Below are positions 1 through 64,000 of a stretch of DNA of 64,000 nt, in pieces. The stretch covers positions 1 through 64,000 of the forward strand of contig JAEOTZ010000071.1 in the NCBI GenBank assembly GCA_016839585.1, in the 5' to 3' direction. The notes below the pieces were generated by a model that did no database searches, had not been told where the DNA came from, and was given only the letters and a program-made list of their open reading frames with translations. Positions within the stretch are counted from its first letter, which is position 1. Each line of letters begins with the position of its first letter. The DNA is from Promethearchaeota archaeon (GTDB taxonomy: Archaea; Asgardarchaeota; Lokiarchaeia; Sigyniarchaeales; SOKP01). Made by a program: the position numbers and the translations under genes.

Positions 1-1
1 A

Positions 2-754
2 TTTAGAGAATTTTTAAAAAACTCTCAATATGTTGAATCTCATAAAGATTGTGGACGTGTTCAAGATCCATATTCAATTCGATGCATACCCCAAGTCCAT
101 GGTGCTTCTAGAGACGCCTTATCTCATCTCAATGAAAAATTGTTATGTGAATTAAATTCCGTTACTGATAATCCAATAATTTTTAATGAAAATGATACTG
201 TAAGTGGAGGAAATTTTCATGGTCAACCACTTGCTTTACCTTTAGATTATATAAGCTTAGCTGCTTCTGAGCTAGGAAATATTTCTGATCGCAGGACATA
301 TCTCCTATTAGAAGGAAAGTGGGGTTTACCAGCATATCTTATTGAAAGTTCTGGATTAAATTCAGGTTTCATGCTTGTTCAGTATTGTTCAGCGGCTCTT
401 GTAAGTGAAAATAAATCATTTTGTTTTCCAGCTAGTGCTGATAGTATACCTACATCTATGGGACAAGAAGATCACGTAAGTATGGGACCAATTAGTGCTA
501 GAAAGGCTCTTCAAATAATTGAAAATCTTGAAAAAATTTTATCTATAGAATTGTTATGTGCTGCTCAAGCTTTTGATTTTAGAAGACCCTTAAAATCGAG
601 TCGAGTATTAGAGGCTTGTCATAAATTTATTCGTTCAAAAATACACCATTTAACTGAAGATATGGTTTTATCTGAATTTATTGAATCAGCCCATGAAATA
701 ATTAAAAGTAAGGAATTAATAAAAATCATCCAAAGCCAGATAGAGGGGAATTGA
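2..754 (+). CDS. hutH: Histidine ammonia-lyase, 5'-truncated by the window edge
   Basis: Frame is open from base 2 (FREFLKNSQYVESHKDCGRVQDPYSIRCIPQVHGA) into ORF 140..754; motifs QDPYSIRC.PQVHGA, NSVTDNP, SGGNFHGQP, QEDHVSMG; directly upstream of hutI. Confidence 0.95.
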   Translation, partial: FREFLKNSQYVESHKDCGRVQDPYSIRCIPQVHGASRDALSHLNEKLLCELNSVTDNPIIFNENDTVSGGNFHGQPLALPLDYISLAASELGNISDRRTYLLLEGKWGLPAYLIESSGLNSGFMLVQYCSAALVSENKSFCFPASADSIPTSMGQEDHVSMGPISARKALQIIENLEKILSIELLCAAQAFDFRRPLKSSRVLEACHKFIRSKIHHLTEDMVLSEFIESAHEIIKSKELIKIIQSQIEGN

Positions 755-755
755 T

Positions 756-2063
756 TTGTTTGTATCATCAACTTATAAAAAAAAATTAATTAAACAAGAA
801 GATAATCCCGATCTGGTGATATTTAATGCTAACGAACTCATTACTATGAATACTAAATTTGGTGCTCCAAGAATAGGCAAAAATATGTCTGAGTTATCAA
901 TCATTGATAATGGGGCAATAGGAGTAAAAGATGATAGAATTATATACGTGGGGACTACTGATGAATTAATATCGAAATTTTCTCTCAATGAAATAAAGAC
1001 AAAGATTGATGCTAAAAATAAGTTAGTTACACCTGGATTTGTAGATCCTCATACTCATATAATTTTTGATGGTTCAAGAGAAAATGAATTACAAATGAAG
1101 CTTGATGGAAAGTCTTATCTTGAAATACTCCAAGCGGGAGGCGGCATATTAAAAACAGTTCGCGAAACCAGAAAAGCTTCTTTAGAAAAACTAGTAGAAA
1201 ATGGTAAAAAAATTTTAGATAGGATGATGAATTATGGCACAACTACAGTCGAAGCTAAGTCTGGTTATGGTCTGAGTACTGAAAGTGAATTAAAGATATT
1301 AAAAGTTTTACAGATTTTAAATGAGGAACATCCCTTAGATATTGTGTCAACTTTTTTAGGTGCTCATGCAATTCCTATAGAATATAAAGATAATCCTGAT
1401 GATTATGTAGAGTTAATTATTTCAGATATGATACCTAAAATTGTTAAAGAGGGTCTTGCTGAATTTTGTGATGTATTTTGTGAAAAAGGAATCTTTTCAA
1501 TTGAACAATCAAGAAAAATTTTAAAAACGGCATTGAGATATGGCTTAAAACCTCAAATTCATATTGATGAAATTGCTGATTCTAATGGTGCTTTACTTGC
1601 AGCAGAATTAAAAGCAATTCAAACAGGCCATTTGTTAAAATCAAATGATAATGGATTAAAAGCAATGGCAGAAGCGGGAGTTATTGCTACACTTTTACCA
1701 GGAACTCCTTTTTGTTTAATGTTAAAAGAATATGCCCCTGCAAGAAAAATGATAGAATTAGAGATACCTATCGCGCTTGCTACTGATCTTAATCCAAATT
1801 GCTGGACGGAATCAATGCAAATGATCATGACATTAGCGTGTTATCATATGAAACTATCACCAGCAGAAGCACTGACAGCTACTACAATCAATAGTGCTTG
1901 TGCGATTGATAGGCAAGATGAAATAGGAAGTATTGAAGTTGGAAAAAAAGCAGATATAGTAATTTTTGATGTTCCAAATTATAATTTTTTACCCTATCAA
2001 TTCGGTGTAAATTTAGTATCTAAGGTAATTAAAAATGGTAAAATTTTAATTAATAATGATTAA
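756..2063 (+). CDS. hutI: Imidazolonepropionase
   Basis: PGFVDPHTH, GTTTVEAKSGYGL, STFLGAHA, FCDVFCEKG, ALATDLNP; TTG start just after the hutH stop. Confidence 0.95.
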   Translation: MFVSSTYKKKLIKQEDNPDLVIFNANELITMNTKFGAPRIGKNMSELSIIDNGAIGVKDDRIIYVGTTDELISKFSLNEIKTKIDAKNKLVTPGFVDPHTHIIFDGSRENELQMKLDGKSYLEILQAGGGILKTVRETRKASLEKLVENGKKILDRMMNYGTTTVEAKSGYGLSTESELKILKVLQILNEEHPLDIVSTFLGAHAIPIEYKDNPDDYVELIISDMIPKIVKEGLAEFCDVFCEKGIFSIEQSRKILKTALRYGLKPQIHIDEIADSNGALLAAELKAIQTGHLLKSNDNGLKAMAEAGVIATLLPGTPFCLMLKEYAPARKMIELEIPIALATDLNPNCWTESMQMIMTLACYHMKLSPAEALTATTINSACAIDRQDEIGSIEVGKKADIVIFDVPNYNFLPYQFGVNLVSKVIKNGKILINND

Positions 2064-2070
2064 CCAAGTT

Positions 2071-2988
2071 TTAAAAATCAAAATAATGCTCTAATAGATG
2101 CTTCTCTTCTAATTTTTCTGGTTTTTCCAATTGTAAGTAATATTCTAAAGAGTTTAGCACAGCATCTAACGGTAATACGCCAATTAATTCAGATCCAATA
2201 ACAGGAACACCATACCGGGCAGCCTCGATTTTTACAAGTTCCATTTGTCTATAAAGTGGTGTTTTTCTATAATTGATATTACTAATCCCTATCTGTACGT
2301 AATCTCGTTCTGCTAATTCAGTACCCATTGCTTTAATATTGACTAGTCCACCTGAACGTAAATGAATTGCTTTTGCTATTTTTTTTGCAACTTTAATATC
2401 ATTTGTTCCAAGATTAATATTGAAGCTAATCAATGGATATCTAGCACCTGTTATTAATGCTCCAGCAGTTGGATGTAATTCAGATGGACCAAAATCAGGT
2501 TTACGATTTGAATCAGTTTTAATTGCTTCCTTTAATCCTTCATATTCACCAACTCGAATATTATCGATGTTCTTTCTTTCCATTATACGAGCCGATTCTT
2601 CATAAAGATATACTGGTATCCCTTCTTTTGCCATAGCTTTGCCAAATTTTATTGAGAGCTCAATACACTCTTCTATAGACACATTTTGAGCAGGTACAAA
2701 TGGCACTACATCTATGGCTCCAATTCTAGGATGTTGCCCTTTATGTATATTCATATCAATTAGGGTTATAGCTTTTTTAGCAGCAGCTATATTTGCTTCT
2801 AAAACAGCTTCAGGTGTTCCAACAAAGGTAATTACAGCTCTATTGTAATCAGAATCATATTGAATATCAACAATACGAGTGTTCTGTGTATTTTTAATCT
2901 TAGAAACAATTTGTTCAATTTTTTCTCCATCCGTTCCTTCACTAAAATTAGGAACAGATTCTACAATTTTCTTTTTTCTATTTTCCAT
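2071..2988 (-). CDS. ftcd: Glutamate formiminotransferase (FTCD transferase part)
   Basis: ESVPNFSEG, DYNRAVIT, HKGQHPRIGAIDVVPFVP, PDFGP, GSELIG; next to hutHI. Confidence 0.92.
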   Translation of the reverse strand: MENRKKKIVESVPNFSEGTDGEKIEQIVSKIKNTQNTRIVDIQYDSDYNRAVITFVGTPEAVLEANIAAAKKAITLIDMNIHKGQHPRIGAIDVVPFVPAQNVSIEECIELSIKFGKAMAKEGIPVYLYEESARIMERKNIDNIRVGEYEGLKEAIKTDSNRKPDFGPSELHPTAGALITGARYPLISFNINLGTNDIKVAKKIAKAIHLRSGGLVNIKAMGTELAERDYVQIGISNINYRKTPLYRQMELVKIEAARYGVPVIGSELIGVLPLDAVLNSLEYYLQLEKPEKLEEKHLLEHYFDF

Positions 2989-3211
2989 TTAAATTACCTT
3001 AATAAATATTGTACTAAATTGAATGAAAAATATGTAAATATAATTATATATTTTATCAGTATAAACATATATCTTATCTTACTTACTGCTAGTTGGAGTT
3101 TCTTTTTTTTTAATTTTATTTTAACTTTTATATTTTTTGTCCCTCTTTGGCTTATCTTGTGTTCTTTTTTAAAAAACTTTAAGAAAAAGTAATAATTTTG
3201 AATTTCAATTT

Positions 3212-4258
3212 ATGTCTGAAGTAGAACCTAATAAAGTAATTTTATTTCTAAAAAAGAGAAAACGTATCCTTATTGGCATAATCACAATATTATCAGTAAT
3301 TTTAATGCTTTTTATCGTAGATTTTCCCAAAATTATATTAAAAATTAGGTTAATTGGCTTTTGGGGTACTTTTTTATTTGTTTTAGCTTATTCATTAGCT
3401 TTCTTATTTAGATCTTTAAAATTGAAGCTAACTTTTAAAGGAATTGATAAGAACATAAACTTTAGCACATCATATTTTTCTACGGGTGCTAGTTTTGTTA
3501 TAAATGATTTTACACCTGGTAAATTGGGTGATATAGTAAAAATTTTTATCATTAAAGATCAAGAAAAACTACTATTGAGTGAATCTGTTGCTGGAATTGC
3601 TATAGAGAGAATATTAGACTTAATATTTTTATTTATTATTAGTTGTGGGTCTTTAATTTATCTTTATATAAGTAGTTTTGGAGGAACAGAAAATGTGGAA
3701 ATTTTAGGCCAAGATATTCAGTTTTATTTGATAATAGGAGCGATATTAATAATTGGATTTGTTATTATCTTAATTCTTGTACTTTATAAAACAGAAAGCA
3801 TATTAAAAATAATTAATAAAATATCGGCTAGAGTGGCAAATTATATTGAAAGGTTCTTGGGTAATTTTAAAAGAGGGATGAAGAATTTCAAAAATCACAA
3901 AAAAGAATTTTTATATGTGGTCCTGTTAGGAATCCCAACTTGGATTAGTGATGCTCTCATAATTTCAATATTTTTTTATATATTAGGATACCAACTAAAT
4001 ATATTCTTATTAGTTCTAGCTATGATATTATTGTTTTTTAGTAAGACATTTCCTATTACACCTGGAGGATGGGGAATTTCTGAAAACATTGGTGCTTTAT
4101 TTATTTTCATTTTTTATCCGTCTATACCTTATACTGAAATCTTATCAATATTTATAATTGAACATTTATTTAGAAGCGCATATCTCTTTTTTTATGGTGG
4201 TTTTTCTATACTTCATTATAATGTTAAAATAAAAAGCCCTGATTTAATTACAACCTAA
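3212..4258 (+). CDS. UPF0104 / lysylphosphatidylglycerol-synthase TM-domain membrane protein (putative flippase)
   Basis: Multi-TM; N.FTPGKLGD, IERILD and PITPGGWG.SE motifs typical of the family. Confidence 0.85.
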   Translation: MSEVEPNKVILFLKKRKRILIGIITILSVILMLFIVDFPKIILKIRLIGFWGTFLFVLAYSLAFLFRSLKLKLTFKGIDKNINFSTSYFSTGASFVINDFTPGKLGDIVKIFIIKDQEKLLLSESVAGIAIERILDLIFLFIISCGSLIYLYISSFGGTENVEILGQDIQFYLIIGAILIIGFVIILILVLYKTESILKIINKISARVANYIERFLGNFKRGMKNFKNHKKEFLYVVLLGIPTWISDALIISIFFYILGYQLNIFLLVLAMILLFFSKTFPITPGGWGISENIGALFIFIFYPSIPYTEILSIFIIEHLFRSAYLFFYGGFSILHYNVKIKSPDLITT

Positions 4259-4316
4259 ATTTACTCAATAATTACATTTGGAAAAATTTAAAAAACTATC
4301 ATTATGAGTTATAGAT

Positions 4317-5372
4317 ATGGAAGAAATAGAGAAAAAAGTAGAAACTAAGACAAAAAAAAACATCTTAGAAAAAATATTAGATCATAAAGCATTGATCTTT
4401 ATTATTGTTGGTATCATAGCTCGATTTTTAATGTTATTTTATTACTATTATTCTCATATAATATTTTCAGGGCGCTCTTGGGGAGATGTAGAACTAAATT
4501 TTAACAAAAGTATTTATTATCCTCCTCTGGGTACTGCAATGTTAGATCTGTTTAGACTGATATCATTTGGAATTATTGAAGTCTTTGCTTTTTGGGCCTT
4601 TCTCTGGGATTTAGGAACTACCTTAATGTTTTATTTTGTATTAAGAAGTTTTAATATAAAAAATATTAACTATGCATTTGGATTGTTTCTGGTTAATCCG
4701 TTTTACTTTTTACATAATTCATTTAGTTTAGAAAATTGTGGATATCATATAACTGATGCTTTCTTTTTCTTTTTCCTATTTCTAGCATTATTCTTTTATC
4801 CAAGAAAAGAAAATTACGCAAGATATCTATTCTATATATTTTTAGGTATTTCAATGTGTGTAAAATATTACACATTACCCGCTCTAGGATTTTTCTTTTT
4901 AAAGTACCTCTATGAAAGGGATTGGAATGAGTTGAAGCGTTTTATGTTATCTATTGTTCCAATTTTGATTGCTTTTTTAATTGTACCAATATTGTTTATA
5001 GAACCATACTTAAGTGAATTATTAGAATGGTATTCAATAGGAGGGGGGACACCATTATACCTGAGAGTAATCCCTATTGGATTAATAGCACTTCTTTTTA
5101 TAATTTTTAGGCTAAAAAGTTCAGATTATTTTGAAATTATCATTATTTCGATCATTGCAATGGCTTCATTTATGATTTTTAGTTATCCTTATTTAAGATG
5201 GTTTCAAGTAATTATATTTTATGGGATTTTAGTAGAAAGAGATTTCTTCAAATTTGACTTAAACCTTGGAATTGTTAAAAGAACAATAAATGTAAATAAT
5301 CACATATTAACATTTTATTTGTCTTTTGTAGGAGTATTTCTGTCTTACATGTTCATCTTATTTATCTTTTAG
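4317..5372 (+). CDS. Polytopic GT-C-like glycosyltransferase (GT87/PIG-M-like)
   Basis: About 10 hydrophobic segments; YYPP, FLVNPF, G..I.DA, LGIS...KYY pattern; lies between a flippase-like gene and a GT2. Confidence 0.55.
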   Translation: MEEIEKKVETKTKKNILEKILDHKALIFIIVGIIARFLMLFYYYYSHIIFSGRSWGDVELNFNKSIYYPPLGTAMLDLFRLISFGIIEVFAFWAFLWDLGTTLMFYFVLRSFNIKNINYAFGLFLVNPFYFLHNSFSLENCGYHITDAFFFFFLFLALFFYPRKENYARYLFYIFLGISMCVKYYTLPALGFFFLKYLYERDWNELKRFMLSIVPILIAFLIVPILFIEPYLSELLEWYSIGGGTPLYLRVIPIGLIALLFIIFRLKSSDYFEIIIISIIAMASFMIFSYPYLRWFQVIIFYGILVERDFFKFDLNLGIVKRTINVNNHILTFYLSFVGVFLSYMFILFIF

Positions 5373-5394
5373 AGTTGCTTTTAGTTTAATCCTT

Positions 5395-6165
5395 CTAAAT
5401 AGGAATTTTTTTCTGCAACTTTTTCATAATTTTTTTAAAATGAAACTTATAGATGTTATATATAAATTGGTATAATTTTGAATCGATGAATAATCTATAT
5501 TTTAATAGTACTAAAGCACCTTCAATTCCATCAAAATAATTTATCTTCGCAAACCCATATCTACGAATATTATATCTTATGGGACTTTCCTTTATTTGGT
5601 AACCTTTTAATATAATTTGTGCTGTAATTTCTGGTTCAAATTCAAATTCTCTCGCATTAAGTTTTAAGTCATTTAAAACTTTTTTAGTAAATAATTTATA
5701 ACCTGTTTCCATGTCTGTTAAATTCACATGAAAAAGAAAATTTGTTAATTTGGTAAGTAAAATATTACCTAATAAGTGAGATTTTGACATAATTTTAGGT
5801 TTTGTGAAAAATCTAGAACCATAAACTACCTCAACCTCTTTAGTTAAAATAGGTTCTAAAAGTTTAGGAATATCTGAAGGATAATACTCGAGATCTGCAT
5901 CTTGGATAATAAAAATATCTCCATTCGCATATTTTAATCCTATCCTAATCGCTACACCTTTTCCTTGATTTTCTGGTAATCTAATAAAAGTAACTTTTTT
6001 AGTAACTATCTCTTCTGAGATTATTTCTTTATGATTTATTCTTGAACCATCATCTACCACTATAATTTCGTGATCGATAGGAAAATCTACTTTTAAAAGA
6101 GATTTAATTAATGGTTTAAGTGTTTTTTCTTCATTATAACATGGTATAATAATGCTTAATTTCAA
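5395..6165 (-). CDS. GT2 polyprenol-phosphate glycosyltransferase (DPM1-like)
   Basis: SIIIPCYNEE, VVDDGS, NQGKG, IQDADLEY, VYGSRF, TDMETGYK. Confidence 0.9.
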   Translation of the reverse strand: MKLSIIIPCYNEEKTLKPLIKSLLKVDFPIDHEIIVVDDGSRINHKEIISEEIVTKKVTFIRLPENQGKGVAIRIGLKYANGDIFIIQDADLEYYPSDIPKLLEPILTKEVEVVYGSRFFTKPKIMSKSHLLGNILLTKLTNFLFHVNLTDMETGYKLFTKKVLNDLKLNAREFEFEPEITAQIILKGYQIKESPIRYNIRRYGFAKINYFDGIEGALVLLKYRLFIDSKLYQFIYNIYKFHFKKIMKKLQKKIPI

Positions 6166-6266
6166 TTTATGTCAATTATTTTTATTTTTCTCTCTTTATT
6201 TAGAAATTAAAAAAGATTTTAAATTTTTATTGATTATGAACCAACCCAATTTCTTAAAATATAATT

Positions 6267-7520
6267 TTATTCTGATATTTGAATGCTACAAGGAAGTAAT
6301 GCAGCTTTTGGTGAATTACCATAAATATTTTCTAAATCTCTTAATAATTTCTCCCAATTATGGTATAACTTTATAGATTTAGGGAAAAAATGGTATAAAT
6401 CTGCTTCGTTTATGTTTGGTGAAAAGAAAAATACTTTTCTCTTTTTTACGAAAACTTTCCAGATTAATCCTTTTTCAAGATTGTTTCCAAAATTATGAAA
6501 TAGTCTAGAACCTGTTTCAGCTAGTAAACTATGATATCCCCTTCCATCATATGATGATGACATCAAAATTATTGCACCATTTTTATCCAAAATTTCTCTA
6601 GGAGCTGTCATTAAAAAATTAAATCCTTTAATTGCTTGATTTAATTCTGAATCTTCAGGATACAAGTTGAAAAAGTATATTTGATTTCCAATAGATATTT
6701 TTGTTTTATAGTATTTTTTAGCTAATTCTATTGCTTTTCTATGAGCTTCCCTAAAATGACCAGAAAATATCCCACAAATTTCACCAATCTCGTTGAGTAT
6801 AACATTAATAGAAAAGTCTAAACCTATAATTTCAACAATATCTTCTATGTCTTCTCTTATCTTTGTAACTTTTCCAATGCCTCCACCGAAGGATCCAAAT
6901 TTAAATCCAGCAGAATGATTAGCTTCAAGAGTTCGTATTCCACATACACCTGGTAGCACAATTTTCGCCCCTCCCCCAAATCCCGCTAGGATATGAGGTA
7001 TAACTCCTCCAATAGCAATTCTTAAATCAGAGTTATAATAAGTTCTATTTACTTCTATTGGTGTTCCAATTTTTGATTCACCTAAATTAATTAAATTTTC
7101 ATAAGGATGATGGTTTTCAATATTAAAATTCTCAACTACATATTTCCCTAATTTTAGGATGCAATCATGTCTATTCATAGGTTTATGAGCACCAATAGCT
7201 AGAAGAATTATAATTTGTTCCTTGGTTATACCAACTTTGTCTAATTCTTCCAATATATGAGGCAGAATTTTGTATACGGGAGTTGTTCTTGTCATATCAT
7301 CCACAACTATAACTACTTTTTCTTTGTTTTTTGCTAATTCCGATAATTTTGGAGTAGCTATAGGATTAAGTATCGAATTTCTAATTTCTTCATTAGTTAA
7401 TTCTGGAGCATCAGCACCTTTCATTTTAAATATACTTATATCCCAAGAATCTGGAAAGGTTAAATCTAAATATTTTGGTTCCCTCCATACTGCCCAAGGT
7501 ACTTTAAAAGCTTTTGTCAT
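6267..7520 (-). CDS. LarA-family (lactate racemase-like, nickel-pincer) racemase/epimerase
   Basis: DDMTRTTP, A.GAH.PM, PHILAGFGGGAKIVLPG motifs of the LarA N-terminal domain. Confidence 0.85.
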   Translation of the reverse strand: MTKAFKVPWAVWREPKYLDLTFPDSWDISIFKMKGADAPELTNEEIRNSILNPIATPKLSELAKNKEKVVIVVDDMTRTTPVYKILPHILEELDKVGITKEQIIILLAIGAHKPMNRHDCILKLGKYVVENFNIENHHPYENLINLGESKIGTPIEVNRTYYNSDLRIAIGGVIPHILAGFGGGAKIVLPGVCGIRTLEANHSAGFKFGSFGGGIGKVTKIREDIEDIVEIIGLDFSINVILNEIGEICGIFSGHFREAHRKAIELAKKYYKTKISIGNQIYFFNLYPEDSELNQAIKGFNFLMTAPREILDKNGAIILMSSSYDGRGYHSLLAETGSRLFHNFGNNLEKGLIWKVFVKKRKVFFFSPNINEADLYHFFPKSIKLYHNWEKLLRDLENIYGNSPKAALLPCSIQISE

Positions 7521-7632
7521 GGTAATTATATCATCATTTATATTTTTATTTTTGAAAATCTTAATTTGCTATTAATAAAGTTAAATATTGATTATTTTAT
7601 ATGTTTTAAAATAAATTAAATCATAAGATGCT

Positions 7633-8094
7633 ATGATTGACAAAAATGAAAATAGAATTTCTAAGGATGATTATTTTATGAAAATTGCTGAAGTTGTCTC
7701 ACTTAGATCTACTTGTATAAAGAGAAAAGTTGGAGCTGTTTTAGTGAAGGATTCTCACATTTTGTCTACTGGTTATAATGGTGCTCCAGCAGGTCTTAAA
7801 CATTGTACTCATGAAACATGTGTTAGAAAAAATCTAAAAAGTGGTGAAAAGCCGGAATTATGTAGGGGTGTCCATGCTGAGATTAATTGCATCATCCAAG
7901 CTGCGATTCATGGAACTTCAATAAAGGGTGAGACGACAATATATAGTACAACATTTCCTTGTATGAGCTGTTTAAAATTGTTAATTAATGCTGGGATTAA
8001 TAGATTAGTATATAAAGAAGGATATGCTATGGAAAATAAAGTTAAAGAAGATCTTTTAAAGGAATCTAATTTAATCGTACAAAAGTTTCGGTAA
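7633..8094 (+). CDS. dCMP deaminase (ComEB-like)
   Basis: RSTC..RKVGAV, TGYNGAP, HAE and PCxxC zinc motifs. Confidence 0.92.
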
Positions 8095-8129
8095 GTCTTT
8101 TTTTGTTTGAAGAAAGTTATCAAATTAAC

Positions 8130-9359
8130 TTAAGAATACCATTTTTCCTTAGCTATTCTTCCTCTTATTATTTCTCTTTGTTCAGGTGTAATTTTATCTC
8201 TAAGAGCCTGATTACAAATTTGTTTTCCAATAATGACTTTTGGATTAATTGCCCAATTTACATCAATTAACAAGCAAAGATAGTATACAGATGATAAAAT
8301 AAACGAGATAAGATGCCCCATATTTTGTTCTAAGGGATTATCAATAGAGATCTCGACTGTTGGCACCCCTTGCTGAATTAAAGCTTGAAACGTTGCATCT
8401 GCTTGATAGTTAATAATGGTCTGAGCACTTTGTTCATTAATATATGGAATAGTTGATGTTAAAACAAGATCAGGATTTTCATTTTTTACTGTCCATACTA
8501 TAGGTATCACAATACCTTTAGTTCCACCTAATAAAAATTCTAATACAGAATGTTGACAGATGGGAGCTGATTGATATGTTCCTATCATACCTCTTTCATC
8601 CTTTCCCGTACTTTCAGATACTCCTTGAACCCATAATCCAACACTTCCCTCAAGATTTTTTGAATATGGCATTGAAAATACAACTCTATATCCTTTCCTA
8701 TATAAATTAAAAAGGAATGCTGCAAGTTCTAAGGCAGGATTATTATCATAATTAGAAAAATTATTATACCCCTCTTCTAATCCTTTTAAAAAATTCTTAA
8801 TATTTATACCAGAAACATATGCAGGAACAATACCAACATTTGTAACTGAGCCTGCATAACGACCAGAAAGATCGGGAACATCTAAAATAGGACATTCTAT
8901 TTCTTTTAATATATTATTCATAGTTCCCATTGATGAAAGCCCTAAAAATTTATACCCCCTTCTAACAAAAATCCCAATTGTAGAATTAACATCTAGAGTT
9001 TCTCCACCTCTTGAAATTGGTATTACAACAGAATTTTTAGGCGACGTTTTTTCCAAACAACCTTTCAATTCTACTGCTCTTGAACTTGGAACTGGATATA
9101 TCTTTTTTTTAGATAAATGCTTAAGTGCTAATAATGTTTGTATTGAGCCACCAGTACCTAATACAATTACGTTTTTGATATTTTCACTCAAGAATGGTTT
9201 AGTTATTGTTTTTATCTTATCTATATCCAAATAGGATTTTGTATCGAAGAAAAATGGAGAATCCCACTTATCTTTGTTTTTTTTAATTATGTCCATTGCT
9301 TCTTTTAAAAGTTCATCACTTATTTTTGGATAATATTCTAATTTTAGATTTAAATTCAA
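8130..9359 (-). CDS. Glucose-6-phosphate isomerase-like SIS-domain protein
   Basis: VLGTGGS, ISRGGET, GRY.GS, W.Q.VSESTGK, QHS; divergent from canonical PGI. Confidence 0.75.
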   Translation of the reverse strand: MNLNLKLEYYPKISDELLKEAMDIIKKNKDKWDSPFFFDTKSYLDIDKIKTITKPFLSENIKNVIVLGTGGSIQTLLALKHLSKKKIYPVPSSRAVELKGCLEKTSPKNSVVIPISRGGETLDVNSTIGIFVRRGYKFLGLSSMGTMNNILKEIECPILDVPDLSGRYAGSVTNVGIVPAYVSGINIKNFLKGLEEGYNNFSNYDNNPALELAAFLFNLYRKGYRVVFSMPYSKNLEGSVGLWVQGVSESTGKDERGMIGTYQSAPICQHSVLEFLLGGTKGIVIPIVWTVKNENPDLVLTSTIPYINEQSAQTIINYQADATFQALIQQGVPTVEISIDNPLEQNMGHLISFILSSVYYLCLLIDVNWAINPKVIIGKQICNQALRDKITPEQREIIRGRIAKEKWYS

Positions 9360-9627
9360 AAAAATTTCACTACCAACTTTAATAGATTTGCTAATAAAAT
9401 TATATAATCCTATTTTATTTTTATTATTTTATTTTTGGAAAAAGAAGATAGATGATCAAACTTAAATTTTCCTTATTATTGTCGTTCTTTACCCATAAAT
9501 TCTCAAAATAAAAATTTAAAAACCAGAACTCTACTTCACTTAAAATATCGAGCTATATAACCTTACTTATATAAGATTCATCTATAAAAATTACACTAAA
9601 AAGTTTTTCTCTTTTATGTGATTTACT

Positions 9628-10881
9628 ATGGCAAAAGCTAGAGAAATAAAAAATGGAAATGGAAATAGCATGGAAATCAACAAGCCTTACTATTGTACTG
9701 AATGTAAGCGTAATCATACAAAAGGCAAAATATATAAAGAACATCTCGAGTTTGCAAATTCTGAAGATATTAATGAAGAACTTATTAATGGTGAGAATAC
9801 TGAGTCAGAATTAGGGAATGAGGATCCAGAAATCGAGGATTATGATGATGAAGCAGAAATTATCGAAGCCTTTAATGAATTAGAAGAAGAAATCAATTCT
9901 GATGTTGAGAATTTCTCTAATAATGATAATGATATAAATAATTGTGTCGAAGCAGTAAAAAATCTCCCTGGAGTTGGAGAAGCTACTCTCAATAAACTAA
10001 TTAAAGCAGGTTTTAATTCATTAGAATCAATAGCATTTACACCTCCCTCAATCATACAAGAAGAAAGTGGTCTAGGAGAAAAAACAACAACAAAACTGAT
10101 TAAAGTATCAATGGAAAAACTTAATATAGGATTTAAATCTGCCGTAGATATATGGGAACATCGAAAAAACATTGCTCGAGTTACTACAGGGAGCCAAGAA
10201 TTAGATGATTTATTAGGTGGAGGGATTGAGACTGGCAGTGTTATTGAATTTTTTGGGGAATTTAGGACTGGAAAAACTCAAATTATGCATCAATTATGTG
10301 TAAATGTTCAGTTACCTCGAGAAAAAGGTGGTCTTGAAGGAAATGCATTATATATTGATACAGAGGGAACATTTCGACCTGAAAGAATAATACAAATGGC
10401 CGAGGCTCAGGATCTTGATCATAACAAAGTCTTAAAAAATATAGTGTTTGGTCGTGCTTATAATTCAGATCATCAAATACTTTTAATTAAAGAAACAGCG
10501 AATCTAATTAAAGAAAAAAATATCAAAATAATTGTGGTAGATTCTTTAATAGGACACTTTAGGAGTGAATATATTGGCAGAGGCACCCTAGCAACTCGAC
10601 AACAAACAATCAATTCTCATCTACATGATCTATTAAGATTATGTGATATATATCCTGAATTAGGAGTTGTTGTAACGAATCAAGTTCAATCAAAACCTGA
10701 TGTTTTTTATGGAAATCCATTACGAGCAGCTGGTGGTAATGTTGTAGCTCATGGTTCAACTATTAGGGTTTATTTAAGAAAAGGAAAAGGTGAACAGAGG
10801 ATAGCAAAAGTTGTAGATGCCCCTCATCTGCCAGAAGGAGAAGCTGTCTTCAGTATTACTGGAAATGGTATAACAGATTAA
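9628..10881 (+). CDS. radA: DNA repair/recombination protein RadA with an N-terminal Zn-knuckle and acidic extension
   Basis: HhH LPGVG, Walker [37 protein letters not shown]. Confidence 0.95.
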
Positions 10882-10915
10882 TATATTAATAAAAAGAGTA
10901 AGTATTAAATTAATT

Positions 10916-11500
10916 TTATATTTTTATTTTCCACCCTTCTTTCTGTGTGAATTGTATTTTATCATCTTTATCCATTTGATTAATTAGAAGAGAAATCATT
11001 TTCTCAGAGACAGTTATTTTTTCATCAACTGCTCTCTCTAAAACTCTATCAATTAATACTTTTAATGATTTCACTGATTTCTCCTTATAAAGAATCATAA
11101 AGATTGTTTTTTCCACATATTCTCTTATTTTCACTGGAATGGTTAAAGCTTCTTTTTTTTTTGGCATAGGAGGTGCCTTAATTATTTCATCTTTAGGCTT
11201 TTCATACTCAACAACAATTGTTTTTACTCCTACCTTTTTTGTGCTCTTTTGTACGTCATCAAATTTTATAGCTGCTTTCTCTTTTCTAATATCTTTAAAT
11301 TCTTTTTCTTCTTTTTCTGCAATCTCAATTTTATCATTAGGTTTAGTTGTACTAATAGATTCTACAGTCGAGATTCCTTCTTTTTTCATTTGTTTTTCTT
11401 TTTTGCTTTTCCTTTTTCTTACAAAACTAACTATAACTATATTGATAATAAGATAAATATCAATTAAAACTAGATTTGGAAGTTGTAGAAAGATTGGCAC
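10916..11500 (-). CDS. Hypothetical protein with a Lys/Glu-rich linker and a probable C-terminal winged helix (true start may be ATG at 11389)
   Basis: C-terminus ...SEKMISLLINQMDKDDKIQFTQKEGWKIKI has a helix plus beta-hairpin pattern. Confidence 0.6.
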   Translation of the reverse strand: MPIFLQLPNLVLIDIYLIINIVIVSFVRKRKSKKEKQMKKEGISTVESISTTKPNDKIEIAEKEEKEFKDIRKEKAAIKFDDVQKSTKKVGVKTIVVEYEKPKDEIIKAPPMPKKKEALTIPVKIREYVEKTIFMILYKEKSVKSLKVLIDRVLERAVDEKITVSEKMISLLINQMDKDDKIQFTQKEGWKIKI

Positions 11501-11749
11501 TTCACCTTATTATAATTTTAAAAATAAAATTTTGTCTCATGTTGGATATATAATGAAGATATTTCAAGATATAATATTACTACTTCTTTTAAGTAATTGC
11601 TCCAATTTAATTATATATATATAAAATAAAGAATTTCATCCTAATTAAAATTTAGAATACAAGTATAAGATTGAGATTAATCAAACAAGTTAAGACTATT
11701 CCAAGATTAAGATTTTAAAATAAAAAGAAAAAAATAGTAAAAAAAATTT

Positions 11750-14700
11750 TTATATTAATTTTTCATATTCCTTAGATTTATTTGATAATCTTTTAACTTC
11801 CTTTGTCATTTCAGTCACGCCTAATTTAAAGATTTCAGATGCTATTCTTGAAGCCATTCTAAATTTTTGAGTAGCTTCAGAGTAATGTTCTTCTTTAGCT
11901 GCTAATTTTGCTCCCTTCTCTAGTTCCTTTAGTTTTGCTTTAAAATCTACAATTTTTGTCCTGCGGATAAGGTCTTCTAATTCTTCAAATTCTTTATGTA
12001 TTTCCCAATTTGTAGCTATCATTAGAGCATTTTGATAAATCGTAATAACCTTATCATAATCCTTCTCTTTCCTTGCTAAAGCAGCATTCTTCTTCAAGTT
12101 TTTAATCTCTTTTTTAGCTGATTTTAGATTTTCTATTTTTACTACACCCACTTTCATAGGTGTTGATACAATTACCTGGCGTTCCGCTATACTGACAAAG
12201 TAAGCTTCTCTTTCAGCAGGACCCATTTGAGCTAAATCATTAACAAGTTTTTGTTTCTCTTCTGGAGATAAGCCAACTAATCCCGCTACTTTTTGGCTAA
12301 TAAGATTTAATTCTTGTTGGGAAATAGGTTGGGCTTCAATAATGGAGATCTCTATTGGCATTAAGATTTTTTTGTCTCTTAATTCTTTAATACCACTAAA
12401 AATTTCAGCAGTATCTTTCTTAGTTCTTTCTGTAGCTTCTTTCAAAAGAGTCGCTATAAAAAAGAAATCTCTTTCTGCTTCTTCGCAGCAACTGTGAGCA
12501 ATTTTTAAAACATCCTTGGAATGGGGTGTTTTAAGAGTTTTTACATCCGAAAAATCATATGTAATCTTATGAGGTAAAATTATTGAAGTATTAAAGATCT
12601 CATCAACAGTTACTCCAGCATTTCTGAAAACATTTAATTGCCCTCTCCAATTTGGAAGCTCACTTTCGTAAGTTTTTCCAAAAGCTGCAATAAATTCGGT
12701 TAGATGTTTACGTAAGATTATTGATGCTTTCTTACTTAACACTAAGGCAACTCTAATATACTCTCCATCAGCTAATAACAACATCTTATCGCCATAAGTT
12801 ATCTCATTTAACGCTTTCTGAGCCACCATTTCTTTCCCGAATGAAGATACTGCAGAAATGAAACCACTGATTAACTCAGGGTCAATCGCCTCTGAACCAA
12901 AAGATTTGAAGAAAACACATGTTCCTGTTCCCTTGTATAAAACTAAAATGTGTTCTAAATTAATTGCATCATCAAATATCGTCCTGACTTCAGTTAAAGC
13001 CCTTTTCTTTTCACGTTTTTTAGGAACAACAAGTCCCCTATAAATAGCAACTGAACCAGCTCCCACTGCTGCGACTGCTCCAATAATAATTATATATGGC
13101 ATGAAATCCTCAAAGGTCGGACCCCCTGAAAGAGGAATAACTTCAATATCTGAGATTAAGAGTGTATCACCTACGTGATTGTATGCTGGTTGAATTTGTA
13201 CTGAAAGATTCATATTTTTTGCTGCCCCAATTACCGTAATTTCAAACTCAGCTTCACCAGTAGCATTTGTAGCAACTGGTGAAGTTGCTGTTCCAAGTAC
13301 TCCATTAAAATATGGTGTTATTACCATATTTTCCCCTACTAGCAGCAACCAATCGGTACCATTATTGTATTCTGCTTTAAGGACAATAATAAATTGTTCT
13401 CCCGCTTTTACACTAACTGGTTTATAAACGACCGAAATATTTACTATATATTTTGCCTTTAAAGTCAGGTTGAAACTTAAAATTGACTTCTCATAATTAT
13501 TTAAAGAGATAGATACATTTATTGTATAAGTTCCTAAGCTCGCTAATTCTGATGTGAATATATATCCCTTAAAAGATTTTGTATTTAAATCATAACTTAA
13601 AGTTTCAGTTAAAGAACCTTCATTTGATGTATTTGTCAGTTCAAGGTAATCTACTTCATAAGAATCACCCAAAACATCAACTAATTCATCACCATAATCA
13701 TCATCAGTTATTGTAAAATTAAGATATAAATCTCGTTCTATGAAACATAAATAATTATTATCTCCAGTAGGTGTAAGAGGTCCATCTCCTCCGGGGTCAG
13801 ATACAGAATCTATGTGAGTTTGTGTAAGATTTCCTCTGAGATAGAAATCTATAGTCTCTATACTTGTATTATAATTTGGATCAAATGTAACATTTATTTC
13901 AAATTGAATCCAACCAGAATCTAGTCCAGCAGTACTTACATTTAATAGATATTGACCAGGAGTCGCTGTAGAATATAACCATCTAGACTGGGTACCTCCA
14001 GTTTGATTTTCTCTTACAGTTACATAATTAACTGTTAACCCTATTATCGCTTGATCGTTATCTGTATCATTGAAATAAAATAGTATAGATTGATTGAGTT
14101 TGTCTTTTCTGATAAGTGTATTGTTATAAGATATAAGTTGAATATCAGTTTGTGTAGAAATTACTCTTAGAGTTAATGATATATTCTGGGTTTGCTTTCC
14201 CACAGCAGTAATATTAAATATACATGTATAAGGGGTATCAGATGCTATTACTCCACTAGTATCTAATTCAATCGTGTAATTTCCGGGAGTACCTCCCACT
14301 GGATTAGTACTATATATGAACTCTGGTGCTAAAGATACCTCTTCTATAGTTGCTCCTGTAACGGGATTTGTATCAACATCTGAATAATAAAATGTGTATG
14401 AGACATTATAACCTCTTAATACATCGCCAAAATCTTTAGTTGGCGATGGCGAAATTGTTGTATTTTGGCGTAAATGAAATGAAAATGTGGTATTAGCAGC
14501 ATTATGGTATGTTTTTGAAGCCTCTATTTCAATGTAATTCCAACCAAAACTAAATTTACTTGTATTTACCTCAAGAGAATAGAATCCACTTCCCTCTTCA
14601 ATCCCTGTTAATAAAGTACTATTTGTAGCAATATCAGCACCAATTATTCCCATATCACCTTTATTATAACCTGTATCATTATAAAATACGCTTATATTAA

Positions 14701-16450
14701 ATAATTCATTAGTAAAGCGTTCTTGCCCAATTGGAGGAGATTCTAAAACTAATTCAGTAACTGCCCTAATAGTTAAGTCTTTTTCTAAAAATCCAGCAGC
14801 AGTATCATTATTCCAAAATACTTGAACCTTGTAAGGTCCATAAACATTTTCTGCAGTATCTGAAATTTTCCAGCTATCTAATGGAATTTCATTATTTGCT
14901 ACTAATGAGTTATTAAAATAGGTATGATTTTCATAATAACCTGGTGCTGGGCTATATACACTCAAATTAATGGAACCATCTCCGATAATCTCAGAAAAGC
15001 TTGCCTGAAATGTAACAGTATCAGTAAAGTTAACTACTTCCCATTCAACCGCATTAACATAAGTACGTATCGTTTGGAGTAAATTATAGGATTGAGCTGT
15101 TATATACCAGTTTATTCCATTTCCAGCACCTCTTATTTGAAGATCTCTATATTTATTACTTATTGGACCTAAAGAGATATCTGAAGTTTTATCTATCAAA
15201 CCATCTGTTGCGGTAAAATTTTCCCATGTACTAGGTACTGTGAAATTAATTATATAATCATTAAATCTCGCATCAAAATCATTTATCGCTCCAAGAGTAG
15301 AATTCCAATTAATTGATTGACTACTCCCAGGTACTTCGAAGATAGATGATGCTTCTAAATCAGTTTTTGTATAATTAATTTGAACTTTAGCTATACGACA
15401 GGTGGCATTCCACCAATCGGCAGAAACAGTATATTGCAATTCACCTGAACCACTACTATTTACATCCAAAGATTCCCAATATCCGATACCATTACTGACA
15501 TCAATAACAGCATTATCATTTATTTTTAAATTAAGATCGGAAGGTTTAGGATTTTCATTAACTGGGTTTAAATCACATTTTAAATTGAGATCAGCTCCAT
15601 TTCCTAAAGGATCAAAAAAGTTCCAATTTATACCAACTGCGTAAAAACAATCAATATCATCAGATCCATCAACACCACCAACATCATAATCGTAATACCA
15701 CTGAGTATTATCTGCAACATCAATTAAAGCCACAAAAAAAGTCTTATTTTCTGTTTGAGACACATTTAAAAATTCATTTAGATTTGAAAATTTATACCAT
15801 TCACTGACATTTCCAATCGACACTCCAGAAACTAAAGTAGTTAATAGACTATCTGGTTCACTATACTGTTGTCCAGAGTTCCATTTCGAGCTATAAAGTT
15901 GTAATGAAACGGATCCACTATTCCCATCATCATCATTATAGATTTTTACTGTAACATTTTCTAAATAGCAACTTGCAGTAACATTAAATGAGGCCCCATA
16001 TTTGTTAACAGAAATATCAGCTCCATTATTTCCATCATCCTCGTATATAATAGACATATTTGGAGCAAATATATCCTCAATATCAAACCTAGTATAGCTT
16101 GAATTAAATGTAATATCAGTTGGACAAGGTATATAGAAAGAATTGTTATTCGAATCTGAAGGATTTAATATGGTATTAAATGAATTATTTAAATAAGATT
16201 GATGTAACTTAATATCCAAATTTCCTCCAGAACCATTAAAAGAATTCTGATAATCAGAAGTCATAAGATTGTCCATTTGAAAATCAAATGATTCAAAATC
16301 CTCATTATCATCTTCTCCAAATAAATTATTATTTTCAATAAAATTCCAATGAATCCAATTGACATTAAGAATTATTGTACCAAGCAATAAAAGAAAAATA
16401 GAAGTTGCTTTTATCCTCTTTTTGATTTTTACCCTATTCATAGAAATCAA
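11750..16450 (-). CDS. Large single-pass membrane protein: signal peptide, about 1100-aa Asn/Ser/Thr-rich ectodomain, TM helix, cytoplasmic longin-like domain, winged-helix-like segment and helical repeats
   Basis: N-terminal hydrophobic stretch; many N-x-S/T sequons; TM PYIIIIGAVAAVGAGSVAIY followed by KKREKKR; LEHILVLYKGTGTCVFFKSF...DPELISGFISAVSSFGKEM longin-like pattern. Confidence 0.8.
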   Translation of the reverse strand: MISMNRVKIKKRIKATSIFLLLLGTIILNVNWIHWNFIENNNLFGEDDNEDFESFDFQMDNLMTSDYQNSFNGSGGNLDIKLHQSYLNNSFNTILNPSDSNNNSFYIPCPTDITFNSSYTRFDIEDIFAPNMSIIYEDDGNNGADISVNKYGASFNVTASCYLENVTVKIYNDDDGNSGSVSLQLYSSKWNSGQQYSEPDSLLTTLVSGVSIGNVSEWYKFSNLNEFLNVSQTENKTFFVALIDVADNTQWYYDYDVGGVDGSDDIDCFYAVGINWNFFDPLGNGADLNLKCDLNPVNENPKPSDLNLKINDNAVIDVSNGIGYWESLDVNSSGSGELQYTVSADWWNATCRIAKVQINYTKTDLEASSIFEVPGSSQSINWNSTLGAINDFDARFNDYIINFTVPSTWENFTATDGLIDKTSDISLGPISNKYRDLQIRGAGNGINWYITAQSYNLLQTIRTYVNAVEWEVVNFTDTVTFQASFSEIIGDGSINLSVYSPAPGYYENHTYFNNSLVANNEIPLDSWKISDTAENVYGPYKVQVFWNNDTAAGFLEKDLTIRAVTELVLESPPIGQERFTNELFNISVFYNDTGYNKGDMGIIGADIATNSTLLTGIEEGSGFYSLEVNTSKFSFGWNYIEIEASKTYHNAANTTFSFHLRQNTTISPSPTKDFGDVLRGYNVSYTFYYSDVDTNPVTGATIEEVSLAPEFIYSTNPVGGTPGNYTIELDTSGVIASDTPYTCIFNITAVGKQTQNISLTLRVISTQTDIQLISYNNTLIRKDKLNQSILFYFNDTDNDQAIIGLTVNYVTVRENQTGGTQSRWLYSTATPGQYLLNVSTAGLDSGWIQFEINVTFDPNYNTSIETIDFYLRGNLTQTHIDSVSDPGGDGPLTPTGDNNYLCFIERDLYLNFTITDDDYGDELVDVLGDSYEVDYLELTNTSNEGSLTETLSYDLNTKSFKGYIFTSELASLGTYTINVSISLNNYEKSILSFNLTLKAKYIVNISVVYKPVSVKAGEQFIIVLKAEYNNGTDWLLLVGENMVITPYFNGVLGTATSPVATNATGEAEFEITVIGAAKNMNLSVQIQPAYNHVGDTLLISDIEVIPLSGGPTFEDFMPYIIIIGAVAAVGAGSVAIYRGLVVPKKREKKRALTEVRTIFDDAINLEHILVLYKGTGTCVFFKSFGSEAIDPELISGFISAVSSFGKEMVAQKALNEITYGDKMLLLADGEYIRVALVLSKKASIILRKHLTEFIAAFGKTYESELPNWRGQLNVFRNAGVTVDEIFNTSIILPHKITYDFSDVKTLKTPHSKDVLKIAHSCCEEAERDFFFIATLLKEATERTKKDTAEIFSGIKELRDKKILMPIEISIIEAQPISQQELNLISQKVAGLVGLSPEEKQKLVNDLAQMGPAEREAYFVSIAERQVIVSTPMKVGVVKIENLKSAKKEIKNLKKNAALARKEKDYDKVITIYQNALMIATNWEIHKEFEELEDLIRRTKIVDFKAKLKELEKGAKLAAKEEHYSEATQKFRMASRIASEIFKLGVTEMTKEVKRLSNKSKEYEKLI

Positions 16451-16725
16451 ATAGTTATTATTTATTTTTAATTAATAAAATCGAATTTCCTAATTTGATA
16501 ATTAACTTTTATCGTATTAAATTAATTATTTTTTTTTGAATATTAATTTTGTAATTAATCAATTCATAATAATATCTTAATTTATACTTTTTCAAAACAG
16601 TCAGTATTCTTTCAAATTTATTTGTAAAAATAGAAATATAACTCTTTTAAAAATTTATAAAAAATGAAAATTAGGAACTAAATGGCGTAATTTCAAGAAA
16701 GGGATTTAGATATAAAATTATAATT

Positions 16726-17412
16726 TTATTTTTTCTTTAAAATAATCCTTGCATCAACACAAATTAGACCCTTTTCATAGATAAACACAGGATTCAAATC
16801 CATTTCGTTAATTTCTTCGTGTTTAATAACGAAATCTGAGACTTTTAATAAAACATTAACTATAGCATCTATGTCTGCTTTAGGTTTTCCACGGTATCCA
16901 TCTAGGATGGGAAAGCCCTTAATTTCATGAATCATTTCTTTTGCGTCATATTCTGTAATCGGTGCGATTCTAAAACTGACATCTTCTAAGAGTTCTACAA
17001 GTATACCTCCAATACCGAACATTAAAGCTGGACCAAATTGTGCATCAGTTGTCATTCCAATAATCAATTCGGTTATTGGTTCATCTGCCATTTTTTGAAC
17101 TGAAATTTTTTTTTCTTTCTGAGATGGTAAATTCATTAGATCTTTATAAGCTGCTTCTAATTCATGTTTATCCTTGATGTTTAACTTTACAGCTCCAGTA
17201 TCAGATTTATGTACAATATCTTCAGCGATAAGTTTTAAAACCAAAGGGAAACCAATTTCTTCAGCAGCAGATATAGTCTCATCTATCGAAGTTGTTAATC
17301 TTTGGGAAGGAATTGATATGCCAATTTCTTGTAATAATTCCTTAGATTCAAATTCAGTTAGAACTGTCTGATTAGATTCAATTTTATTACTCAAAACTTC
17401 AGAAATATTCAT
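16726..17412 (-). CDS. Acetate-CoA ligase (ADP-forming) beta subunit, ATP-grasp
   Basis: LTEFESKELL, HKSDTGAV, FGPALMFGIGG, GYRG, EMDLNP, VDAR. Confidence 0.92.
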   Translation of the reverse strand: MNISEVLSNKIESNQTVLTEFESKELLQEIGISIPSQRLTTSIDETISAAEEIGFPLVLKLIAEDIVHKSDTGAVKLNIKDKHELEAAYKDLMNLPSQKEKKISVQKMADEPITELIIGMTTDAQFGPALMFGIGGILVELLEDVSFRIAPITEYDAKEMIHEIKGFPILDGYRGKPKADIDAIVNVLLKVSDFVIKHEEINEMDLNPVFIYEKGLICVDARIILKKK

Positions 17413-17488
17413 TATGATATTCTCTTTAATAATTTAGAACTTAAACCTTATAATGATTTAATAGAATTATAATAAAGATTTAAAATTA

Positions 17489-18664
17489 ATGAATACACTA
17501 TTATTAAAACAAAAATCAAAATTAAAAACAAAAATATTTACCTTAATAAAGATAGATATGACCGGTGAAAAAGAAAGAAATATTTCGGTTTTATTGAAAA
17601 ATCTCATAGATTCTCATCAGGATTTAGAAATAGCTTTTCTTTACTCAAGAGAAGGTCTTTTGATTTCTAAATATGGGAGGTTGGAGGATCAAGGAGAATC
17701 TGAGACAGAAAATGAACTAGAAGTGATCTATGGAGCAATTACTACCATAGCAGAGAATTTATTAAATAGAATTAGTAATGAATATAAGATAGGACATTTT
17801 GGGAGTGGATCTTTTGAAACTCCTGACCATAGGATAATTTTTCTTGAAGCTGGTTCTCAAGCAATATTAATTTTATTTTGTAATTATGAAATAAACTTAA
17901 ATAAGCTTTTTCCAGTTGCTTACCTTGTAGCTGAAAAAATAGCACAATTATTAGAAGAAAGTTTTGATTTCAAATATAATTCCTTAGATATTCCAGAATT
18001 AAGTTTTCATGAAAATTTTTCCTTAAAATTAGATCAGTATCGTTCTGCAGATGAAATACAGCCTGTAATTGAAAATGTTTCCATGGAATATCATATAAAG
18101 AAATCTAAAGACAAAAAGAATGCATTTAAATTGATAATATTAGGCTCTGCTGCTGTTGGAAAAACTACATTAGTAAGAAGCTTTTTGAAAAAGGAACAAA
18201 CCCAAGATTACCGAGCTACGATTGGAATTGCGATTAGCTCAAAAAAGTTTTATATTCAAGGTTTTAAGGACGAAAAAATCAACTTTCTTATCTATGATTT
18301 GGCTGGTCAAGAATTTTTCAAACGAATTCGGCATGAATATTATAAAGGAGCAAACTGTGCTTTTATTGTTTATGATATTAAACGAAGAGAAACTTTTGAC
18401 GAAGGAATTGATTATTGGTTTAAGGATGCTAGAGAGGAATTAGGAAATATACCATTTGTTTTAATAGGTAATAAAGTTGACTTAGAAAACCAAAGACAAG
18501 TATCAAAAGAAGAAGGATTGAAAAAAGCGGCAGAATTGAAAAGCTTTTTTATCGAGACTTCAGCATTACACAATATTAATGTTCAAGATACGTTTAAACT
18601 CATCGGAATTGGCTTATTTTTCAAATCTGAAGATGAATTAACAAGTACAGATGAAATTTTTTAA
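17489..18664 (+). CDS. Roadblock/MglB-like domain fused to a Rab-like small GTPase (start may be ATG at 17558)
   Basis: N-terminal AFLYSREGLLIS roadblock-like strand; G1 GSAAVGKTT, G2 YRATIG, G3 DLAGQE, G4 NKVD, G5 ETSA. Confidence 0.88.
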   Translation: MNTLLLKQKSKLKTKIFTLIKIDMTGEKERNISVLLKNLIDSHQDLEIAFLYSREGLLISKYGRLEDQGESETENELEVIYGAITTIAENLLNRISNEYKIGHFGSGSFETPDHRIIFLEAGSQAILILFCNYEINLNKLFPVAYLVAEKIAQLLEESFDFKYNSLDIPELSFHENFSLKLDQYRSADEIQPVIENVSMEYHIKKSKDKKNAFKLIILGSAAVGKTTLVRSFLKKEQTQDYRATIGIAISSKKFYIQGFKDEKINFLIYDLAGQEFFKRIRHEYYKGANCAFIVYDIKRRETFDEGIDYWFKDAREELGNIPFVLIGNKVDLENQRQVSKEEGLKKAAELKSFFIETSALHNINVQDTFKLIGIGLFFKSEDELTSTDEIF

Positions 18665-18705
18665 TAATAAATATGAAAAAATAGATAAAATAAAAAGAAA
18701 ATAAT

Positions 18706-21540
18706 TTATTTCCGTATCTTGAATCCTCTTTTCTTTCTAATATTCCACTTTCTTACTTCATCCATTACAGATACGCTGAAAGCTCCAAGAAAAAGAGTAA
18801 TCCAATAATAAGGGTGAAACAGTGGAATAACATGAAATGCTAATCCTAATGGTGTAAAAAGAATTAATAATTGGAGCCCAAGAGATAAACCTGTAGCCCA
18901 GAATAGATGTTTATTTGGAAAGAGATAAAATGGCTTTATATTGGAAGTACACGTATAAACAAACAATAATTCACATATAACTAAATTCGTAAACACAATA
19001 GATTGTGCTAATGACATCGCATATAAATTTGCATCAGTACCCGCAGTTACAAAATCAGTTGTTAATTTCGGATCAATTCCCGCTTCCGCCCATGCTGGGA
19101 TTAATACAGACCATAGAAGTAAATAGAGTGTTATATCAGTTATCGAAGTATATATTCCAAGGAGTAAAACAGGCCCCTTTATCTCTGGAAGCAAAGTAAA
19201 CCCTTTTCGTGGTTTATCTTTCATTACATCAGGATCTGTTGGAGTGAGACCTAGAACCATAGCAGGAATTCCATCTGTGGCTATATTAAGCCAGAGAATC
19301 TGAATTGGAGCAACAGGAAGTGCAAGAAATACAGTTGAGAAAAGTTTCATAACGATATAAGCTGAAAGAATTAAAAATATTTCATCAAAGTTAGTGCTTA
19401 GCATATATCTGAAGAAACCTTTAGTAGTTTCGAAGATACCTCTGCCTTCCTCTATAGCATTAACGATCGTAGCATAATTATCATCAATTAATATCATTTC
19501 AGAAGCTTCTCGAGTCACTTCAGTTCCTTTGAGCCCCATTGCTACGCCTACATGTGCTCCTTTTACAGCTGGTGCATCATTTACTCCATCTCCTGTCATT
19601 GAGACTATTAAATCTAATTCTTTTAATCTCCTTAAAATTCTTAGCTTATGTTCTGATGTGACTCTCGCAAAAATATCTACTGTTTTAACTCTTTCCCTAA
19701 GCTCATCATCACTCATTTCTTCTAAATCTACTCCTGTAATTGCTTCATCGGATTCAGTTAAACCAATCTCATGAGCAATTGCGATAGCTGTAATTTTATG
19801 ATCTCCTGTAATCATCATTGTTCTTATTCCTGCCATTCTGGCTTCCTCTATAGCATCTTTCACTTCATCTCTCGCCGGATCAATGATACCTGCCAAACCA
19901 AGATATATATAGTCTTTTTCTATTTCATCCTCCTTATACCCCTCATTAAGAGGTTTATAAGCAACCCCTAAGACTCTTAAAGCATTTTTTGCAAATTCTT
20001 CATTTTTGTTGAGAATTATATCTTTTACTTCGTTGATTGGTTTTACTTGATTATCATGAACAGCATGACTAGCATTGATCAACATAATATCTGGAGCTCC
20101 CTTAATTAAGGAATATAATCTGTTATCAATTTTCACTACTACTGACATCATTTTCCTGTCGGAACTAAAAGGTATCTCATCAATCTTCTCTGCTTTAGTG
20201 TCTAACTCCATTTTCATAGCCAACACTTTCATTGAAATTTCGGTTGGATCTCCAACTACATCATTATCATTTGTTCCATCATTTCTCGGTGAAACATTTG
20301 AATTATTACAGAACATACATACTTCTAGATATCTTCTTAAATTATCTTCAATTTGAACCTGTTTACCTTTATCATTAATAATTTTACCCTCAAGTGCATA
20401 ACCTACACCCTCTACGACATATTCCATACCACCTACAAACACTTTTACAACAGTCATTTCATTCTTTGTCAAAGTACCTGTTTTGTCAGAACAAATAACA
20501 TTCACTCTTCCCAATGTTTCTACAGCAGTTAATTTCCTTACTAATGCATTTCTATCTGCCATTTTTCTCATTCCAATACTCATAACTACTGTAATCACAA
20601 CAATAAGCCCTTCGGGAACTGCGGAGACTGCTAAACTTATTGATATTTCAAACGCTTCAACAAGTTCGTCAACATCAAATTCTGTAATTAACAAAATTAT
20701 AAATTCAATAAAAAATACAGCGGCACAGGTTATCAATATGATTATTCCTAACAATTTTCCAAATCTATTTACCTCTTTCTGGAAAGGTGAAAGCTCTATC
20801 TCTTCTTCTTGTAAACTTTCAGCAATTTTCCCTATTTCAGTTTTCATTCCTGTGCCAATTACAATTCCTTCTCCATTTCCTCTAGTAATTATAGTATTCA
20901 TATATCCCAAATTTGTTCTATCTGCTAATATCATTTTTTCTTCTACCGGATTAAGTTGTTTTTTCACTGGTTTTGATTCTCCTGTTAAAATTGCTTCATC
21001 TACAGAGAGAGAAAATTCCTTATAAAGCCTTATATCTGCAGGGAATTTGTCTCCTTCTTCGAATAATACAATATCTCCAGGTACAACATCTTCTACAGCA
21101 ATTTCTAAAACTCTATTTCCTCTCCGTACTTTGGCAAAGTGAGGTGCTAATTTCTTTAAACTCTCAAGAGATCTTTCTGCTTGATATTCCTGATAAAACC
21201 CTAAAATAGCATTAACAATCAAAATTGCAGCAATTACTATCGCATCTGTATATTCTGTTGACCATGACTCTGCTCCAGGTCTACTTGCTTCCCAAGCCCC
21301 TATAATTACTGATATAATTATAGCAAAAATAAGTAGGTAAATAAGAAAGTCTTTAAATTGTCCTATAAATATTTGCAAAGCTGTTTTTCCTTTTTCTTTT
21401 ACTAATTCATTTTTGCCATATATTTCAATTCTTTTTTGAGCCTCTGATTCGATTAAACCATTTTCTATCGAAGTATTAAGTATATTTTCTACATTTTCAA
21501 ATGTCGTTGAATGTGCATGAATTTCTTTTATTTCAACCAT
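18706..21540 (-). CDS. Cation-transporting P-type ATPase (type IIA, Ca2+-ATPase-like)
   Basis: TGES, AVPEGL, CSDKTGTLT, KGAP, MITGD, TGDGVNDAPA, WLNIATDGIPA. Confidence 0.95.
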   Translation of the reverse strand: MVEIKEIHAHSTTFENVENILNTSIENGLIESEAQKRIEIYGKNELVKEKGKTALQIFIGQFKDFLIYLLIFAIIISVIIGAWEASRPGAESWSTEYTDAIVIAAILIVNAILGFYQEYQAERSLESLKKLAPHFAKVRRGNRVLEIAVEDVVPGDIVLFEEGDKFPADIRLYKEFSLSVDEAILTGESKPVKKQLNPVEEKMILADRTNLGYMNTIITRGNGEGIVIGTGMKTEIGKIAESLQEEEIELSPFQKEVNRFGKLLGIIILITCAAVFFIEFIILLITEFDVDELVEAFEISISLAVSAVPEGLIVVITVVMSIGMRKMADRNALVRKLTAVETLGRVNVICSDKTGTLTKNEMTVVKVFVGGMEYVVEGVGYALEGKIINDKGKQVQIEDNLRRYLEVCMFCNNSNVSPRNDGTNDNDVVGDPTEISMKVLAMKMELDTKAEKIDEIPFSSDRKMMSVVVKIDNRLYSLIKGAPDIMLINASHAVHDNQVKPINEVKDIILNKNEEFAKNALRVLGVAYKPLNEGYKEDEIEKDYIYLGLAGIIDPARDEVKDAIEEARMAGIRTMMITGDHKITAIAIAHEIGLTESDEAITGVDLEEMSDDELRERVKTVDIFARVTSEHKLRILRRLKELDLIVSMTGDGVNDAPAVKGAHVGVAMGLKGTEVTREASEMILIDDNYATIVNAIEEGRGIFETTKGFFRYMLSTNFDEIFLILSAYIVMKLFSTVFLALPVAPIQILWLNIATDGIPAMVLGLTPTDPDVMKDKPRKGFTLLPEIKGPVLLLGIYTSITDITLYLLLWSVLIPAWAEAGIDPKLTTDFVTAGTDANLYAMSLAQSIVFTNLVICELLFVYTCTSNIKPFYLFPNKHLFWATGLSLGLQLLILFTPLGLAFHVIPLFHPYYWITLFLGAFSVSVMDEVRKWNIRKKRGFKIRK

Positions 21541-21679
21541 GATAACCTCAATTTTTTTTGTTTAGATTTTTATAAAAAATATAATCATAAATTATAATCT
21601 AAATATTGGAATTATTAAATTTAAATTCATTTATAGATATTAGCAAATTAGAATCATAAATAAATAAATTTGGTGATTT

Positions 21680-22027
21680 CTGTTTAAGATAATTTTTTCA
21701 AACTCTGCATTGGAATATATTTATGAACAACAAGAGAATTATTCTTTAAAAAATGATTTTAAAAAACTTGTTATTACAATCTTTTTCTATTCCTCTTCAA
21801 CTTGAACATTGGCCTTTTGTGGTAATGTTATTGAATTAATTGAAAAACAGAAAGTTATTGAAGATGGAGATTTCATTGAATGGACCGATTTGGATAAAAA
21901 TCTTAATATTAATATTTTCATTGAACAAAATTTGCTCCCAGAATTAGAATTAAAAGATCAAATACTCATTGATGTTGCAATTGGGGAAATAAAAGGTGTA
22001 AAAATAGGTATGGTGTTCATAAAATAA
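21680..22027 (+). CDS. Candidate HesB/IscA-like selenoprotein (115 aa; in-frame UGA at 21803-21805 read as Sec42)
   Basis: Frame of ORF 21809..22027 extends upstream through a single TGA to a CTG at 21680, preceded by GGTGA; translation MFKIIFSNSALEYIYEQQ...LVITIFFYSSST-U-TLAFC...NINIFIEQNLLPELELKDQILIDV; SECIS-like hairpin in the 3' UTR. CTG start is uncertain (TTG at 21710 is an alternative). Confidence 0.75.
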
Positions 22028-22032
22028 TCTCA

Positions 22033-22102
22033 GGATGTATATGGTTAATAAAATGAACCAATCTTAAAAATTCTAGAAGATTGGTGATTAACGGTTGCGT
22101 CC
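22033..22102 (+). promoter_or_regulatory. Eukaryote-type SECIS element (kink-turn AUGA...GA core, A-rich apical loop)
   Basis: ATGA 22053-56; ACCAATCTT 22057-65 pairs perfectly with AAGATTGGT 22077-85; loop AAAAATTCTAG; GA 22086-87; lower helices GTTAA/TTAAC and GGATGTA/TGCGTCC. Confidence 0.8.
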
Positions 22103-22231
22103 GTTTATTTTCAAAATAATTCAAATTCTTAAAAAAATAAAATATAAATTTTATAAGCATGATTATTCTTATAAGATAAAACTTAATTTTATCAATAAAA
22201 TTTAGTTTTTTAAATATAACATACAACTTTA

Positions 22232-22831
22232 TTGATTATCATGAGACCATCACGAGTTTTTAGATGGATAATTAGAATATTAATATTAGTGTTAACATTA
22301 TCAGTTACTGCTGTTTCTTTTCTAGGTGGATTTTCTGCTATTATGATACTTTCTAATCCAGATAATATTGGGTTCGACACAGATAATATTGAATTTAATT
22401 TTGATGCTAATTGGACAACTCCAATTGAGATTAATAACATAAATTTTACTTTACCTTTTAATTTTACAAATGCGGGGTATTTTGATCTAGAAGATCTTAA
22501 AGTAAGTTTTCAAATAGGTTTACTTTATTGGCATGTTAATTTAACTGGAGATGGTTTAAATAAGACTAATTTTGTAAAAATATATGATAACTCAACTTCT
22601 TTCCCAACAATTAAAAAAGGAAAAACTTATTATGGTAATTATACAGGAACTAAAAGTGATTTTGGTAATTTCCTAGGAAATTTTCCAGATTATGATGAGA
22701 TAGATGTTATTAAAGATCCAGATTTTGAATTATATGCAAACTTTACATTAAGCTTAACGTATTCATTAGGACTCCATTCAATTAGACTTGGAATTTATAA
22801 CATATCAATATATGAATTTTCAGTAACATAA
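22232..22831 (+). CDS. Hypothetical membrane-anchored protein with a beta-rich extracellular domain
   Basis: One N-terminal TM helix, then N-x-T-rich beta-like segments (NFTLPFNFTNAGYFDL); first gene of a tight three-gene run. Confidence 0.7.
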   Translation: MIIMRPSRVFRWIIRILILVLTLSVTAVSFLGGFSAIMILSNPDNIGFDTDNIEFNFDANWTTPIEINNINFTLPFNFTNAGYFDLEDLKVSFQIGLLYWHVNLTGDGLNKTNFVKIYDNSTSFPTIKKGKTYYGNYTGTKSDFGNFLGNFPDYDEIDVIKDPDFELYANFTLSLTYSLGLHSIRLGIYNISIYEFSVT

Positions 22832-22843
22832 GAGGTTATCAAA

Positions 22844-23332
22844 ATGGGTCCAACTATAAACATAGTAAAAGGTACTATTTTTACTATTATATATGTATGT
22901 TTTACAATCATAATTCCAGTAGTAACATTTTCTTTACTAAGAGGATATGTTGTTGAAGGTTTACCATTAGATTTTACACAGGAAGATTTAAACAATATTA
23001 TATTTTGGGTTACTGCATTGGGATTAGTTATAAGTGGATGTGCTTTCTTCACACATTCTTCACCTAAACAATCAATAAGAAGAGGTTCTTTTGCTTTGAT
23101 CCAAGTATTAGTTAATTGTCTATACTTATGGAGTTATAAATTCTCAGGAGCAACTGAAATAATATTTGATTTAGATATAGGTGATAATTCAGGATTTCTG
23201 AGTTTGAATTTACAACAGATGGTTTTAGTTTATTTAGGAATTTATTTTCTAACTATAGTTCTAAAAGTATATGATGTTATTGATTTTACAATTAATAGAG
23301 AGAAAATCCGATACGATAGAATGAAAGAATAA
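22844..23332 (+). CDS. Hypothetical membrane protein with about 4 TM helices
   Basis: Four hydrophobic segments; GAGG-like ribosome-binding site upstream. Confidence 0.75.
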   Translation: MGPTINIVKGTIFTIIYVCFTIIIPVVTFSLLRGYVVEGLPLDFTQEDLNNIIFWVTALGLVISGCAFFTHSSPKQSIRRGSFALIQVLVNCLYLWSYKFSGATEIIFDLDIGDNSGFLSLNLQQMVLVYLGIYFLTIVLKVYDVIDFTINREKIRYDRMKE

Positions 23333-23347
23333 AGAGGTAGAGAAAAA

Positions 23348-23719
23348 ATGGGATTTTTAGAAATATTAGCTGATATTTTTGGAGCAATTTTGATTTTCTT
23401 AAAACCAATAGTAGAATCAATTGGTGAATGGATGGTTGATTGGATCTCAGCATCAATGGAATTTTTAAAACAAAACTTTAGCAGTGAACTAACTATTTAT
23501 ATTGTAATTTTTATCATTCTGATTGTATCTGGTGTTATTATAAATATCATTTGGCCAGGTGATCGCCCAGGAACAATATTCTCCAAAGGTTTAGATAAAA
23601 TAGAAGAAAAATTCGAAGAAAAATTGGATATTCCAAATGATATAAGGAGATGTAAGGATTGTGGTAATCCAATTGGGGATTCTAGAGTTTGCCCTTTATG
23701 TGGAGCTGAAAATGATTAA
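23348..23719 (+). CDS. Small membrane protein with a C-terminal zinc ribbon
   Basis: TM helix IYIVIFIILIVSGVIINIIW; CKDC...CPLC at the C-terminus; GAGGT upstream. Confidence 0.75.
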   Translation: MGFLEILADIFGAILIFLKPIVESIGEWMVDWISASMEFLKQNFSSELTIYIVIFIILIVSGVIINIIWPGDRPGTIFSKGLDKIEEKFEEKLDIPNDIRRCKDCGNPIGDSRVCPLCGAEND

Positions 23720-23734
23720 AAACCTTTTTTATTT

Positions 23735-24364
23735 TTAGTTATTAATTTTTAAGAGCAATTCTGCAACTCGTTTTCCTAAATGAAATGATATCTTTCCAGC
23801 TAATTCATCGTGTTCGCCTTTTCCTAAATTTATGAATTCTTTAAGGTTATATTTTTGTAAGCTGGTGATAGGGATATTTCCTTCAAGAATTGGGCTTCCT
23901 AATATATTTCCCACTATAATCATGCCTTGTATTAAAGCAAAATTTATTAAATCAGAGATAACCCCCTCTCCGCCATTCCTTAGGCCTGTTGAAGCCAGAG
24001 GTGCAAATATTACATCTTTCAATAAGTAATCTTTCATTTTCCATGGTCTTGATCGATCTATTAGCACTTTTATCTGTGAACTAACTGAACCAAAATAATT
24101 TGGAGCAGCTATTAAGATTGCAGATGACTCTAAGATTAATTCTTCTATTTTTTTAATTTCATCATTTTCTGCCAAAGGGCAATCATTTGGAGGTCTTAAA
24201 CATTGATCACATCCATTGCAAGGAGTTATTTTATAATCAGAAATTTGAATTTTATTGATATCAAAATTATTATTAATAGATTTTATGCCTTCAATAGCTT
24301 GATCGATTAAGTAATTGCAACTCTTATTCTTTCTCGGTGACCCAACTATTAGAGTTATTTTCAT
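23735..24364 (-). CDS. Iron-sulfur flavoprotein / flavodoxin-family protein
   Basis: GSPRK, CNGCDQC-x6-C cluster motif, APNYFG. Confidence 0.88.
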   Translation of the reverse strand: MKITLIVGSPRKNKSCNYLIDQAIEGIKSINNNFDINKIQISDYKITPCNGCDQCLRPPNDCPLAENDEIKKIEELILESSAILIAAPNYFGSVSSQIKVLIDRSRPWKMKDYLLKDVIFAPLASTGLRNGGEGVISDLINFALIQGMIIVGNILGSPILEGNIPITSLQKYNLKEFINLGKGEHDELAGKISFHLGKRVAELLLKINN

Positions 24365-24443
24365 ATTAATATTAAATTTTAATATTTAATTAAGTTAATT
24401 TTATACTAATAAGAATATAATCATAGTTCCAGAAAAAAATAAC

Positions 24444-25196
24444 ATGAAGCTAATTAAAGATAAAGTAGAATATCAAATAGTTAAGAAGAGTCTATTAGAC
24501 GATTTAAAGTATTATAAACAGTTTATTATAAAAAAATTTGAGGTTGAAGATTTAATCTCAGCAATAAATAAAGCCAAATCAGCTATTACATTAATAGAAG
24601 AATACCAGAATGATTTTAATTTAATTAATGAATTATCGGAATTTAAAAAATTAAGTCAAAAAATAGATTTAGAATTAAGAGAACGAAGGAGGTTTTATTT
24701 AAGGAGATATAATAATCTTTTAAAAGAGAAGATAAACGAATCTAATTTAGAAAATTTTATGAAATTATTAGCTATGTTAAAGAATGAAGTAGATAATAAC
24801 TTGAGTAAATTTAATCTTGAAGATATCCATAATAATATTAATAAATATTTTGTTTATATCAAACGGATATATGAGATCCTAAGTTGTTGTGATATTTTAA
24901 ATTATTATGATGTTTCTGAAAAAATTTTCAACTTTGTTAATGATTTAAAGTCTGAAAACTTGCCAAATTTAAAATTTTTTATTTCCTCGATATATAAGAA
25001 TTTGATTACTAAGAGATTATTTGAATTTTCTAAAGAATATAATATAATTTCAATATCTACTCTTTCTAAGAGAATGGCAATTAAACAAGAATATTTAATA
25101 AAATTTATTAATTCACTAAAAAAACAACCTAAAGCACCAATTATAGATTATAATCCTTCTGCTCAAGTCGTGACTTTTAAAAAGTCAAGGTTATAA
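24444..25196 (+). CDS. Helical protein with a C-terminal PCI/winged-helix-like domain
   Basis: All-helical body; C-terminus LFEFSKEYNIISISTLSKRM...IIDYNPSAQVVTF resembles the PCI consensus. Confidence 0.55.
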   Translation: MKLIKDKVEYQIVKKSLLDDLKYYKQFIIKKFEVEDLISAINKAKSAITLIEEYQNDFNLINELSEFKKLSQKIDLELRERRRFYLRRYNNLLKEKINESNLENFMKLLAMLKNEVDNNLSKFNLEDIHNNINKYFVYIKRIYEILSCCDILNYYDVSEKIFNFVNDLKSENLPNLKFFISSIYKNLITKRLFEFSKEYNIISISTLSKRMAIKQEYLIKFINSLKKQPKAPIIDYNPSAQVVTFKKSRL

Positions 25197-25238
25197 AATT
25201 AATTAATAATTGATCTTTAACAATTAATAAAAGATTTT

Positions 25239-26162
25239 TTATAATGCGCGAAAAAAATCGGGTCTCAATACTTCAGTATGAGTCAAACCATAATTAATTA
25301 CTTCTAAAATCTTTTGCTTCTCTCGATCTAAAATGCCTCGTAAAGGAAGATAATTACTTGCATGATTTGAGCGAAAAATACAATTTGCATTTTTATTTTC
25401 GAATTTAATATGTTTAATAAAAGTTTTTAGTTCATGTAATATTTCGATTTGATTCATTTCCAAAAATTCTCCATTGATCTTTCTTTTGAATATTTCTGTT
25501 CCTGGTGGGACAATAAGAGTTAAAAAAGCAATATACCAAATTCTATCATCTTCAGGGCAAATTTTATTTACTAAATCAGCTGATTCTTTTGCATGTTTTT
25601 CGGAAATTTCTGTATTATTTCCACCTCCAAGACCATTTATAAAGGTTGCTGAAAGTGTAATGTTTGCTTTCATTAATTTTTTTGATGCTTCAATATAATC
25701 CTGTTTTGTAGCATGTTTATTTACATTTTTAAGTAAATCATCATAACCAGATTCAAAACCTACATAAGCAATTTTTAATCCTGCTTCTGATAATGCATTC
25801 AATTGTTCATCCGACTTCTTTAGAATATCTTTAGCGTGAGCATAAACTCCGATCCTTTCTAATTTCGGAAAAGTATTCATAGCATAATTGGTGAGTTTTA
25901 AAAGTTTTTCTGTAGGCGTAACTAGTGCATTTCCGTCTAAAAAGAAAATTTTGCGGACATTAGAACCATATAGTTTCTTAGCTACGTTTAAATCCCTTTT
26001 AACATCATCTAAATCTCTAATTTTAAATTGTTTCTGAAGATTTGACATACAAAAATCACATTTAAAAGAACAACCTTCAGTCAATTGGATCAATAAAGAA
26101 GCATGCTCTGAAGGGGGACGAAACACTGGTTGACAGTAGTATATCTTCTCTCTATTCGACAT
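25239..26162 (-). CDS. Radical SAM protein
   Basis: FRPPSE..SLLIQLTEG-CSFKCDFC; YVGFESG; SNHASNY. Confidence 0.9.
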   Translation of the reverse strand: MSNREKIYYCQPVFRPPSEHASLLIQLTEGCSFKCDFCMSNLQKQFKIRDLDDVKRDLNVAKKLYGSNVRKIFFLDGNALVTPTEKLLKLTNYAMNTFPKLERIGVYAHAKDILKKSDEQLNALSEAGLKIAYVGFESGYDDLLKNVNKHATKQDYIEASKKLMKANITLSATFINGLGGGNNTEISEKHAKESADLVNKICPEDDRIWYIAFLTLIVPPGTEIFKRKINGEFLEMNQIEILHELKTFIKHIKFENKNANCIFRSNHASNYLPLRGILDREKQKILEVINYGLTHTEVLRPDFFRAL

Positions 26163-26238
26163 ATATAATTTAGAAAAGGATATTGTAATTTAATTAGTCT
26201 TTAAATGAAAAAATATAATTTATTTTAATCTTCTTTTC

Positions 26239-26928
26239 TCATTCCTCTTCTTTATCAGCATCTTCAGGTCTATTAGGACAAGAAGTTAAATGCCGTCCAA
26301 GTCTAACAAATTCTTTCCCACAATAAGGACATTTCTGTTTTGCTTTGGGTTCAGTTTCACCTGACTCTGCTTTTTTTGTAGGCTTTTTCTTTCTTTTCTT
26401 TTTTGCACTTGCTGGTAAAACATCTTCAATACTAGCATCATCAGGAGCAAATTCGCAAGATTGAATGTGTGCAGCTAAATCTTCGAATAACTCACCACAA
26501 AAAGGGCATTCAATCTCCCCAAATTCTTCAGAGTCTTCTATATCTTCTTTCCCAACTTTTCTTTTCTCGAATTTTAAAGGAATTTCTTCATCTTCTTCCT
26601 CGAATTCATCAATGGTTAAATCGATCTCCTCATCTGATTTTATTTGAGCTATTTCAAATTCTTCTAATTCAATTTTTTTATCTTTGATTTTCTTTTCTGC
26701 CACTTTTCTACTTTCTTCATATATCTCGGATATTTTTTTATTTGTTTGAGAATATAAAATGCAAACTTGGCAAACATATGCTCTTGTTCCGAGCACTAGG
26801 TCCCTTTCTGAACAAAAACATAAAGGTTGTAAGCTATTAGAAATGTCACCTTTAGGAGTGAGGTACTTACAAGCTAATTTCCTTGAATATTTAATTTTTT
26901 GTTTTCTACGAGGTATTTTCATCACCAA
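26239..26928 (-). CDS. Zinc-finger protein with an N-terminal Cys cluster, an acidic tract and two CCHC fingers
   Basis: CPFCGELFEDLAAHIQSC and CPYCGKEFVRLGRHLTSC (C-x2-C-x9-H-x3-C); N-terminal C..CFC..CQVC. Confidence 0.8.
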   Translation of the reverse strand: MVMKIPRRKQKIKYSRKLACKYLTPKGDISNSLQPLCFCSERDLVLGTRAYVCQVCILYSQTNKKISEIYEESRKVAEKKIKDKKIELEEFEIAQIKSDEEIDLTIDEFEEEDEEIPLKFEKRKVGKEDIEDSEEFGEIECPFCGELFEDLAAHIQSCEFAPDDASIEDVLPASAKKKRKKKPTKKAESGETEPKAKQKCPYCGKEFVRLGRHLTSCPNRPEDADKEEE

Positions 26929-27057
26929 AAGAAGTATATAAAATAATTAATCTTAAAATTTAATTTTTTTGTTTCGAGAATCTCTATTAAGAGAAAAAAT
27001 TGGATGAAATTCATTGAAAATAATTAATATTTAGAAGATAATTATATTGAGATAAGG

Positions 27058-28620
27058 TTAAAAATTGAATTTTATTGAATTTAAATCATGTTTAATTTTA
27101 TTCTGGATATCTTTATTCTCCAGTTTTGGTAATAATTCCTCGATCAAATCTTTAAAATCCAGAATTTTTTGGGAGAGTATTTCTGGTTTGCTCCAATTGG
27201 ATTTTCTTAATGGGTGATTTCTTATTATTGCTTTATTATAATTTTCAATACCCTCTCTATAAAATAAGCAAGCACTTTCTAAATTATTTAATCTAGAATG
27301 ATAAATCGTTCCTATTTTATTAAAACATATACCTACTCCCGCAAAATCATTTACTTTATCAAATTCTATAGCCGCATCTCTTATCGTATTTAAAGCTTCC
27401 TTTAAAACATTGTCTTCTCCTGTTTTAAGAAGTAAATATCCAATAATATACTTAGATTCTCCTAAGAAAAAGGAATTTTTTTCCTTTTTAGCTGCTTTAT
27501 TTAATTCATTAGCAAATTCTTCAGCAAAAACCAAATGATTATTAGATATACATTTTTCTGATAAATCTCTTAATAATTCTAAAACTCTTTCAATATCATG
27601 AAGCTCCTTATACTTTTCTATTCCCTGTCTATATCTCTCAATGCCTGTAAAAGCATCTTTATTCTTAAAAGCCTGATTTCCTTCAAAAATTAATTGCTCC
27701 GCATTTTCTTTTAATTGTAATTCTTTTTGTTTTTTATCGAAATCTCCATAAAAAAAAGTATCAACATTAAAAATTACATCCTCAGACATAGGGATTTCTG
27801 TCAATAAATCACTATTTGGCTTAATTTTTTTATTCTCATTATGCCTGTCATTATCTTGAAAATTAGAACTAAAGTCTTCTCCATAGGCTGATTGCAAAGG
27901 TTTCCCTGCTGTAGCTAATGCTGACAATTCCGATAAAACATTAGCAAAAAAATATTTGCTTAAACCATCAACAACATAATCCACTTTATGGTAATTATTA
28001 TCATACTCAGGATCGTTTACATCCATATTTACATCGTTAAGCCGATAAATTTCAAATCCTGTATCATACTTAGTTATTGTATGTTCTGAACCTTCAACCT
28101 TTTCCTGCTTTTTCTTCCCTAATAGCGTATGATCAAAAACTAAACCACAAAAATCATCATTTTTTGCTTGAAATCCTAATTGATTTAAAAGATCTATATA
28201 TGAAAAAAAGAGTCCTAATCCTGGATGAGAGTGAAACCATCCAATCATGTAAAATCCTTTACCACTCTTATCTAATTTTTCTTGAATTTCCTCTATAAAA
28301 CCATAATGTCTTTCATCTAATTGAACATCCGTTGCATGCCCAAATGTAAGTGCTTCAGCATCTTCTATATATACAAAATCATCATCAGAATAACCTATTA
28401 AAATGCCATATATTTCTTTCCATTCCTCAGCGGGAATTGATTTATTAGCATATCTACTTGCATATAAGATAATTGTTTTATAAGCTTCTGCTCTTACAAC
28501 AACAGGTTTTTTAATTTTCTCTTTTGATTCTTCATTTGAGTTCTGGTCTTTAAAATCTTCTTCTGAATTATTTTTTTTAGATTCCTCGATATTATTTGTC
28601 TTTTTAATCTCTCTTGACAT
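27058..28620 (-). CDS. MPN+/JAMM metalloprotease (Rpn11/CSN5-like) fused to a TPR-like helical C-terminus
   Basis: EIYGILIG and GWFHSHPGLGLFFSYID (HxH-x7-S-x2-D intact); C-terminal AEQLIFEGNQAF, A.ICFNKIGTIY repeats. Confidence 0.88.
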   Translation of the reverse strand: MSREIKKTNNIEESKKNNSEEDFKDQNSNEESKEKIKKPVVVRAEAYKTIILYASRYANKSIPAEEWKEIYGILIGYSDDDFVYIEDAEALTFGHATDVQLDERHYGFIEEIQEKLDKSGKGFYMIGWFHSHPGLGLFFSYIDLLNQLGFQAKNDDFCGLVFDHTLLGKKKQEKVEGSEHTITKYDTGFEIYRLNDVNMDVNDPEYDNNYHKVDYVVDGLSKYFFANVLSELSALATAGKPLQSAYGEDFSSNFQDNDRHNENKKIKPNSDLLTEIPMSEDVIFNVDTFFYGDFDKKQKELQLKENAEQLIFEGNQAFKNKDAFTGIERYRQGIEKYKELHDIERVLELLRDLSEKCISNNHLVFAEEFANELNKAAKKEKNSFFLGESKYIIGYLLLKTGEDNVLKEALNTIRDAAIEFDKVNDFAGVGICFNKIGTIYHSRLNNLESACLFYREGIENYNKAIIRNHPLRKSNWSKPEILSQKILDFKDLIEELLPKLENKDIQNKIKHDLNSIKFNF

Positions 28621-28751
28621 CCTTATTTCTTTCTGACTATAATTTTATATTAAATTCTTAATCTAGAATTATAATAAGGCTAATCCTAATTAAAATTATT
28701 TATATTAAAGGTGTTTTAAGAAAATTTGAAAAATTAAGTTTTCTTTTAAGA

Positions 28752-29306
28752 TTATTTTAAAATTAAATCCATAAATCTTTTTTTTATCTCTTCTGGTAGG
28801 AGTGGAATATTTTCCACCTGTTCACTTCCAGGCATAGTTTTTATTAGCACTAGATGGCACCCCCATCCTAACTTTTTTAATATCGGAGAAATTTCAGTTT
28901 TATTTTCAATAACAGATATAGATTCAAATCCCGCACCTTGAGCTATTATTTCTAGTTTTGTTTTTCTACGTGTATAAGTCATTTGGTCCCCTGTAGAACC
29001 ATAAGAACCATTATCTATAATTATTAAGGTCAAATTACTTGGAGCATTATTAGCGATCGTACTTAAACTACCTAAATTCATAAGTATTGAACCATCGCCA
29101 TCAATACACCATATTTTTCTTTTAGGTTGGGATATAGCTAACCCAAACGCAATTGAAGACGATAATCCCATTGAACCCATCATATAGAAGTTTTCTAATC
29201 TATCTTTGATATTATAGAGTTCCCTTGACGGATCTCCAAGATTACATACTACTAACTCATCTGTTAATATTTCCGTAATTTCTTTTAATGCATCATATCT
29301 TCTCAT
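28752..29306 (-). CDS. comE: Sulfopyruvate decarboxylase-like beta subunit (TPP-binding)
   Basis: MRRYDAL, CNLG.PSRELY..KDR..NFYMMGSMG, DGDGSILMN, IDNGSYGSTGDQ. Confidence 0.85.
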   Translation of the reverse strand: MRRYDALKEITEILTDELVVCNLGDPSRELYNIKDRLENFYMMGSMGLSSSIAFGLAISQPKRKIWCIDGDGSILMNLGSLSTIANNAPSNLTLIIIDNGSYGSTGDQMTYTRRKTKLEIIAQGAGFESISVIENKTEISPILKKLGWGCHLVLIKTMPGSEQVENIPLLPEEIKKRFMDLILK

Positions 29307-29307
29307 T

Positions 29308-29802
29308 TTAGCTCCCCCATAAAGTTCTTTTAAGAATTATTGCTATAGGTTTTTTAGTTTTCTTAGCTTTATCAACTGCTTTTATAATATCCTTAATTTT
29401 TCCAGGAGAATTTAAAATATATGTCTTAATTGTTAAGAGTTTTAAAAGGTCAATAGTGATTTGTCCCATTGGCATTTGTGCTATAATTTTTTCTCCTTCT
29501 GCTCCTCTATGACTCATTATAAAAATAACTGGTATCTTATATAATTCTAGGAGAGATTTTATAGCGTTTATAGAATTACCTAATCCAGAATTTTGCATTA
29601 AAATAGCAGGAAGTTTACCCCCAAGGTAAGCTCCTGCTGCAATTCCTACACCTTCTTCTTCTCGAGTGACTTGAATATGTTCAATCTCATTTTTTTCATT
29701 AATAAGCTCTAATAAATTTTTAAGCATGATACATGGTACTGACAACAAGAGGTTTATTCCAGTATTTTTAATAGTTTCATATAATTTTAGATCTACACTC
29801 AT
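29308..29802 (-). CDS. comD: Sulfopyruvate decarboxylase-like alpha subunit
   Basis: SVPC, TREEEGVGIAAGAYLGG, MQNSGLGN, SHRG..GE.I.AQ.PMG. Confidence 0.85.
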   Translation of the reverse strand: MSVDLKLYETIKNTGINLLLSVPCIMLKNLLELINEKNEIEHIQVTREEEGVGIAAGAYLGGKLPAILMQNSGLGNSINAIKSLLELYKIPVIFIMSHRGAEGEKIIAQMPMGQITIDLLKLLTIKTYILNSPGKIKDIIKAVDKAKKTKKPIAIILKRTLWGS

Positions 29803-29848
29803 AAATCTTCTTTATTTGGTAATTTTGTATTAGATATCGATTATTTTT

Positions 29849-31063
29849 TTAAATAATTCCCTTTCTTTTAAAATTACTAATATCTTCATCATTATAATTA
29901 AGGGATTTTAAAATCTCTTTAGTATTTTGACCTACTTTCGGAGCTAAATTTCTTATTGTTAATGATGTTCTTGAATATTTAATTGGAGATCCTACATTTT
30001 GAATCTTACCAAATTTGGGATGTTCTATCCCAACAACCATTTTACGAGCTTTAATTTGAGGGTCTTCACAAGCTTCTGCAAATGATTTTATTGGCATAAC
30101 ACATGCATCCAAATCTTTAAAAATTTCCATCCATTCTTTTTGAGTTTTCTTTAGGAATTCTTTTTGTAGTTCTTGAAATACCCATTCTTTTTCTTCTCCT
30201 TGTGCAGTTTGTTTTAATTTTAAATCTTCACGTCCAAGGCCATCACATAAATCTCGCCAAAATTTAACTTCAATAACCCCAACAGATACAAATTTATTAT
30301 CCTTAGTTTTATAAACGGAATAAGATGGAAAATTACCATGTAGAGGATTTTGTGTTTTTATCCCATCATTTAAATCTTTAGAAAAATGATAAGCTGCTGC
30401 CATTGGCATAAAAGAAAATACTGAATCGGTCATTGAAATATCAATATATTGACCTTTTTTTTCAGGATTATTATCTCTTTCAATAATTGCACCTAAAATA
30501 CTAATAGTCGAAACTAAACCACCCCCTATGTCAGCAGCCTGTATACCCGGGACTATGGGGGCTCTTTCTTGATCCTCTTGACCTAAAATTAGTCTGTCTC
30601 TATTCAGATTTAAAATGCCACATATTCCTATATAATTAAGATCATGCCCCGCTATTTGTTCATACGGTCCATTTTGCCCATAACCTGTTAAAGAACAGCA
30701 AATTATTGATGGATTAATTGAAGAAAGGGTATCATAATCAATTTTTAATTTATTTGTTACTTTTGGTCTAAAAGTATCAAGCACAACATCAGCTTTTTTA
30801 ACTAACTCATAAAAAATTTCTCTTGCTTTCTCTTTTTTCAAATTGAGAGTAATTGATTTTTTATTTCTCATAAGAATTGAATTGAAAGCACTTTCACGAT
30901 ACCTACCTTTCTGAAAAAAAGGAGGTGGGTTAGCATAGGGATATTTAGGATCTTCTACTCGGATAACTTCTGCCCCAAGATCGGCTAGTATCATGGAACA
31001 ATATGGACCGGGCAACATTCTCGTAAGATCAAGAATAACTTTTCCTTCTAAAGGTAATGGCAT
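29849..31063 (-). CDS. CaiB/BaiF family III CoA-transferase
   Basis: LDLTRMLPGPYCSMILADLGAEVI, RNKKS, GYGQ.GP, AGHDLNY. Confidence 0.93.
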   Translation of the reverse strand: MPLPLEGKVILDLTRMLPGPYCSMILADLGAEVIRVEDPKYPYANPPPFFQKGRYRESAFNSILMRNKKSITLNLKKEKAREIFYELVKKADVVLDTFRPKVTNKLKIDYDTLSSINPSIICCSLTGYGQNGPYEQIAGHDLNYIGICGILNLNRDRLILGQEDQERAPIVPGIQAADIGGGLVSTISILGAIIERDNNPEKKGQYIDISMTDSVFSFMPMAAAYHFSKDLNDGIKTQNPLHGNFPSYSVYKTKDNKFVSVGVIEVKFWRDLCDGLGREDLKLKQTAQGEEKEWVFQELQKEFLKKTQKEWMEIFKDLDACVMPIKSFAEACEDPQIKARKMVVGIEHPKFGKIQNVGSPIKYSRTSLTIRNLAPKVGQNTKEILKSLNYNDEDISNFKRKGII

Positions 31064-31137
31064 AATATTTAAAAAATAAGATTACATAAAAGTTTTCAAA
31101 ATTTTGATAAAATAGGAAAGAAAATAAGAAAAATTCT

Positions 31138-32304
31138 CTATCTATCAATTAGAGATTCTGAATTAATAAGTGGCTCAGTATTTTTTATATCAATTATTTT
31201 TAAATGCTTAAGCTTTTTAATATTTTTGTCTTCTGAGATTTTATTAAATCCAAAATATATACTTTGCAGCTTTTTTAATCTTTCTATCCCTTTTATTTTA
31301 GTAAAGTTATTATTTCGCAAATCAAGAAATTTTAATTTTTTGAGTTTTTCTAATCCTTTAATTCCTTTAATTTGGTTATGACTAAGATCTAAAAATTCTA
31401 ATTTAGTTAATCTTTTTAAACCCTTTATTTCAGTAATATAATTACTACTAAGATCTAATCTTTTTAGATTTTTAAGAGACTGTAGGCCTTTTATTTCGGT
31501 AATTTGATTATTGCGAAGGTTTAGAATTTCTAATTGTGATAAATTATTTAATTCATTTATTTCAGATATTTGGTTATCAAAAAGCAATAATGATTTTAGA
31601 TTTCTAAGATTACTTATTCCTTCTATTTTTGAAATTTCATTATTATTAAGATAGAGGTATTCTAATTTTGTCAAATTTTTTAATCTATTGACTTTACTTA
31701 TTTTATTACCTTGAATATGTAATGATCTTAAATTTGATAATTTTTCTAGTCCTTTTATCTCCTCAATTTGATTATAATTGAGATATATCTTCTTTAAATA
31801 GATAAGATTATCTAATCCCTTTATTTTTGATATATCATCAATATTTTTATAATCTAAATTTATGATTGGATATTTTCTTAAGGGGAAATAGATATTATTA
31901 TTGAAATTTACATATTTTATTAATTGTAATAATGAATGTAATTTAGGAATTGATGTTCTTTCCAATGCTTTTATTATGGAAATTAAACATAATTCTGATA
32001 CTTCATGAAGTAAAGCCCATTTAATTGGTTCAAATGCTTTATCTGGAAAGTTCTGAATAATTATATTTGATGCATGTCTTCTTACATTATCACTTAAATC
32101 TGAAATTAAAAGATTTTCTAAGAATCTAAATATTTTATCTCCTTTAAATCCTATTAAACCTAAAAAACTTAATCCTAAAATACGAGTATTATAATCCTTA
32201 TCAAGAGAATTTTCAGTAACTATTATTAGTAATTCGGAGGCTTTTTTTTTATTTAATATCTTGTTTTTATAATCCTTATAGATTTGTTTAGGTGATAAAC
32301 TCAA
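31138..32304 (-). CDS. SDS22-like leucine-rich repeat protein with a HEAT-like N-terminus
   Basis: About nine 22-aa repeats LxxLxLxxNxIxxIxGLxxL; N-terminal LENLLISD...VR. Confidence 0.9.
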   Translation of the reverse strand: MSLSPKQIYKDYKNKILNKKKASELLIIVTENSLDKDYNTRILGLSFLGLIGFKGDKIFRFLENLLISDLSDNVRRHASNIIIQNFPDKAFEPIKWALLHEVSELCLISIIKALERTSIPKLHSLLQLIKYVNFNNNIYFPLRKYPIINLDYKNIDDISKIKGLDNLIYLKKIYLNYNQIEEIKGLEKLSNLRSLHIQGNKISKVNRLKNLTKLEYLYLNNNEISKIEGISNLRNLKSLLLFDNQISEINELNNLSQLEILNLRNNQITEIKGLQSLKNLKRLDLSSNYITEIKGLKRLTKLEFLDLSHNQIKGIKGLEKLKKLKFLDLRNNNFTKIKGIERLKKLQSIYFGFNKISEDKNIKKLKHLKIIDIKNTEPLINSESLIDR

Positions 32305-32432
32305 TATTCATTAACTTCTAGCTTATGAATCTATTAAAAAGTGAATCTTATATAATATTAATAATATATGAATTAAATTAATTACTCTATTTATGAAAAG
32401 CTAAATAAATGTAACAAAAAAAAGAATATAAA

Positions 32433-32948
32433 TTATAACTCAATAATTTCTGCTTGCATTTTATTTGTATCTACAATAGCGAATGTAGCCCTTCCTGTTA
32501 AATATCCACAAAGTTCACCTGGATTCACCACTAATACTCCATTTTCATATCTTTTATTCATTAAAGCATGTGTGTGACCAAATAAAATAATATCAAACTT
32601 TCCTGAGCTAGCAATTGCATCAACAGTTTCTTGATTAGGCATATGTGCTGCGAAAATTTTTTTTCCATCAAATTCTGAAATTAACTCCATTCCAACTAAA
32701 TCACAAATTTGCCCTAAATTTTGTTTTAAAAAGACTCTATCCCCATCATTATTTCCATATACGCCAAAAAACCTTTCTTTTATATTTTCATTTAAGCCAT
32801 CAAACCATCTCACAACAAATGCAGAAATGTAATCTCCACAATGGATCAATGCATCCACATTCTTTTTATTAATTTTTGATACAGCCTTTAGAATATTTTT
32901 CTTATGATCATGTGAATCCGATATAACTGCTATTTTCATTTTTATCAA
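32433..32948 (-). CDS. Metallophosphoesterase, YfcE/MJ0936 family
   Basis: SDSHD, HCGD, GNND, GHTH, NPG. Confidence 0.92.
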   Translation of the reverse strand: MIKMKIAVISDSHDHKKNILKAVSKINKKNVDALIHCGDYISAFVVRWFDGLNENIKERFFGVYGNNDGDRVFLKQNLGQICDLVGMELISEFDGKKIFAAHMPNQETVDAIASSGKFDIILFGHTHALMNKRYENGVLVVNPGELCGYLTGRATFAIVDTNKMQAEIIEL

Positions 32949-33069
32949 CTCGTAATATCTTAAAATAATTAAGAATGAGATTTTATAAAAAGATTCTTAA
33001 CATAAAAAGATATATTATTTAGTTGTATATATTACTAAATGTAGTAAATGAGTATGATTTGATTTTAGT

Positions 33070-34143
33070 ATGATCGAAGAGTTCTTTAAAACAGAAAAAA
33101 CAGTTATAGATGAAGAGTTAGAAGATTATTTTGCTAAATTGAATAGAGATGAAAAAGATATACTTCTAAAAGATTTTACTTCTCAACTTGAGAAATTTAT
33201 ATTAAATCCAAAAGCTAAAAGAATTCACCCGGTTTTATTAATTGCTTCCTTTACAGGGATATTAAATCCAATGTATTTAGAAGATCAAATAAACCAAATT
33301 CGTAAAGTTTCTTTAGCTGTAGAATTATTACATAGTGGTCATTTAATCCACGATGATCTCATAGATGACGATAATACAAGAAGAGGTAAACCTACTTTTC
33401 ATATTCAATTAAAAACTGATATAAATAAAGTATTTAAAGGTATAAATATCACGAATAAAGATAAACTAATTGAATTATATGGAAGAGATATGTCGATTTT
33501 AGGGGGTACACAAGGTTATCTTTTTGGTTTAAATATTTTAAAATCTTCAAAATTCCCTGATAATTTAAAGCTATTAGCTATAAACGAATATACGAGGGCT
33601 ATGGATTATTTAATGAAAGGACAAATAATTGAAGAATATATGGATTATCACAAAATGACAATGTCATTAGAACAGTATTTAAATATTGCTGAGCTCCAAC
33701 GAGCCAGTCTTTTTGAGAAATCAACCAAAATTGGAGCGATTTTAGCTAAAGGAAATTTACATTATCAAATAAAACCCTTATCTGAAGCAATGCTAAGGAT
33801 TGGTCAAGCTTATGCCATTCGAGATGATATTCTTGATATAAAAGATGATATCAAAAGAAGGAAAAAGAAAATCATTTATATTTTAGCCATCCAAAATAGT
33901 GATGAGGTCCAATCAAAAACATTAAATGAAATATTTAATAAAGAGAGTTTATCTAACAATGATGTTAAATTAATAGAAGAAATCTTTGCTGAAACAAACG
34001 CAATCATTATAGCAGAACATTTCTCGAAAAACTTGATTAATCAGGCAATAACTTTCTTGAAAGATATTTATCCTGATCTTAATAAAAAGCAAAAAATCTT
34101 TTTCAACGAATTTTCAGACTATATTTATATGAGAGAATTCTAA
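33070..34143 (+). CDS. Polyprenyl diphosphate synthase (GGPP-synthase-like)
   Basis: KRIHP, LIHDDLIDDD..RRGKPT, KGQ, IRDDILD. Confidence 0.88.
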   Translation: MIEEFFKTEKTVIDEELEDYFAKLNRDEKDILLKDFTSQLEKFILNPKAKRIHPVLLIASFTGILNPMYLEDQINQIRKVSLAVELLHSGHLIHDDLIDDDNTRRGKPTFHIQLKTDINKVFKGINITNKDKLIELYGRDMSILGGTQGYLFGLNILKSSKFPDNLKLLAINEYTRAMDYLMKGQIIEEYMDYHKMTMSLEQYLNIAELQRASLFEKSTKIGAILAKGNLHYQIKPLSEAMLRIGQAYAIRDDILDIKDDIKRRKKKIIYILAIQNSDEVQSKTLNEIFNKESLSNNDVKLIEEIFAETNAIIIAEHFSKNLINQAITFLKDIYPDLNKKQKIFFNEFSDYIYMREF

Positions 34144-34325
34144 TCTCTAATAACATTGTATTATATTAAATTTACTTATAGAATGTATGAAAAAAATAAA
34201 ATATATAAAAAAAGTATATCAGTAATATAATTTATAATAATAATATCTAAAAATCCCTTTTCCTTTATAATAATAGTAAATAAGATTGTTTTAATTCTTT
34301 AATAATTATTTTTTAACGAATTCTT

Positions 34326-35234
34326 ATGGTTACAAAAATTCCATCTGACCAAATAGTTATAAGACCACCAGTAGAAGCATATTCTGTTTTAATACCTGTC
34401 ACTGGTGGATGTTCGTGGAATAAATGCCGTTTCTGCGGAACTTATAAGGGCGTTTATGGAGTTACTCAAGATTATGCTATAAGAAATGTAGATGATGTAA
34501 AAAAAGATATAGATAAGTTTGCTGAGAGAAATTATCATGGCTTTCCCGTATTTTTAGCTGGAGGAAATCCCACATCAGCACCAACAGAATATCTAGTTGA
34601 AATTATTAAATATGTAAGGATTAAGCTTAGAGATGTTCAGCGTGTTAGCTGTTATGCGAAAGCACTAGATATTTTAAGAAAATCAGAGGAGGAATTAAAG
34701 AAGCTTGCTGAAGCGGGATTAGATATTGTGTATATGGGATTAGAAAGTGGAAGTAGCACAATCTTAAGGATGATGAAGAAAGGAACCAATGCAGAATCAA
34801 TAATTAAGGCTGGAAAAAAGATTTTAAATGCTGGCATTAAACTTAGCCTATATATTATTCTTGGATTAGGAAGTCATAACTATTCTGAAGAACATGTAAA
34901 AGAAACAGCAAGAGTATTAACTGAAATTAATCCTACTATCTTTAGATTTAGAACCCTTAATATTTTACCTGGTACTCCACTTTGGGATGAATGGAAAGCA
35001 GGTGAATTTGAATTATTATCTCCAGTAGAAAATATAAAAGAAGAAAGAGAGATCATAGCAAATTTAGGTAATAATGTAAATTCTCAGGTTTTTAATGACC
35101 ATGTTAGTAACTATTGTGATCTTGAATCAGCGAACATTAAACAAGATAAAGAAATGTTCTTAAAAGTATTAGATTCTCTAATTAATGACCCTCGAATCCA
35201 GATCCTACCACGAAGAAATTTAATTCGAATGTAG
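34326..35234 (+). CDS. Radical SAM protein (same family as 25239..26162)
   Basis: IRPPVEAYSVLIPVTGG-CSWNKCRFC; YMGLESG; NDHVSNY. Confidence 0.9.
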   Translation: MVTKIPSDQIVIRPPVEAYSVLIPVTGGCSWNKCRFCGTYKGVYGVTQDYAIRNVDDVKKDIDKFAERNYHGFPVFLAGGNPTSAPTEYLVEIIKYVRIKLRDVQRVSCYAKALDILRKSEEELKKLAEAGLDIVYMGLESGSSTILRMMKKGTNAESIIKAGKKILNAGIKLSLYIILGLGSHNYSEEHVKETARVLTEINPTIFRFRTLNILPGTPLWDEWKAGEFELLSPVENIKEEREIIANLGNNVNSQVFNDHVSNYCDLESANIKQDKEMFLKVLDSLINDPRIQILPRRNLIRM

Positions 35235-35286
35235 ATCTCTATAGATCTATTATAGATAGAAATTTGTATAAAATAGAGATTTTAAT

Positions 35287-35826
35287 TTATTTATTTTTAT
35301 GAGCTTTTATCAATCTATTAATAATTTCTAATGATTCTTTATATGTTGGTATTATAGGCTGTATGATATTAACAAAGTCATAAATCCCTTTAAAACCTCT
35401 AATGTTTTGGAATTCTTTTTCATTTTTTTCTAATTCTGATTTAACCCTATTAAGTTCATCTTGCCATTTCAATATATCATTTATGACAATTTTATTGAAA
35501 TTCATGAACGAAATCGCTACAGAGTTCATGCTATAAGTAATTTGTCCTGATTCTGAAGATTTTGTAAGTTCTATGATTTCATTTTCTAGCATTTTATTAA
35601 TTTCCTGAGATATGGTTCCGGCAGATAAATCTGTTAATTTTTTAAGATCTTTTTGAGTAAGAGATTTTCGGGTAATAAAGAGTGATAAAATTTTAATAAA
35701 TATAGGTTTAAGTTTTACCAATAGCCTGGATTTAATAAGAAAATTCATAATTTCTTTTTCAATTTGTACAATTTCAGGATCAAAGTCGATATCATCATTC
35801 AAATCTTTTTCAATCATTTTAATCAC
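35287..35826 (-). CDS. GbsR/MarR-like winged-helix transcriptional regulator
   Basis: LTQKDLKKLTDLSAGTISQEINKM HTH followed by a coiled helix. Confidence 0.8.
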   Translation of the reverse strand: MIKMIEKDLNDDIDFDPEIVQIEKEIMNFLIKSRLLVKLKPIFIKILSLFITRKSLTQKDLKKLTDLSAGTISQEINKMLENEIIELTKSSESGQITYSMNSVAISFMNFNKIVINDILKWQDELNRVKSELEKNEKEFQNIRGFKGIYDFVNIIQPIIPTYKESLEIINRLIKAHKNK

Positions 35827-36310
35827 TCTTATTTTTTAATTTCAAAAAGGGAGAAAATATTTCTAGCATCATTGTTAAATAATCAATGAATTCTTCTATT
35901 CTATTCATTAAAAATTCAGCACCTTTTTTATCTTTCAAATCTTCTAATCTTGCTTTTATTCCTTGGAAAAATTGTTCTGCTTCTGATTTAGCATTTAAGG
36001 CTATATCAATGCCTGATGATGCAAAAGTTTTTGGTTTAAGGATAAATGAATAAGTATATTTATGAGTTCCTGAAATCAACTTTTTTTCAATCAACCCCAA
36101 GCTAATCATAGCATTTAAATGAGTTGATATAGTTCCCATTGAAAAATTAGTTAGGTTTTTTAATTCTTTTTGGGTTAAACTTTCATACATAAATAAATAA
36201 AAGTTAATCATTGTTATTTTTTCACTACTACGGCGCTGCCCAATTTCTAAAGCATAATCTAATACTTTTTTTTCTATATTTCTAAATTTTTGGTTGAAAT
36301 TATTGCTCAT
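35819..36310 (-). CDS. GbsR/MarR-like winged-helix transcriptional regulator (tandem paralog)
   Basis: LTQKELKNLTNFSMGTISTHLNAM...GTHKYTY; overlaps the next regulator by 8 bp. Confidence 0.8.
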   Translation of the reverse strand: MSNNFNQKFRNIEKKVLDYALEIGQRRSSEKITMINFYLFMYESLTQKELKNLTNFSMGTISTHLNAMISLGLIEKKLISGTHKYTYSFILKPKTFASSGIDIALNAKSEAEQFFQGIKARLEDLKDKKGAEFLMNRIEEFIDYLTMMLEIFSPFLKLKNKSD

Positions 36311-36392
36311 TTTTGTATTGATTGTAAGTTTTATATTTTGGTGTCTTATTATAAATATAAATAGGGAGTTACTAATATTTAAATATTTTCCT

Positions 36393-36473
36393 AAATTTCA
36401 AATTTTATGAAAACATTTAAATAGTTAAATTACATAATTATTATTGCAATTCTCAAATTTCAAATTTTATGAA
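36393..36473. promoter_or_regulatory. Two copies of a 19-bp operator-like repeat AAATTTCAAATTTTATGAA (core TTCA-N7-TGAA)
   Basis: Exact copies at 36393-36411 and 36455-36473, flanking a TTTAAATA box in the divergent regulator/ABC intergenic region. Confidence 0.65.
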
Positions 36474-37456
36474 TGGAGAAAAATAAAAAAATGTCCAATA
36501 ATTTAATTGTAAAAACAAATAATTTAACAAAATACTATGGTAAAACACGAGGTATTGAAAACCTAAACCTTGAGATTTATAAAGGTGAAATATTTGGATT
36601 ATTAGGACCCAATGGTGCTGGAAAGACTACAACAATTCGATTACTTCTCGATTTAATCCGACGTACCTCCGGTGAGGCAGAGGTTTTCGGTTTGGATACT
36701 AACTTGCATTCTGTAGCAATTCATCAACGCCTAGCTTATTTACCTGGGGAGTTAGGATTATACCAAGAAAAGACAGGACTTCAGAATCTTGAATATCTGC
36801 TTGGGCAGTATAAAAACCATATTCCTAAACGTCGAATAAAAGATTTAGCTGACCGTTTAAATCTTGATCTAGATAAAAAAGTTAAAGAACTTAGTAAAGG
36901 CAATAAACAAAAAGTAGGTATTATTCTTGTTCTTGCGCCCGAAGTAGAGTTACTTATCCTTGATGAGCCAACTTCTGGACTTGACCCACTTATAACAAAT
37001 GATTTCTATAAAATGCTCCATGATCAACAAAAAGAGATAGGTTCAACTGTCCTACTGAGTTCCCATTTACTTCAAGAAGTTGAAAAAGTAGCTCATCGCG
37101 TAGGTGTTATCAGAGAAGGTTCACTTGTTGAAGTAGCTACTATTCAACAATTAAAACGTATGGCCCTAAAGGAAGTTAAAGTAGAATTCGCATCTATTGA
37201 AGAACTTCAAAAATATTCAGCCAAAATCCCTAGAGAACTAGCAGAAAATGTGATCTTAAAAGAAGCTCATATATCATTTACAATATCGAGAGATAATTTA
37301 CCTAAAGCTCTAGAAATCTTGTCCCAAATGCCGATTGTTGATTTAGATATTGAAAGTCCTGATCTTGAAGATATTTTTATAAAATATTATCAAACATCTT
37401 CAGTTGAAAAGGAATTAGTTGATAAATCAAAAAAAGAGGCTATGGAGGTGGAATAA
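36473..37456 (+). CDS. ABC-2 type exporter ATP-binding subunit (start may be ATG at 36491)
   Basis: GPNGAGKTT, LSKGN, LILDEPTSGLDP, SSH. Confidence 0.95.
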   Translation: MEKNKKMSNNLIVKTNNLTKYYGKTRGIENLNLEIYKGEIFGLLGPNGAGKTTTIRLLLDLIRRTSGEAEVFGLDTNLHSVAIHQRLAYLPGELGLYQEKTGLQNLEYLLGQYKNHIPKRRIKDLADRLNLDLDKKVKELSKGNKQKVGIILVLAPEVELLILDEPTSGLDPLITNDFYKMLHDQQKEIGSTVLLSSHLLQEVEKVAHRVGVIREGSLVEVATIQQLKRMALKEVKVEFASIEELQKYSAKIPRELAENVILKEAHISFTISRDNLPKALEILSQMPIVDLDIESPDLEDIFIKYYQTSSVEKELVDKSKKEAMEVE

Positions 37457-38278
37457 ATGAAGCGCTTTATTAGATCAGTTAAAGTATCCCTATTAGAAAA
37501 AAAGTATATATTAATAATCCTTGGTGGAGTTATTGGATTACTTAGTTACTTTATTATATATATGGTAGAGGATATGGATCTTTCGGCAATAGAAGATATT
37601 ATTGCAGCGTGGCCAGAAGGTATGTTAGAATTTTTTGGAGACGTCGAAATATTTACTAATCCGTATGGATTCTGGGGTTTAGAGTTACTATCTTTTATGT
37701 GGCTATACGGAGGGATATATATCATCTATATGGCCAGTGGTCTTTTATCGCAAGAGGTAGAAGAGAAAACAATAGATCTTTCCCTTTCCAAACCAGTCAC
37801 TCGAGATCAATTTTTAGGTAGTAAAATAGCATTCCTTTACATATTCATTATGGCTACAATGGGTATCTTTTTCCTTATTACAATGGGCGGAATGGCATCT
37901 TCCTCGGTATTCCAAGATGAAGGACTTTATTTTGATCGATTATGGTTGACTTATATAATCGTTGTACTCTATCTTGGGGCGTTAGCAATGTTTGCCAAGT
38001 TTTTTTCAACTATTTTCCTTAACTCTAGAAAATCCATGGCATTAGGGGTGATGGTATTATTTCTAATGTTCTTCCTGGGTGAGTTCTACATATATATGGA
38101 CGAAGCAGTGCAAAATATAAAATATATTTCAGTGTTCTACTACTTTAATCCTTCTGATTATTTAGTGCATGAAGATTTCGGACTTTTCGTACGTGATTTA
38201 ATTGTTTTATATTTCATCAATGCTACCCTAATTTTTGCAAGCCTTGTTGTTTTCGATAAAAAAGATATTCCAATATAA
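37457..38278 (+). CDS. ABC-2 type exporter permease
   Basis: About six TM segments; EVEEKTIDLSLSKPVTR..FL..K motif; abuts the ATPase gene. Confidence 0.9.
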   Translation: MKRFIRSVKVSLLEKKYILIILGGVIGLLSYFIIYMVEDMDLSAIEDIIAAWPEGMLEFFGDVEIFTNPYGFWGLELLSFMWLYGGIYIIYMASGLLSQEVEEKTIDLSLSKPVTRDQFLGSKIAFLYIFIMATMGIFFLITMGGMASSSVFQDEGLYFDRLWLTYIIVVLYLGALAMFAKFFSTIFLNSRKSMALGVMVLFLMFFLGEFYIYMDEAVQNIKYISVFYYFNPSDYLVHEDFGLFVRDLIVLYFINATLIFASLVVFDKKDIPI

Positions 38279-38596
38279 TTTTTTTTTCTTATTTTATGTA
38301 ATTTATGAATTTTTTAAGAAAAAATGATATCCTATTCGTAAGAAAAAGCTCCTTTATTATGATAAATGAAAAAGAATTTGTAAAATTTATGAAATCGAAT
38401 ACATTTTTGATCCATGAACTGTTTCTATTAGTTTCATTAGTTTCTATGAGAACAGTAAGCAAAAAAAACTTCTTAATAAATCTTTAAGAAATTATATTAC
38501 TTTCATATTAACACCCATAACAAATTTTATAAGGTACGTTATCTTTATTATTAAAATTCAAAAATTTAATATTTAATTCATTTAAAGTTAAATTAA

Positions 38597-40096
38597 ATGT
38601 TATTAACTTTAAGATCGGTGATCTTAGAAATGACAGATACTTATAGAAAGAAAGTCCATTACAAAGACCTTATAGCAACTTTTGATGACGTTTTGATATT
38701 GCCAGGCTTTACTAATTTTAATCCTAATGAGGTAGATGTATCTTCGAATATAGGAAAATATTATTTACAACTCCCTATTATGTCAGCTGCGATGGATACA
38801 GTAACAGAAGAGGAAATGGCAATAAAAATGGCTTTGAATGGGGGATTGGGTGTATTACATCGAAATTGTTCTTATGAAAGGCAATTAGAGATGTGTCGAA
38901 TAGTAAAAAGAGCACGATCTTTTGTTATTGATGATGTAGCTACTATTAGTCCTAATGCCCCATTAACAAAAGCAAAATTTATGATGGATAACTATAATAT
39001 AAGTGGTATCGTCGTTGTAAATGAAAGTAAGAAAGTTTGTGGTATTTTCACTAAGAGAGACATTCCCTTCTTAGAAAAAGATATAAAAAATGGGATTATA
39101 AAAGATTATATGACAAAGCATGTTATTTCTATTAAACCTGGAGCCTCAAGAGAAGAAGCCTTAAAGATTTTATATGAATCGAGAAAAGAAAAACTACCAA
39201 TTATAGATGATAAGGGTTATTTAAAAGGCTTAATTACAAAAAAAGATTTAGCTCCTGAATTTCCATTAGCATCAAAAGATGAAGAGGGTCATTTATTATG
39301 TGCTTTAGCATTATCTCCCAAATTTCCAGAATCTAGTCATGCACAAAATTTATTAAAAGAAATTGAAAAATATGTTGATATGTTCTTTATTGATGTTGCT
39401 GATTTTTATAAGAAAAGTGATATAGAAGATACTGTAAAATTAATGAGATTTTTAGAATCTGATTTTATATTAGGAAATATAGGAACTTATCAAGCTGCTG
39501 AACATATAATAACAAAATGTGATTTTGTTGAAGATCAATTTATTGGCTTGAAAGTTGGTATGGGTTCAGGTTCAATTTGTACAACTTCAATACAAACGGG
39601 TGTAGGAGCGCCTACACTTTTTGCTACAGCACAAGCTGCTGATGCTATACAAGATTATAATCCCAAATTATCCTTAATCGCAGATGGTGGATTCAAAAAT
39701 CCAGGGGATATTCCTAAAGCAATATCTGCTGGAGCAGATTTAGTTATGTCAGGACATTTCTTTGCTGGTTGTACAGAAAGTCCAGGATTATTAGATACAA
39801 TACAAGGTCGTAAAGTTAAAGTTTATAGGGGAATGGGAAGTACAGAAGCCCGAACTTCTGGATATGTTTCAGATAGATATGGAAAAGGATCAAAAATGTT
39901 AACTGAAGGAGTAAGTGATTATGTTCCCTATACTGGTGATTTATTAGGCGTTTTATCAACATTAAAAGAAGGATTAATTAATGGTATGATATATGCAGGT
40001 GCTGGAAGTATAAAAGAGATGAGAAATGCTGAACTTGGAATTGTTACCCCCATAGGTCAGAGAGAACAAAAACCACACGATCTTCTTGGATATTAG
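38597..40096 (+). CDS. guaB: IMP dehydrogenase with a CBS pair (start may be ATG at 38630)
   Basis: TFDDVLILP, SAAMDTVTE, KVGMGSGSICTT, IADGG, YRGMGS, EGV. Confidence 0.93.
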   Translation: MLLTLRSVILEMTDTYRKKVHYKDLIATFDDVLILPGFTNFNPNEVDVSSNIGKYYLQLPIMSAAMDTVTEEEMAIKMALNGGLGVLHRNCSYERQLEMCRIVKRARSFVIDDVATISPNAPLTKAKFMMDNYNISGIVVVNESKKVCGIFTKRDIPFLEKDIKNGIIKDYMTKHVISIKPGASREEALKILYESRKEKLPIIDDKGYLKGLITKKDLAPEFPLASKDEEGHLLCALALSPKFPESSHAQNLLKEIEKYVDMFFIDVADFYKKSDIEDTVKLMRFLESDFILGNIGTYQAAEHIITKCDFVEDQFIGLKVGMGSGSICTTSIQTGVGAPTLFATAQAADAIQDYNPKLSLIADGGFKNPGDIPKAISAGADLVMSGHFFAGCTESPGLLDTIQGRKVKVYRGMGSTEARTSGYVSDRYGKGSKMLTEGVSDYVPYTGDLLGVLSTLKEGLINGMIYAGAGSIKEMRNAELGIVTPIGQREQKPHDLLGY

Positions 40097-40237
40097 GTTA
40101 TACTTTAAGTTGCGTTATTTTGTTATTAAAATATTTACTTATTAAAGATCTATTAAATAATTTATAACAATAACAAACTTTTTTTTATCATTGGAATTGC
40201 TATTATATGTAATTAGAATAGAATGAAATGATTTTTT

Positions 40238-41842
40238 ATGAAGAAAATAGAAAGAGCAATTGTAAGTGTTTTTGATAAGAGTGGAGTTATTAATTTTGTA
40301 AAAGTTCTAGTAAATGAATTCGGGGTTGAGATCTTGTCAACAGGTGGAACAGGGAAATTATTGAAACAAAATGGAATTAAATTTACTAAAATTTCAGAAT
40401 ATACAGAATCACCAGAAATGTTTGATGGAAGAGTAAAAACATTACACCCTAAAATAGAGGGTGGAATTCTTTATCGTAGAAATTTAGAGAATGATCTTTA
40501 TGATGCCGTTAGATATAATATTAAACCAATAGATATGGTCGTTTGCAATTTATACCAGTTTAAAGAAGTATTAGAAAAGCCCGGGATCAAACTTGAAGAT
40601 GCATTAGAGATGATAGATATAGGGGGACCAACGATGATTAGAGCGGCTGCCAAAAATTTTCCTGATGTTATTGTGGTTCCTAGTCCTAACTATTATGATG
40701 AAATTATTAATGAGTTAAGAGAGCACAAAGGTGCCATAACAGAGCAGACTCGTTTAATATTGGCTCAGCAAGTTTTTACAATTATAGCAGACTATAATGC
40801 TGTTATTGCAAATTATTTACAAAAATATTATAACCCAACAGCTTTATTTCCTAATACAATAATTAAAGTTTATGATAAAATCCAAGAATGTAGATATGGA
40901 GAAAATTGGGATCAAGCAGCTGCTTATTACAAAGATGCTTCATCAAAATATGGTTTGCATAACTTAATCCAACTAAGTGGAAAAGAAATTTCGTTTAATA
41001 ACTATCTTGATATTGACACTTGTATACAAATGCTTCTTGACTTCAAAACAGAAAATTATATTACTACAATATTGAAACATACTTCTCCAAATGGAGTGGC
41101 AATAGATAAGAAAAGTCAACTTAAATCAGTTCAGATGGCATTTAAATGTGATCCATTATCTGCTTTTGGAGGAATCTGGGGAATGAATCAAGAACTAACA
41201 GAAACAGTTGCAGATTATATTGTAAATAAAGAAAACATATTTATTGAAGTTATAATGGCTCCTTCATTCGAATCAGAGGCTTTAAAAATTTTAAAAGCTA
41301 AGGAAAACATGATAATATTAGAATTAGTAGATATCCTTAATATGAGAGATGAAATATATAAAAATTTAGAAATTCGAGGAGTTTTAGGTGGGGTTTTACT
41401 CCAAGAATATGATAGCAAAGAGGTTATTAAAGAATGGAAAGTAGTTAGCAAAAAAAAAGTAAGCGAAAATGAAAGAGAAGCGTTAATCTTTGCATATAAA
41501 GTTTCAAAATGGACTAAATCAAATTCAGCATGTTTCGCTCAAACTTACAACAACGGAATTTATACAATAGGAATTGGTGCTGGACAGCAAAGTAGAGTTC
41601 ATGTAGTGAAGTTAGCTATTCAAAAAGCGGTGGAGTTCGGACATAAAGCAGGTCTAAAGAATTCTGTTATGGGTACAGATTCCTTTTTTCCATTTCCTGA
41701 TGGCTTAGAAGTTGCTGTTGATGCTGGAGCAAAAGCAATTATTAATCCAGGTGGATCAATTAGAGATGAAGCAGTAATTAAACGGGCAAATGAATTAGGT
41801 TGTGCTTTAGTATTTTGTGGTAAAAGAGTATTTCGACATTAA
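40238..41842 (+). CDS. purH: Bifunctional AICAR formyltransferase / IMP cyclohydrolase
   Basis: SVFDKSG, STGGT, GRVKTLHP, IDIGGPTMIRAAAKN, RYGEN, DSFFPF.D, RVFRH. Confidence 0.96.
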   Translation: MKKIERAIVSVFDKSGVINFVKVLVNEFGVEILSTGGTGKLLKQNGIKFTKISEYTESPEMFDGRVKTLHPKIEGGILYRRNLENDLYDAVRYNIKPIDMVVCNLYQFKEVLEKPGIKLEDALEMIDIGGPTMIRAAAKNFPDVIVVPSPNYYDEIINELREHKGAITEQTRLILAQQVFTIIADYNAVIANYLQKYYNPTALFPNTIIKVYDKIQECRYGENWDQAAAYYKDASSKYGLHNLIQLSGKEISFNNYLDIDTCIQMLLDFKTENYITTILKHTSPNGVAIDKKSQLKSVQMAFKCDPLSAFGGIWGMNQELTETVADYIVNKENIFIEVIMAPSFESEALKILKAKENMIILELVDILNMRDEIYKNLEIRGVLGGVLLQEYDSKEVIKEWKVVSKKKVSENEREALIFAYKVSKWTKSNSACFAQTYNNGIYTIGIGAGQQSRVHVVKLAIQKAVEFGHKAGLKNSVMGTDSFFPFPDGLEVAVDAGAKAIINPGGSIRDEAVIKRANELGCALVFCGKRVFRH

Positions 41843-42086
41843 TTTTTACATAAAAAAATGGAATTTAAATTATTATTAATATGTTTAAAATTTAATATTT
41901 TGATAGGTTATATCTTTTAAGCAAATTCATCTTACAAGAAAAAAAAATTTATAAAGTTCTAAATATAATTTTATAATACTCAAAAAATCATTTAAACTTT
42001 TAAATATTAATATTTTAAATGAGGAGAGTATTTGAATTGTATATAAATCGTAAATAATTTCTTTAGTAGAGGGATCCTTTTAAAAC

Positions 42087-42374
42087 ATGGATTTTTTCTT
42101 AAAAAACTTGAAGGAAACAATTGATGCTATAAATAAATTAATAGAAAATAACGTAAACATTGTAAACACTAAAAAAATAAGAAGATGTTATAACATTAAA
42201 TCTTCAAATCGTTCAAAGATTAATTTTATTTGGAGATCATTGAATTACCTTGAAAAACAAGGAATTTTAGCAATTAATGGTGCCACAAACCCAAAAACTT
42301 ATAAAATCACGGCAAATGAAAAAATTAATGTTGAAAAGTTCCTTTCCCAGATTGATAAGAATGAAAAAATATAA
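42087..42374 (+). CDS. Small basic hypothetical protein, probable winged helix
   Basis: FIWRSLNYLEKQGIL...PKTYKI resembles a wHTH recognition helix plus wing; GAGGGA upstream. Confidence 0.6.
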   Translation: MDFFLKNLKETIDAINKLIENNVNIVNTKKIRRCYNIKSSNRSKINFIWRSLNYLEKQGILAINGATNPKTYKITANEKINVEKFLSQIDKNEKI

Positions 42375-42398
42375 AATTCATTCGAATTTTAAAACTCT

Positions 42399-45137
42399 TT
42401 AGATTAATTTCAAATTTTCGAGCAAATCATAATACTTTTTCTTGGATTCTTTATCTTCTGGGTTTTTTATAAGTCTTTTTTGATAAAAGATTATATTTGG
42501 ATATTTAATTTCTAAGTCATTGAATAATTTAATCCAGCCATAAAAGACTTTCATATGTTCGTAAACTTCAATATCTTCTTCGAAAGATTTAATTTCTTGT
42601 TTTTCTTTAACATCTTTTAGTAAACTCTTATATTTTTTAATGCTGAATCCTTGATCTCGTAGTAATTTTATATTCACCCTACGGATAAACGATTCTAACC
42701 CATCTCTCCAAAAAATATATTTTTCATTGAGGCGATCAATAGATTCTTCTACTGCTTTAATCTCTTTTGGATAGATCGTTTCATCCTTTTTAATTAGAAT
42801 CTTCTTTATTTTTTGAAATTCTAAATCGAATTTTTGAATATATGAATCCACCATCTTTGAAAATTCATGCAAATTTGTGTTGTAGTCATTTGCAAATAAT
42901 ACTTCATCACTTGAAAATGTTAATGAATTTTCATCAAAATGTCCCCTTAATTTGCGTCTTTTAACTAAATCATCAAAGATATTCCTTAAAAATGTGATCT
43001 CTTCTTCAGATAATTTCTTACCATAAAAAAGATCGTGAAAAGAAAAAAGAAAATTATTTTCTAGCATTAAATTCCGAATACCCCTTTCTGTGTAAAAAAG
43101 TATCTCATCTTCATTATTATAGAAAATTCCTTTTAATTTTCCATCCTCAAGTAAATCTTTAATTAAATCTTCTATTAAATTTGATTTTATATCAAAAGTT
43201 CCTAAAGAAAGATGATCAACAGATCTCGATTTATCAATTAGAGTATATTTGATATCATTTTTCGCATCCTCAATCCTTGCTGGACTAAAAATTATAGTGT
43301 CTCCTTTCTTCAAATAAGATAGCCCTAAATCATTTAAAAATTCGATAAATTTATCATCTTCCATTCCAGTCTTTTCAAGATATTCACTAATTTTTATTTG
43401 TTTTTGATTTTTGATTTCTTCTCCAATTAAACGAAGATTTTCGTCAATTTTTGTTAATATATGATTTTCTTCTATGTTCAATTCATTTGCCAATTCAATA
43501 ATTTGCTCTTTTTTTTCTTCATCTTCAGGGACTAAACTGATTTCGTCAATCCGCTCCTTTAAATACTTTGAATAATAAAAAATCTCTTTACTTTTATCCC
43601 AAATTCCACTTCTCAAATCAACATTATACTCTAAGATATCCATTAGCAATGTTTTCTTAATCAAAAATTTGTCTGATACCTTATTTATATTGAAAAATCC
43701 AACTAACTTTGAATTTTCAATTTCCGTTTTTATTTTTAACAAACCTAAGTTAGTTAACCACTGGGTTCCTTTATGAATGGTAGTTAAGTATTCTTTTGGT
43801 AAATTTTGAATTAATTTGATAAATTCTCTATCTAATAATCTCTCTCGATACGATTTTAAATCAATAATAATATTTTTAGCCGCTTCTGAATTAATTTGTT
43901 CTTTTATTTTTTTTAATGAGTAATAGGCATTTTTACTTTTTCCTAGTAACAGTTGCTTTTTTAAGGATTTAGCTATGGCTTGAATAAGATCGTGCAAAAA
44001 TTTAGGTGGAAGATAATTATAATTTTTTAAATTTACCATTCCATTTATTCGAAAATTGCTTATTAATTGCGATTTCAAATAGTTATAAGGATAAAAATTC
44101 CCTAGATTTGAATAAAACCCATTTATTATTTTCAAGTTGAGCAGTGTTTTTATGAAAATTTTTAATTCTGAATCGCTTTCAATTATTTGAGAAAAATTGT
44201 TAAATATCTTTTCATGAGATATTTTTTTATCTTCTTTGAAAAAATTAAGAAGTTTTTGCTTTTCAATCTCATAAATATAAATTACATCATCCTTTGATTT
44301 GATATAGAAATAAAATTTTTCATCTTTAAGTGAAGATTTTTTAAAAATGTTCATATAATCTCTTAATGTTATTTCATTGTCCTTAGATATTGCTGTGAAG
44401 TTAATCTTTTTCATTAGAAATTGATTATCTAATAAATTAATTAATTTACTAAGTTTTTGATTTTCTAAATCGTATTCTTCCAGAAATGGATAGAATCTTT
44501 TAATAAGATTTAGCAACTCAACAAAGATCTCAGAGTTTTTTTCATGAAAATGTGATTTTATCAATGATTTTGAAGCTTTTCTAAACTTATAGAGCTGATC
44601 AAAATTTAATTCAATGCAATAACTAAGTAATTGCAATAAAGAGATAATATTATCATTGCTTTTTTCGACCAAAAGGCTCTCTATAAATAAGTCTTTATTT
44701 GAAATGACTATTTCTTTGTCTTTTTTAACCAATTGTAATAAGAAATAATGAATATTATCTCTAACATCCTTAGATTCATCCAATAAAAATTGAATAAATT
44801 CAAGAGAGTATTTATTATAGTATTTACTCTTAGCCATAATTGCAAATCCAATTAAAATAATTGAATTTATTTTGAGTTTACTATTATCAGAGTGGAGAAA
44901 ACTTCCAACTTGTTCAATTAAACTTTCAGAAATTAATTCAAAGTTTTTCTCTGCTAAAATGCTCAGGATATAAGTTATAGGTATAGCGAGCGACTCTTGA
45001 TTGATTAATAAGTCTTCTAATTCATTAATTATTTTTAATGCTTTTGTAATCTTATTCTTCTCTAGATATTTATTAAGTCTATCAACAATGAAAATGAGAT
45101 AATTGTTTTCAAATTCTTTCAGATTGAACATATACAA
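42399..45137 (-). CDS. Large protein with a HEAT/ARM N-terminus and tandem winged-helix (PCI/UFL1-like) repeats
   Basis: HEAT-like LHSDNSKLKINS / LLDESKDVRDN; repeated units such as GNFYPYNYLKSQL, GTQWLTN, EIFYYSKYLKERI, LLEDGKLKGIF, RKLRGHFDE. Confidence 0.65.
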   Translation of the reverse strand: MYMFNLKEFENNYLIFIVDRLNKYLEKNKITKALKIINELEDLLINQESLAIPITYILSILAEKNFELISESLIEQVGSFLHSDNSKLKINSIILIGFAIMAKSKYYNKYSLEFIQFLLDESKDVRDNIHYFLLQLVKKDKEIVISNKDLFIESLLVEKSNDNIISLLQLLSYCIELNFDQLYKFRKASKSLIKSHFHEKNSEIFVELLNLIKRFYPFLEEYDLENQKLSKLINLLDNQFLMKKINFTAISKDNEITLRDYMNIFKKSSLKDEKFYFYIKSKDDVIYIYEIEKQKLLNFFKEDKKISHEKIFNNFSQIIESDSELKIFIKTLLNLKIINGFYSNLGNFYPYNYLKSQLISNFRINGMVNLKNYNYLPPKFLHDLIQAIAKSLKKQLLLGKSKNAYYSLKKIKEQINSEAAKNIIIDLKSYRERLLDREFIKLIQNLPKEYLTTIHKGTQWLTNLGLLKIKTEIENSKLVGFFNINKVSDKFLIKKTLLMDILEYNVDLRSGIWDKSKEIFYYSKYLKERIDEISLVPEDEEKKEQIIELANELNIEENHILTKIDENLRLIGEEIKNQKQIKISEYLEKTGMEDDKFIEFLNDLGLSYLKKGDTIIFSPARIEDAKNDIKYTLIDKSRSVDHLSLGTFDIKSNLIEDLIKDLLEDGKLKGIFYNNEDEILFYTERGIRNLMLENNFLFSFHDLFYGKKLSEEEITFLRNIFDDLVKRRKLRGHFDENSLTFSSDEVLFANDYNTNLHEFSKMVDSYIQKFDLEFQKIKKILIKKDETIYPKEIKAVEESIDRLNEKYIFWRDGLESFIRRVNIKLLRDQGFSIKKYKSLLKDVKEKQEIKSFEEDIEVYEHMKVFYGWIKLFNDLEIKYPNIIFYQKRLIKNPEDKESKKKYYDLLENLKLI

Positions 45138-45150
45138 AAATCTTAAATGT

Positions 45151-45909
45151 TTATTGAATTAAGTATTTTTTGAATGGTTCTATTTCTAAAAGATTCTCAA
45201 TATCTTGAAGAATAATCATTGGATTGGATTTCTCTAAGTCATATTTATTACCATGACCAGAAAGTAGAGCAATACTGTTTACTCCTGCATTTTTAGCACA
45301 TTCAATATCAGGAGGTAAATCTCCAATATAAAATACATTTTCTTTATTTATTGAAGAGATTTTTACTTCTTTTTTAATTTTCTTCAAAGCTGCAATTATT
45401 GGATATGCATTTGGTTTTCTATAAGGAGTATCATCACGAGAAATGAAAACAGAAAAGAATTTATCTAAATTAAGCCTCCTTCTAAAATCATTTAGCCTTT
45501 CTCCACTTGTATTTGATACAATTCCCAGAGGTAAACCTCCTTTTTTAAGTCTAATTAAAACTTTTTCTAAATTTTGCGTTAAAGTTTCATATTTCTCATA
45601 TTTAGGATAGGATCGTCTAAACTTAAAAAAAAATAAAATTCTTCTCCATCTACTAGGGATATAATGTTTATATACTCTGTAAACTTTAAGCAATGCTTTG
45701 ATTCTATTTTTTGAATCAGCTTCTTCAAAAAGACGAGCTAAATCAATAAGCCTTAAATTTTCTGTATTTTGCCAATTATAAAATTTTTTTCTTAAATACT
45801 TTAAAGCTGTATATTCGAGAGCTTTTTGAGTTATGATTACGCCATCAAAATCAAATAGAAGAATTGGAGGGTGAGACATAATGTGTATTTTAAAAGTGAG
45901 ATTTAACAC
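45151..45909 (-). CDS. HAD-superfamily hydrolase (phosphoglycolate-phosphatase-like)
   Basis: FDFDGVI, IVSN, RKP, YIGD..PD. Confidence 0.9.
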   Translation of the reverse strand: MLNLTFKIHIMSHPPILLFDFDGVIITQKALEYTALKYLRKKFYNWQNTENLRLIDLARLFEEADSKNRIKALLKVYRVYKHYIPSRWRRILFFFKFRRSYPKYEKYETLTQNLEKVLIRLKKGGLPLGIVSNTSGERLNDFRRRLNLDKFFSVFISRDDTPYRKPNAYPIIAALKKIKKEVKISSINKENVFYIGDLPPDIECAKNAGVNSIALLSGHGNKYDLEKSNPMIILQDIENLLEIEPFKKYLIQ

Positions 45910-46040
45910 TTAAATTTAATCATTATTAACACATAATAATATGAAATTCATTTCTATTTGATAGAAGACCCATTAAAGAAATAAGAAAAATAAAAAAAAT
46001 AAAAAAATAAATTTAATTTAATCCATGTGACACCCAGAAA

Positions 46041-46709
46041 TTACGAATCTACTTCGTCGGGTTCCACACTGACATGGGATAAAAGCCAATCGATTTGTTC
46101 TTCTTTTTTCTTGATATTAAGAACTGTTGGTAAATGAATAACCTCATCTGCTCTTCCTGGTAATAGAGTCATTGAACCTGCTCTCAGTAAAAAGTACTCG
46201 AAAACATCAGGAATTTCTTTTTTTAGACGTAGGCTTTTTACGGGAAATCTTTCGGCAGAGCTAAAAATACCAGATTTGTGATATATTTCATTCCGTTCTA
46301 ATTTCCAATAATCGAATCTACTACTAAGAACAACGAATCCTAAAATAATTGCAAGGACTATTGTGGTTGTAAGATAAAATCCTTCAGTTAATCCTAGATT
46401 GAAGTCTCCAAAATTTATATCTACAGCAATTTCCGGTAAGACAAAAAATGCCAATAGTAAAAGTACAATAACTATTGCCAGAATCATAACAAAGAACTTA
46501 GTTGAAGAAAAGTCAAAAGCGGTTATGAACAGATTTGTGAAAAATACAATCATCCATACTGTCCCTAACCAACCAATAGGTTCCTCATCAAAGAGTTGAA
46601 ATATCCACCAAAAAAAAGAAACCAGAAGTAACGGCCAAAAGAATATGATTTTAGGATAAGATCTTAGATAGATCTCAGTTGGGTATTTAGGTTTTTTTTT
46701 TTCAGACAT
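46041..46709 (-). CDS. Membrane protein (about 4 TM) with a C-terminal bacterial-PH-like domain
   Basis: Four hydrophobic segments, then DYWKLERNEIYHKSGIFSSAERFP...IPDVFEY...GSMTL. Confidence 0.7.
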   Translation of the reverse strand: MSEKKKPKYPTEIYLRSYPKIIFFWPLLLVSFFWWIFQLFDEEPIGWLGTVWMIVFFTNLFITAFDFSSTKFFVMILAIVIVLLLLAFFVLPEIAVDINFGDFNLGLTEGFYLTTTIVLAIILGFVVLSSRFDYWKLERNEIYHKSGIFSSAERFPVKSLRLKKEIPDVFEYFLLRAGSMTLLPGRADEVIHLPTVLNIKKKEEQIDWLLSHVSVEPDEVDS

Positions 46710-46926
46710 AAATTTTCACTATTTTTTTAAAAGTTTTTAATTTAAATAATAGGATTATTAAAATAAAAGATAGATGTGTTATTTAAATATTTTTATCATT
46801 TTGATTGACTTAAAAATAATATTGATATCTTAATTACTAAGCTATTTAATCTATAAGTATAAAAAAAAGTATGGATAGTACATATAGTTTGACTTATAAA
46901 TAGCTGGATTTCTTATTATGTAAGTC

Positions 46927-47607
46927 TTAATCAACGACAACTTGGAGATGACTCAAAAGATCATCAATTTGCTTAACTTTTTTCTTTACGTTTAGGACTG
47001 TATTAAGAATAACGATTTTATTCTTCCATATCATACTAATAGTCCCTGCTTTTAACATCATATATTCAAATAAATCCGGAATTTCTTTCTTGATCCTTAA
47101 ACCTCTAACTGGAAATCGCTCAGTTGATAAAGAAAAAATGCCTTTCTTATGATAAACTTCGTTTCTCTCAATTTTGTAATAATCAAATCTAGTAGTAATA
47201 AAAATCAGTCCTAAAATCAATCCTAAAATTATGGTCATTATCATATAGAACTCTGCTGGAAGTCCGAGATTAAAATCCTCCCCAAGAACCCCTTCTTGTT
47301 CCAAAGTAGGAATTAAACTGAAAAAAATAACTAACAAAACAACAATAACAGTAATGAGAATTAAAACTAAGACTCTATATGATGGAAAATCTAATACAGT
47401 TACACTAAAATTTGAAAAAAATATAACTACCCAAATACCACCTAGCCATGGATTTAATTCCTCTAGAAATGCTTGAATTATCCAAAATAGTATCGATAAT
47501 ACAAATAAGGGTAAGAAAAATATTCCTTTTGAAAAATTTCTTAAAATTATTACGTCTTTTCCCATTAAACTATTATTCTTTTTGTTAATTTCTTCCATAT
47601 TAATCAT
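46927..47607 (-). CDS. Tandem paralog of 46041..46709
   Basis: Shared DFNLGL, RFDY.K.ERNE.YHK.GIFS, ERFPV, KKEIPD.FEY, LLSH. Confidence 0.75.
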   Translation of the reverse strand: MINMEEINKKNNSLMGKDVIILRNFSKGIFFLPLFVLSILFWIIQAFLEELNPWLGGIWVVIFFSNFSVTVLDFPSYRVLVLILITVIVVLLVIFFSLIPTLEQEGVLGEDFNLGLPAEFYMIMTIILGLILGLIFITTRFDYYKIERNEVYHKKGIFSLSTERFPVRGLRIKKEIPDLFEYMMLKAGTISMIWKNKIVILNTVLNVKKKVKQIDDLLSHLQVVVD

Positions 47608-47702
47608 ATTCTAATTAAAATTTTTATATAATGCGGATTTTATTAATTTTCTATATAACACTTAAATTAAAAAAAATTTCTATTCCCTAGTTATGAATAT
47701 TT

Positions 47703-48452
47703 TTAATAAAATGATCTAATAGATCGAACCATCCGATAAGAAAGCTCTATTTGTTGGTTTCCATTTTCACTAATACCCATATGACCAGGAAGAAGATATT
47801 TTACATCTAAATTATTTACAAACTTTATTGATTCGATTAATTTATTTAGGGATCCTCCAGGAAAATCATATCTCCCAAAACTCCCACCTGTAAATACTAA
47901 ATCTCCCGGAATCAATATTCTATGATTTGGTTCATAATAACTTATCGAACCAAGAGAGTGTCCCGGAGTATAATGAATCTGAAAAGTAAATCCAGGAAAA
48001 ATTTGAACTTCTGTTAAACCAATAAGGTCAATAATTTCTAATGGTTCTATTTCTATACCAAACATTTCTGGCCCAATTCCCCAATCTCCGGGAAAAATTT
48101 TGGATTCATTACCTCCCTTTAAGATATTAGCAGTATCACCGTAAGCAAAAATCTTAGGAGGATTTTCTTTCATAACCTCCATTATTTTATAGACTCCTAA
48201 AACATGGTCAACATGTTCATGTGTGAGATATACCTTAGTTATATTATTAGGATCTAAATTTATTTTTTTCATTCCATCAAATAAACCTTTTAGACTTGCC
48301 CCATTGCCTGTATCAAATAGAGCTAGTTCATCAGAATTTTGATCTACAATAATATATTGATTGCAATCTAGCATTTGGTTTTCTGGGAAATAATATAAAT
48401 TATTAAAGACTTTTCTTCCTTCCTTTATTGCTTTACTTCTAGGCATATACAT
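47703..48452 (-). CDS. MBL-fold metallo-hydrolase
   Basis: FDTG, THEHVDH, TPGHS.G, GDLVF, LPGH. Confidence 0.92.
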   Translation of the reverse strand: MYMPRSKAIKEGRKVFNNLYYFPENQMLDCNQYIIVDQNSDELALFDTGNGASLKGLFDGMKKINLDPNNITKVYLTHEHVDHVLGVYKIMEVMKENPPKIFAYGDTANILKGGNESKIFPGDWGIGPEMFGIEIEPLEIIDLIGLTEVQIFPGFTFQIHYTPGHSLGSISYYEPNHRILIPGDLVFTGGSFGRYDFPGGSLNKLIESIKFVNNLDVKYLLPGHMGISENGNQQIELSYRMVRSIRSFY

Positions 48453-48565
48453 AAATTCAAACCATTAATTAATAAAAAATTAAAAATCTCCTAACTTTAA
48501 TCTTTTTCTGTTAAAAGATATAATAAAATAATTAAATAAAAATAATCTAAAAATAATTAATAATT

Positions 48566-48946
48566 ATGTCTAAAGAACCCAAAATTGAAGATTTAAAATC
48601 CAAAATAAGTTTTGGTATTAAAATCTGGTTAGAATTCGAGAATAAAAGTATATTGGGTTCAGGTTGGGCGAATTTGCTTCATAATCTCGAAAAAAATAAA
48701 GAAGGGTCATTGACTCAAGCAGCCAAAGAGTGCAATTACTCATATAAATATGCTTGGAATATATTGAAGAGGATTGAGAAAAGAACAGGTATGAGCCCCG
48801 TTGATACCAGTAAAGGCGGGAGTGGAGGTGGGGGCTGGGTAAAATTAAATGCATGGGGTAGATTTCTTTTAAAGTGTTACAATGAATATTTAGAACAAAT
48901 TAGAAAAGCTGAGAAGAGACTTGGTGAATTGATGAAAATCAATTAA
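48566..48946 (+). CDS. ModE-like (N-terminal HTH) transcriptional regulator
   Basis: KIWLE, GSLTQAAKE...SYKYAW, KGG.GGGG..LN..G. Confidence 0.88.
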   Translation: MSKEPKIEDLKSKISFGIKIWLEFENKSILGSGWANLLHNLEKNKEGSLTQAAKECNYSYKYAWNILKRIEKRTGMSPVDTSKGGSGGGGWVKLNAWGRFLLKCYNEYLEQIRKAEKRLGELMKIN

Positions 48947-49033
48947 TAATTATATTTTAATTTTAAAATTGATTATTTCAAACAAAGGATTAGAAATATA
49001 ATATTGTTTTAAAAAATCATTAGATAGAATAGA

Positions 49034-49462
49034 ATGGTAGAAGATAAATTAAATAAATTCGGGCAAATTAAAGTATCTGAAATTATGATTTATAATCCAC
49101 TTTATGTAACTCCTGATGAGAAAATCAGTACAACAGAACTTCTAATGTTAAGAAAAAATATTGGAGGTCTTCCCGTTGTAAAAGATACAATAAAAAAACA
49201 GCTAGTTGGAATTATAACACAAAGGGACATCCGATTAGCTAGATTTGCTATGAACCTAGAATCTCCAAATAAAACTGTTAAAGATTTGATGACTCCAGAA
49301 CCATTTGTTGTTAAAAAGGACACCACTATAAAGCACGCTTTAGCGCTTACGTTTGATAAAAATATTGAACGTTTACCAGTAGTAAATGAGAATAATGAAC
49401 TAATTGGCTTATTATTACAGAACAATATTTTAAAATCACTATTAGAACATCTAAAACAATAG
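49034..49462 (+). CDS. CBS-pair protein
   Basis: IGGLPVV...LVGIITQRDI; IERLPVV...LIGLL. Confidence 0.9.
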   Translation: MVEDKLNKFGQIKVSEIMIYNPLYVTPDEKISTTELLMLRKNIGGLPVVKDTIKKQLVGIITQRDIRLARFAMNLESPNKTVKDLMTPEPFVVKKDTTIKHALALTFDKNIERLPVVNENNELIGLLLQNNILKSLLEHLKQ

Positions 49463-49618
49463 TTCTATAAAACGAATATAGTAACTCCTTTTATGAAAAA
49501 TTTCGGTGTAAAAAGAAATATAATTAAGAAAATTTTATTATAATAATATTATATTATCATTAAAGAATTTTTAATGATTATTAGGAAATTAGAAAAGAAT
49601 AACAAGTTTTGATCTAGG

Positions 49619-51148
49619 ATGGCAATACCTCTACCCGGAACGCCAATTATAATTGACATTGGTTCAGCATATGTAAAAATTGGTTTTGCTGGAGAACCTA
49701 GTCCTAGATTTGTATTCCCATGCATTACTGGAACAGAAAAATATAAAGCTGTATTAGTTGACGTTGGAGCGCGCAGTATATATGTCGGAAATGATGCAGA
49801 ACGTATGAGGGGCGTGTTAAAGATAAAATATCCAATACAGAGAGGCACAATTATGGATTGGGATAGTTATTATGAGATCTTAAATTATATCTTTTACACA
49901 TTATTAAGAATTGACAACCTCTATGAATATCCTGTTTTTTATACTGAAGCGCCATTCGTACAAAAAGAAACTAAGGAATATATTGCAAGAGTTCTATTTG
50001 AAACGCATAGAGTTAAAAGTTTAATGATGATGCCAACACCATTATTGTCAATATTTAGTGTTGGTCTTACATCAGGTTTGGTTATAGAAAGTGGTGATGG
50101 ATTAACCTGGGTTGTTCCAGTTGTTAATGGAAAAATAGTCCATCAAGCAGTCCAACAGCTAAAGCTTGCGGGTGTTGATGTTAATCAAAACTTAAAAAAT
50201 CTATTAATGAGGGAAGGGATAAGCATAGCATCTTCGGCAGTCGATGAAATAGTTAGGGTAATTAAGGAAAAAAATTGTCATTTCATTTTAGATCCACAAA
50301 AATCTCCTGCTACAAGGGATAAATTAAGTTATTCTATGCCTGATGGGGCGAGTTTAAATATCCCTAGCCATGTCCTCCATGAAGCTCCTGAAGTTTTATT
50401 TAATCCTAGTATATTAGGATATGGTAATGTTCTAAGCATTCAAGAAGCTATTATTACTTGTTTAAAAATTATGGATAAACAATATTGGAGTGAACTTTTA
50501 TCTCATATAGTATTTTCAGGAGGAAATCTTTCATATAGTGGTTTTCAAGAAAGATTTGAATCAGAATTAGATAAACTTCTCCCCCAGTTAGGGCGTATTC
50601 CTAAACCAGTTACTCCAATGTCTGTTGTTAAAAGTGAATTAATAAAATTACAAGCAATAGAAATTAAGAAGAAAAAAGAAGATACATGTCCTCAATGTGG
50701 AGCTTATGTGGATTTAAGCACAGGACTAGAATATTGCCCTTCTTGTAACGCTCGAATGGTAGTACCTGAAATAAAAATTGGTCCTGAAGTAGAGAAAGAA
50801 AAAAAAATGGAAAAAGGAATCACGGTTAGATGCCCAAAATGCAAAAAAGAAATAAAAGATCCTTCCTCGATTTTCTGCCCTTATTGTGGAAGAGCCATCG
50901 AGGAATTAGAGAAGGTCGGTATTCCCGAAAAAGTTAGTAAAAAAACTCCTGCTCAAGAATTTTCTGAATTTTTTGAATCTGCAAATAAACTCCTTAGATT
51001 TTTTGTTCCAGATAATCTTCAATATGCAATTTTTAATGGAGCAGCGATTTTAGGTAGTCTCCCTAGTTTTTTACAACTTTTTATTACTCATGAACAATTC
51101 CAATCTGATAAAAATTTATTATATCGAGATATCAGCGAAATACTTTAA
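49619..51148 (+). CDS. Actin-related protein with a zinc-ribbon insertion
   Basis: DIGSAYVKIGFAGE..PRFVFP, KYPIQRG, TEAP, ESGDG, EAPEVLFNPS, IVFSGG, GAAILGSL; insertion with four CxxC pairs. Confidence 0.93.
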   Translation: MAIPLPGTPIIIDIGSAYVKIGFAGEPSPRFVFPCITGTEKYKAVLVDVGARSIYVGNDAERMRGVLKIKYPIQRGTIMDWDSYYEILNYIFYTLLRIDNLYEYPVFYTEAPFVQKETKEYIARVLFETHRVKSLMMMPTPLLSIFSVGLTSGLVIESGDGLTWVVPVVNGKIVHQAVQQLKLAGVDVNQNLKNLLMREGISIASSAVDEIVRVIKEKNCHFILDPQKSPATRDKLSYSMPDGASLNIPSHVLHEAPEVLFNPSILGYGNVLSIQEAIITCLKIMDKQYWSELLSHIVFSGGNLSYSGFQERFESELDKLLPQLGRIPKPVTPMSVVKSELIKLQAIEIKKKKEDTCPQCGAYVDLSTGLEYCPSCNARMVVPEIKIGPEVEKEKKMEKGITVRCPKCKKEIKDPSSIFCPYCGRAIEELEKVGIPEKVSKKTPAQEFSEFFESANKLLRFFVPDNLQYAIFNGAAILGSLPSFLQLFITHEQFQSDKNLLYRDISEIL

Positions 51149-51338
51149 ACTTATAAATAATTTTTTCAGATTTTTTATACAAAAAAATCTCTATATATAA
51201 ATCTCATCTCAATATTTAATATTCTTTTACGTTGAAATTTTGATATAAAATCAATTAATTATAGTAATAATTATATTTCAAGTTAAATTTTAGAAATTAA
51301 AATTTAGTTATTCAGAATCATATTAAGGTTTTCTATAA

Positions 51339-52451
51339 TTGAAGAGTAAATATCTGAACCTAATTGTTATTGTTCTAGTACTCATATTTTTATTAAGTGC
51401 AATTCCTGCGGTTTTAGGTAAATCCCGCAAAAGTTACTTAATTGATTTTGTATATAGTAATGAAATTGAAGGTTATGGATTTTCAAATTCTAAGGATAAT
51501 GGTGAAACTCTTTCATTTGAAGCTACTGCTTATGCATTACAAATCTTAGATTCCTCTGGAAGGAATCCTCATGATGCTTCTTTACTTAAGGAAAATTTAA
51601 AAGAGAATATAACAGAGATACTTAATGAAGAAGTACTTATTTATGATTTATATTTTCTATTAAAATCACTTGAAATTTTAGAAGAAGAAGTTTCCATCGA
51701 TACCGCTTTAAAAAATAGAATTTTTGAATATCTTAATCAAACTGAGCAGGTTGGAGGGGGTTTTTCTATATCGAATACATCTACTTCGGTTAGTTTAAGT
51801 TCGACTTATTTTGTTATTCAAATCTATTCTTTAATTAATGAATCTGTCACTATTCATAAAGATATAACTTTACATAAAAATTGGGTATTATCTTGTAATA
51901 ATACTGATGGCGGTTATGGTGGAAATAGCAGCTTATCCTCCACATTGTTAAGTACTTATTATGCTGCTTCAATTTTAACTGATTTAGGATTCAGTCTAGT
52001 AGATGACCTAGTTAATGTTAGTCAGACTCTAGATTATTTTAAATCATTTTATGTAAACAATACGGGTGATATAAATAATTATGGGGGGTATTTACCTGAT
52101 GATTTGGCTATATTTGCTTTACTAAGCAGTACGTTTTATTGTGTTAATAAAATAGATTTAATTGAACCTCAAGACTTAAATAAGGGTCCCACAGTCAATT
52201 GGGTAATAGATCATCAAAATCTTATAGATGGGGGTTTTGTAGATACCACTTATGGTGATGAAGAAAAATTTTCTTCTATTGTCAGTTCTTATTTCGCTTT
52301 TGAGATCTTAAACATATTTAACTCTTTAAGTGTATTAAATGAAGATGTTTGGATGGTAGAGTTTAATTATTGGATTTTAATAGCAGTTTTAGGCAGTATT
52401 GGATTCACTATCTTTCTTATCTATGTTATTTGGCGAAAAAGAAGAGTATAA
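51339..52451 (+). CDS. Secreted, C-terminally anchored prenyltransferase/squalene-oxidase-repeat (alpha-alpha barrel) protein
   Basis: Signal peptide; repeats Q..GGGF, CNNTDGGYG, HQNLIDGGF with ST(Y/F)(Y/F); C-terminal TM followed by RKRR. Confidence 0.8.
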   Translation: MKSKYLNLIVIVLVLIFLLSAIPAVLGKSRKSYLIDFVYSNEIEGYGFSNSKDNGETLSFEATAYALQILDSSGRNPHDASLLKENLKENITEILNEEVLIYDLYFLLKSLEILEEEVSIDTALKNRIFEYLNQTEQVGGGFSISNTSTSVSLSSTYFVIQIYSLINESVTIHKDITLHKNWVLSCNNTDGGYGGNSSLSSTLLSTYYAASILTDLGFSLVDDLVNVSQTLDYFKSFYVNNTGDINNYGGYLPDDLAIFALLSSTFYCVNKIDLIEPQDLNKGPTVNWVIDHQNLIDGGFVDTTYGDEEKFSSIVSSYFAFEILNIFNSLSVLNEDVWMVEFNYWILIAVLGSIGFTIFLIYVIWRKRRV

Positions 52452-52548
52452 ATCTCTTTCATTACTCTTTATGACTATATTAATAATCTCATTTAAATTT
52501 AGGGAAAGTTTCAAAAGTTTTGATATTATCAATTAAAATTATTTTTTA

Positions 52549-53415
52549 ATGATGGAAAATAAAATTCTAAATGGAAGAAATTTAGCAGATAAGTTAAATT
52601 TAGAATTAAAAAAAGAAATTAATAAATTAGTTAAAAAAACAAGAATCAAACCTAAACTAGCCGCGATATTAGTTGGTGAAGATCCAGCTTCAGAAATTTA
52701 TGTTAATATTAAACGAAAAAAGTGTGCTGAGGCAGGTATTGAATCTATCTTAGTTAAATTGAATAAAGAAATTTCAAATGAAGAGTTATTAAATGAAATT
52801 GATAAATTAAATAAGGATAAAACTGTTCATGGTATTATTTTACAATTACCTCTTCCAAATAAATTACGTGAGAGTACAAATGAATTCATAGAAAAGATAT
52901 TTCCTCTTAAAGATGTAGATGGTTCTAGTCCTATTAACAAAGGTATGCTTTTTGATTATAATGAAGAATTGGCAGCATGTACTCCTAAAGGTATTATAGC
53001 TTTACTCGAATATTATAATATAGATCTTAAAGGAAAAGATGTAGTTATTATTAATCGTTCCAATCTAGTAGGGAAACCACTACTTTTCATGCTTTTAAAA
53101 CGAAACGCAACTGTAACGGTTTGTCATACATCAACAAAGAATATAGAGGAACATATGAGAAGATCTGATATATTAATAGTAGCAGTAGGAATTCCAAATT
53201 TTATAACTCAGGAGAAAATAAAAAAAGGAGCTATAATTATTGATGTCGGACAAAGTAGAGTTGAAGGGAAATTATTTGGAGACGTTGATTTTGATGATGT
53301 TCTTGAAAAATGCGCAGCGATAACCCCAACTCCTGGGGGAGTAGGACCTCTTACGGTAGCCTTTTTGCTCCAAAATACTTTCATTGCATATAAAAAACAA
53401 ATAACAATTTATTAA
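52549..53415 (+). CDS. folD: Methylenetetrahydrofolate dehydrogenase/cyclohydrolase
   Basis: LVGEDPAS.IYV..K, LQLPLP, KDVDG, CTPKG, RSNLVGKP, GDVDF, PGGVGP. Confidence 0.96.
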   Translation: MMENKILNGRNLADKLNLELKKEINKLVKKTRIKPKLAAILVGEDPASEIYVNIKRKKCAEAGIESILVKLNKEISNEELLNEIDKLNKDKTVHGIILQLPLPNKLRESTNEFIEKIFPLKDVDGSSPINKGMLFDYNEELAACTPKGIIALLEYYNIDLKGKDVVIINRSNLVGKPLLFMLLKRNATVTVCHTSTKNIEEHMRRSDILIVAVGIPNFITQEKIKKGAIIIDVGQSRVEGKLFGDVDFDDVLEKCAAITPTPGGVGPLTVAFLLQNTFIAYKKQITIY

Positions 53416-53518
53416 TTAATGGTTTAAAAAGAAATAGAAATAAATATATTAATTATTAATATAAAACATATAATCTTACTAAAGTAAGATCTTATACTCA
53501 AAAAAAAAAATCTGAATT

Positions 53519-53974
53519 ATGGCTATCCTTGAAGTGGGCGTGAATTTAGGCACTAAGAATCTTATCGAAATTAAATACTATTCTTCCTCAGATAATGTTT
53601 TGGATGCCGATTTAAGAGCAGGATTCCTTTCTGCTTTAGAATCCTTCACATCTGAAGTCTTTGGTGACAATATAAATGTAGTATCTCTTGCCTCATTTAA
53701 ATTAGTCTGCTATTCGGAAATGATTGCTTTACCAGGGGATGATCCTAATAATAAGCAACCTATATTATCTTATGCCATAATTGAAAAAGAAACAGACACA
53801 ACAATGGTTAAACAATATTTGACTGAAATTTTATCTTATTTTCTTAATAGATATTCTCTCAATGATATCTTTGAAAAAAAATATAAATACTTTAAAACAT
53901 TTGAGAGTCGAATCAATGAAATTTTAGGCGATTTAAAACTAAAAACAGAAGATAGATTCCGATCTATATTTTAA
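53519..53974 (+). CDS. Stand-alone longin-like domain protein
   Basis: LDADLRAGFLSALESFTSEVFG helix matches the longin-like segments of two other proteins in the window; ends FKTFESRINEIL. Confidence 0.6.
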   Translation: MAILEVGVNLGTKNLIEIKYYSSSDNVLDADLRAGFLSALESFTSEVFGDNINVVSLASFKLVCYSEMIALPGDDPNNKQPILSYAIIEKETDTTMVKQYLTEILSYFLNRYSLNDIFEKKYKYFKTFESRINEILGDLKLKTEDRFRSIF

Positions 53975-53995
53975 TCAACTTATAGAGGTTTTAAT

Positions 53996-55195
53996 TTGAG
54001 CTCTAATTTACCACCTCAAGCTAAAGTCAAATATCAAGAGTATTTAGATGCTGGTTCTTTAGAGGAAAGAATAAAAAAACTTGAGGAATTTTTATCTTTA
54101 GTTCCTAAACATAAAGCTACAGAAAAAATAGTAGCGCTAAATCGCTCTCGCTTAGCTAAATTGAAAAAAGAATTTGAAAAAAAGCGACATAAACAAAAAA
54201 GTACTCAAAAAATTATATCTCCCTTTTCAATAAAGAAAGAAGGAATTCAAATAATCCTAATCAGTGATTTCCATATACCTGGAGCTGGTAAAACTTCTCT
54301 TTTAAATTATCTAACTGGCGCTGCGAAAGAAAAGATTGGTAAATTTACCCCAATTCCAGAAATAGGAATTTACGAATATAATAAAATTAGATATCAAATT
54401 GTTGATATGCCTTCAATAATGGAGGGGGCTTCAAATGGAATTGGAAATGGTAAGGAAATTCTTTCTCAGCTAAGATCTTGCGATTTAATTTGCGTTTGTA
54501 TTGATTTATCACGCAATTATGAAGAACAAATGAACCTATTATTAAATGAATTAAATAACGCAAATATAAGGATAAATATTCCTCCACCACCAATAACAAT
54601 TGAAAAAACAGGTTCTAATAAAATTCAAGTCTTATACTTGACAAGTGAAGCAAAAAACATTAATGAAAATCTTGATGAATTAACTGAAAGAATAAAAGAA
54701 ATCGTTCATGAAGGTGGCCTCAGAAATGCAATAGTCAGGGTTTATGGTAGAATTACACTTGAAAAAGTTGTTGATGCACTAAATCCTTCAATAGTTTATA
54801 AAAAAGCAATTATAATTGGAACAAAGGGGGATCTAGCTCATACTCAAGAAGTATTTGAAAATTTAAAAAAATTATATTCAGAAACATTTCCAATAATCAT
54901 TGGAACTAGTGTAAAAAAAAGTGAATTTCCAGATAATTTTGGCGAAATTTTACTAAAATATTTGGATAAAATAAGAATCTACACTATGAATTCTGGAATA
55001 ATTGCAGAAAAGCCATTAATTATCGATAAAGAAAATGCTACTGTAAAAGAGGTTGCAAATAAAATCCATAGAAGTTTTGTTGAGTTATTCGATCATGCAA
55101 TAATAATCAGAGAAGCAGATCGCCAAAAGCGTAAAAAAGTAGGTACAGAATATCAATTAAAAGATAATGATGTTATTGAACTACACTTAATTTAA
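53996..55195 (+). CDS. DRG/OBG-family GTPase with a TGS domain
   Basis: PKHKATEK, GAGKTS, FT..P..G, QIVDMP, G.G.GKE, TKGD, KIHRSF, L.DND. Confidence 0.88.
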   Translation: MSSNLPPQAKVKYQEYLDAGSLEERIKKLEEFLSLVPKHKATEKIVALNRSRLAKLKKEFEKKRHKQKSTQKIISPFSIKKEGIQIILISDFHIPGAGKTSLLNYLTGAAKEKIGKFTPIPEIGIYEYNKIRYQIVDMPSIMEGASNGIGNGKEILSQLRSCDLICVCIDLSRNYEEQMNLLLNELNNANIRINIPPPPITIEKTGSNKIQVLYLTSEAKNINENLDELTERIKEIVHEGGLRNAIVRVYGRITLEKVVDALNPSIVYKKAIIIGTKGDLAHTQEVFENLKKLYSETFPIIIGTSVKKSEFPDNFGEILLKYLDKIRIYTMNSGIIAEKPLIIDKENATVKEVANKIHRSFVELFDHAIIIREADRQKRKKVGTEYQLKDNDVIELHLI

Positions 55196-55198
55196 TTT

Positions 55199-56146
55199 TT
55201 AATTTAAATAATCCTCAATAGCATCATTCATATTCAGGATTGAAGATATGGTAGTAGTAAGCTCCTCATCAGTAATCTCTTCTTTATTAATTAACTTTAA
55301 AGCTAAATCTCTATACTCCATCCAATTGCTTTTTGAAGATATAAGCTTTAACTTAGTAGAAAACGAGTATAAATTAATATAAATATCCTTATAATCACCA
55401 TCACGAATAGCTTTGGAACCCATTCCTTCAATTGTAGCTGATAATGATGTTTTTACTTTATTTAAATAATAATTCAATTTAAGCTTTGTATCCTTATATA
55501 AACCTTTAAGTTTTTTTAATTCCTCTTGATAAACCATAAAAAATCTTTCATCTCTTAATCGTTCGCATAATTTAAGTATTCGTTCTACAATTAGTAATTT
55601 CTCAATAATCGCTGCTTTATTGAATTTTTCAATAAGTAATTCTCTTTCTTGAATGATAACCTTCTTTTCTTGTACAGAAAGATCCTTCCTATGTGACCAA
55701 ATTGTTTTTAGAAAATGTTCTGGTTTTTCAAGTAACGATGTTCCTTCTTTTAATTTCTTGTTAGATAATATCAATTCTGAAAGAGGTTTATCTAAAATCT
55801 TTAGATCTTTTTCATTTTCGTCCCAATCGAGAATATTTTGTTTAAGTTTTAATAAAACTTTTATAAATTTAGGAATTAATTTAGTAATATTTTTATAATC
55901 TTGTTTATCTGCAATAATTACTAAATCTGTTTCAATTTTCTCCAAAGATGTTATATATACTGTATAGTCACCTAACTCAATATTCTTTAATTCTTTTGAA
56001 CCTTCAAGAACTAATTCTGAAATAAAGCTTTTTATAGCTGAAAAAAAGCTACTAAATATTTCCATCTTTCCAGAGTCAATATCTTGGAAATTTTTTTCAT
56101 ACATCAATGAACCGGAACGGCTAAAAAGAAATATAGAATAAAGCAT
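55199..56146 (-). CDS. Protein with an N-terminal longin-like domain and a helical C-terminus
   Basis: MLYSIFLFSRSGSLMYEKNF...FSSFFSAIKSFISEL...LKNIELGDY. Confidence 0.65.
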   Translation of the reverse strand: MLYSIFLFSRSGSLMYEKNFQDIDSGKMEIFSSFFSAIKSFISELVLEGSKELKNIELGDYTVYITSLEKIETDLVIIADKQDYKNITKLIPKFIKVLLKLKQNILDWDENEKDLKILDKPLSELILSNKKLKEGTSLLEKPEHFLKTIWSHRKDLSVQEKKVIIQERELLIEKFNKAAIIEKLLIVERILKLCERLRDERFFMVYQEELKKLKGLYKDTKLKLNYYLNKVKTSLSATIEGMGSKAIRDGDYKDIYINLYSFSTKLKLISSKSNWMEYRDLALKLINKEEITDEELTTTISSILNMNDAIEDYLN

Positions 56147-56240
56147 AAAATCTTTGAGTTAAATTTTAATTTTCCCAATAAAATCTTATTGAATGATAAT
56201 ATTAATTAATAAATTTTTACGATATAATAAATTTATATAC

Positions 56241-58907
56241 TTAATATTTGATGCCCTCAATTATTTTAGGGATTTCAGAAAGTTCTTTTTTATATTTGAT
56301 ATTTAAATTCATTATTCCTTCTATAATGTTTTTCATACTCTCCAAACTGTAGATTAAATTTTCTAAATAATCAATAACATCCCCCTTAAATACAATTATT
56401 TTATATTTATCATTTAAATAACTAGAGATCCCTTCTATAGACAAGTTTTCATTAATTCGTAGATTTAGAATTATCTTTTCAAGTCTCAATCTCCCACAAT
56501 CACAATAGGGATTATCTTTACAATTACAATTGAATATATCCCCTGTTAACTTCGTTATAAATTCAATAAATTCATTAGAAAATGTTTTTCGTTTTTTCAC
56601 ATAATCGGCATTCATCAATGACAATACACTAGCACTAAATAAATTATTTGAGAGATATTTCATACTAACATTTTTAGCCAAATCAGCGACAACTTTTTTA
56701 GCTAAATATACATTTTTAATTGGTTTGATTTCAAGGGCAATTTCATTAATAGATTTCTCATTCTTTTTTATAATTTCTATAATTTCTAAACAATACTCAA
56801 TTTTTAAGAAGGATTTAGTAATAGCTTGCCCTAATTGTGTTGATTTAAGAAGAAAATTTTCTTTTATTCTTATCAATTTCAGAGAATTTAGTTTTTTTAG
56901 AAAAGAGTCTAAATCGAAGTTATCATTGATTAAATATGAATAGAACTCATAAATTTTATCTTTTGTAATTCCCTCTTTAAAAACTGAAATAAATGCTAAA
57001 ATTTCGGTAAGAGATTTATCATCGTTAGGAGATAACTCGAAATCTTTGATTTTTCCATTTAATAATTTTATTGCAATATTTTCTTCGGTTTCTTTCATTT
57101 TCGGAGAATAAAGTTTTCCAGGTTCTACAAGAACATACACAAGCCCTAATTCATGCTTTTTTAATCTGCCAGCTCTTCCTAACATCTGCTCAAATTCTGC
57201 CACTGATAACCAATTTATTCCCATCGCTAAAGATTCAAAGATAACCTGTCTTGCGGGGAGATCTACTCCTGCTGCTAATGCTGCAGTAGCAACTACACCT
57301 GTGATTTCTTGTGCCTGAAACTCTGTTTCAATAATTTTTCTTTCTTCATTTGTTAATCCAGAATGATAAGCTCTTACTTTAATTCCTTTTGTATGAAAAT
57401 ATTGTGTTAGAGACTCACATTTCTTTCTTGTGTTTGTAAAAATTATTGATTGTCCTTTATACCCATATATTGATCTTTTTGAAAAAGCATTTCTGACAAT
57501 TCTTGCAATAAATTTTTGTTTAATTGTTTCATTTAAGCATAATAATAAATGGCGTTCGATAGGAACGGGTCTATTGTTGTACATAATTAATTCGCAATTT
57601 AAATTTTCTGCTAGAAGCTCTGGTTCTCCAACTGTAGCACTTAAATATAAAAATTGAGCTTCATAAAGAGTTTTTAGGCGAGCAATAAAACCATCCAAAA
57701 GAAAACCCCTCTCAGGGTCTATAAGGGTTTGAACTTCGTCGATAATAATAGTTCCAATATTTCCTAATTTTCCTTTACTACCGCTTCTTAATATATAATC
57801 AATGGCTTCATATGTCGCTATAATAATATCCGCATTAATTAAATCATCGATATTGTGATCCTCCTTCTTTTCAAATAAAGATTCTCCTACTCTTTTAAGA
57901 ATTTTTAAGCCTAAAGGTTTATATCCCTGTTTAAACTCTTCAGTTCTTATATTGGCTAAAGCTACTATTGGAACTAGATACAACATTTTATGATTTTTAT
58001 CTTTAAGTAATTTCGAAACACCTGCTAACTCACCTACTAATGTCTTACCAGCCGATGTAGGTGCCATAATCAATTGATCATTGTATTTTGCTAAGAGACC
58101 CTTTTCAATTGCAATTGCTTGAATTGGTAATAATGTAGAAATATTCTGATTTTTTAGTAATTTCTTAAATGATGGATTAATATCTAATGTTTCTATGTTA
58201 TAATTAAGATATTTTTTACTGATAATAGGACTTTTCTCTATATCATACAAAGTTATATCTCTATTTGAAATTGGATTAAAGTCAGATTTGAATGCCGAAA
58301 TAACTTTTCTGATATCCTTAAATTTCAATATCATATGCTGAAAGAAATTCTTTAATTTAGGACTAACTTGTCCTTCTGAGAATAAACCTGAGAGTTTTGC
58401 TTGCCTAAGAATAATATCATATGCACAATCAGAACATATAATTTGATTTTTTAAAGATTTAATTTGAAAGCCCTCATTTAAAATTGTAAATTTCTGTTCA
58501 TCTAAACATGAATTACAGAATGTTAAATTAACTATCTTATTCTTATCAAATTGAAAATTAGTCAACATTTCTTTTACTGGTATAAAGTCTTCCGAAGGAG
58601 TTTGACTCGAAAAAGCAATGAATTTGTTCTCATCAGATAGTAAAAATTTCTTAAAAATACGTGGATTTACAGGGTTTATTGCTCCATCCTTGTCAATTTT
58701 ATTAAAATTTAATGGGCGCATTTTATTCTTGAAATCTAGCCCAAATATAACGGTTCCTCTAAAAAATGGTTCATTTACATAAGAAAAATTAAAATTTTTT
58801 TGCTTAAATGATTTTAAATAAAAGAAATTTACATTGAAAATTAATTCCTTCTTAGATTCACGATTTTTATCTAAAACCATGAAAAACTTCTTTAAAGGAA
58901 AAGTCAA
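56241..58907 (-). CDS. Archaeal superfamily II helicase (COG1202/DUF5814-like)
   Basis: APTSAGKT, DEVQ, LSAT, YHSGL, TAALAAGVDLPA, QMLGRAGR, C-terminal C.C..NPYC.CG. Confidence 0.9.
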   Translation of the reverse strand: MTFPLKKFFMVLDKNRESKKELIFNVNFFYLKSFKQKNFNFSYVNEPFFRGTVIFGLDFKNKMRPLNFNKIDKDGAINPVNPRIFKKFLLSDENKFIAFSSQTPSEDFIPVKEMLTNFQFDKNKIVNLTFCNSCLDEQKFTILNEGFQIKSLKNQIICSDCAYDIILRQAKLSGLFSEGQVSPKLKNFFQHMILKFKDIRKVISAFKSDFNPISNRDITLYDIEKSPIISKKYLNYNIETLDINPSFKKLLKNQNISTLLPIQAIAIEKGLLAKYNDQLIMAPTSAGKTLVGELAGVSKLLKDKNHKMLYLVPIVALANIRTEEFKQGYKPLGLKILKRVGESLFEKKEDHNIDDLINADIIIATYEAIDYILRSGSKGKLGNIGTIIIDEVQTLIDPERGFLLDGFIARLKTLYEAQFLYLSATVGEPELLAENLNCELIMYNNRPVPIERHLLLCLNETIKQKFIARIVRNAFSKRSIYGYKGQSIIFTNTRKKCESLTQYFHTKGIKVRAYHSGLTNEERKIIETEFQAQEITGVVATAALAAGVDLPARQVIFESLAMGINWLSVAEFEQMLGRAGRLKKHELGLVYVLVEPGKLYSPKMKETEENIAIKLLNGKIKDFELSPNDDKSLTEILAFISVFKEGITKDKIYEFYSYLINDNFDLDSFLKKLNSLKLIRIKENFLLKSTQLGQAITKSFLKIEYCLEIIEIIKKNEKSINEIALEIKPIKNVYLAKKVVADLAKNVSMKYLSNNLFSASVLSLMNADYVKKRKTFSNEFIEFITKLTGDIFNCNCKDNPYCDCGRLRLEKIILNLRINENLSIEGISSYLNDKYKIIVFKGDVIDYLENLIYSLESMKNIIEGIMNLNIKYKKELSEIPKIIEGIKY

Positions 58908-58964
58908 ATTATAACACTTTTATATTCTACGTATAAACCAGAATAAATAAAATAAAAAATTTCT

Positions 58965-59126
58965 TTAGAATCCAAATACTGCCTTGATTTTATCATAGAT
59001 TTCTTTAATTTCTCTAAGCTTAGCTTCGTCCCCTTGGTTTAAAAAGTGCTCAATCCATTGTTGTAAACCTTTGTTGTTTATCCATTCAAGAAAGTATTCT
59101 ACCGCTTGTCTATCCTCAGCAGACAT
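58965..59126 (-). CDS. Small hypothetical protein (53 aa), absent from the ORF track
   Basis: ATG at 59126 to TAA at 58965: MSAEDRQAVEYFLEWINNKGLQQWIEHFLNQGDEAKLREIKEIYDKIKAVFGF; higher GC than flanks; T-rich tract downstream. Confidence 0.7.
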   Translation of the reverse strand: MSAEDRQAVEYFLEWINNKGLQQWIEHFLNQGDEAKLREIKEIYDKIKAVFGF

Positions 59127-59364
59127 TTTTAAACTTTTTATTCCTAGTTGATTTTTAATTGTTTTAGATTATGAATTCTATTCTATATAAAAATATAAAT
59201 TAATCTATTTTAAAATTAATCTATTTTAAGAATTTGTGTTCTATCATATAATTAAAGATAGAAAAAAATAATCTATTGAAATTGAGAAGGAGTTATAAAT
59301 AATTCTATTTTATATTTTTATAATTTCAATTTATCAAAAAAAAACTTTTTAAAAAAATTCTTAG

Positions 59365-60336
59365 GTGATTAAAAAAATGCCAGACGTGCGGATAAAAACA
59401 CCTAATCTAGATGATATTTTCGAAAAATGGAAGCAACGTGCTGTAAGAAAAGATCGCAAAAATATGGAAAAGCAATTTGGAACAAAAGGAGCCATATTTT
59501 CCCTAGATGCTGTAAGTGCAGCAGAATATGTAAAAGAAACTATGAAGGAAGCCGCAATATATTTTGCTGTTAAAAAAACTCTTGGAGCAGTTCCCAAAGG
59601 GAAGGATGAAAATACAATTTTGGCACCTAAAGTGGGCAGAGAAACATATTATTCTTTTAAAGGTGCTGGTAAAATAAATAAAGAAAATTGGAAAGATGAT
59701 GAAAAAGTTCCTATGTATGAATCAATTCAAGCAGTTCCATGTAAATCATGTAAAGGTAAAGGCTATATTGATGATAAATGTAAAACATGTAAAGGAACCG
59801 GAAAGATAGAAGAAAATCTGATGGTTTTAGAAGGCGAAGAACAAAAAAAGGAAAAGAAACCGTTCTCGTATCCTTGTGCTGCCTGCTATGGGACGGGAAA
59901 TAGGCGGGAGCAATGTAAAGACTGTGGAGGGCATAAAAATATGTATAAGTATGAAATTCTTCCTGTTCCCTTCCAAACTGTAGTTACTGGAGTTCCTATA
60001 CTTCATAGCTCCGCTCAGACGAAATATGAGAAGGAAATTGGAGAAGATCTTCATAAAATGATAGAAGAAGTTGAGGGAATCAGATTTAGTGAGTTTAAGG
60101 ATTTAGAATCTAAAGTGGAACCCTCTCTTGGTTATTGGAATAAAAATATTAAGAAAACTATCTCTGCAGCAGCAAATGATTATAAAAACTATCAAAAAGA
60201 TAAAGATTCACAAATTACTACTCAGATCTACCTCTTTCCCATGATTCAAATGTTTTGTGAGACTAAAAAAGGCTCCAAATTCGAAATTTATAGTCTTGGT
60301 TCAGGAAATAAATTTATGGTATATTCAAATTTCTAA
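59365..60336 (+). CDS. DnaJ-type CxxCxGxG zinc-finger protein without a J-domain (SSUH2-like; start may be ATG at 59377)
   Basis: CKSCKGKG, CKTCKGTG, CAACYGTG, CKDCGG; no HPD motif. Confidence 0.75.
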   Translation: MIKKMPDVRIKTPNLDDIFEKWKQRAVRKDRKNMEKQFGTKGAIFSLDAVSAAEYVKETMKEAAIYFAVKKTLGAVPKGKDENTILAPKVGRETYYSFKGAGKINKENWKDDEKVPMYESIQAVPCKSCKGKGYIDDKCKTCKGTGKIEENLMVLEGEEQKKEKKPFSYPCAACYGTGNRREQCKDCGGHKNMYKYEILPVPFQTVVTGVPILHSSAQTKYEKEIGEDLHKMIEEVEGIRFSEFKDLESKVEPSLGYWNKNIKKTISAAANDYKNYQKDKDSQITTQIYLFPMIQMFCETKKGSKFEIYSLGSGNKFMVYSNF

Positions 60337-60571
60337 AAAATTCTATTTTTTTATTTTACTTTTTATATTTTTTTACTGTTTTTCTCTCTTTATGGACATC
60401 CATTGATAAAAATAATAGAAACTAAATTCTTGAAAAAATTATTAATATTTGGTTTTTAATTAGCTCATATATATTTTAGGCTTAAAATTAAAAAGATTTA
60501 TATATAAAATATAATTTGTATAAGTTGGGACTTATTATAAGTTTAAACTTATATTTCTAAAATGATGAAAT

Positions 60572-61186
60572 ATGGAAGATCAGAAGGTAATATCCAAAGA
60601 TAGGTATAATAATAAAAGAAAAAGTTTTGTAGGTTATTTATTACCTGTTGATCCATTATCGATATCTACAATTGGAATATTTGCGGCATTAACATGTGTT
60701 ATTACTATGGTTATTGCATTTCCTATTCCTGCTACTCAAGGTTTTATAAATATAGGGGATGCTGTTGTAATGATAACGGGACTTTTGTTTGGACCCATTA
60801 TAGGATCCATTTCTGGTGGTGTTGGTTCAGCCTTAGCAGATTTATTTTTAGGATATACTATTTATGCTCCTGCTACTTTAATTATTAAAGGTTTAGAAGG
60901 ACTGTTTGTTGGATTAATTTCAAATCCCAGAAAGAATTATGCTAAATTAAATTATAGAGATATAATTGGAATTCTAATAGGTGGAATTACAATGGTTTTT
61001 GGCTATTTTATTTATGAGGTTATAATTTTTGGTGTTCCCAGTGCATTATATGAATTTGTTCTAAACGGAATAATACAATTTGGCTTAGGAGGATTAATAG
61101 CCTTCATCTTTATAATCTCTGCTAGAAAAAATATCGTCGATAATTTACCACAAGTCTTCGATAAAATATTTATAATTGAATCATAA
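60572..61186 (+). CDS. ECF transporter S component
   Basis: IP.P.TQGFINIGD, GGVGSALADL..GY..YAP.TLIIKGLEG. Confidence 0.9.
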   Translation: MEDQKVISKDRYNNKRKSFVGYLLPVDPLSISTIGIFAALTCVITMVIAFPIPATQGFINIGDAVVMITGLLFGPIIGSISGGVGSALADLFLGYTIYAPATLIIKGLEGLFVGLISNPRKNYAKLNYRDIIGILIGGITMVFGYFIYEVIIFGVPSALYEFVLNGIIQFGLGGLIAFIFIISARKNIVDNLPQVFDKIFIIES

Positions 61187-62599
61187 CAAAGTTATTAGAA
61201 CATCTAAAGCATCCAGTACTTTTTTACCACTATCAGTTATGAAGTATAATACTTTCTTTCCTTCTTTTATTCTGGATATCAATTCTCTTGTTTCTAATTC
61301 TTTTAAATGTTGATAAATTGCTGCTAAAGAAATACTTTCCATAGTTTCCTTAATTCTTGTTCCAGTTATTCCTTTAATACTAGATAAAGAAATCTGTGAT
61401 AAAATTTTTAATTTAGTTATGATTATTGAACCTTTTCCAGTTGTTTTGGTTTGGGAAGAAATAGCTTCCAATACATAAGGAGCTTTCAAACCACTTGCAG
61501 TAATGAGGCATACAATTTTTTCATGGTCTTCAAATATATTTTTTTGCAGTAATAGTCGAATTGCTCCAAAGGTTAAAGCAGAGGCTGGTTCGGCAAAAAT
61601 TCCTTCATTTCTTATAAGCTCATCAATTGAACTTAATATCAAATTTTCTGGAACAGCAATCACAGTTCCCTTACTCTCTTTAATACATCTGATAGCTAAT
61701 TCTTTATATATTGGTTTTTTAACCAATATTCCTAACGCAAGAGAATTATGTGTTTCGTTGTTTGTTGGATTATATCCCTTAAACTCTAAAAACCCATTTA
61801 CAATAGGAGATGAGACTTGAGATTGTACACCAACTAATTTTGGAATAGTACTAATAACATTCGCATCTTTAAGCTCATTAAATCCTTTCCATAAGCTAAC
61901 TAATAATTGTCCACTACCCATAGGAATAATAACCAGATCTATTTTTCCGATTTGACTGATCATTTCATAAGCAATAGTTTTTTCAGCTTCAAGAGTAAGT
62001 GGATTTAATTCAGGAGTACATTGATAGTATTCAGTAAGTTCCTTCTGTTTTAGAATAAAATCAATTGCATCATCTACAGTATCTCCAACTAATTTTAAAT
62101 CAGAATTATATGCTATCATTTGAGCTTTCTTACCTACATCGATTTTTTCAGGTATTATGTTTAAGCATCCTATTCCTTCTGTTGATGTGTAGGCTGCAAC
62201 AGAAGCTCCCTGATTCCCGTTAGAGGCACAAATAACTTTTTTGAAGTCCCAACTACGAGCATGAGAAATAAGAAGTGCTGCACAGCGATCTTTAAAAGAA
62301 TTAGTTGGATTTTGAGACTCATCCTTGAAATAAAGGTATTCAATACCTAATTTCCTGCCAAACTTTTTAGAAGCTAGGCATGGAGTTCCACCCTCTCCTC
62401 GAGTAATATGAAAACCTGAACTAATTGGAGGGAAAGCAAATTTGTAATCCCATATATTATTTACAATCTTTTTTAGAGGAAATTTCTCTTTTATTGAATC
62501 AAGTTTTGGCTTAAACCAAAGCAATCCTTTACATTCAGGACATTTATATTCTATTGATGATTTAAACTCAAACTCTTTTTTGCATTTGATGCATGTCAA
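61181..62599 (-). CDS. thrC: Threonine synthase-like PLP enzyme with an N-terminal Zn ribbon and a C-terminal winged HTH
   Basis: GEGGTP, KDESQNPTNSFKDR, CASNGN, EGIFAEPASA, ITASGLK; C-terminal ISLAAIYQHLKELE...YFITDSG. Confidence 0.8.
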   Translation of the reverse strand: MTCIKCKKEFEFKSSIEYKCPECKGLLWFKPKLDSIKEKFPLKKIVNNIWDYKFAFPPISSGFHITRGEGGTPCLASKKFGRKLGIEYLYFKDESQNPTNSFKDRCAALLISHARSWDFKKVICASNGNQGASVAAYTSTEGIGCLNIIPEKIDVGKKAQMIAYNSDLKLVGDTVDDAIDFILKQKELTEYYQCTPELNPLTLEAEKTIAYEMISQIGKIDLVIIPMGSGQLLVSLWKGFNELKDANVISTIPKLVGVQSQVSSPIVNGFLEFKGYNPTNNETHNSLALGILVKKPIYKELAIRCIKESKGTVIAVPENLILSSIDELIRNEGIFAEPASALTFGAIRLLLQKNIFEDHEKIVCLITASGLKAPYVLEAISSQTKTTGKGSIIITKLKILSQISLSSIKGITGTRIKETMESISLAAIYQHLKELETRELISRIKEGKKVLYFITDSGKKVLDALDVLITLL

Positions 62600-62786
62600 A
62601 AGAAGAGGTTTGCTGATAGGATAATTACCTCGTTGATAATTTTTAAATTATTATAATTATTTATTGATCATTTTAATAATTAAAGTCTCTGAACATTACT
62701 TTTTATTTTTTGTATCCCATCCTCTTTTTATAAAAAAGAATAAGTGATTATGTCTTTTTGGGATAGAAATATTTAAATTATATTGA

Positions 62787-62823
62787 TTACGATTATTCGT
62801 AAATAATTTCCGATCATTCGTAA
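62787..62823. promoter_or_regulatory. Tandem palindromic operator (TTACGA-N4-TCGTAA, two copies) upstream of the ZIP/DtxR-like genes
   Basis: TTACGATTATTCGTAA 62787-62802 and TTCCGATCATTCGTAA 62808-62823, 21-bp offset, just downstream of ATTTAAAT. Confidence 0.7.
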
Positions 62824-62859
62824 ATCTGAAATAATTAATCTTAGAGGTATAAATTTAAA

Positions 62860-63615
62860 ATGTTATTATGGGTTATCTTATTTAGCGTTTTAGGAAGTAT
62901 AGGGGCAATAATAGCAGCTTCACTTTTCATTTTATTAGGTGAAAAAATTCAAAATAAATTAGTTACAGCATTGCTCTCTTTTGCAACGGGAACTTTACTC
63001 ACAGCTGCACTAATGGGGTTGATCCCTGAAGCAATTGAAGCTGTTGGAGAACCACATCTAATTACTCCAATAATTTTAGGAGGATTACTTTTTTTCTTCT
63101 TCTTAGAAAAATTTCTGATATGGAGAAATTGTCAAGTTAAAGAATGTGAGGTTCATGCTCATGCTCCTGGACCGTTAGTATTAGTTGGTGATGCTTTTCA
63201 CAATTTCACTGATGGGATAGTAATAGCAGCAGCGTTTCTTACTAGTTTTAATATAGGTTTAGCAGTGGGTTTTACTATTATTATGCATGAAATTCCTCAA
63301 GAGACTGGAGATTTCGCAATATTACTACATGATGGAATGTCAAAAAAGAAAGCTCTTATATATAATTTATTATCAAGTTCAGCAACAATACCTGCTGCGA
63401 TTATTAGTTTCTTTATTTTAGATATTTTTGCAACAACAGTTCCAATCTTTTTGGCAATTTCAGCAGCTAGCTTTCTCTATATAGCTTTATCAGATCTGAT
63501 ACCTCAACTTCACGAAAAGACAGAAACTAAAGAAATAATTAAGCAGCTACTTTTAGTTATTACAGGAATACTATTAATGGCTTTAATCCTCTCTATTGGA
63601 GGTCATAATCATTAA
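62860..63615 (+). CDS. ZIP-family metal transporter
   Basis: SFATGTLL, LIPEA, GDAFHNFTDG, HEIPQETGDF, FLYIALSDLIP. Confidence 0.93.
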   Translation: MLLWVILFSVLGSIGAIIAASLFILLGEKIQNKLVTALLSFATGTLLTAALMGLIPEAIEAVGEPHLITPIILGGLLFFFFLEKFLIWRNCQVKECEVHAHAPGPLVLVGDAFHNFTDGIVIAAAFLTSFNIGLAVGFTIIMHEIPQETGDFAILLHDGMSKKKALIYNLLSSSATIPAAIISFFILDIFATTVPIFLAISAASFLYIALSDLIPQLHEKTETKEIIKQLLLVITGILLMALILSIGGHNH

Positions 63616-63634
63616 AAGTTAATTCTCTTTAAAT

Positions 63635-64000
63635 ATGTTAGATATAGATTATCAAATTTTGAAAATTATTTATAGGACTAATGGGAATGCTAGGTTAAAG
63701 CATATTCAAGATGAAATTAAAACTGTAAAAGGAATTAAAATCCCACTATCAACAATTAATAGCTGTATTGAGAGACTTGAGAAGAAAAAATATGTTGATT
63801 GGATTAGGTATTCTCCTCTTAAATTAACAGAGCGTGGTACTGATTTAGCTAAAGAATTAATACGCCATGCTCGATTATTGGAATTACTATTATATAATGA
63901 ATTAGAGTTAAGCGCTGAAGAAGCTCATACTGAAAGTGAAAAGTTCAATTTGCTTTTTTCATGTGAAACAATAAATAGGATCTGTGAAAAATATTCTCAT
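63635..64000 (+). CDS. DtxR/MntR-family metal-dependent regulator, 3'-truncated by the window edge (absent from the ORF track)
   Basis: Translated by hand: MLDIDYQILKIIY...STINSCIERLEKKKYV...LTERG..LAKELIRHARLLE...EEAHTESE. Confidence 0.88.
   Translation, partial: MLDIDYQILKIIYRTNGNARLKHIQDEIKTVKGIKIPLSTINSCIERLEKKKYVDWIRYSPLKLTERGTDLAKELIRHARLLELLLYNELELSAEEAHTESEKFNLLFSCETINRICEKYSH

Follow-up and report, generated by a model that had tools for sequence, protein, structure and literature searches.

The HesB-like selenoprotein of Methanococcus maripaludis (TIGR01911) has been labelled with 75Se (PMC11097638), and the family with the CC/Se motif (NF041239/PF28096), first predicted in Moorella thermoacetica, is recorded from bacteria only (PMC13188914). 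In the Asgard archaea, surveys have described seven selenoprotein families (PMC4989117, PMC11227280), namely SelD, FrhA/VhuU, HdrA, FrhD/VhuD, Prx-like, AhpF-N, and DsbA-like, together with an intron-bearing tRNA-Sec (PMC4989117) and a SECIS element of defined shape, the lokiSECIS (PMC4989117; type I in PMC11227280). HesB-like and CC/Se selenoproteins figure among the 119 prokaryotic families reviewed in 2026, but neither is attributed to Asgard there (PMC13188914). Further, the word 'HesB' is absent from PMC4989117, PMC11227280, and 87 supplementary files of the 2024 survey. The protein discussed here belongs to none of the seven families and, as the preliminary description of this DNA had supposed, its family is unlisted in the open-access Asgard surveys, to which the literature search was limited. 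Yet it is a divergent branch of a fold known to carry selenocysteine (Sec), and it is decoded by a known system whose machinery, including the intron-bearing tRNA-Sec, is the same as that published.

In the window (the whole stretch of Lokiarchaeial DNA analysed, 64,000 nucleotides), positions 21680-22027 of the forward strand constitute one frame of 115 residues in total with a single TGA at codon 42. A code-11 ORF finder returns 21809-22027 alone (72 residues), a piece that had been suspected at the outset of being the tail of a longer gene split or missed by gene callers. The letters bear this out: a Shine-Dalgarno-like GGTGA (21672-21676, +), with GGTGA or GGTGG at an equal offset in most orthologues, a CTG at 21680, 41 sense codons, the TGA (21803-21805), and a TAA at 22025-22027 are all in the sequence. 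Public databases hold fragments of 60-87 residues and W-containing versions, filed as hypothetical proteins of Lokiarchaeota/Promethearchaeota, and the NCBI and JGI entries for the Sec family genes are 80-residue hypothetical fragments. The possibility that the TGA is an assembly error had also been raised; contigs from four sequencing runs, which belong to three studies, agree on the letters of the TGA and the CTG, and one run is a possible source of the analysed assembly.

The read-through protein matches 55 of the 161 genomes of the class, with one TGA in every match except two marginal hits and two Cys paralogues. A profile search across 400 genomes of the phylum recovered 53, every one in the window's own family. 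A frame with one TGA at the identical column is thus present in 53 genomes (52 of Lokiarchaeia besides that of the window), a count that overstates independence because kin share features. Both flanks of the TGA are conserved to a similar degree (0.55 upstream and 0.64 downstream), and in three close pairs pN/pS is 0.25-0.58 upstream and 0.10-0.24 downstream; both sides are therefore under purifying selection. In the 26 rows of alignment A2, the Sec site, F46, C47, and five further columns are invariant. The codon is TGA in all homologues of two subfamilies, A and B, and encodes Cys in paralogues, so that the anticipated alternation of UGA and Cys is found among homologues; Cys stands at the Sec column in P0037, P0038, P0048, P0052, L050, L061, and L144. 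The second cysteine that had been noted five residues after the Sec (UxxxxC; UTLAFC in the window protein) is Cys47, encoded at 21818-21820. It is invariant in subfamilies A and B and missing in the main Cys paralogue group and in several distant Sec relatives, and the U/C pair is consequently not universal.

Recoding of UGA42 as Sec, the central claim of the preliminary description, is backed by the conserved TGA, by a SECIS, and by the machinery of the genome. The SECIS had been announced in the 3'-UTR but given no coordinates; it lies at 22053-22087 (+) as a type I lokiSECIS with AUGA, a 9-bp stem, an 11-nt A-rich loop that starts AAAAA, and GA. It resembles the published type I element in its AUGA-GA core, its 9-bp stem, its 11-nt loop with leading adenines, and its nearness to the stop. 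Rfam returned no match for it, and its z scores are -3.3 and -3.2. Across the whole AT-rich genome the strict SECIS pattern gives 5 hits against 2, 7, and 6 in shuffles, which is chance level, and position and covariation therefore carry the weight. Among 35 homologous elements, 93.7% of cells are paired and all nine stem pairs (9/9) show two-sided compensatory changes; 0 of 500 shuffles paired as highly, and slid controls reached 44-58%. Sec forms have a SECIS and the inspected Cys-encoding paralogues have none, even within one tandem Sec-Cys-Sec array. In one sub-lineage (L012, L014, L025) the SECIS core is AUGU rather than AUGA, with the TGA retained.

Immediately downstream, at 22090-22105 (+), lies a small hairpin that is conserved in the family; its loop is of UGCG type, and a stretch rich in U comes after it. 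Hairpins with UGCG- or UGCA-type loops also follow the genome's SelD, MvhD, and other SECIS-like elements (G000 C5:27632, C5:28969, C9:62050, C31:25965, C79:46909, C90:33576). The hairpin at 22090-22105 may be an accessory element or a general part of the Lokiarchaeial SECIS, or it may be a terminator.

The machinery that was to be sought in the source genome is there. SepSecS (388 bits), EFSec, and SelD all score over cut-off, with EFSec on the same contig as SepSecS and SelD represented by two genes, each with a TGA. A PSTK-like gene (E 2e-42) is full length and below its curated cut-off, as is a tRNA-Sec candidate adjoining SepSecS, which was read by hand from an Rfam hit and has a TCA anticodon, a long variable arm, and a T-loop intron of ~31 nt. 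ARAGORN did not call this tRNA-Sec at default settings, and a relaxed run gave noise. Scanning for SECIS elements additionally turned up a Prx-like gene and two MvhD/VhuD genes in which TGA occupies Cys sites, and SepSecS is present in 151 of the 161 genomes of the class. The window gene is almost certainly a genuine Sec gene.

Its homologues fall into three groups, often in tandem: subfamily A, to which the window protein belongs (U-T-x-x-F-C-G-N, VYG end), subfamily B (R-S-U-S-x-x-x-C), and Cys forms without SECIS. Subfamily A forms one group in the tree (support 96/94), A, B, and the Cys forms come together (95/82), and the Cys forms appear in three places, the deeper branches of this tree not being settled. 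With a broader profile, Sec relatives come to light in additional families of Lokiarchaeia and in one more Asgard family (6/6 genomes); these distant relatives have motifs such as GUCG, GUSG, and UGG and SECIS-like hairpins of their own. Members of this selenoprotein family occur in at least 53 genomes of a single Lokiarchaeia family, and several other Asgard families have Sec relatives; the list of seven is accordingly incomplete, the published Asgard families having been found mostly by similarity to known ones. The family reveals no new recoding mechanism, and its function is inferred. Studies of SECIS gain and loss can draw on the dozens of natural eukaryote-like SECIS variants that it supplies, on its tandem Sec/Cys/Sec paralogues, and on the orphan SECIS that a deletion left behind. 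Paralogues with an inserted Cys-rich loop and at least three cysteines at the Sec site (L101:5001-5381, or P0053; P0055; L143:1803-2336) are located between two Sec paralogues and are candidates for metal or Fe-S binding.

That the protein is HesB/IscA-like, with U at the IscA Cys site, had been proposed by eye, and a structure prediction, structure searches, and a bridged alignment agree with it. The AlphaFold2 model of the read-through protein has a pLDDT of 85.5, lowest in the active loop (~65). The top 12 Foldseek hits are SufA, IscA, DsrR, and other chains of the IscA/SufA fold (best E 6.8e-4, TM about 0.5), and VIA, which does not use Foldseek, scores IscA at Z 8.3 (rmsd 3.3 over 91 residues) and SufA at 8.1, the first unrelated chain reaching 2.9. 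Sec42 aligns to IscA Cys35 in a sequence alignment bridged by intermediates, and in the predicted model Sec42 and Cys47 sit on an exposed, flexible loop after strand 2. On the strength of the model, the protein very probably has the IscA/HesB fold. The alignment also confirms that the C-terminal CGC/CGCG, with its two further ligands, is absent; therefore the window protein is not a classical A-type carrier. Thus the fold holds, whereas membership in TIGR01911 or among the A-type carriers, judged by the criteria of those families, does not.

Comparison with each neighbour makes the distance plain. The window protein had no sequence match in Pfam, NCBIfam, or PDB sequences, and comparing profiles with three E. 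coli carriers gave a weak result. IscA, SufA, and ErpA (PF01521) share its fold and the Cys35 position, but identity is 10-14%, and the window protein lacks their CGCG, has a second Cys five residues on, and is encoded outside an isc/suf operon. PF01521 does not match it (the best row of its family reaches E 0.0066), and exceeds its cut-off in only 1 of the 161 genomes of the class, so that canonical A-type carriers are nearly absent there. A natural Cys homologue lies nearest to the PF01521, DUF779, and CC_Se_fam clusters, at 0.80-0.87, which is a lead only. A precedent for this fold without carrier function is DsrR, an IscA-like protein reported not to bind Fe-S. The DsrR of Allochromatium vinosum (PDB 2k4z) is a structural neighbour of the window protein (Z 6.5), but is bacterial, Cys-based, and encoded in a dsr operon. 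The methanococcal TIGR01911 protein is alike in its IscA-related fold, in Sec at the loop of the first Cys, and in the archaeal logic of a 3'-UTR SECIS; it differs in its motif, UxGP (PMC13188914) against U-T-x-x-F-C in the window, in being a shorter protein that lacks the extra helix and tail found here, and in having a methanococcal SECIS rather than a lokiSECIS. The TIGR01911 cut-off of 66.35 bits was reached by none of the 161 genomes of the class, the best paralogue scoring 22.1 bits; a Cys paralogue reaches E 1.8e-4. The nearest named family is NF041239. Both are families of small HesB-like selenoproteins, but NF041239 is recorded with the motif CxxU and from bacteria only, whereas the window family has UxxxxC, is archaeal, and carries a eukaryote-like SECIS in the 3'-UTR. 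Distant Asgard Sec relatives score 29-40 bits against NF041239 (cut-off 40 bits), with one at 40.2; of alignment A2, three rows match weakly (best E 0.064) and the window protein itself does not match. A search for bacterial members of the CC/Se family returned Asgard-like sequences only.

How such a protein might be made and what it might do can be sketched from these features. Ribosomes would bind the GGTGA and initiate at the near-cognate CTG or at the TTT one codon later; by analogy with the published Lokiarchaeia system, the 3'-UTR SECIS would then recruit EFSec and Sec-tRNA so that UGA42 is read as Sec. Sec42 and Cys47 would most likely form a selenol/thiol pair that switches between the reduced state and a selenenyl-sulfide, or alternatively the two might bind a metal or a sulfur or selenium atom. 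The protein would accordingly be a small accessory redox relay or sensor rather than a three-cysteine Fe-S carrier. Motif and fold suggest that a redox or metal-binding relay may quite possibly be its main job, a point on which we are tentative; identity and mechanism taken jointly as set out here form the best explanation, and one that we regard as reasonably probable.

The point of initiation is less simple than first described. The proposed CTG (21680-21682) is present, but the start may be either that codon, which is the likely one, or the next, TTT (21683-21685). Of 57 orthologue rows, 32 have ATG, GTG, TTG, or CTG at the position of the CTG, which favours CTG, and the CTG start is common to four close relatives. 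This column is 3 nt from the GGTGA, and the modal distance is 6 nt, at which 28 of 43 comparable frames of the genome have a start-like codon. At that distance, TTT is the codon in subfamily A (45/57 rows), and ATG predominates in subfamily B. About ten subfamily A members have no start-like codon before the TTT, and five have an in-frame stop one or two codons ahead of it (TAG or TAA; L021:1495-1503, L008, L024, L068, L113). TTT occupies the 6-nt position in no other long frame of the genome. UUU initiation in part of the family is thus possible on these codon patterns. A start at TTG 21710 was rejected, as it would delete strand 1 and part of helix 1. In the genome at large, among 43 long frames bounded by GGTGA, the 6-nt start position has ATA, ATT, or ACG in 15 and ATG or TTG in 13, and non-AUG starts look common.

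Several other accounts of the protein deserve consideration. It could be an Fe-S carrier after all, its four ligands coming from U42 and C47 of a pair of subunits in place of the CGC, with clusters passing to neighbours, for example aconitase-family, radical SAM, or iron-sulfur flavoproteins. The IscA fold and Cys35 position, the near absence of canonical carriers from the class, an aconitase-family gene close by at 12 of 43 loci, one gene of radical-SAM type and another for a Cys-motif flavoprotein downstream within the window, and the C-terminal cysteines kept by some distant relatives are all consistent with this. However, the protein does not end in a CGC, only one Cys occupies the site in the main Cys paralogues, and 50 of 53 same-genus genomes have no match for the gene, which is therefore non-essential, with the neighbourhood conserved without it. 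We consider the carrier role unlikely, if worth keeping in view, and prefer the accessory relay.

The family may be genuine and the window copy nevertheless decaying toward loss. The TAA at 22025-22027 is premature, relatives having an AAA- or CAA-type sense codon in its place: position 22025 is T in two samples of one study and A (codon AAA) in a sample of another. Orthologues extend seven codons beyond the stop of the window copy, with a VYG end in 38 of 57 rows, and the ancestral tail lies stranded at 22028-22048 (+), six codons ending VYG and the ancestral TAA at 22046-22048. The TAA at 22025-22027 is thus a strain-level nonsense allele that removes the tail only. The loss of a conserved tail, the weak start codon, and the absence of the gene from most of the genus would all fit decay, as would the G060 genome, which keeps the SECIS without the coding sequence. 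There, an orphan SECIS and small hairpin lie between the pump gene described below and the downstream gene (L121:360-424; G060:C66 about 81259-81323), the remnant of deletion of the whole coding sequence. Set against this, the frame, TGA, Cys47, Shine-Dalgarno sequence, and SECIS are intact, pN/pS is below 1, the core fold is complete before the TAA, other orthologues are also tail-less, and the CTG is not peculiar to this copy but shared by its close relatives. Decay of the window copy is a doubtful reading. Pairing of the stranded tail codons with the downstream hairpin, considered as a cause of tail conservation, is not kept in the inspected homologues and was rejected.

The tail itself invites a further proposal, namely that subfamily A docks on the 20S proteasome by an HbYX tail (VYG) as a redox-sensitive adaptor or gate opener, the window copy being tail-less. 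HbYX denotes hydrophobic-Tyr-X as the last three residues (PMC11475706). Of 70 database homologues extending to the last strand, 42 have such an end and 11 more have TYX, against a background of 1.6% of the genome's long frames; a PAN-like and three larger AAA ATPases there also end in HbYX. The genome encodes two proteasome alpha subunits (contigs C62 and C83). All three tail codons vary synonymously, and selection therefore acts on the protein. But the remaining 17 end differently, often with one to four residues after the motif, which HbYX does not permit; the tail is absent from subfamily B and the Cys forms, and, standing at the site of the C-terminal arm of IscA, it may do no more than pack against the domain. 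The window copy ends FIK and so has no HbYX end. As a proteasome-binding motif, the VYG tail is a lead from sequence, not a result, and proteasome docking by subfamily A seems to us improbable. The fuller picture, in which subfamily A is a selenium redox switch with an IscA scaffold, attached to the archaeal 20S proteasome by its conserved VYG tail and limited in output by near-cognate initiation (UUU only in some lineages), is more improbable again; if true, it would link Sec chemistry with proteostasis in the prokaryotes most closely related to eukaryotes.

Adjacency suggests yet another role. On the reverse strand at 18706-21540, across a gap of 139 bp from the Sec gene, lies a divergently transcribed SERCA-like (P2A) ATPase, identified with Pfam. 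This conserved neighbour adjoins the Sec gene in 37 of 43 loci, a count in which a few genomes figure twice and which includes rearranged loci and an arrangement with a pump on either side of the Sec gene. Animal SELENON acts on SERCA, and the window protein could be an analogue, though not a homologue, that acts as redox regulator of the adjacent SERCA-like Ca2+ pump. The pump has SERCA-type Ca2+-site motifs and a CxxC in its N-domain, in keeping with such a role. Yet in 26 informative same-genus loci without the gene, the pump sits directly beside the same downstream genes; the cysteines of the pump do not track the Sec gene (C408 in 25/33 with it and 27/27 without); and distant Sec relatives have different neighbours. 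Regulation of the pump is accordingly quite improbable. Downstream in the window, at 22232-23719, come three unannotated genes for membrane proteins, all in one orientation, of which the last has a zinc-ribbon tail; throughout the genus they are syntenic with the pump. In L101, a gene for a GDT1-family transporter follows at a greater distance.

Finally, it is barely credible that the 72-residue piece is the whole gene and that the TGA genuinely ends translation, encodes Trp, or results from misassembly: the short fragments and W versions in databases speak for it, but the W versions arose because the gene caller used TGA=W (entries are labelled 'with_TGA=W'), the TGA is conserved between genera and between sequencing runs, and the part upstream, itself conserved, provides strand 1, helix 1, and strand 2 of the predicted fold. 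TGA terminates 168 long frames in the genome, which is therefore code 11, and TGA=Trp was rejected; the Trp or random residues in homologues that would have spoken against Sec reduce to this gene-caller artefact. The same genome contains two further SECIS-bearing frames with an in-frame TGA (G000 C9:62050 and C31:25965), and these resemble none of the families checked.

Follow-up and report, generated by a model that had tools for sequence, protein, structure and literature searches.

The hairpin at positions 22053 to 22087 of the 64,000-nucleotide stretch of DNA analysed here (the window) is very probably a lokiSECIS of type I, lying in the 3' UTR of a selenoprotein gene that has escaped annotation. 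We put the probability of this reading at about 0.9, and that the hairpin functions as a SECIS is predicted with near certainty. The geometry of the hairpin is that of the published element, its stem covaries among homologs, it is tightly linked to genes with an in-frame UGA at a Cys-equivalent position, and the genome contains Sec machinery. The core element type was published earlier; what is new is a selenoprotein family and a conserved third arm, both missing from the published lists and texts searched. The features referred to below are as follows.

21672-21676, plus strand: GGTGA, a Shine-Dalgarno-like sequence of putative function, 3 nt before the CTG start
21680-22027, plus strand: hidden selenoprotein gene of 115 aa with a predicted IscA/HesB fold, from CTG 21680 to TAA 22027
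21803-21805, plus strand: in-frame UGA, 250 nt ahead of the SECIS core and predicted to encode Sec42
21818-21820, plus strand: Cys47 of the U-x4-C motif, nearly invariant in alignment A3 and missing in Cys-only paralogs
22025-22027, plus strand: derived early stop, a Lys codon in orthologs, which removes 7 C-terminal residues
22033-22102, plus strand: alternative lower helices (22033-39 with 22096-102 and 22044-48 with 22088-92), exclusive with the side hairpin
22040-22048, plus strand: once Tyr-Gly codons and the ancestral TAA; in many homologs this segment supplies the closing helix with its 5' arm, whose 3' partner is degenerate in the window copy
22053-22056, plus strand: AUGA, 5' half of the SECIS core (AUGU in 3 of 34 homologs)
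22057-22085, plus strand: 9-bp stem (22057-65 with 22077-85) and 11-nt apical loop that starts AAAAA and ends AG
22086-22087, plus strand: GA, invariant in 34 homologs, which makes up the 3' half of the core and is predicted to take part in sheared G-A pairs
22090-22105, plus strand: conserved 3' side hairpin, AACGG / CCGUU, with a 6-nt loop containing a G-pyrimidine

The hairpin core and its class

The initial annotation of this region had placed the ATGA-to-GA hairpin 25 nt after the TAA that ends at 22027, and all of its coordinates are correct, with TAA at 22025-27, ATGA at 22053-56 and GA at 22086-87. The perfect 9-bp stem that it described, closed by AUGA and GA and with adenines on the 5' side of the loop, is present in the sequence; all nine pairs are Watson-Crick and the apical loop occupies 22066-76. 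RNAfold returns the structure as then drawn, lower helices included, with an energy of -21.9 kcal/mol (z -3.47; equalled by 1 of 200 shuffles), and the opposite strand folds worse (-13.5 kcal/mol). Across homologs 95.1% of the cells of the stem are paired, a level reached in none of 500 shuffles and to be set against about 45% in slid controls. The compensatory changes that it was proposed to look for were found at 7 of the 9 stem pairs, each with changes on both sides in the family alignment, the homologs being related so that covariation counts for both the stem and the side hairpin are inflated and their independence overstated. By analogy with eukaryotic SECIS elements, the GA at 22086-87 would take part in sheared G-A pairing. 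An intact G-A tandem is not universal, since AUGU replaces AUGA in three homologs and ACGA does so in one; such cores, at L032, L033, L038 and L053:1648-1736, lie behind intact UGA genes.

Mariotti et al. (2016; PMC4989117) characterise the lokiSECIS by an AUGA, a stem of 9 bp, a loop of 11 nt, five adenines at the start of that loop, a G at its end that usually follows an A, and a GA behind the stem. The window hairpin has all six features, so its type has been known since 2016, and the novelty that had been implied for its geometry was too high. The proposal of a short-stemmed Loki-type SECIS on the plus strand is upheld in every published feature. As in the Asgard type I eSECIS-like elements described in that paper and by Huang, Xiao and Zhang (2024; PMC11227280), the window copy lies directly after the stop codon, behind a conserved in-frame UGA at a Cys-equivalent site. 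It differs in its host gene, which belongs to a family outside the seven listed in PMC11227280.

The description of the hairpin as eukaryote-style can be kept only in part. The AUGA/GA core, the unpaired apical AA and the 3' UTR site are common to the window element and the eukaryotic type I SECIS, but the extension into a double stem is not supported across the family. The upper stem of the window element is shorter (9 bp), and a side hairpin stands in place of the plain helix I and internal loop. An Rfam search with the element returned no SECIS family at E values up to 10 and two chance matches. No L7Ae protein of SBP2 size was found in the genome, where the only two L7Ae-domain frames are of 125 and 133 aa, in agreement with PMC11227280. 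The eukaryotic layout of two stems with a simple internal loop fits the minimum free energy structure of the window copy; family covariation favours the side hairpin. A methanogen-type SECIS was also considered and rejected, the GAA/A bulge under a short all-G-C stem being absent from both the sequence and the consensus fold.

The upstream gene and its linkage to the hairpin

Gene calling with table 11 yields just a 72-aa fragment from 21809. A GGTG(A/G) motif lies ahead of the aligned TTG, ATG, GTG or CTG codon in many homologs, and sigma-70 promoter matches are at chance level. In alignment A3 no column other than that of the UGA is invariant, and three paralogs have TGT (Cys) there. UGA 21803 is predicted to be read as Sec. 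Orthologs read Lys at 22025 and stop at 22046-48. An error-free contig from run X4 of the same study shares the base that creates the early stop, and run X7 has the Lys codon. The gene was found in only 3 of 53 other genomes of its genus and the copy is 7 residues short, so that the window copy may be under relaxed selection. In one ortholog (L010:2001-2324) an A run ahead of the UGA is a base short, which is either an assembly error or a real frameshift.

It is highly improbable that the UGA is instead read as Cys or Trp, or is the true stop of a pseudogene, with a hairpin unrelated to it. Such a reading could draw on the early stop and CTG start of the window copy and on gene callers having translated some homologs with TGA as W; however the W reflects the code chosen by the caller where the DNA reads TGA, and orthologs L017, L026 and L029 use UGA as their true stop. 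Across 10 genera, moreover, the frame is conserved both before and after the UGA, paralogs have Cys at this column, and the hairpin tracks the UGA gene. A TGA=Trp code was rejected.

The association of hairpin and UGA gene is a close one. The hairpin is present in 38 of 38 UGA homologs with a full 3' flank (a set that includes near-identical strains), and none of the three TGT paralogs carries it. Among 17 syntenic loci of the same genus, in which the ATPase lies beside the downstream membrane gene and the Sec gene is absent, 16 are without the element. In genome G219 (L098:1461-1495; G219:C66) the whole Sec gene has been deleted and an orphan SECIS remains, with two stem pairs broken and the side hairpin intact; run X7 has the same deletion joint. 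It follows from the UGA homologs and the 16 gene-less loci that the element comes and goes with the UGA gene. Neither its absence behind UGA orthologs nor its common occurrence behind UGA-free genes, either of which had been named as evidence against a SECIS, was seen in these sets, and the proposal that it independently supports UGA recoding upstream is backed by its position behind UGA orthologs and its absence at Cys paralogs and at nearly all gene-less syntenic loci.

A profile of the family matched 54 of 400 Asgard genomes, which all belong to one family, and 65 of its 67 matches have exactly one TGA; a wider profile matched 64 of the 400, some of them weakly and from other families, orders and classes. 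Tandem paralog clusters occur at three loci (L021, L023 and L024), where the U-x4-C type is accompanied by a Cys-only copy without SECIS; L023 and L024 also have an R-S-U-S type, and every Sec copy has its own SECIS.

Occurrence in the genome and Sec machinery

A strict pattern, requiring AUGA, 9 bp, an A-rich loop of 11 nt with G as its last base, and GA/AA, found six perfect matches in the 3.45-Mb genome, compared with 0-1 (mean 0.1) in each of 10 locally shuffled genomes, which argues that the core is not a product of chance. All six sit behind UGA genes, namely VhuD (two), HdrA, VhuU, the window gene and a small UGA membrane protein. The use of the pattern genome-wide to find further hidden selenoproteins, as had been suggested, thus yielded one in this membrane protein. 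A loose form of the pattern gave 128 matches, mostly chance. An RNA model built from the window family alone also recognises the elements of VhuD, HdrA and VhuU (E 1e-4 to 0.13); a whole-genome search with RNA model R1 was uninformative, scoring 150 of 8184 candidates and missing known elements. The pattern is specific enough to expose missed families, two unlisted ones having come to light in one genome. Because published surveys of Asgard archaea relied largely on homology to known selenoproteins, families such as that of the window could be missed.

SecS, SelB and two selD genes with a UGA score above cut-off in this genome. A PSTK-like gene and, beside secS, a tRNA with UCA anticodon are also present, both below cut-off. 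A search for MvhD in 121 genomes gave only Cys forms among the matches listed. The tRNA-Sec-like gene lies directly upstream of secS (L077; G000:C86:59756-59872, minus strand), where it was missed by ARAGORN and falls below the Rfam cut-off; its T arm contains an insertion that may be an intron. At another locus (L075; G000:C59:33919, minus strand) a SECIS lies directly behind an HdrA-like frame with no VhuD between them, and its AUGA supplies the stop codon.

The second unlisted selenoprotein family is represented at L071:2209-2430, plus strand (G000:C31:25708-25929), with a SECIS at L071:2466. The protein has a basic N-terminus, one membrane helix, a Gly-rich linker and a U-x-C motif. The family has matches, mostly weak, in 37 of 135 family genomes, and both UGA and lokiSECIS were present in 20 of 20 fetched loci. 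Two of these proteins stop just past the Sec, giving them a superficial likeness to SelK, although the topology is probably opposite.

The 3' side hairpin

The two lower helices with which the initial annotation had extended the core are poorly conserved, being 56% and 76% paired in 34 homologs, whereas the same bases form a side hairpin that is 90.4% paired. All four counted pairs of the side hairpin show double changes in these homologs, and RNAalifold recovered it unprompted. Under a strict rule of three G-C pairs it is present in 47 of 68 SECIS elements, where 3.1 would be expected and a site 60 nt downstream gives 2, and a G-pyrimidine lies in or at the edge of its loop in 47 of 47. It is found 3' of the core in the window family, the membrane-protein family, VhuD, VhuU, HdrA and selD. 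A third, closing helix, which would complete a three-way junction, is predicted in most homologs and known elements and is degenerate in the window copy. Neither the side hairpin nor the three-way junction appears in the text of PMC4989117 and PMC11227280, yet the known VhuD, VhuU, HdrA and selD elements of this genome also have the side hairpin, with the junction predicted in most. On this evidence the side hairpin is probably part of the functional element.

Two other readings of this region need to be considered. The first accepts the element as a SECIS, but has the window copy fold as originally drawn, into a eukaryote-like double stem in which a canonical kink-turn replaces the three-way junction in this clade. 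The energy model favours this fold by 7 kcal/mol in the window copy (-21.6 vs -14.5 kcal/mol), compared with 0-3.7 in six close relatives, and it is for this preference and the degenerate closing helix that we allow it a real, if clearly minor, share of the probability. In addition, the early stop frees the 5' arm from ribosomes, and a double change in L003 compensates in the inner helix. Against this, 7 of 7 clade members keep the arms of the side hairpin intact, whereas L012 and L006 have a broken outer helix, and pairing across the family is low for both lower helices, as given above. The energy model, moreover, ignores sheared G-A pairs and tertiary contacts. The conserved codons for Asp-Val-Tyr explain the 5' arm; that of the outer helix is former coding sequence, given that the TAA at 22025 is derived and that orthologs run on to 22046-48.

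The second reading, which we consider improbable, gives the side hairpin a role in terminating transcription or protecting the 3' end, independent of recoding. The side hairpin scores as the only terminator-like site of the region and is followed by a U-rich run; long U tracts follow it in several paralogs, and its survival in the G219 orphan, where the main stem is decaying, could be explained in this way. A terminator does not, however, account for its placement 1-7 nt after the core in all families examined or for the G-pyrimidine loop in every one of the 47, and what follows it is often the 3' arm of the closing helix, not a U run. We retain the side hairpin as a probable third arm of the SECIS.

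Fold and family of the encoded protein

Comparison of the window protein with the sequences of Pfam, NCBIfam and the PDB gave no match. A structure model (pLDDT 88) has IscA and SufA as its top matches; an earlier model from 10 close sequences only had pLDDT 46 and was unusable. The predicted fold is that of IscA/HesB, with 1r94 found by Foldseek at E 6.7e-4 and TM 0.56, the top 12 Foldseek rows all IscA-like, and, for VIA, Z 8.2 and rmsd 3.4 over 91 residues. A Cys relative gave no more than sub-0.9 leads, to PF01521 and PF28096. Classical IscA, an A-type Fe-S carrier, has a C-terminal CxC. This motif is missing from the window protein, which makes a classical carrier role unlikely. The protein could instead be a selenol/thiol redox or metal-binding module, a suggestion that we offer tentatively and at somewhat less than even odds.

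The HesB-like selenoproteins (TIGR01911) and the CC/Se family (NF041239) have in common with the window protein the IscA fold and one Sec, placed in the loop that follows the second strand. The window protein itself matches neither model; its best relative scores 22.1 bits against a cut-off of 66.35 for TIGR01911, and a distant family member scores 38.7 against a cut-off of 40 for NF041239. The window motif is U-x4-C and not UxGP or CxxU, the protein is longer, and, unlike these two families, the window clade occurs, among the genomes searched, only within one family of Lokiarchaeia. The Asgard Prx-like selenoprotein was rejected as a relative, both its thioredoxin fold and its U-x-x-C/U motif differing from those found here. 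Huang et al. (2024; PMC11227280) give seven Asgard selenoprotein families; the window family is not among them, and its motifs are absent from 87 supplement files of that paper. A HesB-like family is likewise not reported among the Asgard selenoproteins discussed in a 2026 review.

Proposed mechanism and resemblance to k-junctions

We propose that, on the mRNA, sheared G-A pairs form in tandem between AUGA and GA below the 9-bp stem, with the A-rich apical loop displayed above it. The element would recruit EFSec/SelB with Sec-tRNA, either directly or via an adaptor, to the ribosome at UGA 21803, and the product would be a 115-aa protein of IscA/HesB fold with U-x4-C in a beta-hairpin. The working element is likely to include the 3' side hairpin, and in most homologs the closing helix would create a three-way junction. 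In the window copy decay of this helix may have left two adjacent hairpins.

In a k-junction, the non-bulged strand of a tandem G-A motif bears an extra helix, so that three helices meet in a three-way junction (PMC4005666, PMC10573300). The predicted topology of the Loki element is similar in that the side hairpin takes the position of the extra helix, on the GA (non-bulged) strand of the G-A tandem. It differs in the 2-4 nt between GA and the side helix, and in the window copy the third helix is degenerate. In view of this spacer, a topology that is predicted only, and the altered AUGA of four homologs, we regard this as a resemblance and not as membership. No paper combining Asgard, SECIS and a three-way junction was found in the searched text of the open-access literature. 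It is conceivable, though on balance unlikely, that the Asgard SECIS is a k-junction-like three-armed RNA whose side hairpin blocks binding of the L7Ae/SBP2 type and docks an archaeal recoding factor, and that the eukaryotic SECIS-SBP2 pair arose by loss of the third arm. If so, the window copy, with its decayed closing helix and competing double-stem fold, would be a natural test case. The conserved third arm predicts that L7Ae will not fold Loki SECIS RNA, as is the case for known k-junctions (PMC10573300). With its fixed G-pyrimidine, it also offers a concrete mutational target for the study of SBP2-free archaeal recognition of a 3' UTR SECIS.

Neighbouring genes

Upstream of the selenoprotein gene, positions 18706-21540 of the window (minus strand) encode a divergent P-type cation ATPase, a homolog of which is present in 34 of 50 family loci. 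The ATPase stays where the Sec gene has been lost, and the association may thus be mere conserved gene order. At 22232-23719 an exported or membrane gene on the plus strand, without a Pfam match, faces two membrane genes on the minus strand, one of which ends in a zinc-ribbon-like tail.

Follow-up and report, generated by a model that had tools for sequence, protein, structure and literature searches.

Asgard actin-related proteins (ARPs) have repeatedly been cited as evidence of a regulated, eukaryote-like cytoskeleton. The locus studied here, which lies in a window of 64,000 nucleotides from a Promethearchaeota archaeon (contig JAEOTZ010000071.1, positions 1 to 64,000), encodes such a protein with a cysteine-rich module in the middle of its actin fold. 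It raises the question of whether this architecture is real and, if so, what an ARP of this kind may do. The gene and the two parts of its actin fold are located as follows:

49619–51148, forward strand: zinc-ribbon ARP, whole gene including the stop codon, an uninterrupted open reading frame of 509 amino acids.
49619–50599, forward strand: N-terminal part of the actin fold, residues 1–327 (subdomains 1, 2, 4 and most of 3), as seen in Pfam, PDB alignments, AF2 and Foldseek.
50990–51145, forward strand: C-terminal part of the actin fold, residues 458–509 (the strand after the insert and the C-terminal helices of subdomains 3 and 1), as seen in PDB alignments and AF2.

The product of the gene matches Pfam Actin (PF00022; ASKHA fold) over residues 9–324 (E = 2e-67; 228 bits against a cut-off of 27). 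A phmmer comparison with the PDB aligns residues 6–327 to actin up to about position 326 and residues 458–497 from about position 327 onward. The best of these matches, and the closest solved structure, is the ‘HC1 actin’ 9wc4 (E = 1e-68), followed by yeast and muscle actins (range 1e-65 to 1e-69). Since the actin alignment breaks at residue 327 and resumes at residue 458, the insert comprises residues 328–457 (130 amino acids; 50600–50989 of the window). It separates the equivalents of actin K326 and I327, within the subdomain 3 loop that follows the 309–320 helix, and contains four CxxC knuckles (C357/C360, C373/C376, C405/C408 and C420/C423) that form two zinc ribbons. Over residues 357–426, the Pfam profiles Zn_ribbon_3, DUF7575 and DZR all exceed their curated cut-offs, with 37.7 bits against 27 for DZR (PF12773) and 31.5 against 27.3 for Zn_ribbon_3 (PF13248). 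The first-pass annotation of this DNA had described a clear actin fold, an interruption of about 130 residues with four knuckles and a resuming actin C-terminus, and the alignments bear out each of these elements.

The gene and its insert are genuine, strongly conserved and specific to one order. More than 100 full-length relatives in a large protein collection (501–510 amino acids, 63–96% identity) all combine the Actin and zinc-ribbon Pfam domains. Each of the eight cysteines is conserved in at least 98% of 119 full-length homologues, in which the linkers vary, and all eight, i.e., the four CxxC pairs, are invariant in an alignment of 45 sequences. When the insert alone is used as a query, it is found inside an open reading frame of about 500–536 amino acids in 131 of 134 genomes from the GTDB family to which the window belongs (f1). 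The distant loci of families f2 and f3 likewise consist of actin plus insert (514–555 amino acids), and the same architecture is confirmed for the f4 loci and for two closed f3 genomes. Exact look-up adds Ca. Lokiarchaeum ossiferum UYP44711.1 and Ca. Harpocratesius repetitus MCF2140085.1 as f3 members. The family is thus represented in each of the four GTDB families that make up one order of Lokiarchaeia. Five genomes that represent sister orders within the class (82–94% complete) give only Lokiactin-type proteins of about 380 amino acids as best matches, and the zinc-ribbon ARP is not found in them. A HMMER scan of 1.84 billion cluster representatives confines the architecture to its nine best matches (seven full length and two fragments); the lower-ranked matches that were inspected lack CxxC pairs. 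Other Asgard classes contain weak matches to the insert alone (E = 1e-4 to 1e-6); these are generic zinc ribbons, and the one examined belongs to a non-actin protein. Public annotations of family members read ‘zinc ribbon domain-containing protein’, ‘actin-related protein’ or ‘centractin’. An artefact, be it a misassembly, a chimeric gene call or fusion, or a mobile or intein-like insertion, is ruled out for all practical purposes: the in-frame architecture is repeated across hundreds of independent assemblies, closed genomes included, and the insert co-diverges with the actin core. Loss of the insert from close orthologues, which the first-pass annotation had named as the sign of a misassembly, is the opposite of what the 131 f1 genomes and the 119 homologues display.

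Lokiactin is a conserved Asgard actin clade with one copy per genome. The genome of the window carries four actin-family genes, namely a Lokiactin-type gene, two further paralogues and the zinc-ribbon ARP, and sequence comparison finds the insert in none of the other three. The Lokiactin-type gene scores 443 bits to Pfam Actin and is 56% identical to muscle-type actin, while the zinc-ribbon ARP is 32% identical to actin and 36–40% identical to the Lokiactin of its own genome. In a tree calculated after removal of the insert columns, the 38 insert-bearing sequences form a single clade (SH-aLRT 100) on a stem of length 0.54. The branching inside this clade tracks the GTDB families: f4 splits off first, followed by f3 and f1. 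A single clade with such family-like branching fits one acquisition within the order and vertical inheritance since then. The tree samples zinc-ribbon ARPs, Lokiactin and other actins but no labelled eukaryotic Arp1–Arp10, so it assigns the clade, which meets the other actins in a polytomy, to no eukaryotic ARP class. Considering its separate clade, its limited identity and the presence of a distinct Lokiactin gene in the same genome, the protein does not belong to Lokiactin. The earlier reading of the gene as a specialised Asgard ARP is therefore supported, as it is a monophyletic, vertically inherited paralogue that stands beside a true Lokiactin and two other paralogues.

The insert itself can be divided into five parts, of which the ribbons and linkers alternate:

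50600–50674, forward strand: insert part 1, residues 328–352, a proline-rich stem (IPKP), a short helix (333–343) and a lysine-rich tail; net charge about +4.
50675–50767, forward strand: zinc ribbon 1, residues 353–383, with C357, C360, C373 and C376; found in all family members; pLDDT 81–88.
50768–50818, forward strand: inter-ribbon linker, residues 384–400, variable and disordered; conservation 0.52; pLDDT below 50.
50819–50902, forward strand: zinc ribbon 2, residues 401–428, with C405, C408, C420 and C423; missing from family f4 and from the L. ossiferum orthologue.
50903–50989, forward strand: acidic disordered linker 2, residues 429–457, with a conserved ‘EF’ motif; F448 is invariant in the 45-sequence alignment.

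The number of ribbons varies accordingly, with one in f4 and the L. ossiferum orthologue and two in f1, f2 and most of f3. Constant across the family are the ‘LPxLG-P-(I/L)P’ stem, a first ribbon of the form (D/G)(T/N)CPxCG...CxxCG followed by ‘IxI’, and the acidic tail with E-(F/Y). An AF2 model built from a 90-sequence alignment that included distant orthologues and ordinary actins reaches a mean pLDDT of 85.2 and a pTM of 0.75; the shallow alignment (45 sequences, at least 63% identity) gave an unusable model (pLDDT 52.6). In the deeper model, the actin core mostly exceeds 90 and ribbon 2 reaches about 83, with short beta strands in the ribbons, and the linkers at 344–349, 384–399 and 430–448 stay below 50. 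Foldseek places this model with actin chains at a TM-score of about 0.9 (normalised to the target). Confident ribbons between low-pLDDT linkers amount to folded beads on flexible tethers, so in the model the ribbons look folded yet flexibly tethered.

What the ribbons bind is less readily deduced. The insert follows the typical CPxCG...FCPxCG pattern of prokaryotic zinc ribbons, and Pfam defines no ligand for DZR, Zn_ribbon_3 or DUF7575. Profile comparison gives weak matches to the zinc ribbons of RpoP/Rpo12, RpoM, eL43, NOB1 and YacG, and against the PDB it returns generic CxxC matches only (C2H2 arrays, eL43, NOB1, RpoP, Nop10). A search of the ESM Atlas with the insert yielded no usable match, and NCBIfam yielded nothing specific. 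As the insert matches generic families only, no ligand can be inferred from it, although the ribbons could plausibly serve as an adaptor for a protein or a nucleic acid. One version of this idea is an ARP linked to nucleic acid or transcription, following the logic of nuclear Arp4/5/8, in which the ribbons and the lysine-rich stem would bind DNA, RNA or RNA-polymerase-type partners. The basic charge of linker 1 (about +4), the profile matches to RpoP/Rpo12, RpoM, eL43 and NOB1, and a ModE-like winged-helix gene as conserved upstream neighbour all point this way. However, the ribbon matches are all generic CxxC hits (E = 1e-3 to 1e-1), the charge of the ribbons is close to neutral or negative (ribbon 1, like linker 2, is mildly acidic), and neither a remodeller ATPase nor an HSA-type partner is visible nearby, which leaves this version improbable.

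The nucleotide pocket bears on what the actin part contributes. The residues of the phosphate loops and the adenine pocket, assigned from HMMER alignments to PDB actins, are kept (D13, G15, S16, K20, S158-G159-D160-G161, K216, E217, G301-G302 and Y306). Virtually no variation is seen in the phosphate-1, phosphate-2 and adenosine motifs of its relatives, as expected of a member of the actin family. With its fold and nucleotide pocket intact, the ARP very probably binds ATP or ADP. Two catalytic positions of actin are replaced:

50036–50038, forward strand: T140 in place of the actin catalytic Q137; nearly invariant in the family.
50108–50110, forward strand: W164 in place of actin H161, with E157 for D154 nearby; W164 is invariant.

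The equivalent of actin H73 is R75, and T140, W164, E157 and R75 vary little or not at all among the family members. Actin Q137 and H161 position and activate the attacking water. The ARP lacks this pair of a canonical catalytic actin, and the family-wide replacement of Q137 by threonine, H161 by tryptophan and D154 by glutamate suggests poor or no hydrolysis. Instead of treadmilling as an actin does, the protein is probably a ‘locked’ ARP that hydrolyses ATP slowly or not at all. Some ARPs do retain ATP hydrolysis with altered catalytic residues.

Whether the ARP forms filaments depends on surfaces outside the pocket. These include the D-loop:

49736–49777, forward strand: D-loop equivalent, residues 40–53; strongly conserved in the family.

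Conservation of the interfaces was surveyed on a sequence alignment with general lists of actin contacts rather than on coordinates. The segments that we take to be F-actin contacts are SD3 283–294, the lateral segments 110–115 and 170–175, the D-loop and SD2 61–65. Against an order-wide mean of 0.71, conservation is 0.99 for SD2 61–65, 0.79 for the barbed-end cleft and 0.73 for the D-loop, in which E40, K41, Y42, K43, V45, V47 and D48 are invariant in the 45-sequence alignment. The low values are those of SD3 283–294 (0.52) and the lateral segments 110–115 (0.52) and 170–175 (0.47), each of which shares just one or two residues with actin. In the barbed-end cleft, the zinc-ribbon ARP shares 7 of 18 residues with actin versus 14 of 18 for Lokiactin. 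This distribution fits, if indirectly, partner binding via the pointed face and the cleft, without the canonical two-stranded lattice, and the weak conservation of SD3 283–294 and the lateral segments hints against canonical homopolymerisation. The retained D-loop and plug-length segment, on the other hand, are expected of a polymerising actin and count against a non-polymer reading.

The site of the insert can be read in two ways. In actin, subdomain 3 residues 322–325 contact residues 243–245 of the next subunit, and K326, K328 and R147 bind tropomyosin (PMC7247010), so these last three residues are exposed on F-actin. In the ARP, the ‘PDG’ at 243–245 is kept and the 322–325 equivalent (LPxLG) is conserved. 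The insert begins directly after this longitudinal contact and inside the exposed K326/K328 patch. On tethers of 25–30 residues, it might run into the next subunit or, alternatively, project outward, and at such an exposed patch polymerisation or co-polymerisation with outward ribbons is sterically conceivable. The suggestion of the first-pass annotation that the insert possibly blocks normal polymerisation is consequently not established.

If the ribbons do project outward, the protein may be a polymerising paralogue that assembles into filaments by itself or together with Lokiactin, the ribbons decorating the surface along the tropomyosin groove. The insertion at actin 326/327 with K326 and K328 exposed on F-actin (PMC7247010), the disordered linkers of 25–30 amino acids, the high conservation of the D-loop, ‘PDG’ and LPxLG, and best PDB matches that are actins proper are all consistent with it. 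Nonetheless, the catalytic Q137 and H161 are replaced, conservation is lowest in SD3 283–294 and the lateral segments, with one or two actin-identical residues each, and identity to the genome's Lokiactin is merely 36–40%. We regard polymerisation as unlikely, though less so than the other alternatives to our main reading. If the insert instead stops the next subunit, the ARP could act at a filament end, with its D-loop/SD2 face on the Lokiactin barbed end, as a capping ARP or a nucleation seed. The start of the insert right after the 322–325 contact agrees with this, as does the strong conservation of the D-loop and SD2 61–65 next to a poorly conserved barbed-side SD3 283–294. In L. ossiferum, RT-qPCR found Lokiactin transcripts several-fold above those of the other actin homologues, UYP44711.1 included (Rodrigues-Oliveira et al. 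2022, PMC9834061), and a transcript that is low relative to Lokiactin fits a sub-stoichiometric role. This reasoning is purely geometric, however; flexible linkers may carry the ribbons off the interface, and if the barbed-end face were simply blocked, its cleft would not be expected to be so well conserved (0.79). A role confined to the filament end is accordingly a rather doubtful proposition.

The gene neighbourhood offers a further clue to possible partners:

48566–48946, forward strand: upstream syntenic gene, a small ModE-N-like winged-helix protein; adjacent in f1 and f3 loci.
51161–51176, forward strand: two T6 runs, 13–28 nucleotides past the ARP stop codon, read from the sequence.
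51339–52451, forward strand: downstream syntenic gene, a signal peptide, a prenyltransferase-like alpha/alpha-toroid ectodomain (Pfam Prenyltrans, E = 2.2e-19) and a C-terminal transmembrane helix.

The block of a ModE-like winged-helix gene, a CBS pair, the ARP, the toroid membrane protein and FolD recurs in f1, f2 and f3; the CBS pair is seen only in the eleven loci examined from the genus to which the window belongs. Among more than 120 genomes (f1–f4) in which both genes could be placed, the toroid gene almost always lies next to the ARP on the same strand. The exceptions are two genomes with the genes on different contigs and one with the genes 2.4 kb apart. This adjacency holds even where the toroid neighbour drops to 25–29% identity, and it would suit an ARP that ties the actin cytoskeleton to the envelope together with its surface-anchored neighbour. 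Yet FolD and the winged-helix gene are equally syntenic, so that the block may simply rearrange slowly. The cytoplasmic tail of the toroid protein, which follows its single C-terminal transmembrane helix, is basic and comprises only about 6 residues. The T6 runs are a possible archaeal terminator, in which case the ARP would be transcribed apart from the next gene. In several genomes of the group labelled g13, the ARP is kept and a search for the toroid gene gives no match. In view of the equal synteny of FolD, the T6 runs and these g13 genomes, we treat the functional link between the ARP and the toroid protein cautiously, as possible, and judge an envelope link through this particular neighbour to have little likelihood.

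Direct support exists for the architecture and its conservation, for a single origin of the family, for the replaced residues and for the fold, and from these we infer nucleotide binding without hydrolysis, the lack of a canonical polymer and an adaptor role. The mechanism that we propose is that of an ATP-binding, poorly hydrolysing, non-canonical ARP with a tethered ribbon as adaptor, to which we would give about even chances of being right. The ARP would hold ATP or ADP in its intact pocket and hydrolyse it slowly or never. The module that extends from the subdomain 3 loop starts with a proline-rich stem and a short helix, continues with an obligatory ribbon and, in some members, a second one, and ends in an acidic tail. 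Rather than forming a canonical homopolymer, the ARP would dock with its conserved D-loop/SD2 face and barbed-end cleft on Lokiactin (as monomer, at a filament end or along a side) or on a partner helix, after which the tethered ribbon or ribbons would recruit a second ligand, either protein or nucleic acid. A more specific and clearly more tentative form of this proposal is that of a coupling or end-binding factor, in which the ATP-locked fold docks on Lokiactin and the ribbon attaches filaments to the envelope, the nucleoid or another machine.

The near-universal presence of the zinc-ribbon ARP in its order, including in L. ossiferum, which is grown in enrichment culture, makes its role directly testable, and the tethered ribbon and the altered catalytic residues are clear experimental handles on it. 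Once known, the ligand of the ribbon would show how an archaeal actin network connects to other cell structures, and also whether adaptors made from actin paralogues predate eukaryotes or arose in parallel. In the literature searched, no zinc-ribbon insert is described for an Asgard actin or ARP, nor is this architecture characterised as an ordinary polymerising actin, which the first-pass annotation had considered. In that literature, no function is described for any Asgard ARP either, and a 2026 paper on crawling motility does not discuss ARPs.

Among known proteins, the nearest to a described relative is L. ossiferum UYP44711.1, one of three unnamed ARPs that were placed among Asgard and eukaryotic ARPs in a published tree; that paper does not mention its zinc-ribbon insert or its function (PMC9834061). 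It belongs to the same clade as the ARP of the window, with the insert at the same site and the same gene neighbours, but is 499 amino acids long, has a single ribbon and a longer acidic tail, and is about 39% identical. The zinc-ribbon ARP family thus has entries in databases and figures in one published tree, but is otherwise undescribed. Lokiactin shares the fold, the phosphate loops, a similar D-loop length and an aligned C-terminus. It differs in that it lacks the insert, keeps Q137 and H161 and is encoded by a separate gene, to whose product the ARP is 36–40% identical. Stand-alone prokaryotic double zinc ribbons (DZR, PF12773; Zn_ribbon_3, PF13248; DUF7575, PF24460) match the insert above their cut-offs and display the same CPxCG pattern, but domains of the DZR type sit at a protein terminus, whereas the ribbons of the ARP lie inside the actin fold. 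Zinc-ribbon inserts are not known to us from any eukaryotic ARP. The closest analogy in design is with Arp3, Arp5 and Arp8, in which the actin fold likewise acts as a scaffold and loop insertions create new binding surfaces; as Liu et al. reportedly described in 2013, the Arp3 insert lies in the loop preceding the same strand as the insert studied here. Should the tentative reading as a coupling or end-binding factor be true, the zinc-ribbon ARP would represent, in archaea, an independently evolved parallel to Arp2/3, to dynactin Arp1/Arp11 and to the nuclear ARP adaptors.

The second zinc ribbon of the actin-related protein (ARP) insert (residues 401-428) has been gained or lost at least twice. 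It is cleanly missing from the orthologue of Ca. Lokiarchaeum ossiferum (UYP44711.1; L029, genome G138) and from all members of family f4 (L026-L028, genomes G279-G281), yet P0126, the closest sister sequence of the L. ossiferum orthologue, carries both ribbons, which requires two or more gain or loss events.

The window's own genome (G000) encodes two other actin paralogues; the branch of the second, L004, is very long, at 2.5 substitutions per site:

Contig C37, 91058-92146: L002, divergent, 32% identical to the zinc-ribbon ARP
Contig C47, 41869-42975: L004, divergent, 22% identical to the zinc-ribbon ARP

The window also contains the following genes on either side of the ARP gene:

48566-48946, + strand: small winged-helix protein resembling the ModE N-terminus (match to TIGR00637 under the cut-off, E 1.6e-14)
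49034-49462: CBS-pair gene, between the HTH gene and the ARP gene
51339-52451, + strand: surface-anchored prenyltransferase-like alpha/alpha-toroid protein with a signal peptide, a C-terminal TM helix and a six-residue basic tail
53519-53974, + strand: 151-aa protein
53996-55195, + strand: DRG/Obg-type GTPase with MMR_HSR1 and TGS domains

The winged-helix protein lacks molybdate-binding domains, and its gene is kept immediately upstream of the ARP gene in f1 (the window's own family) and f3 genomes. Directly upstream of the ARP gene in eleven opened loci of the window's genus, as in the window, lies the CBS-pair gene. The toroid protein is clearly conserved inside the order (25-57% identity); elsewhere in the phylum, only weak matches occur (E 1e-9 to 1e-13).

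Pfam and NCBIfam searches returned no match for the 151-aa protein, whose gene ends 21 nt before the GTPase gene. In the ESM Atlas, its clusters are exclusively from Promethearchaeota, and a weak lead (0.88) connects it to a cluster where Fuz_longin_1 occurs in 34% of the members. The two genes may encode, as a pair, a longin-like partner and its GTPase.
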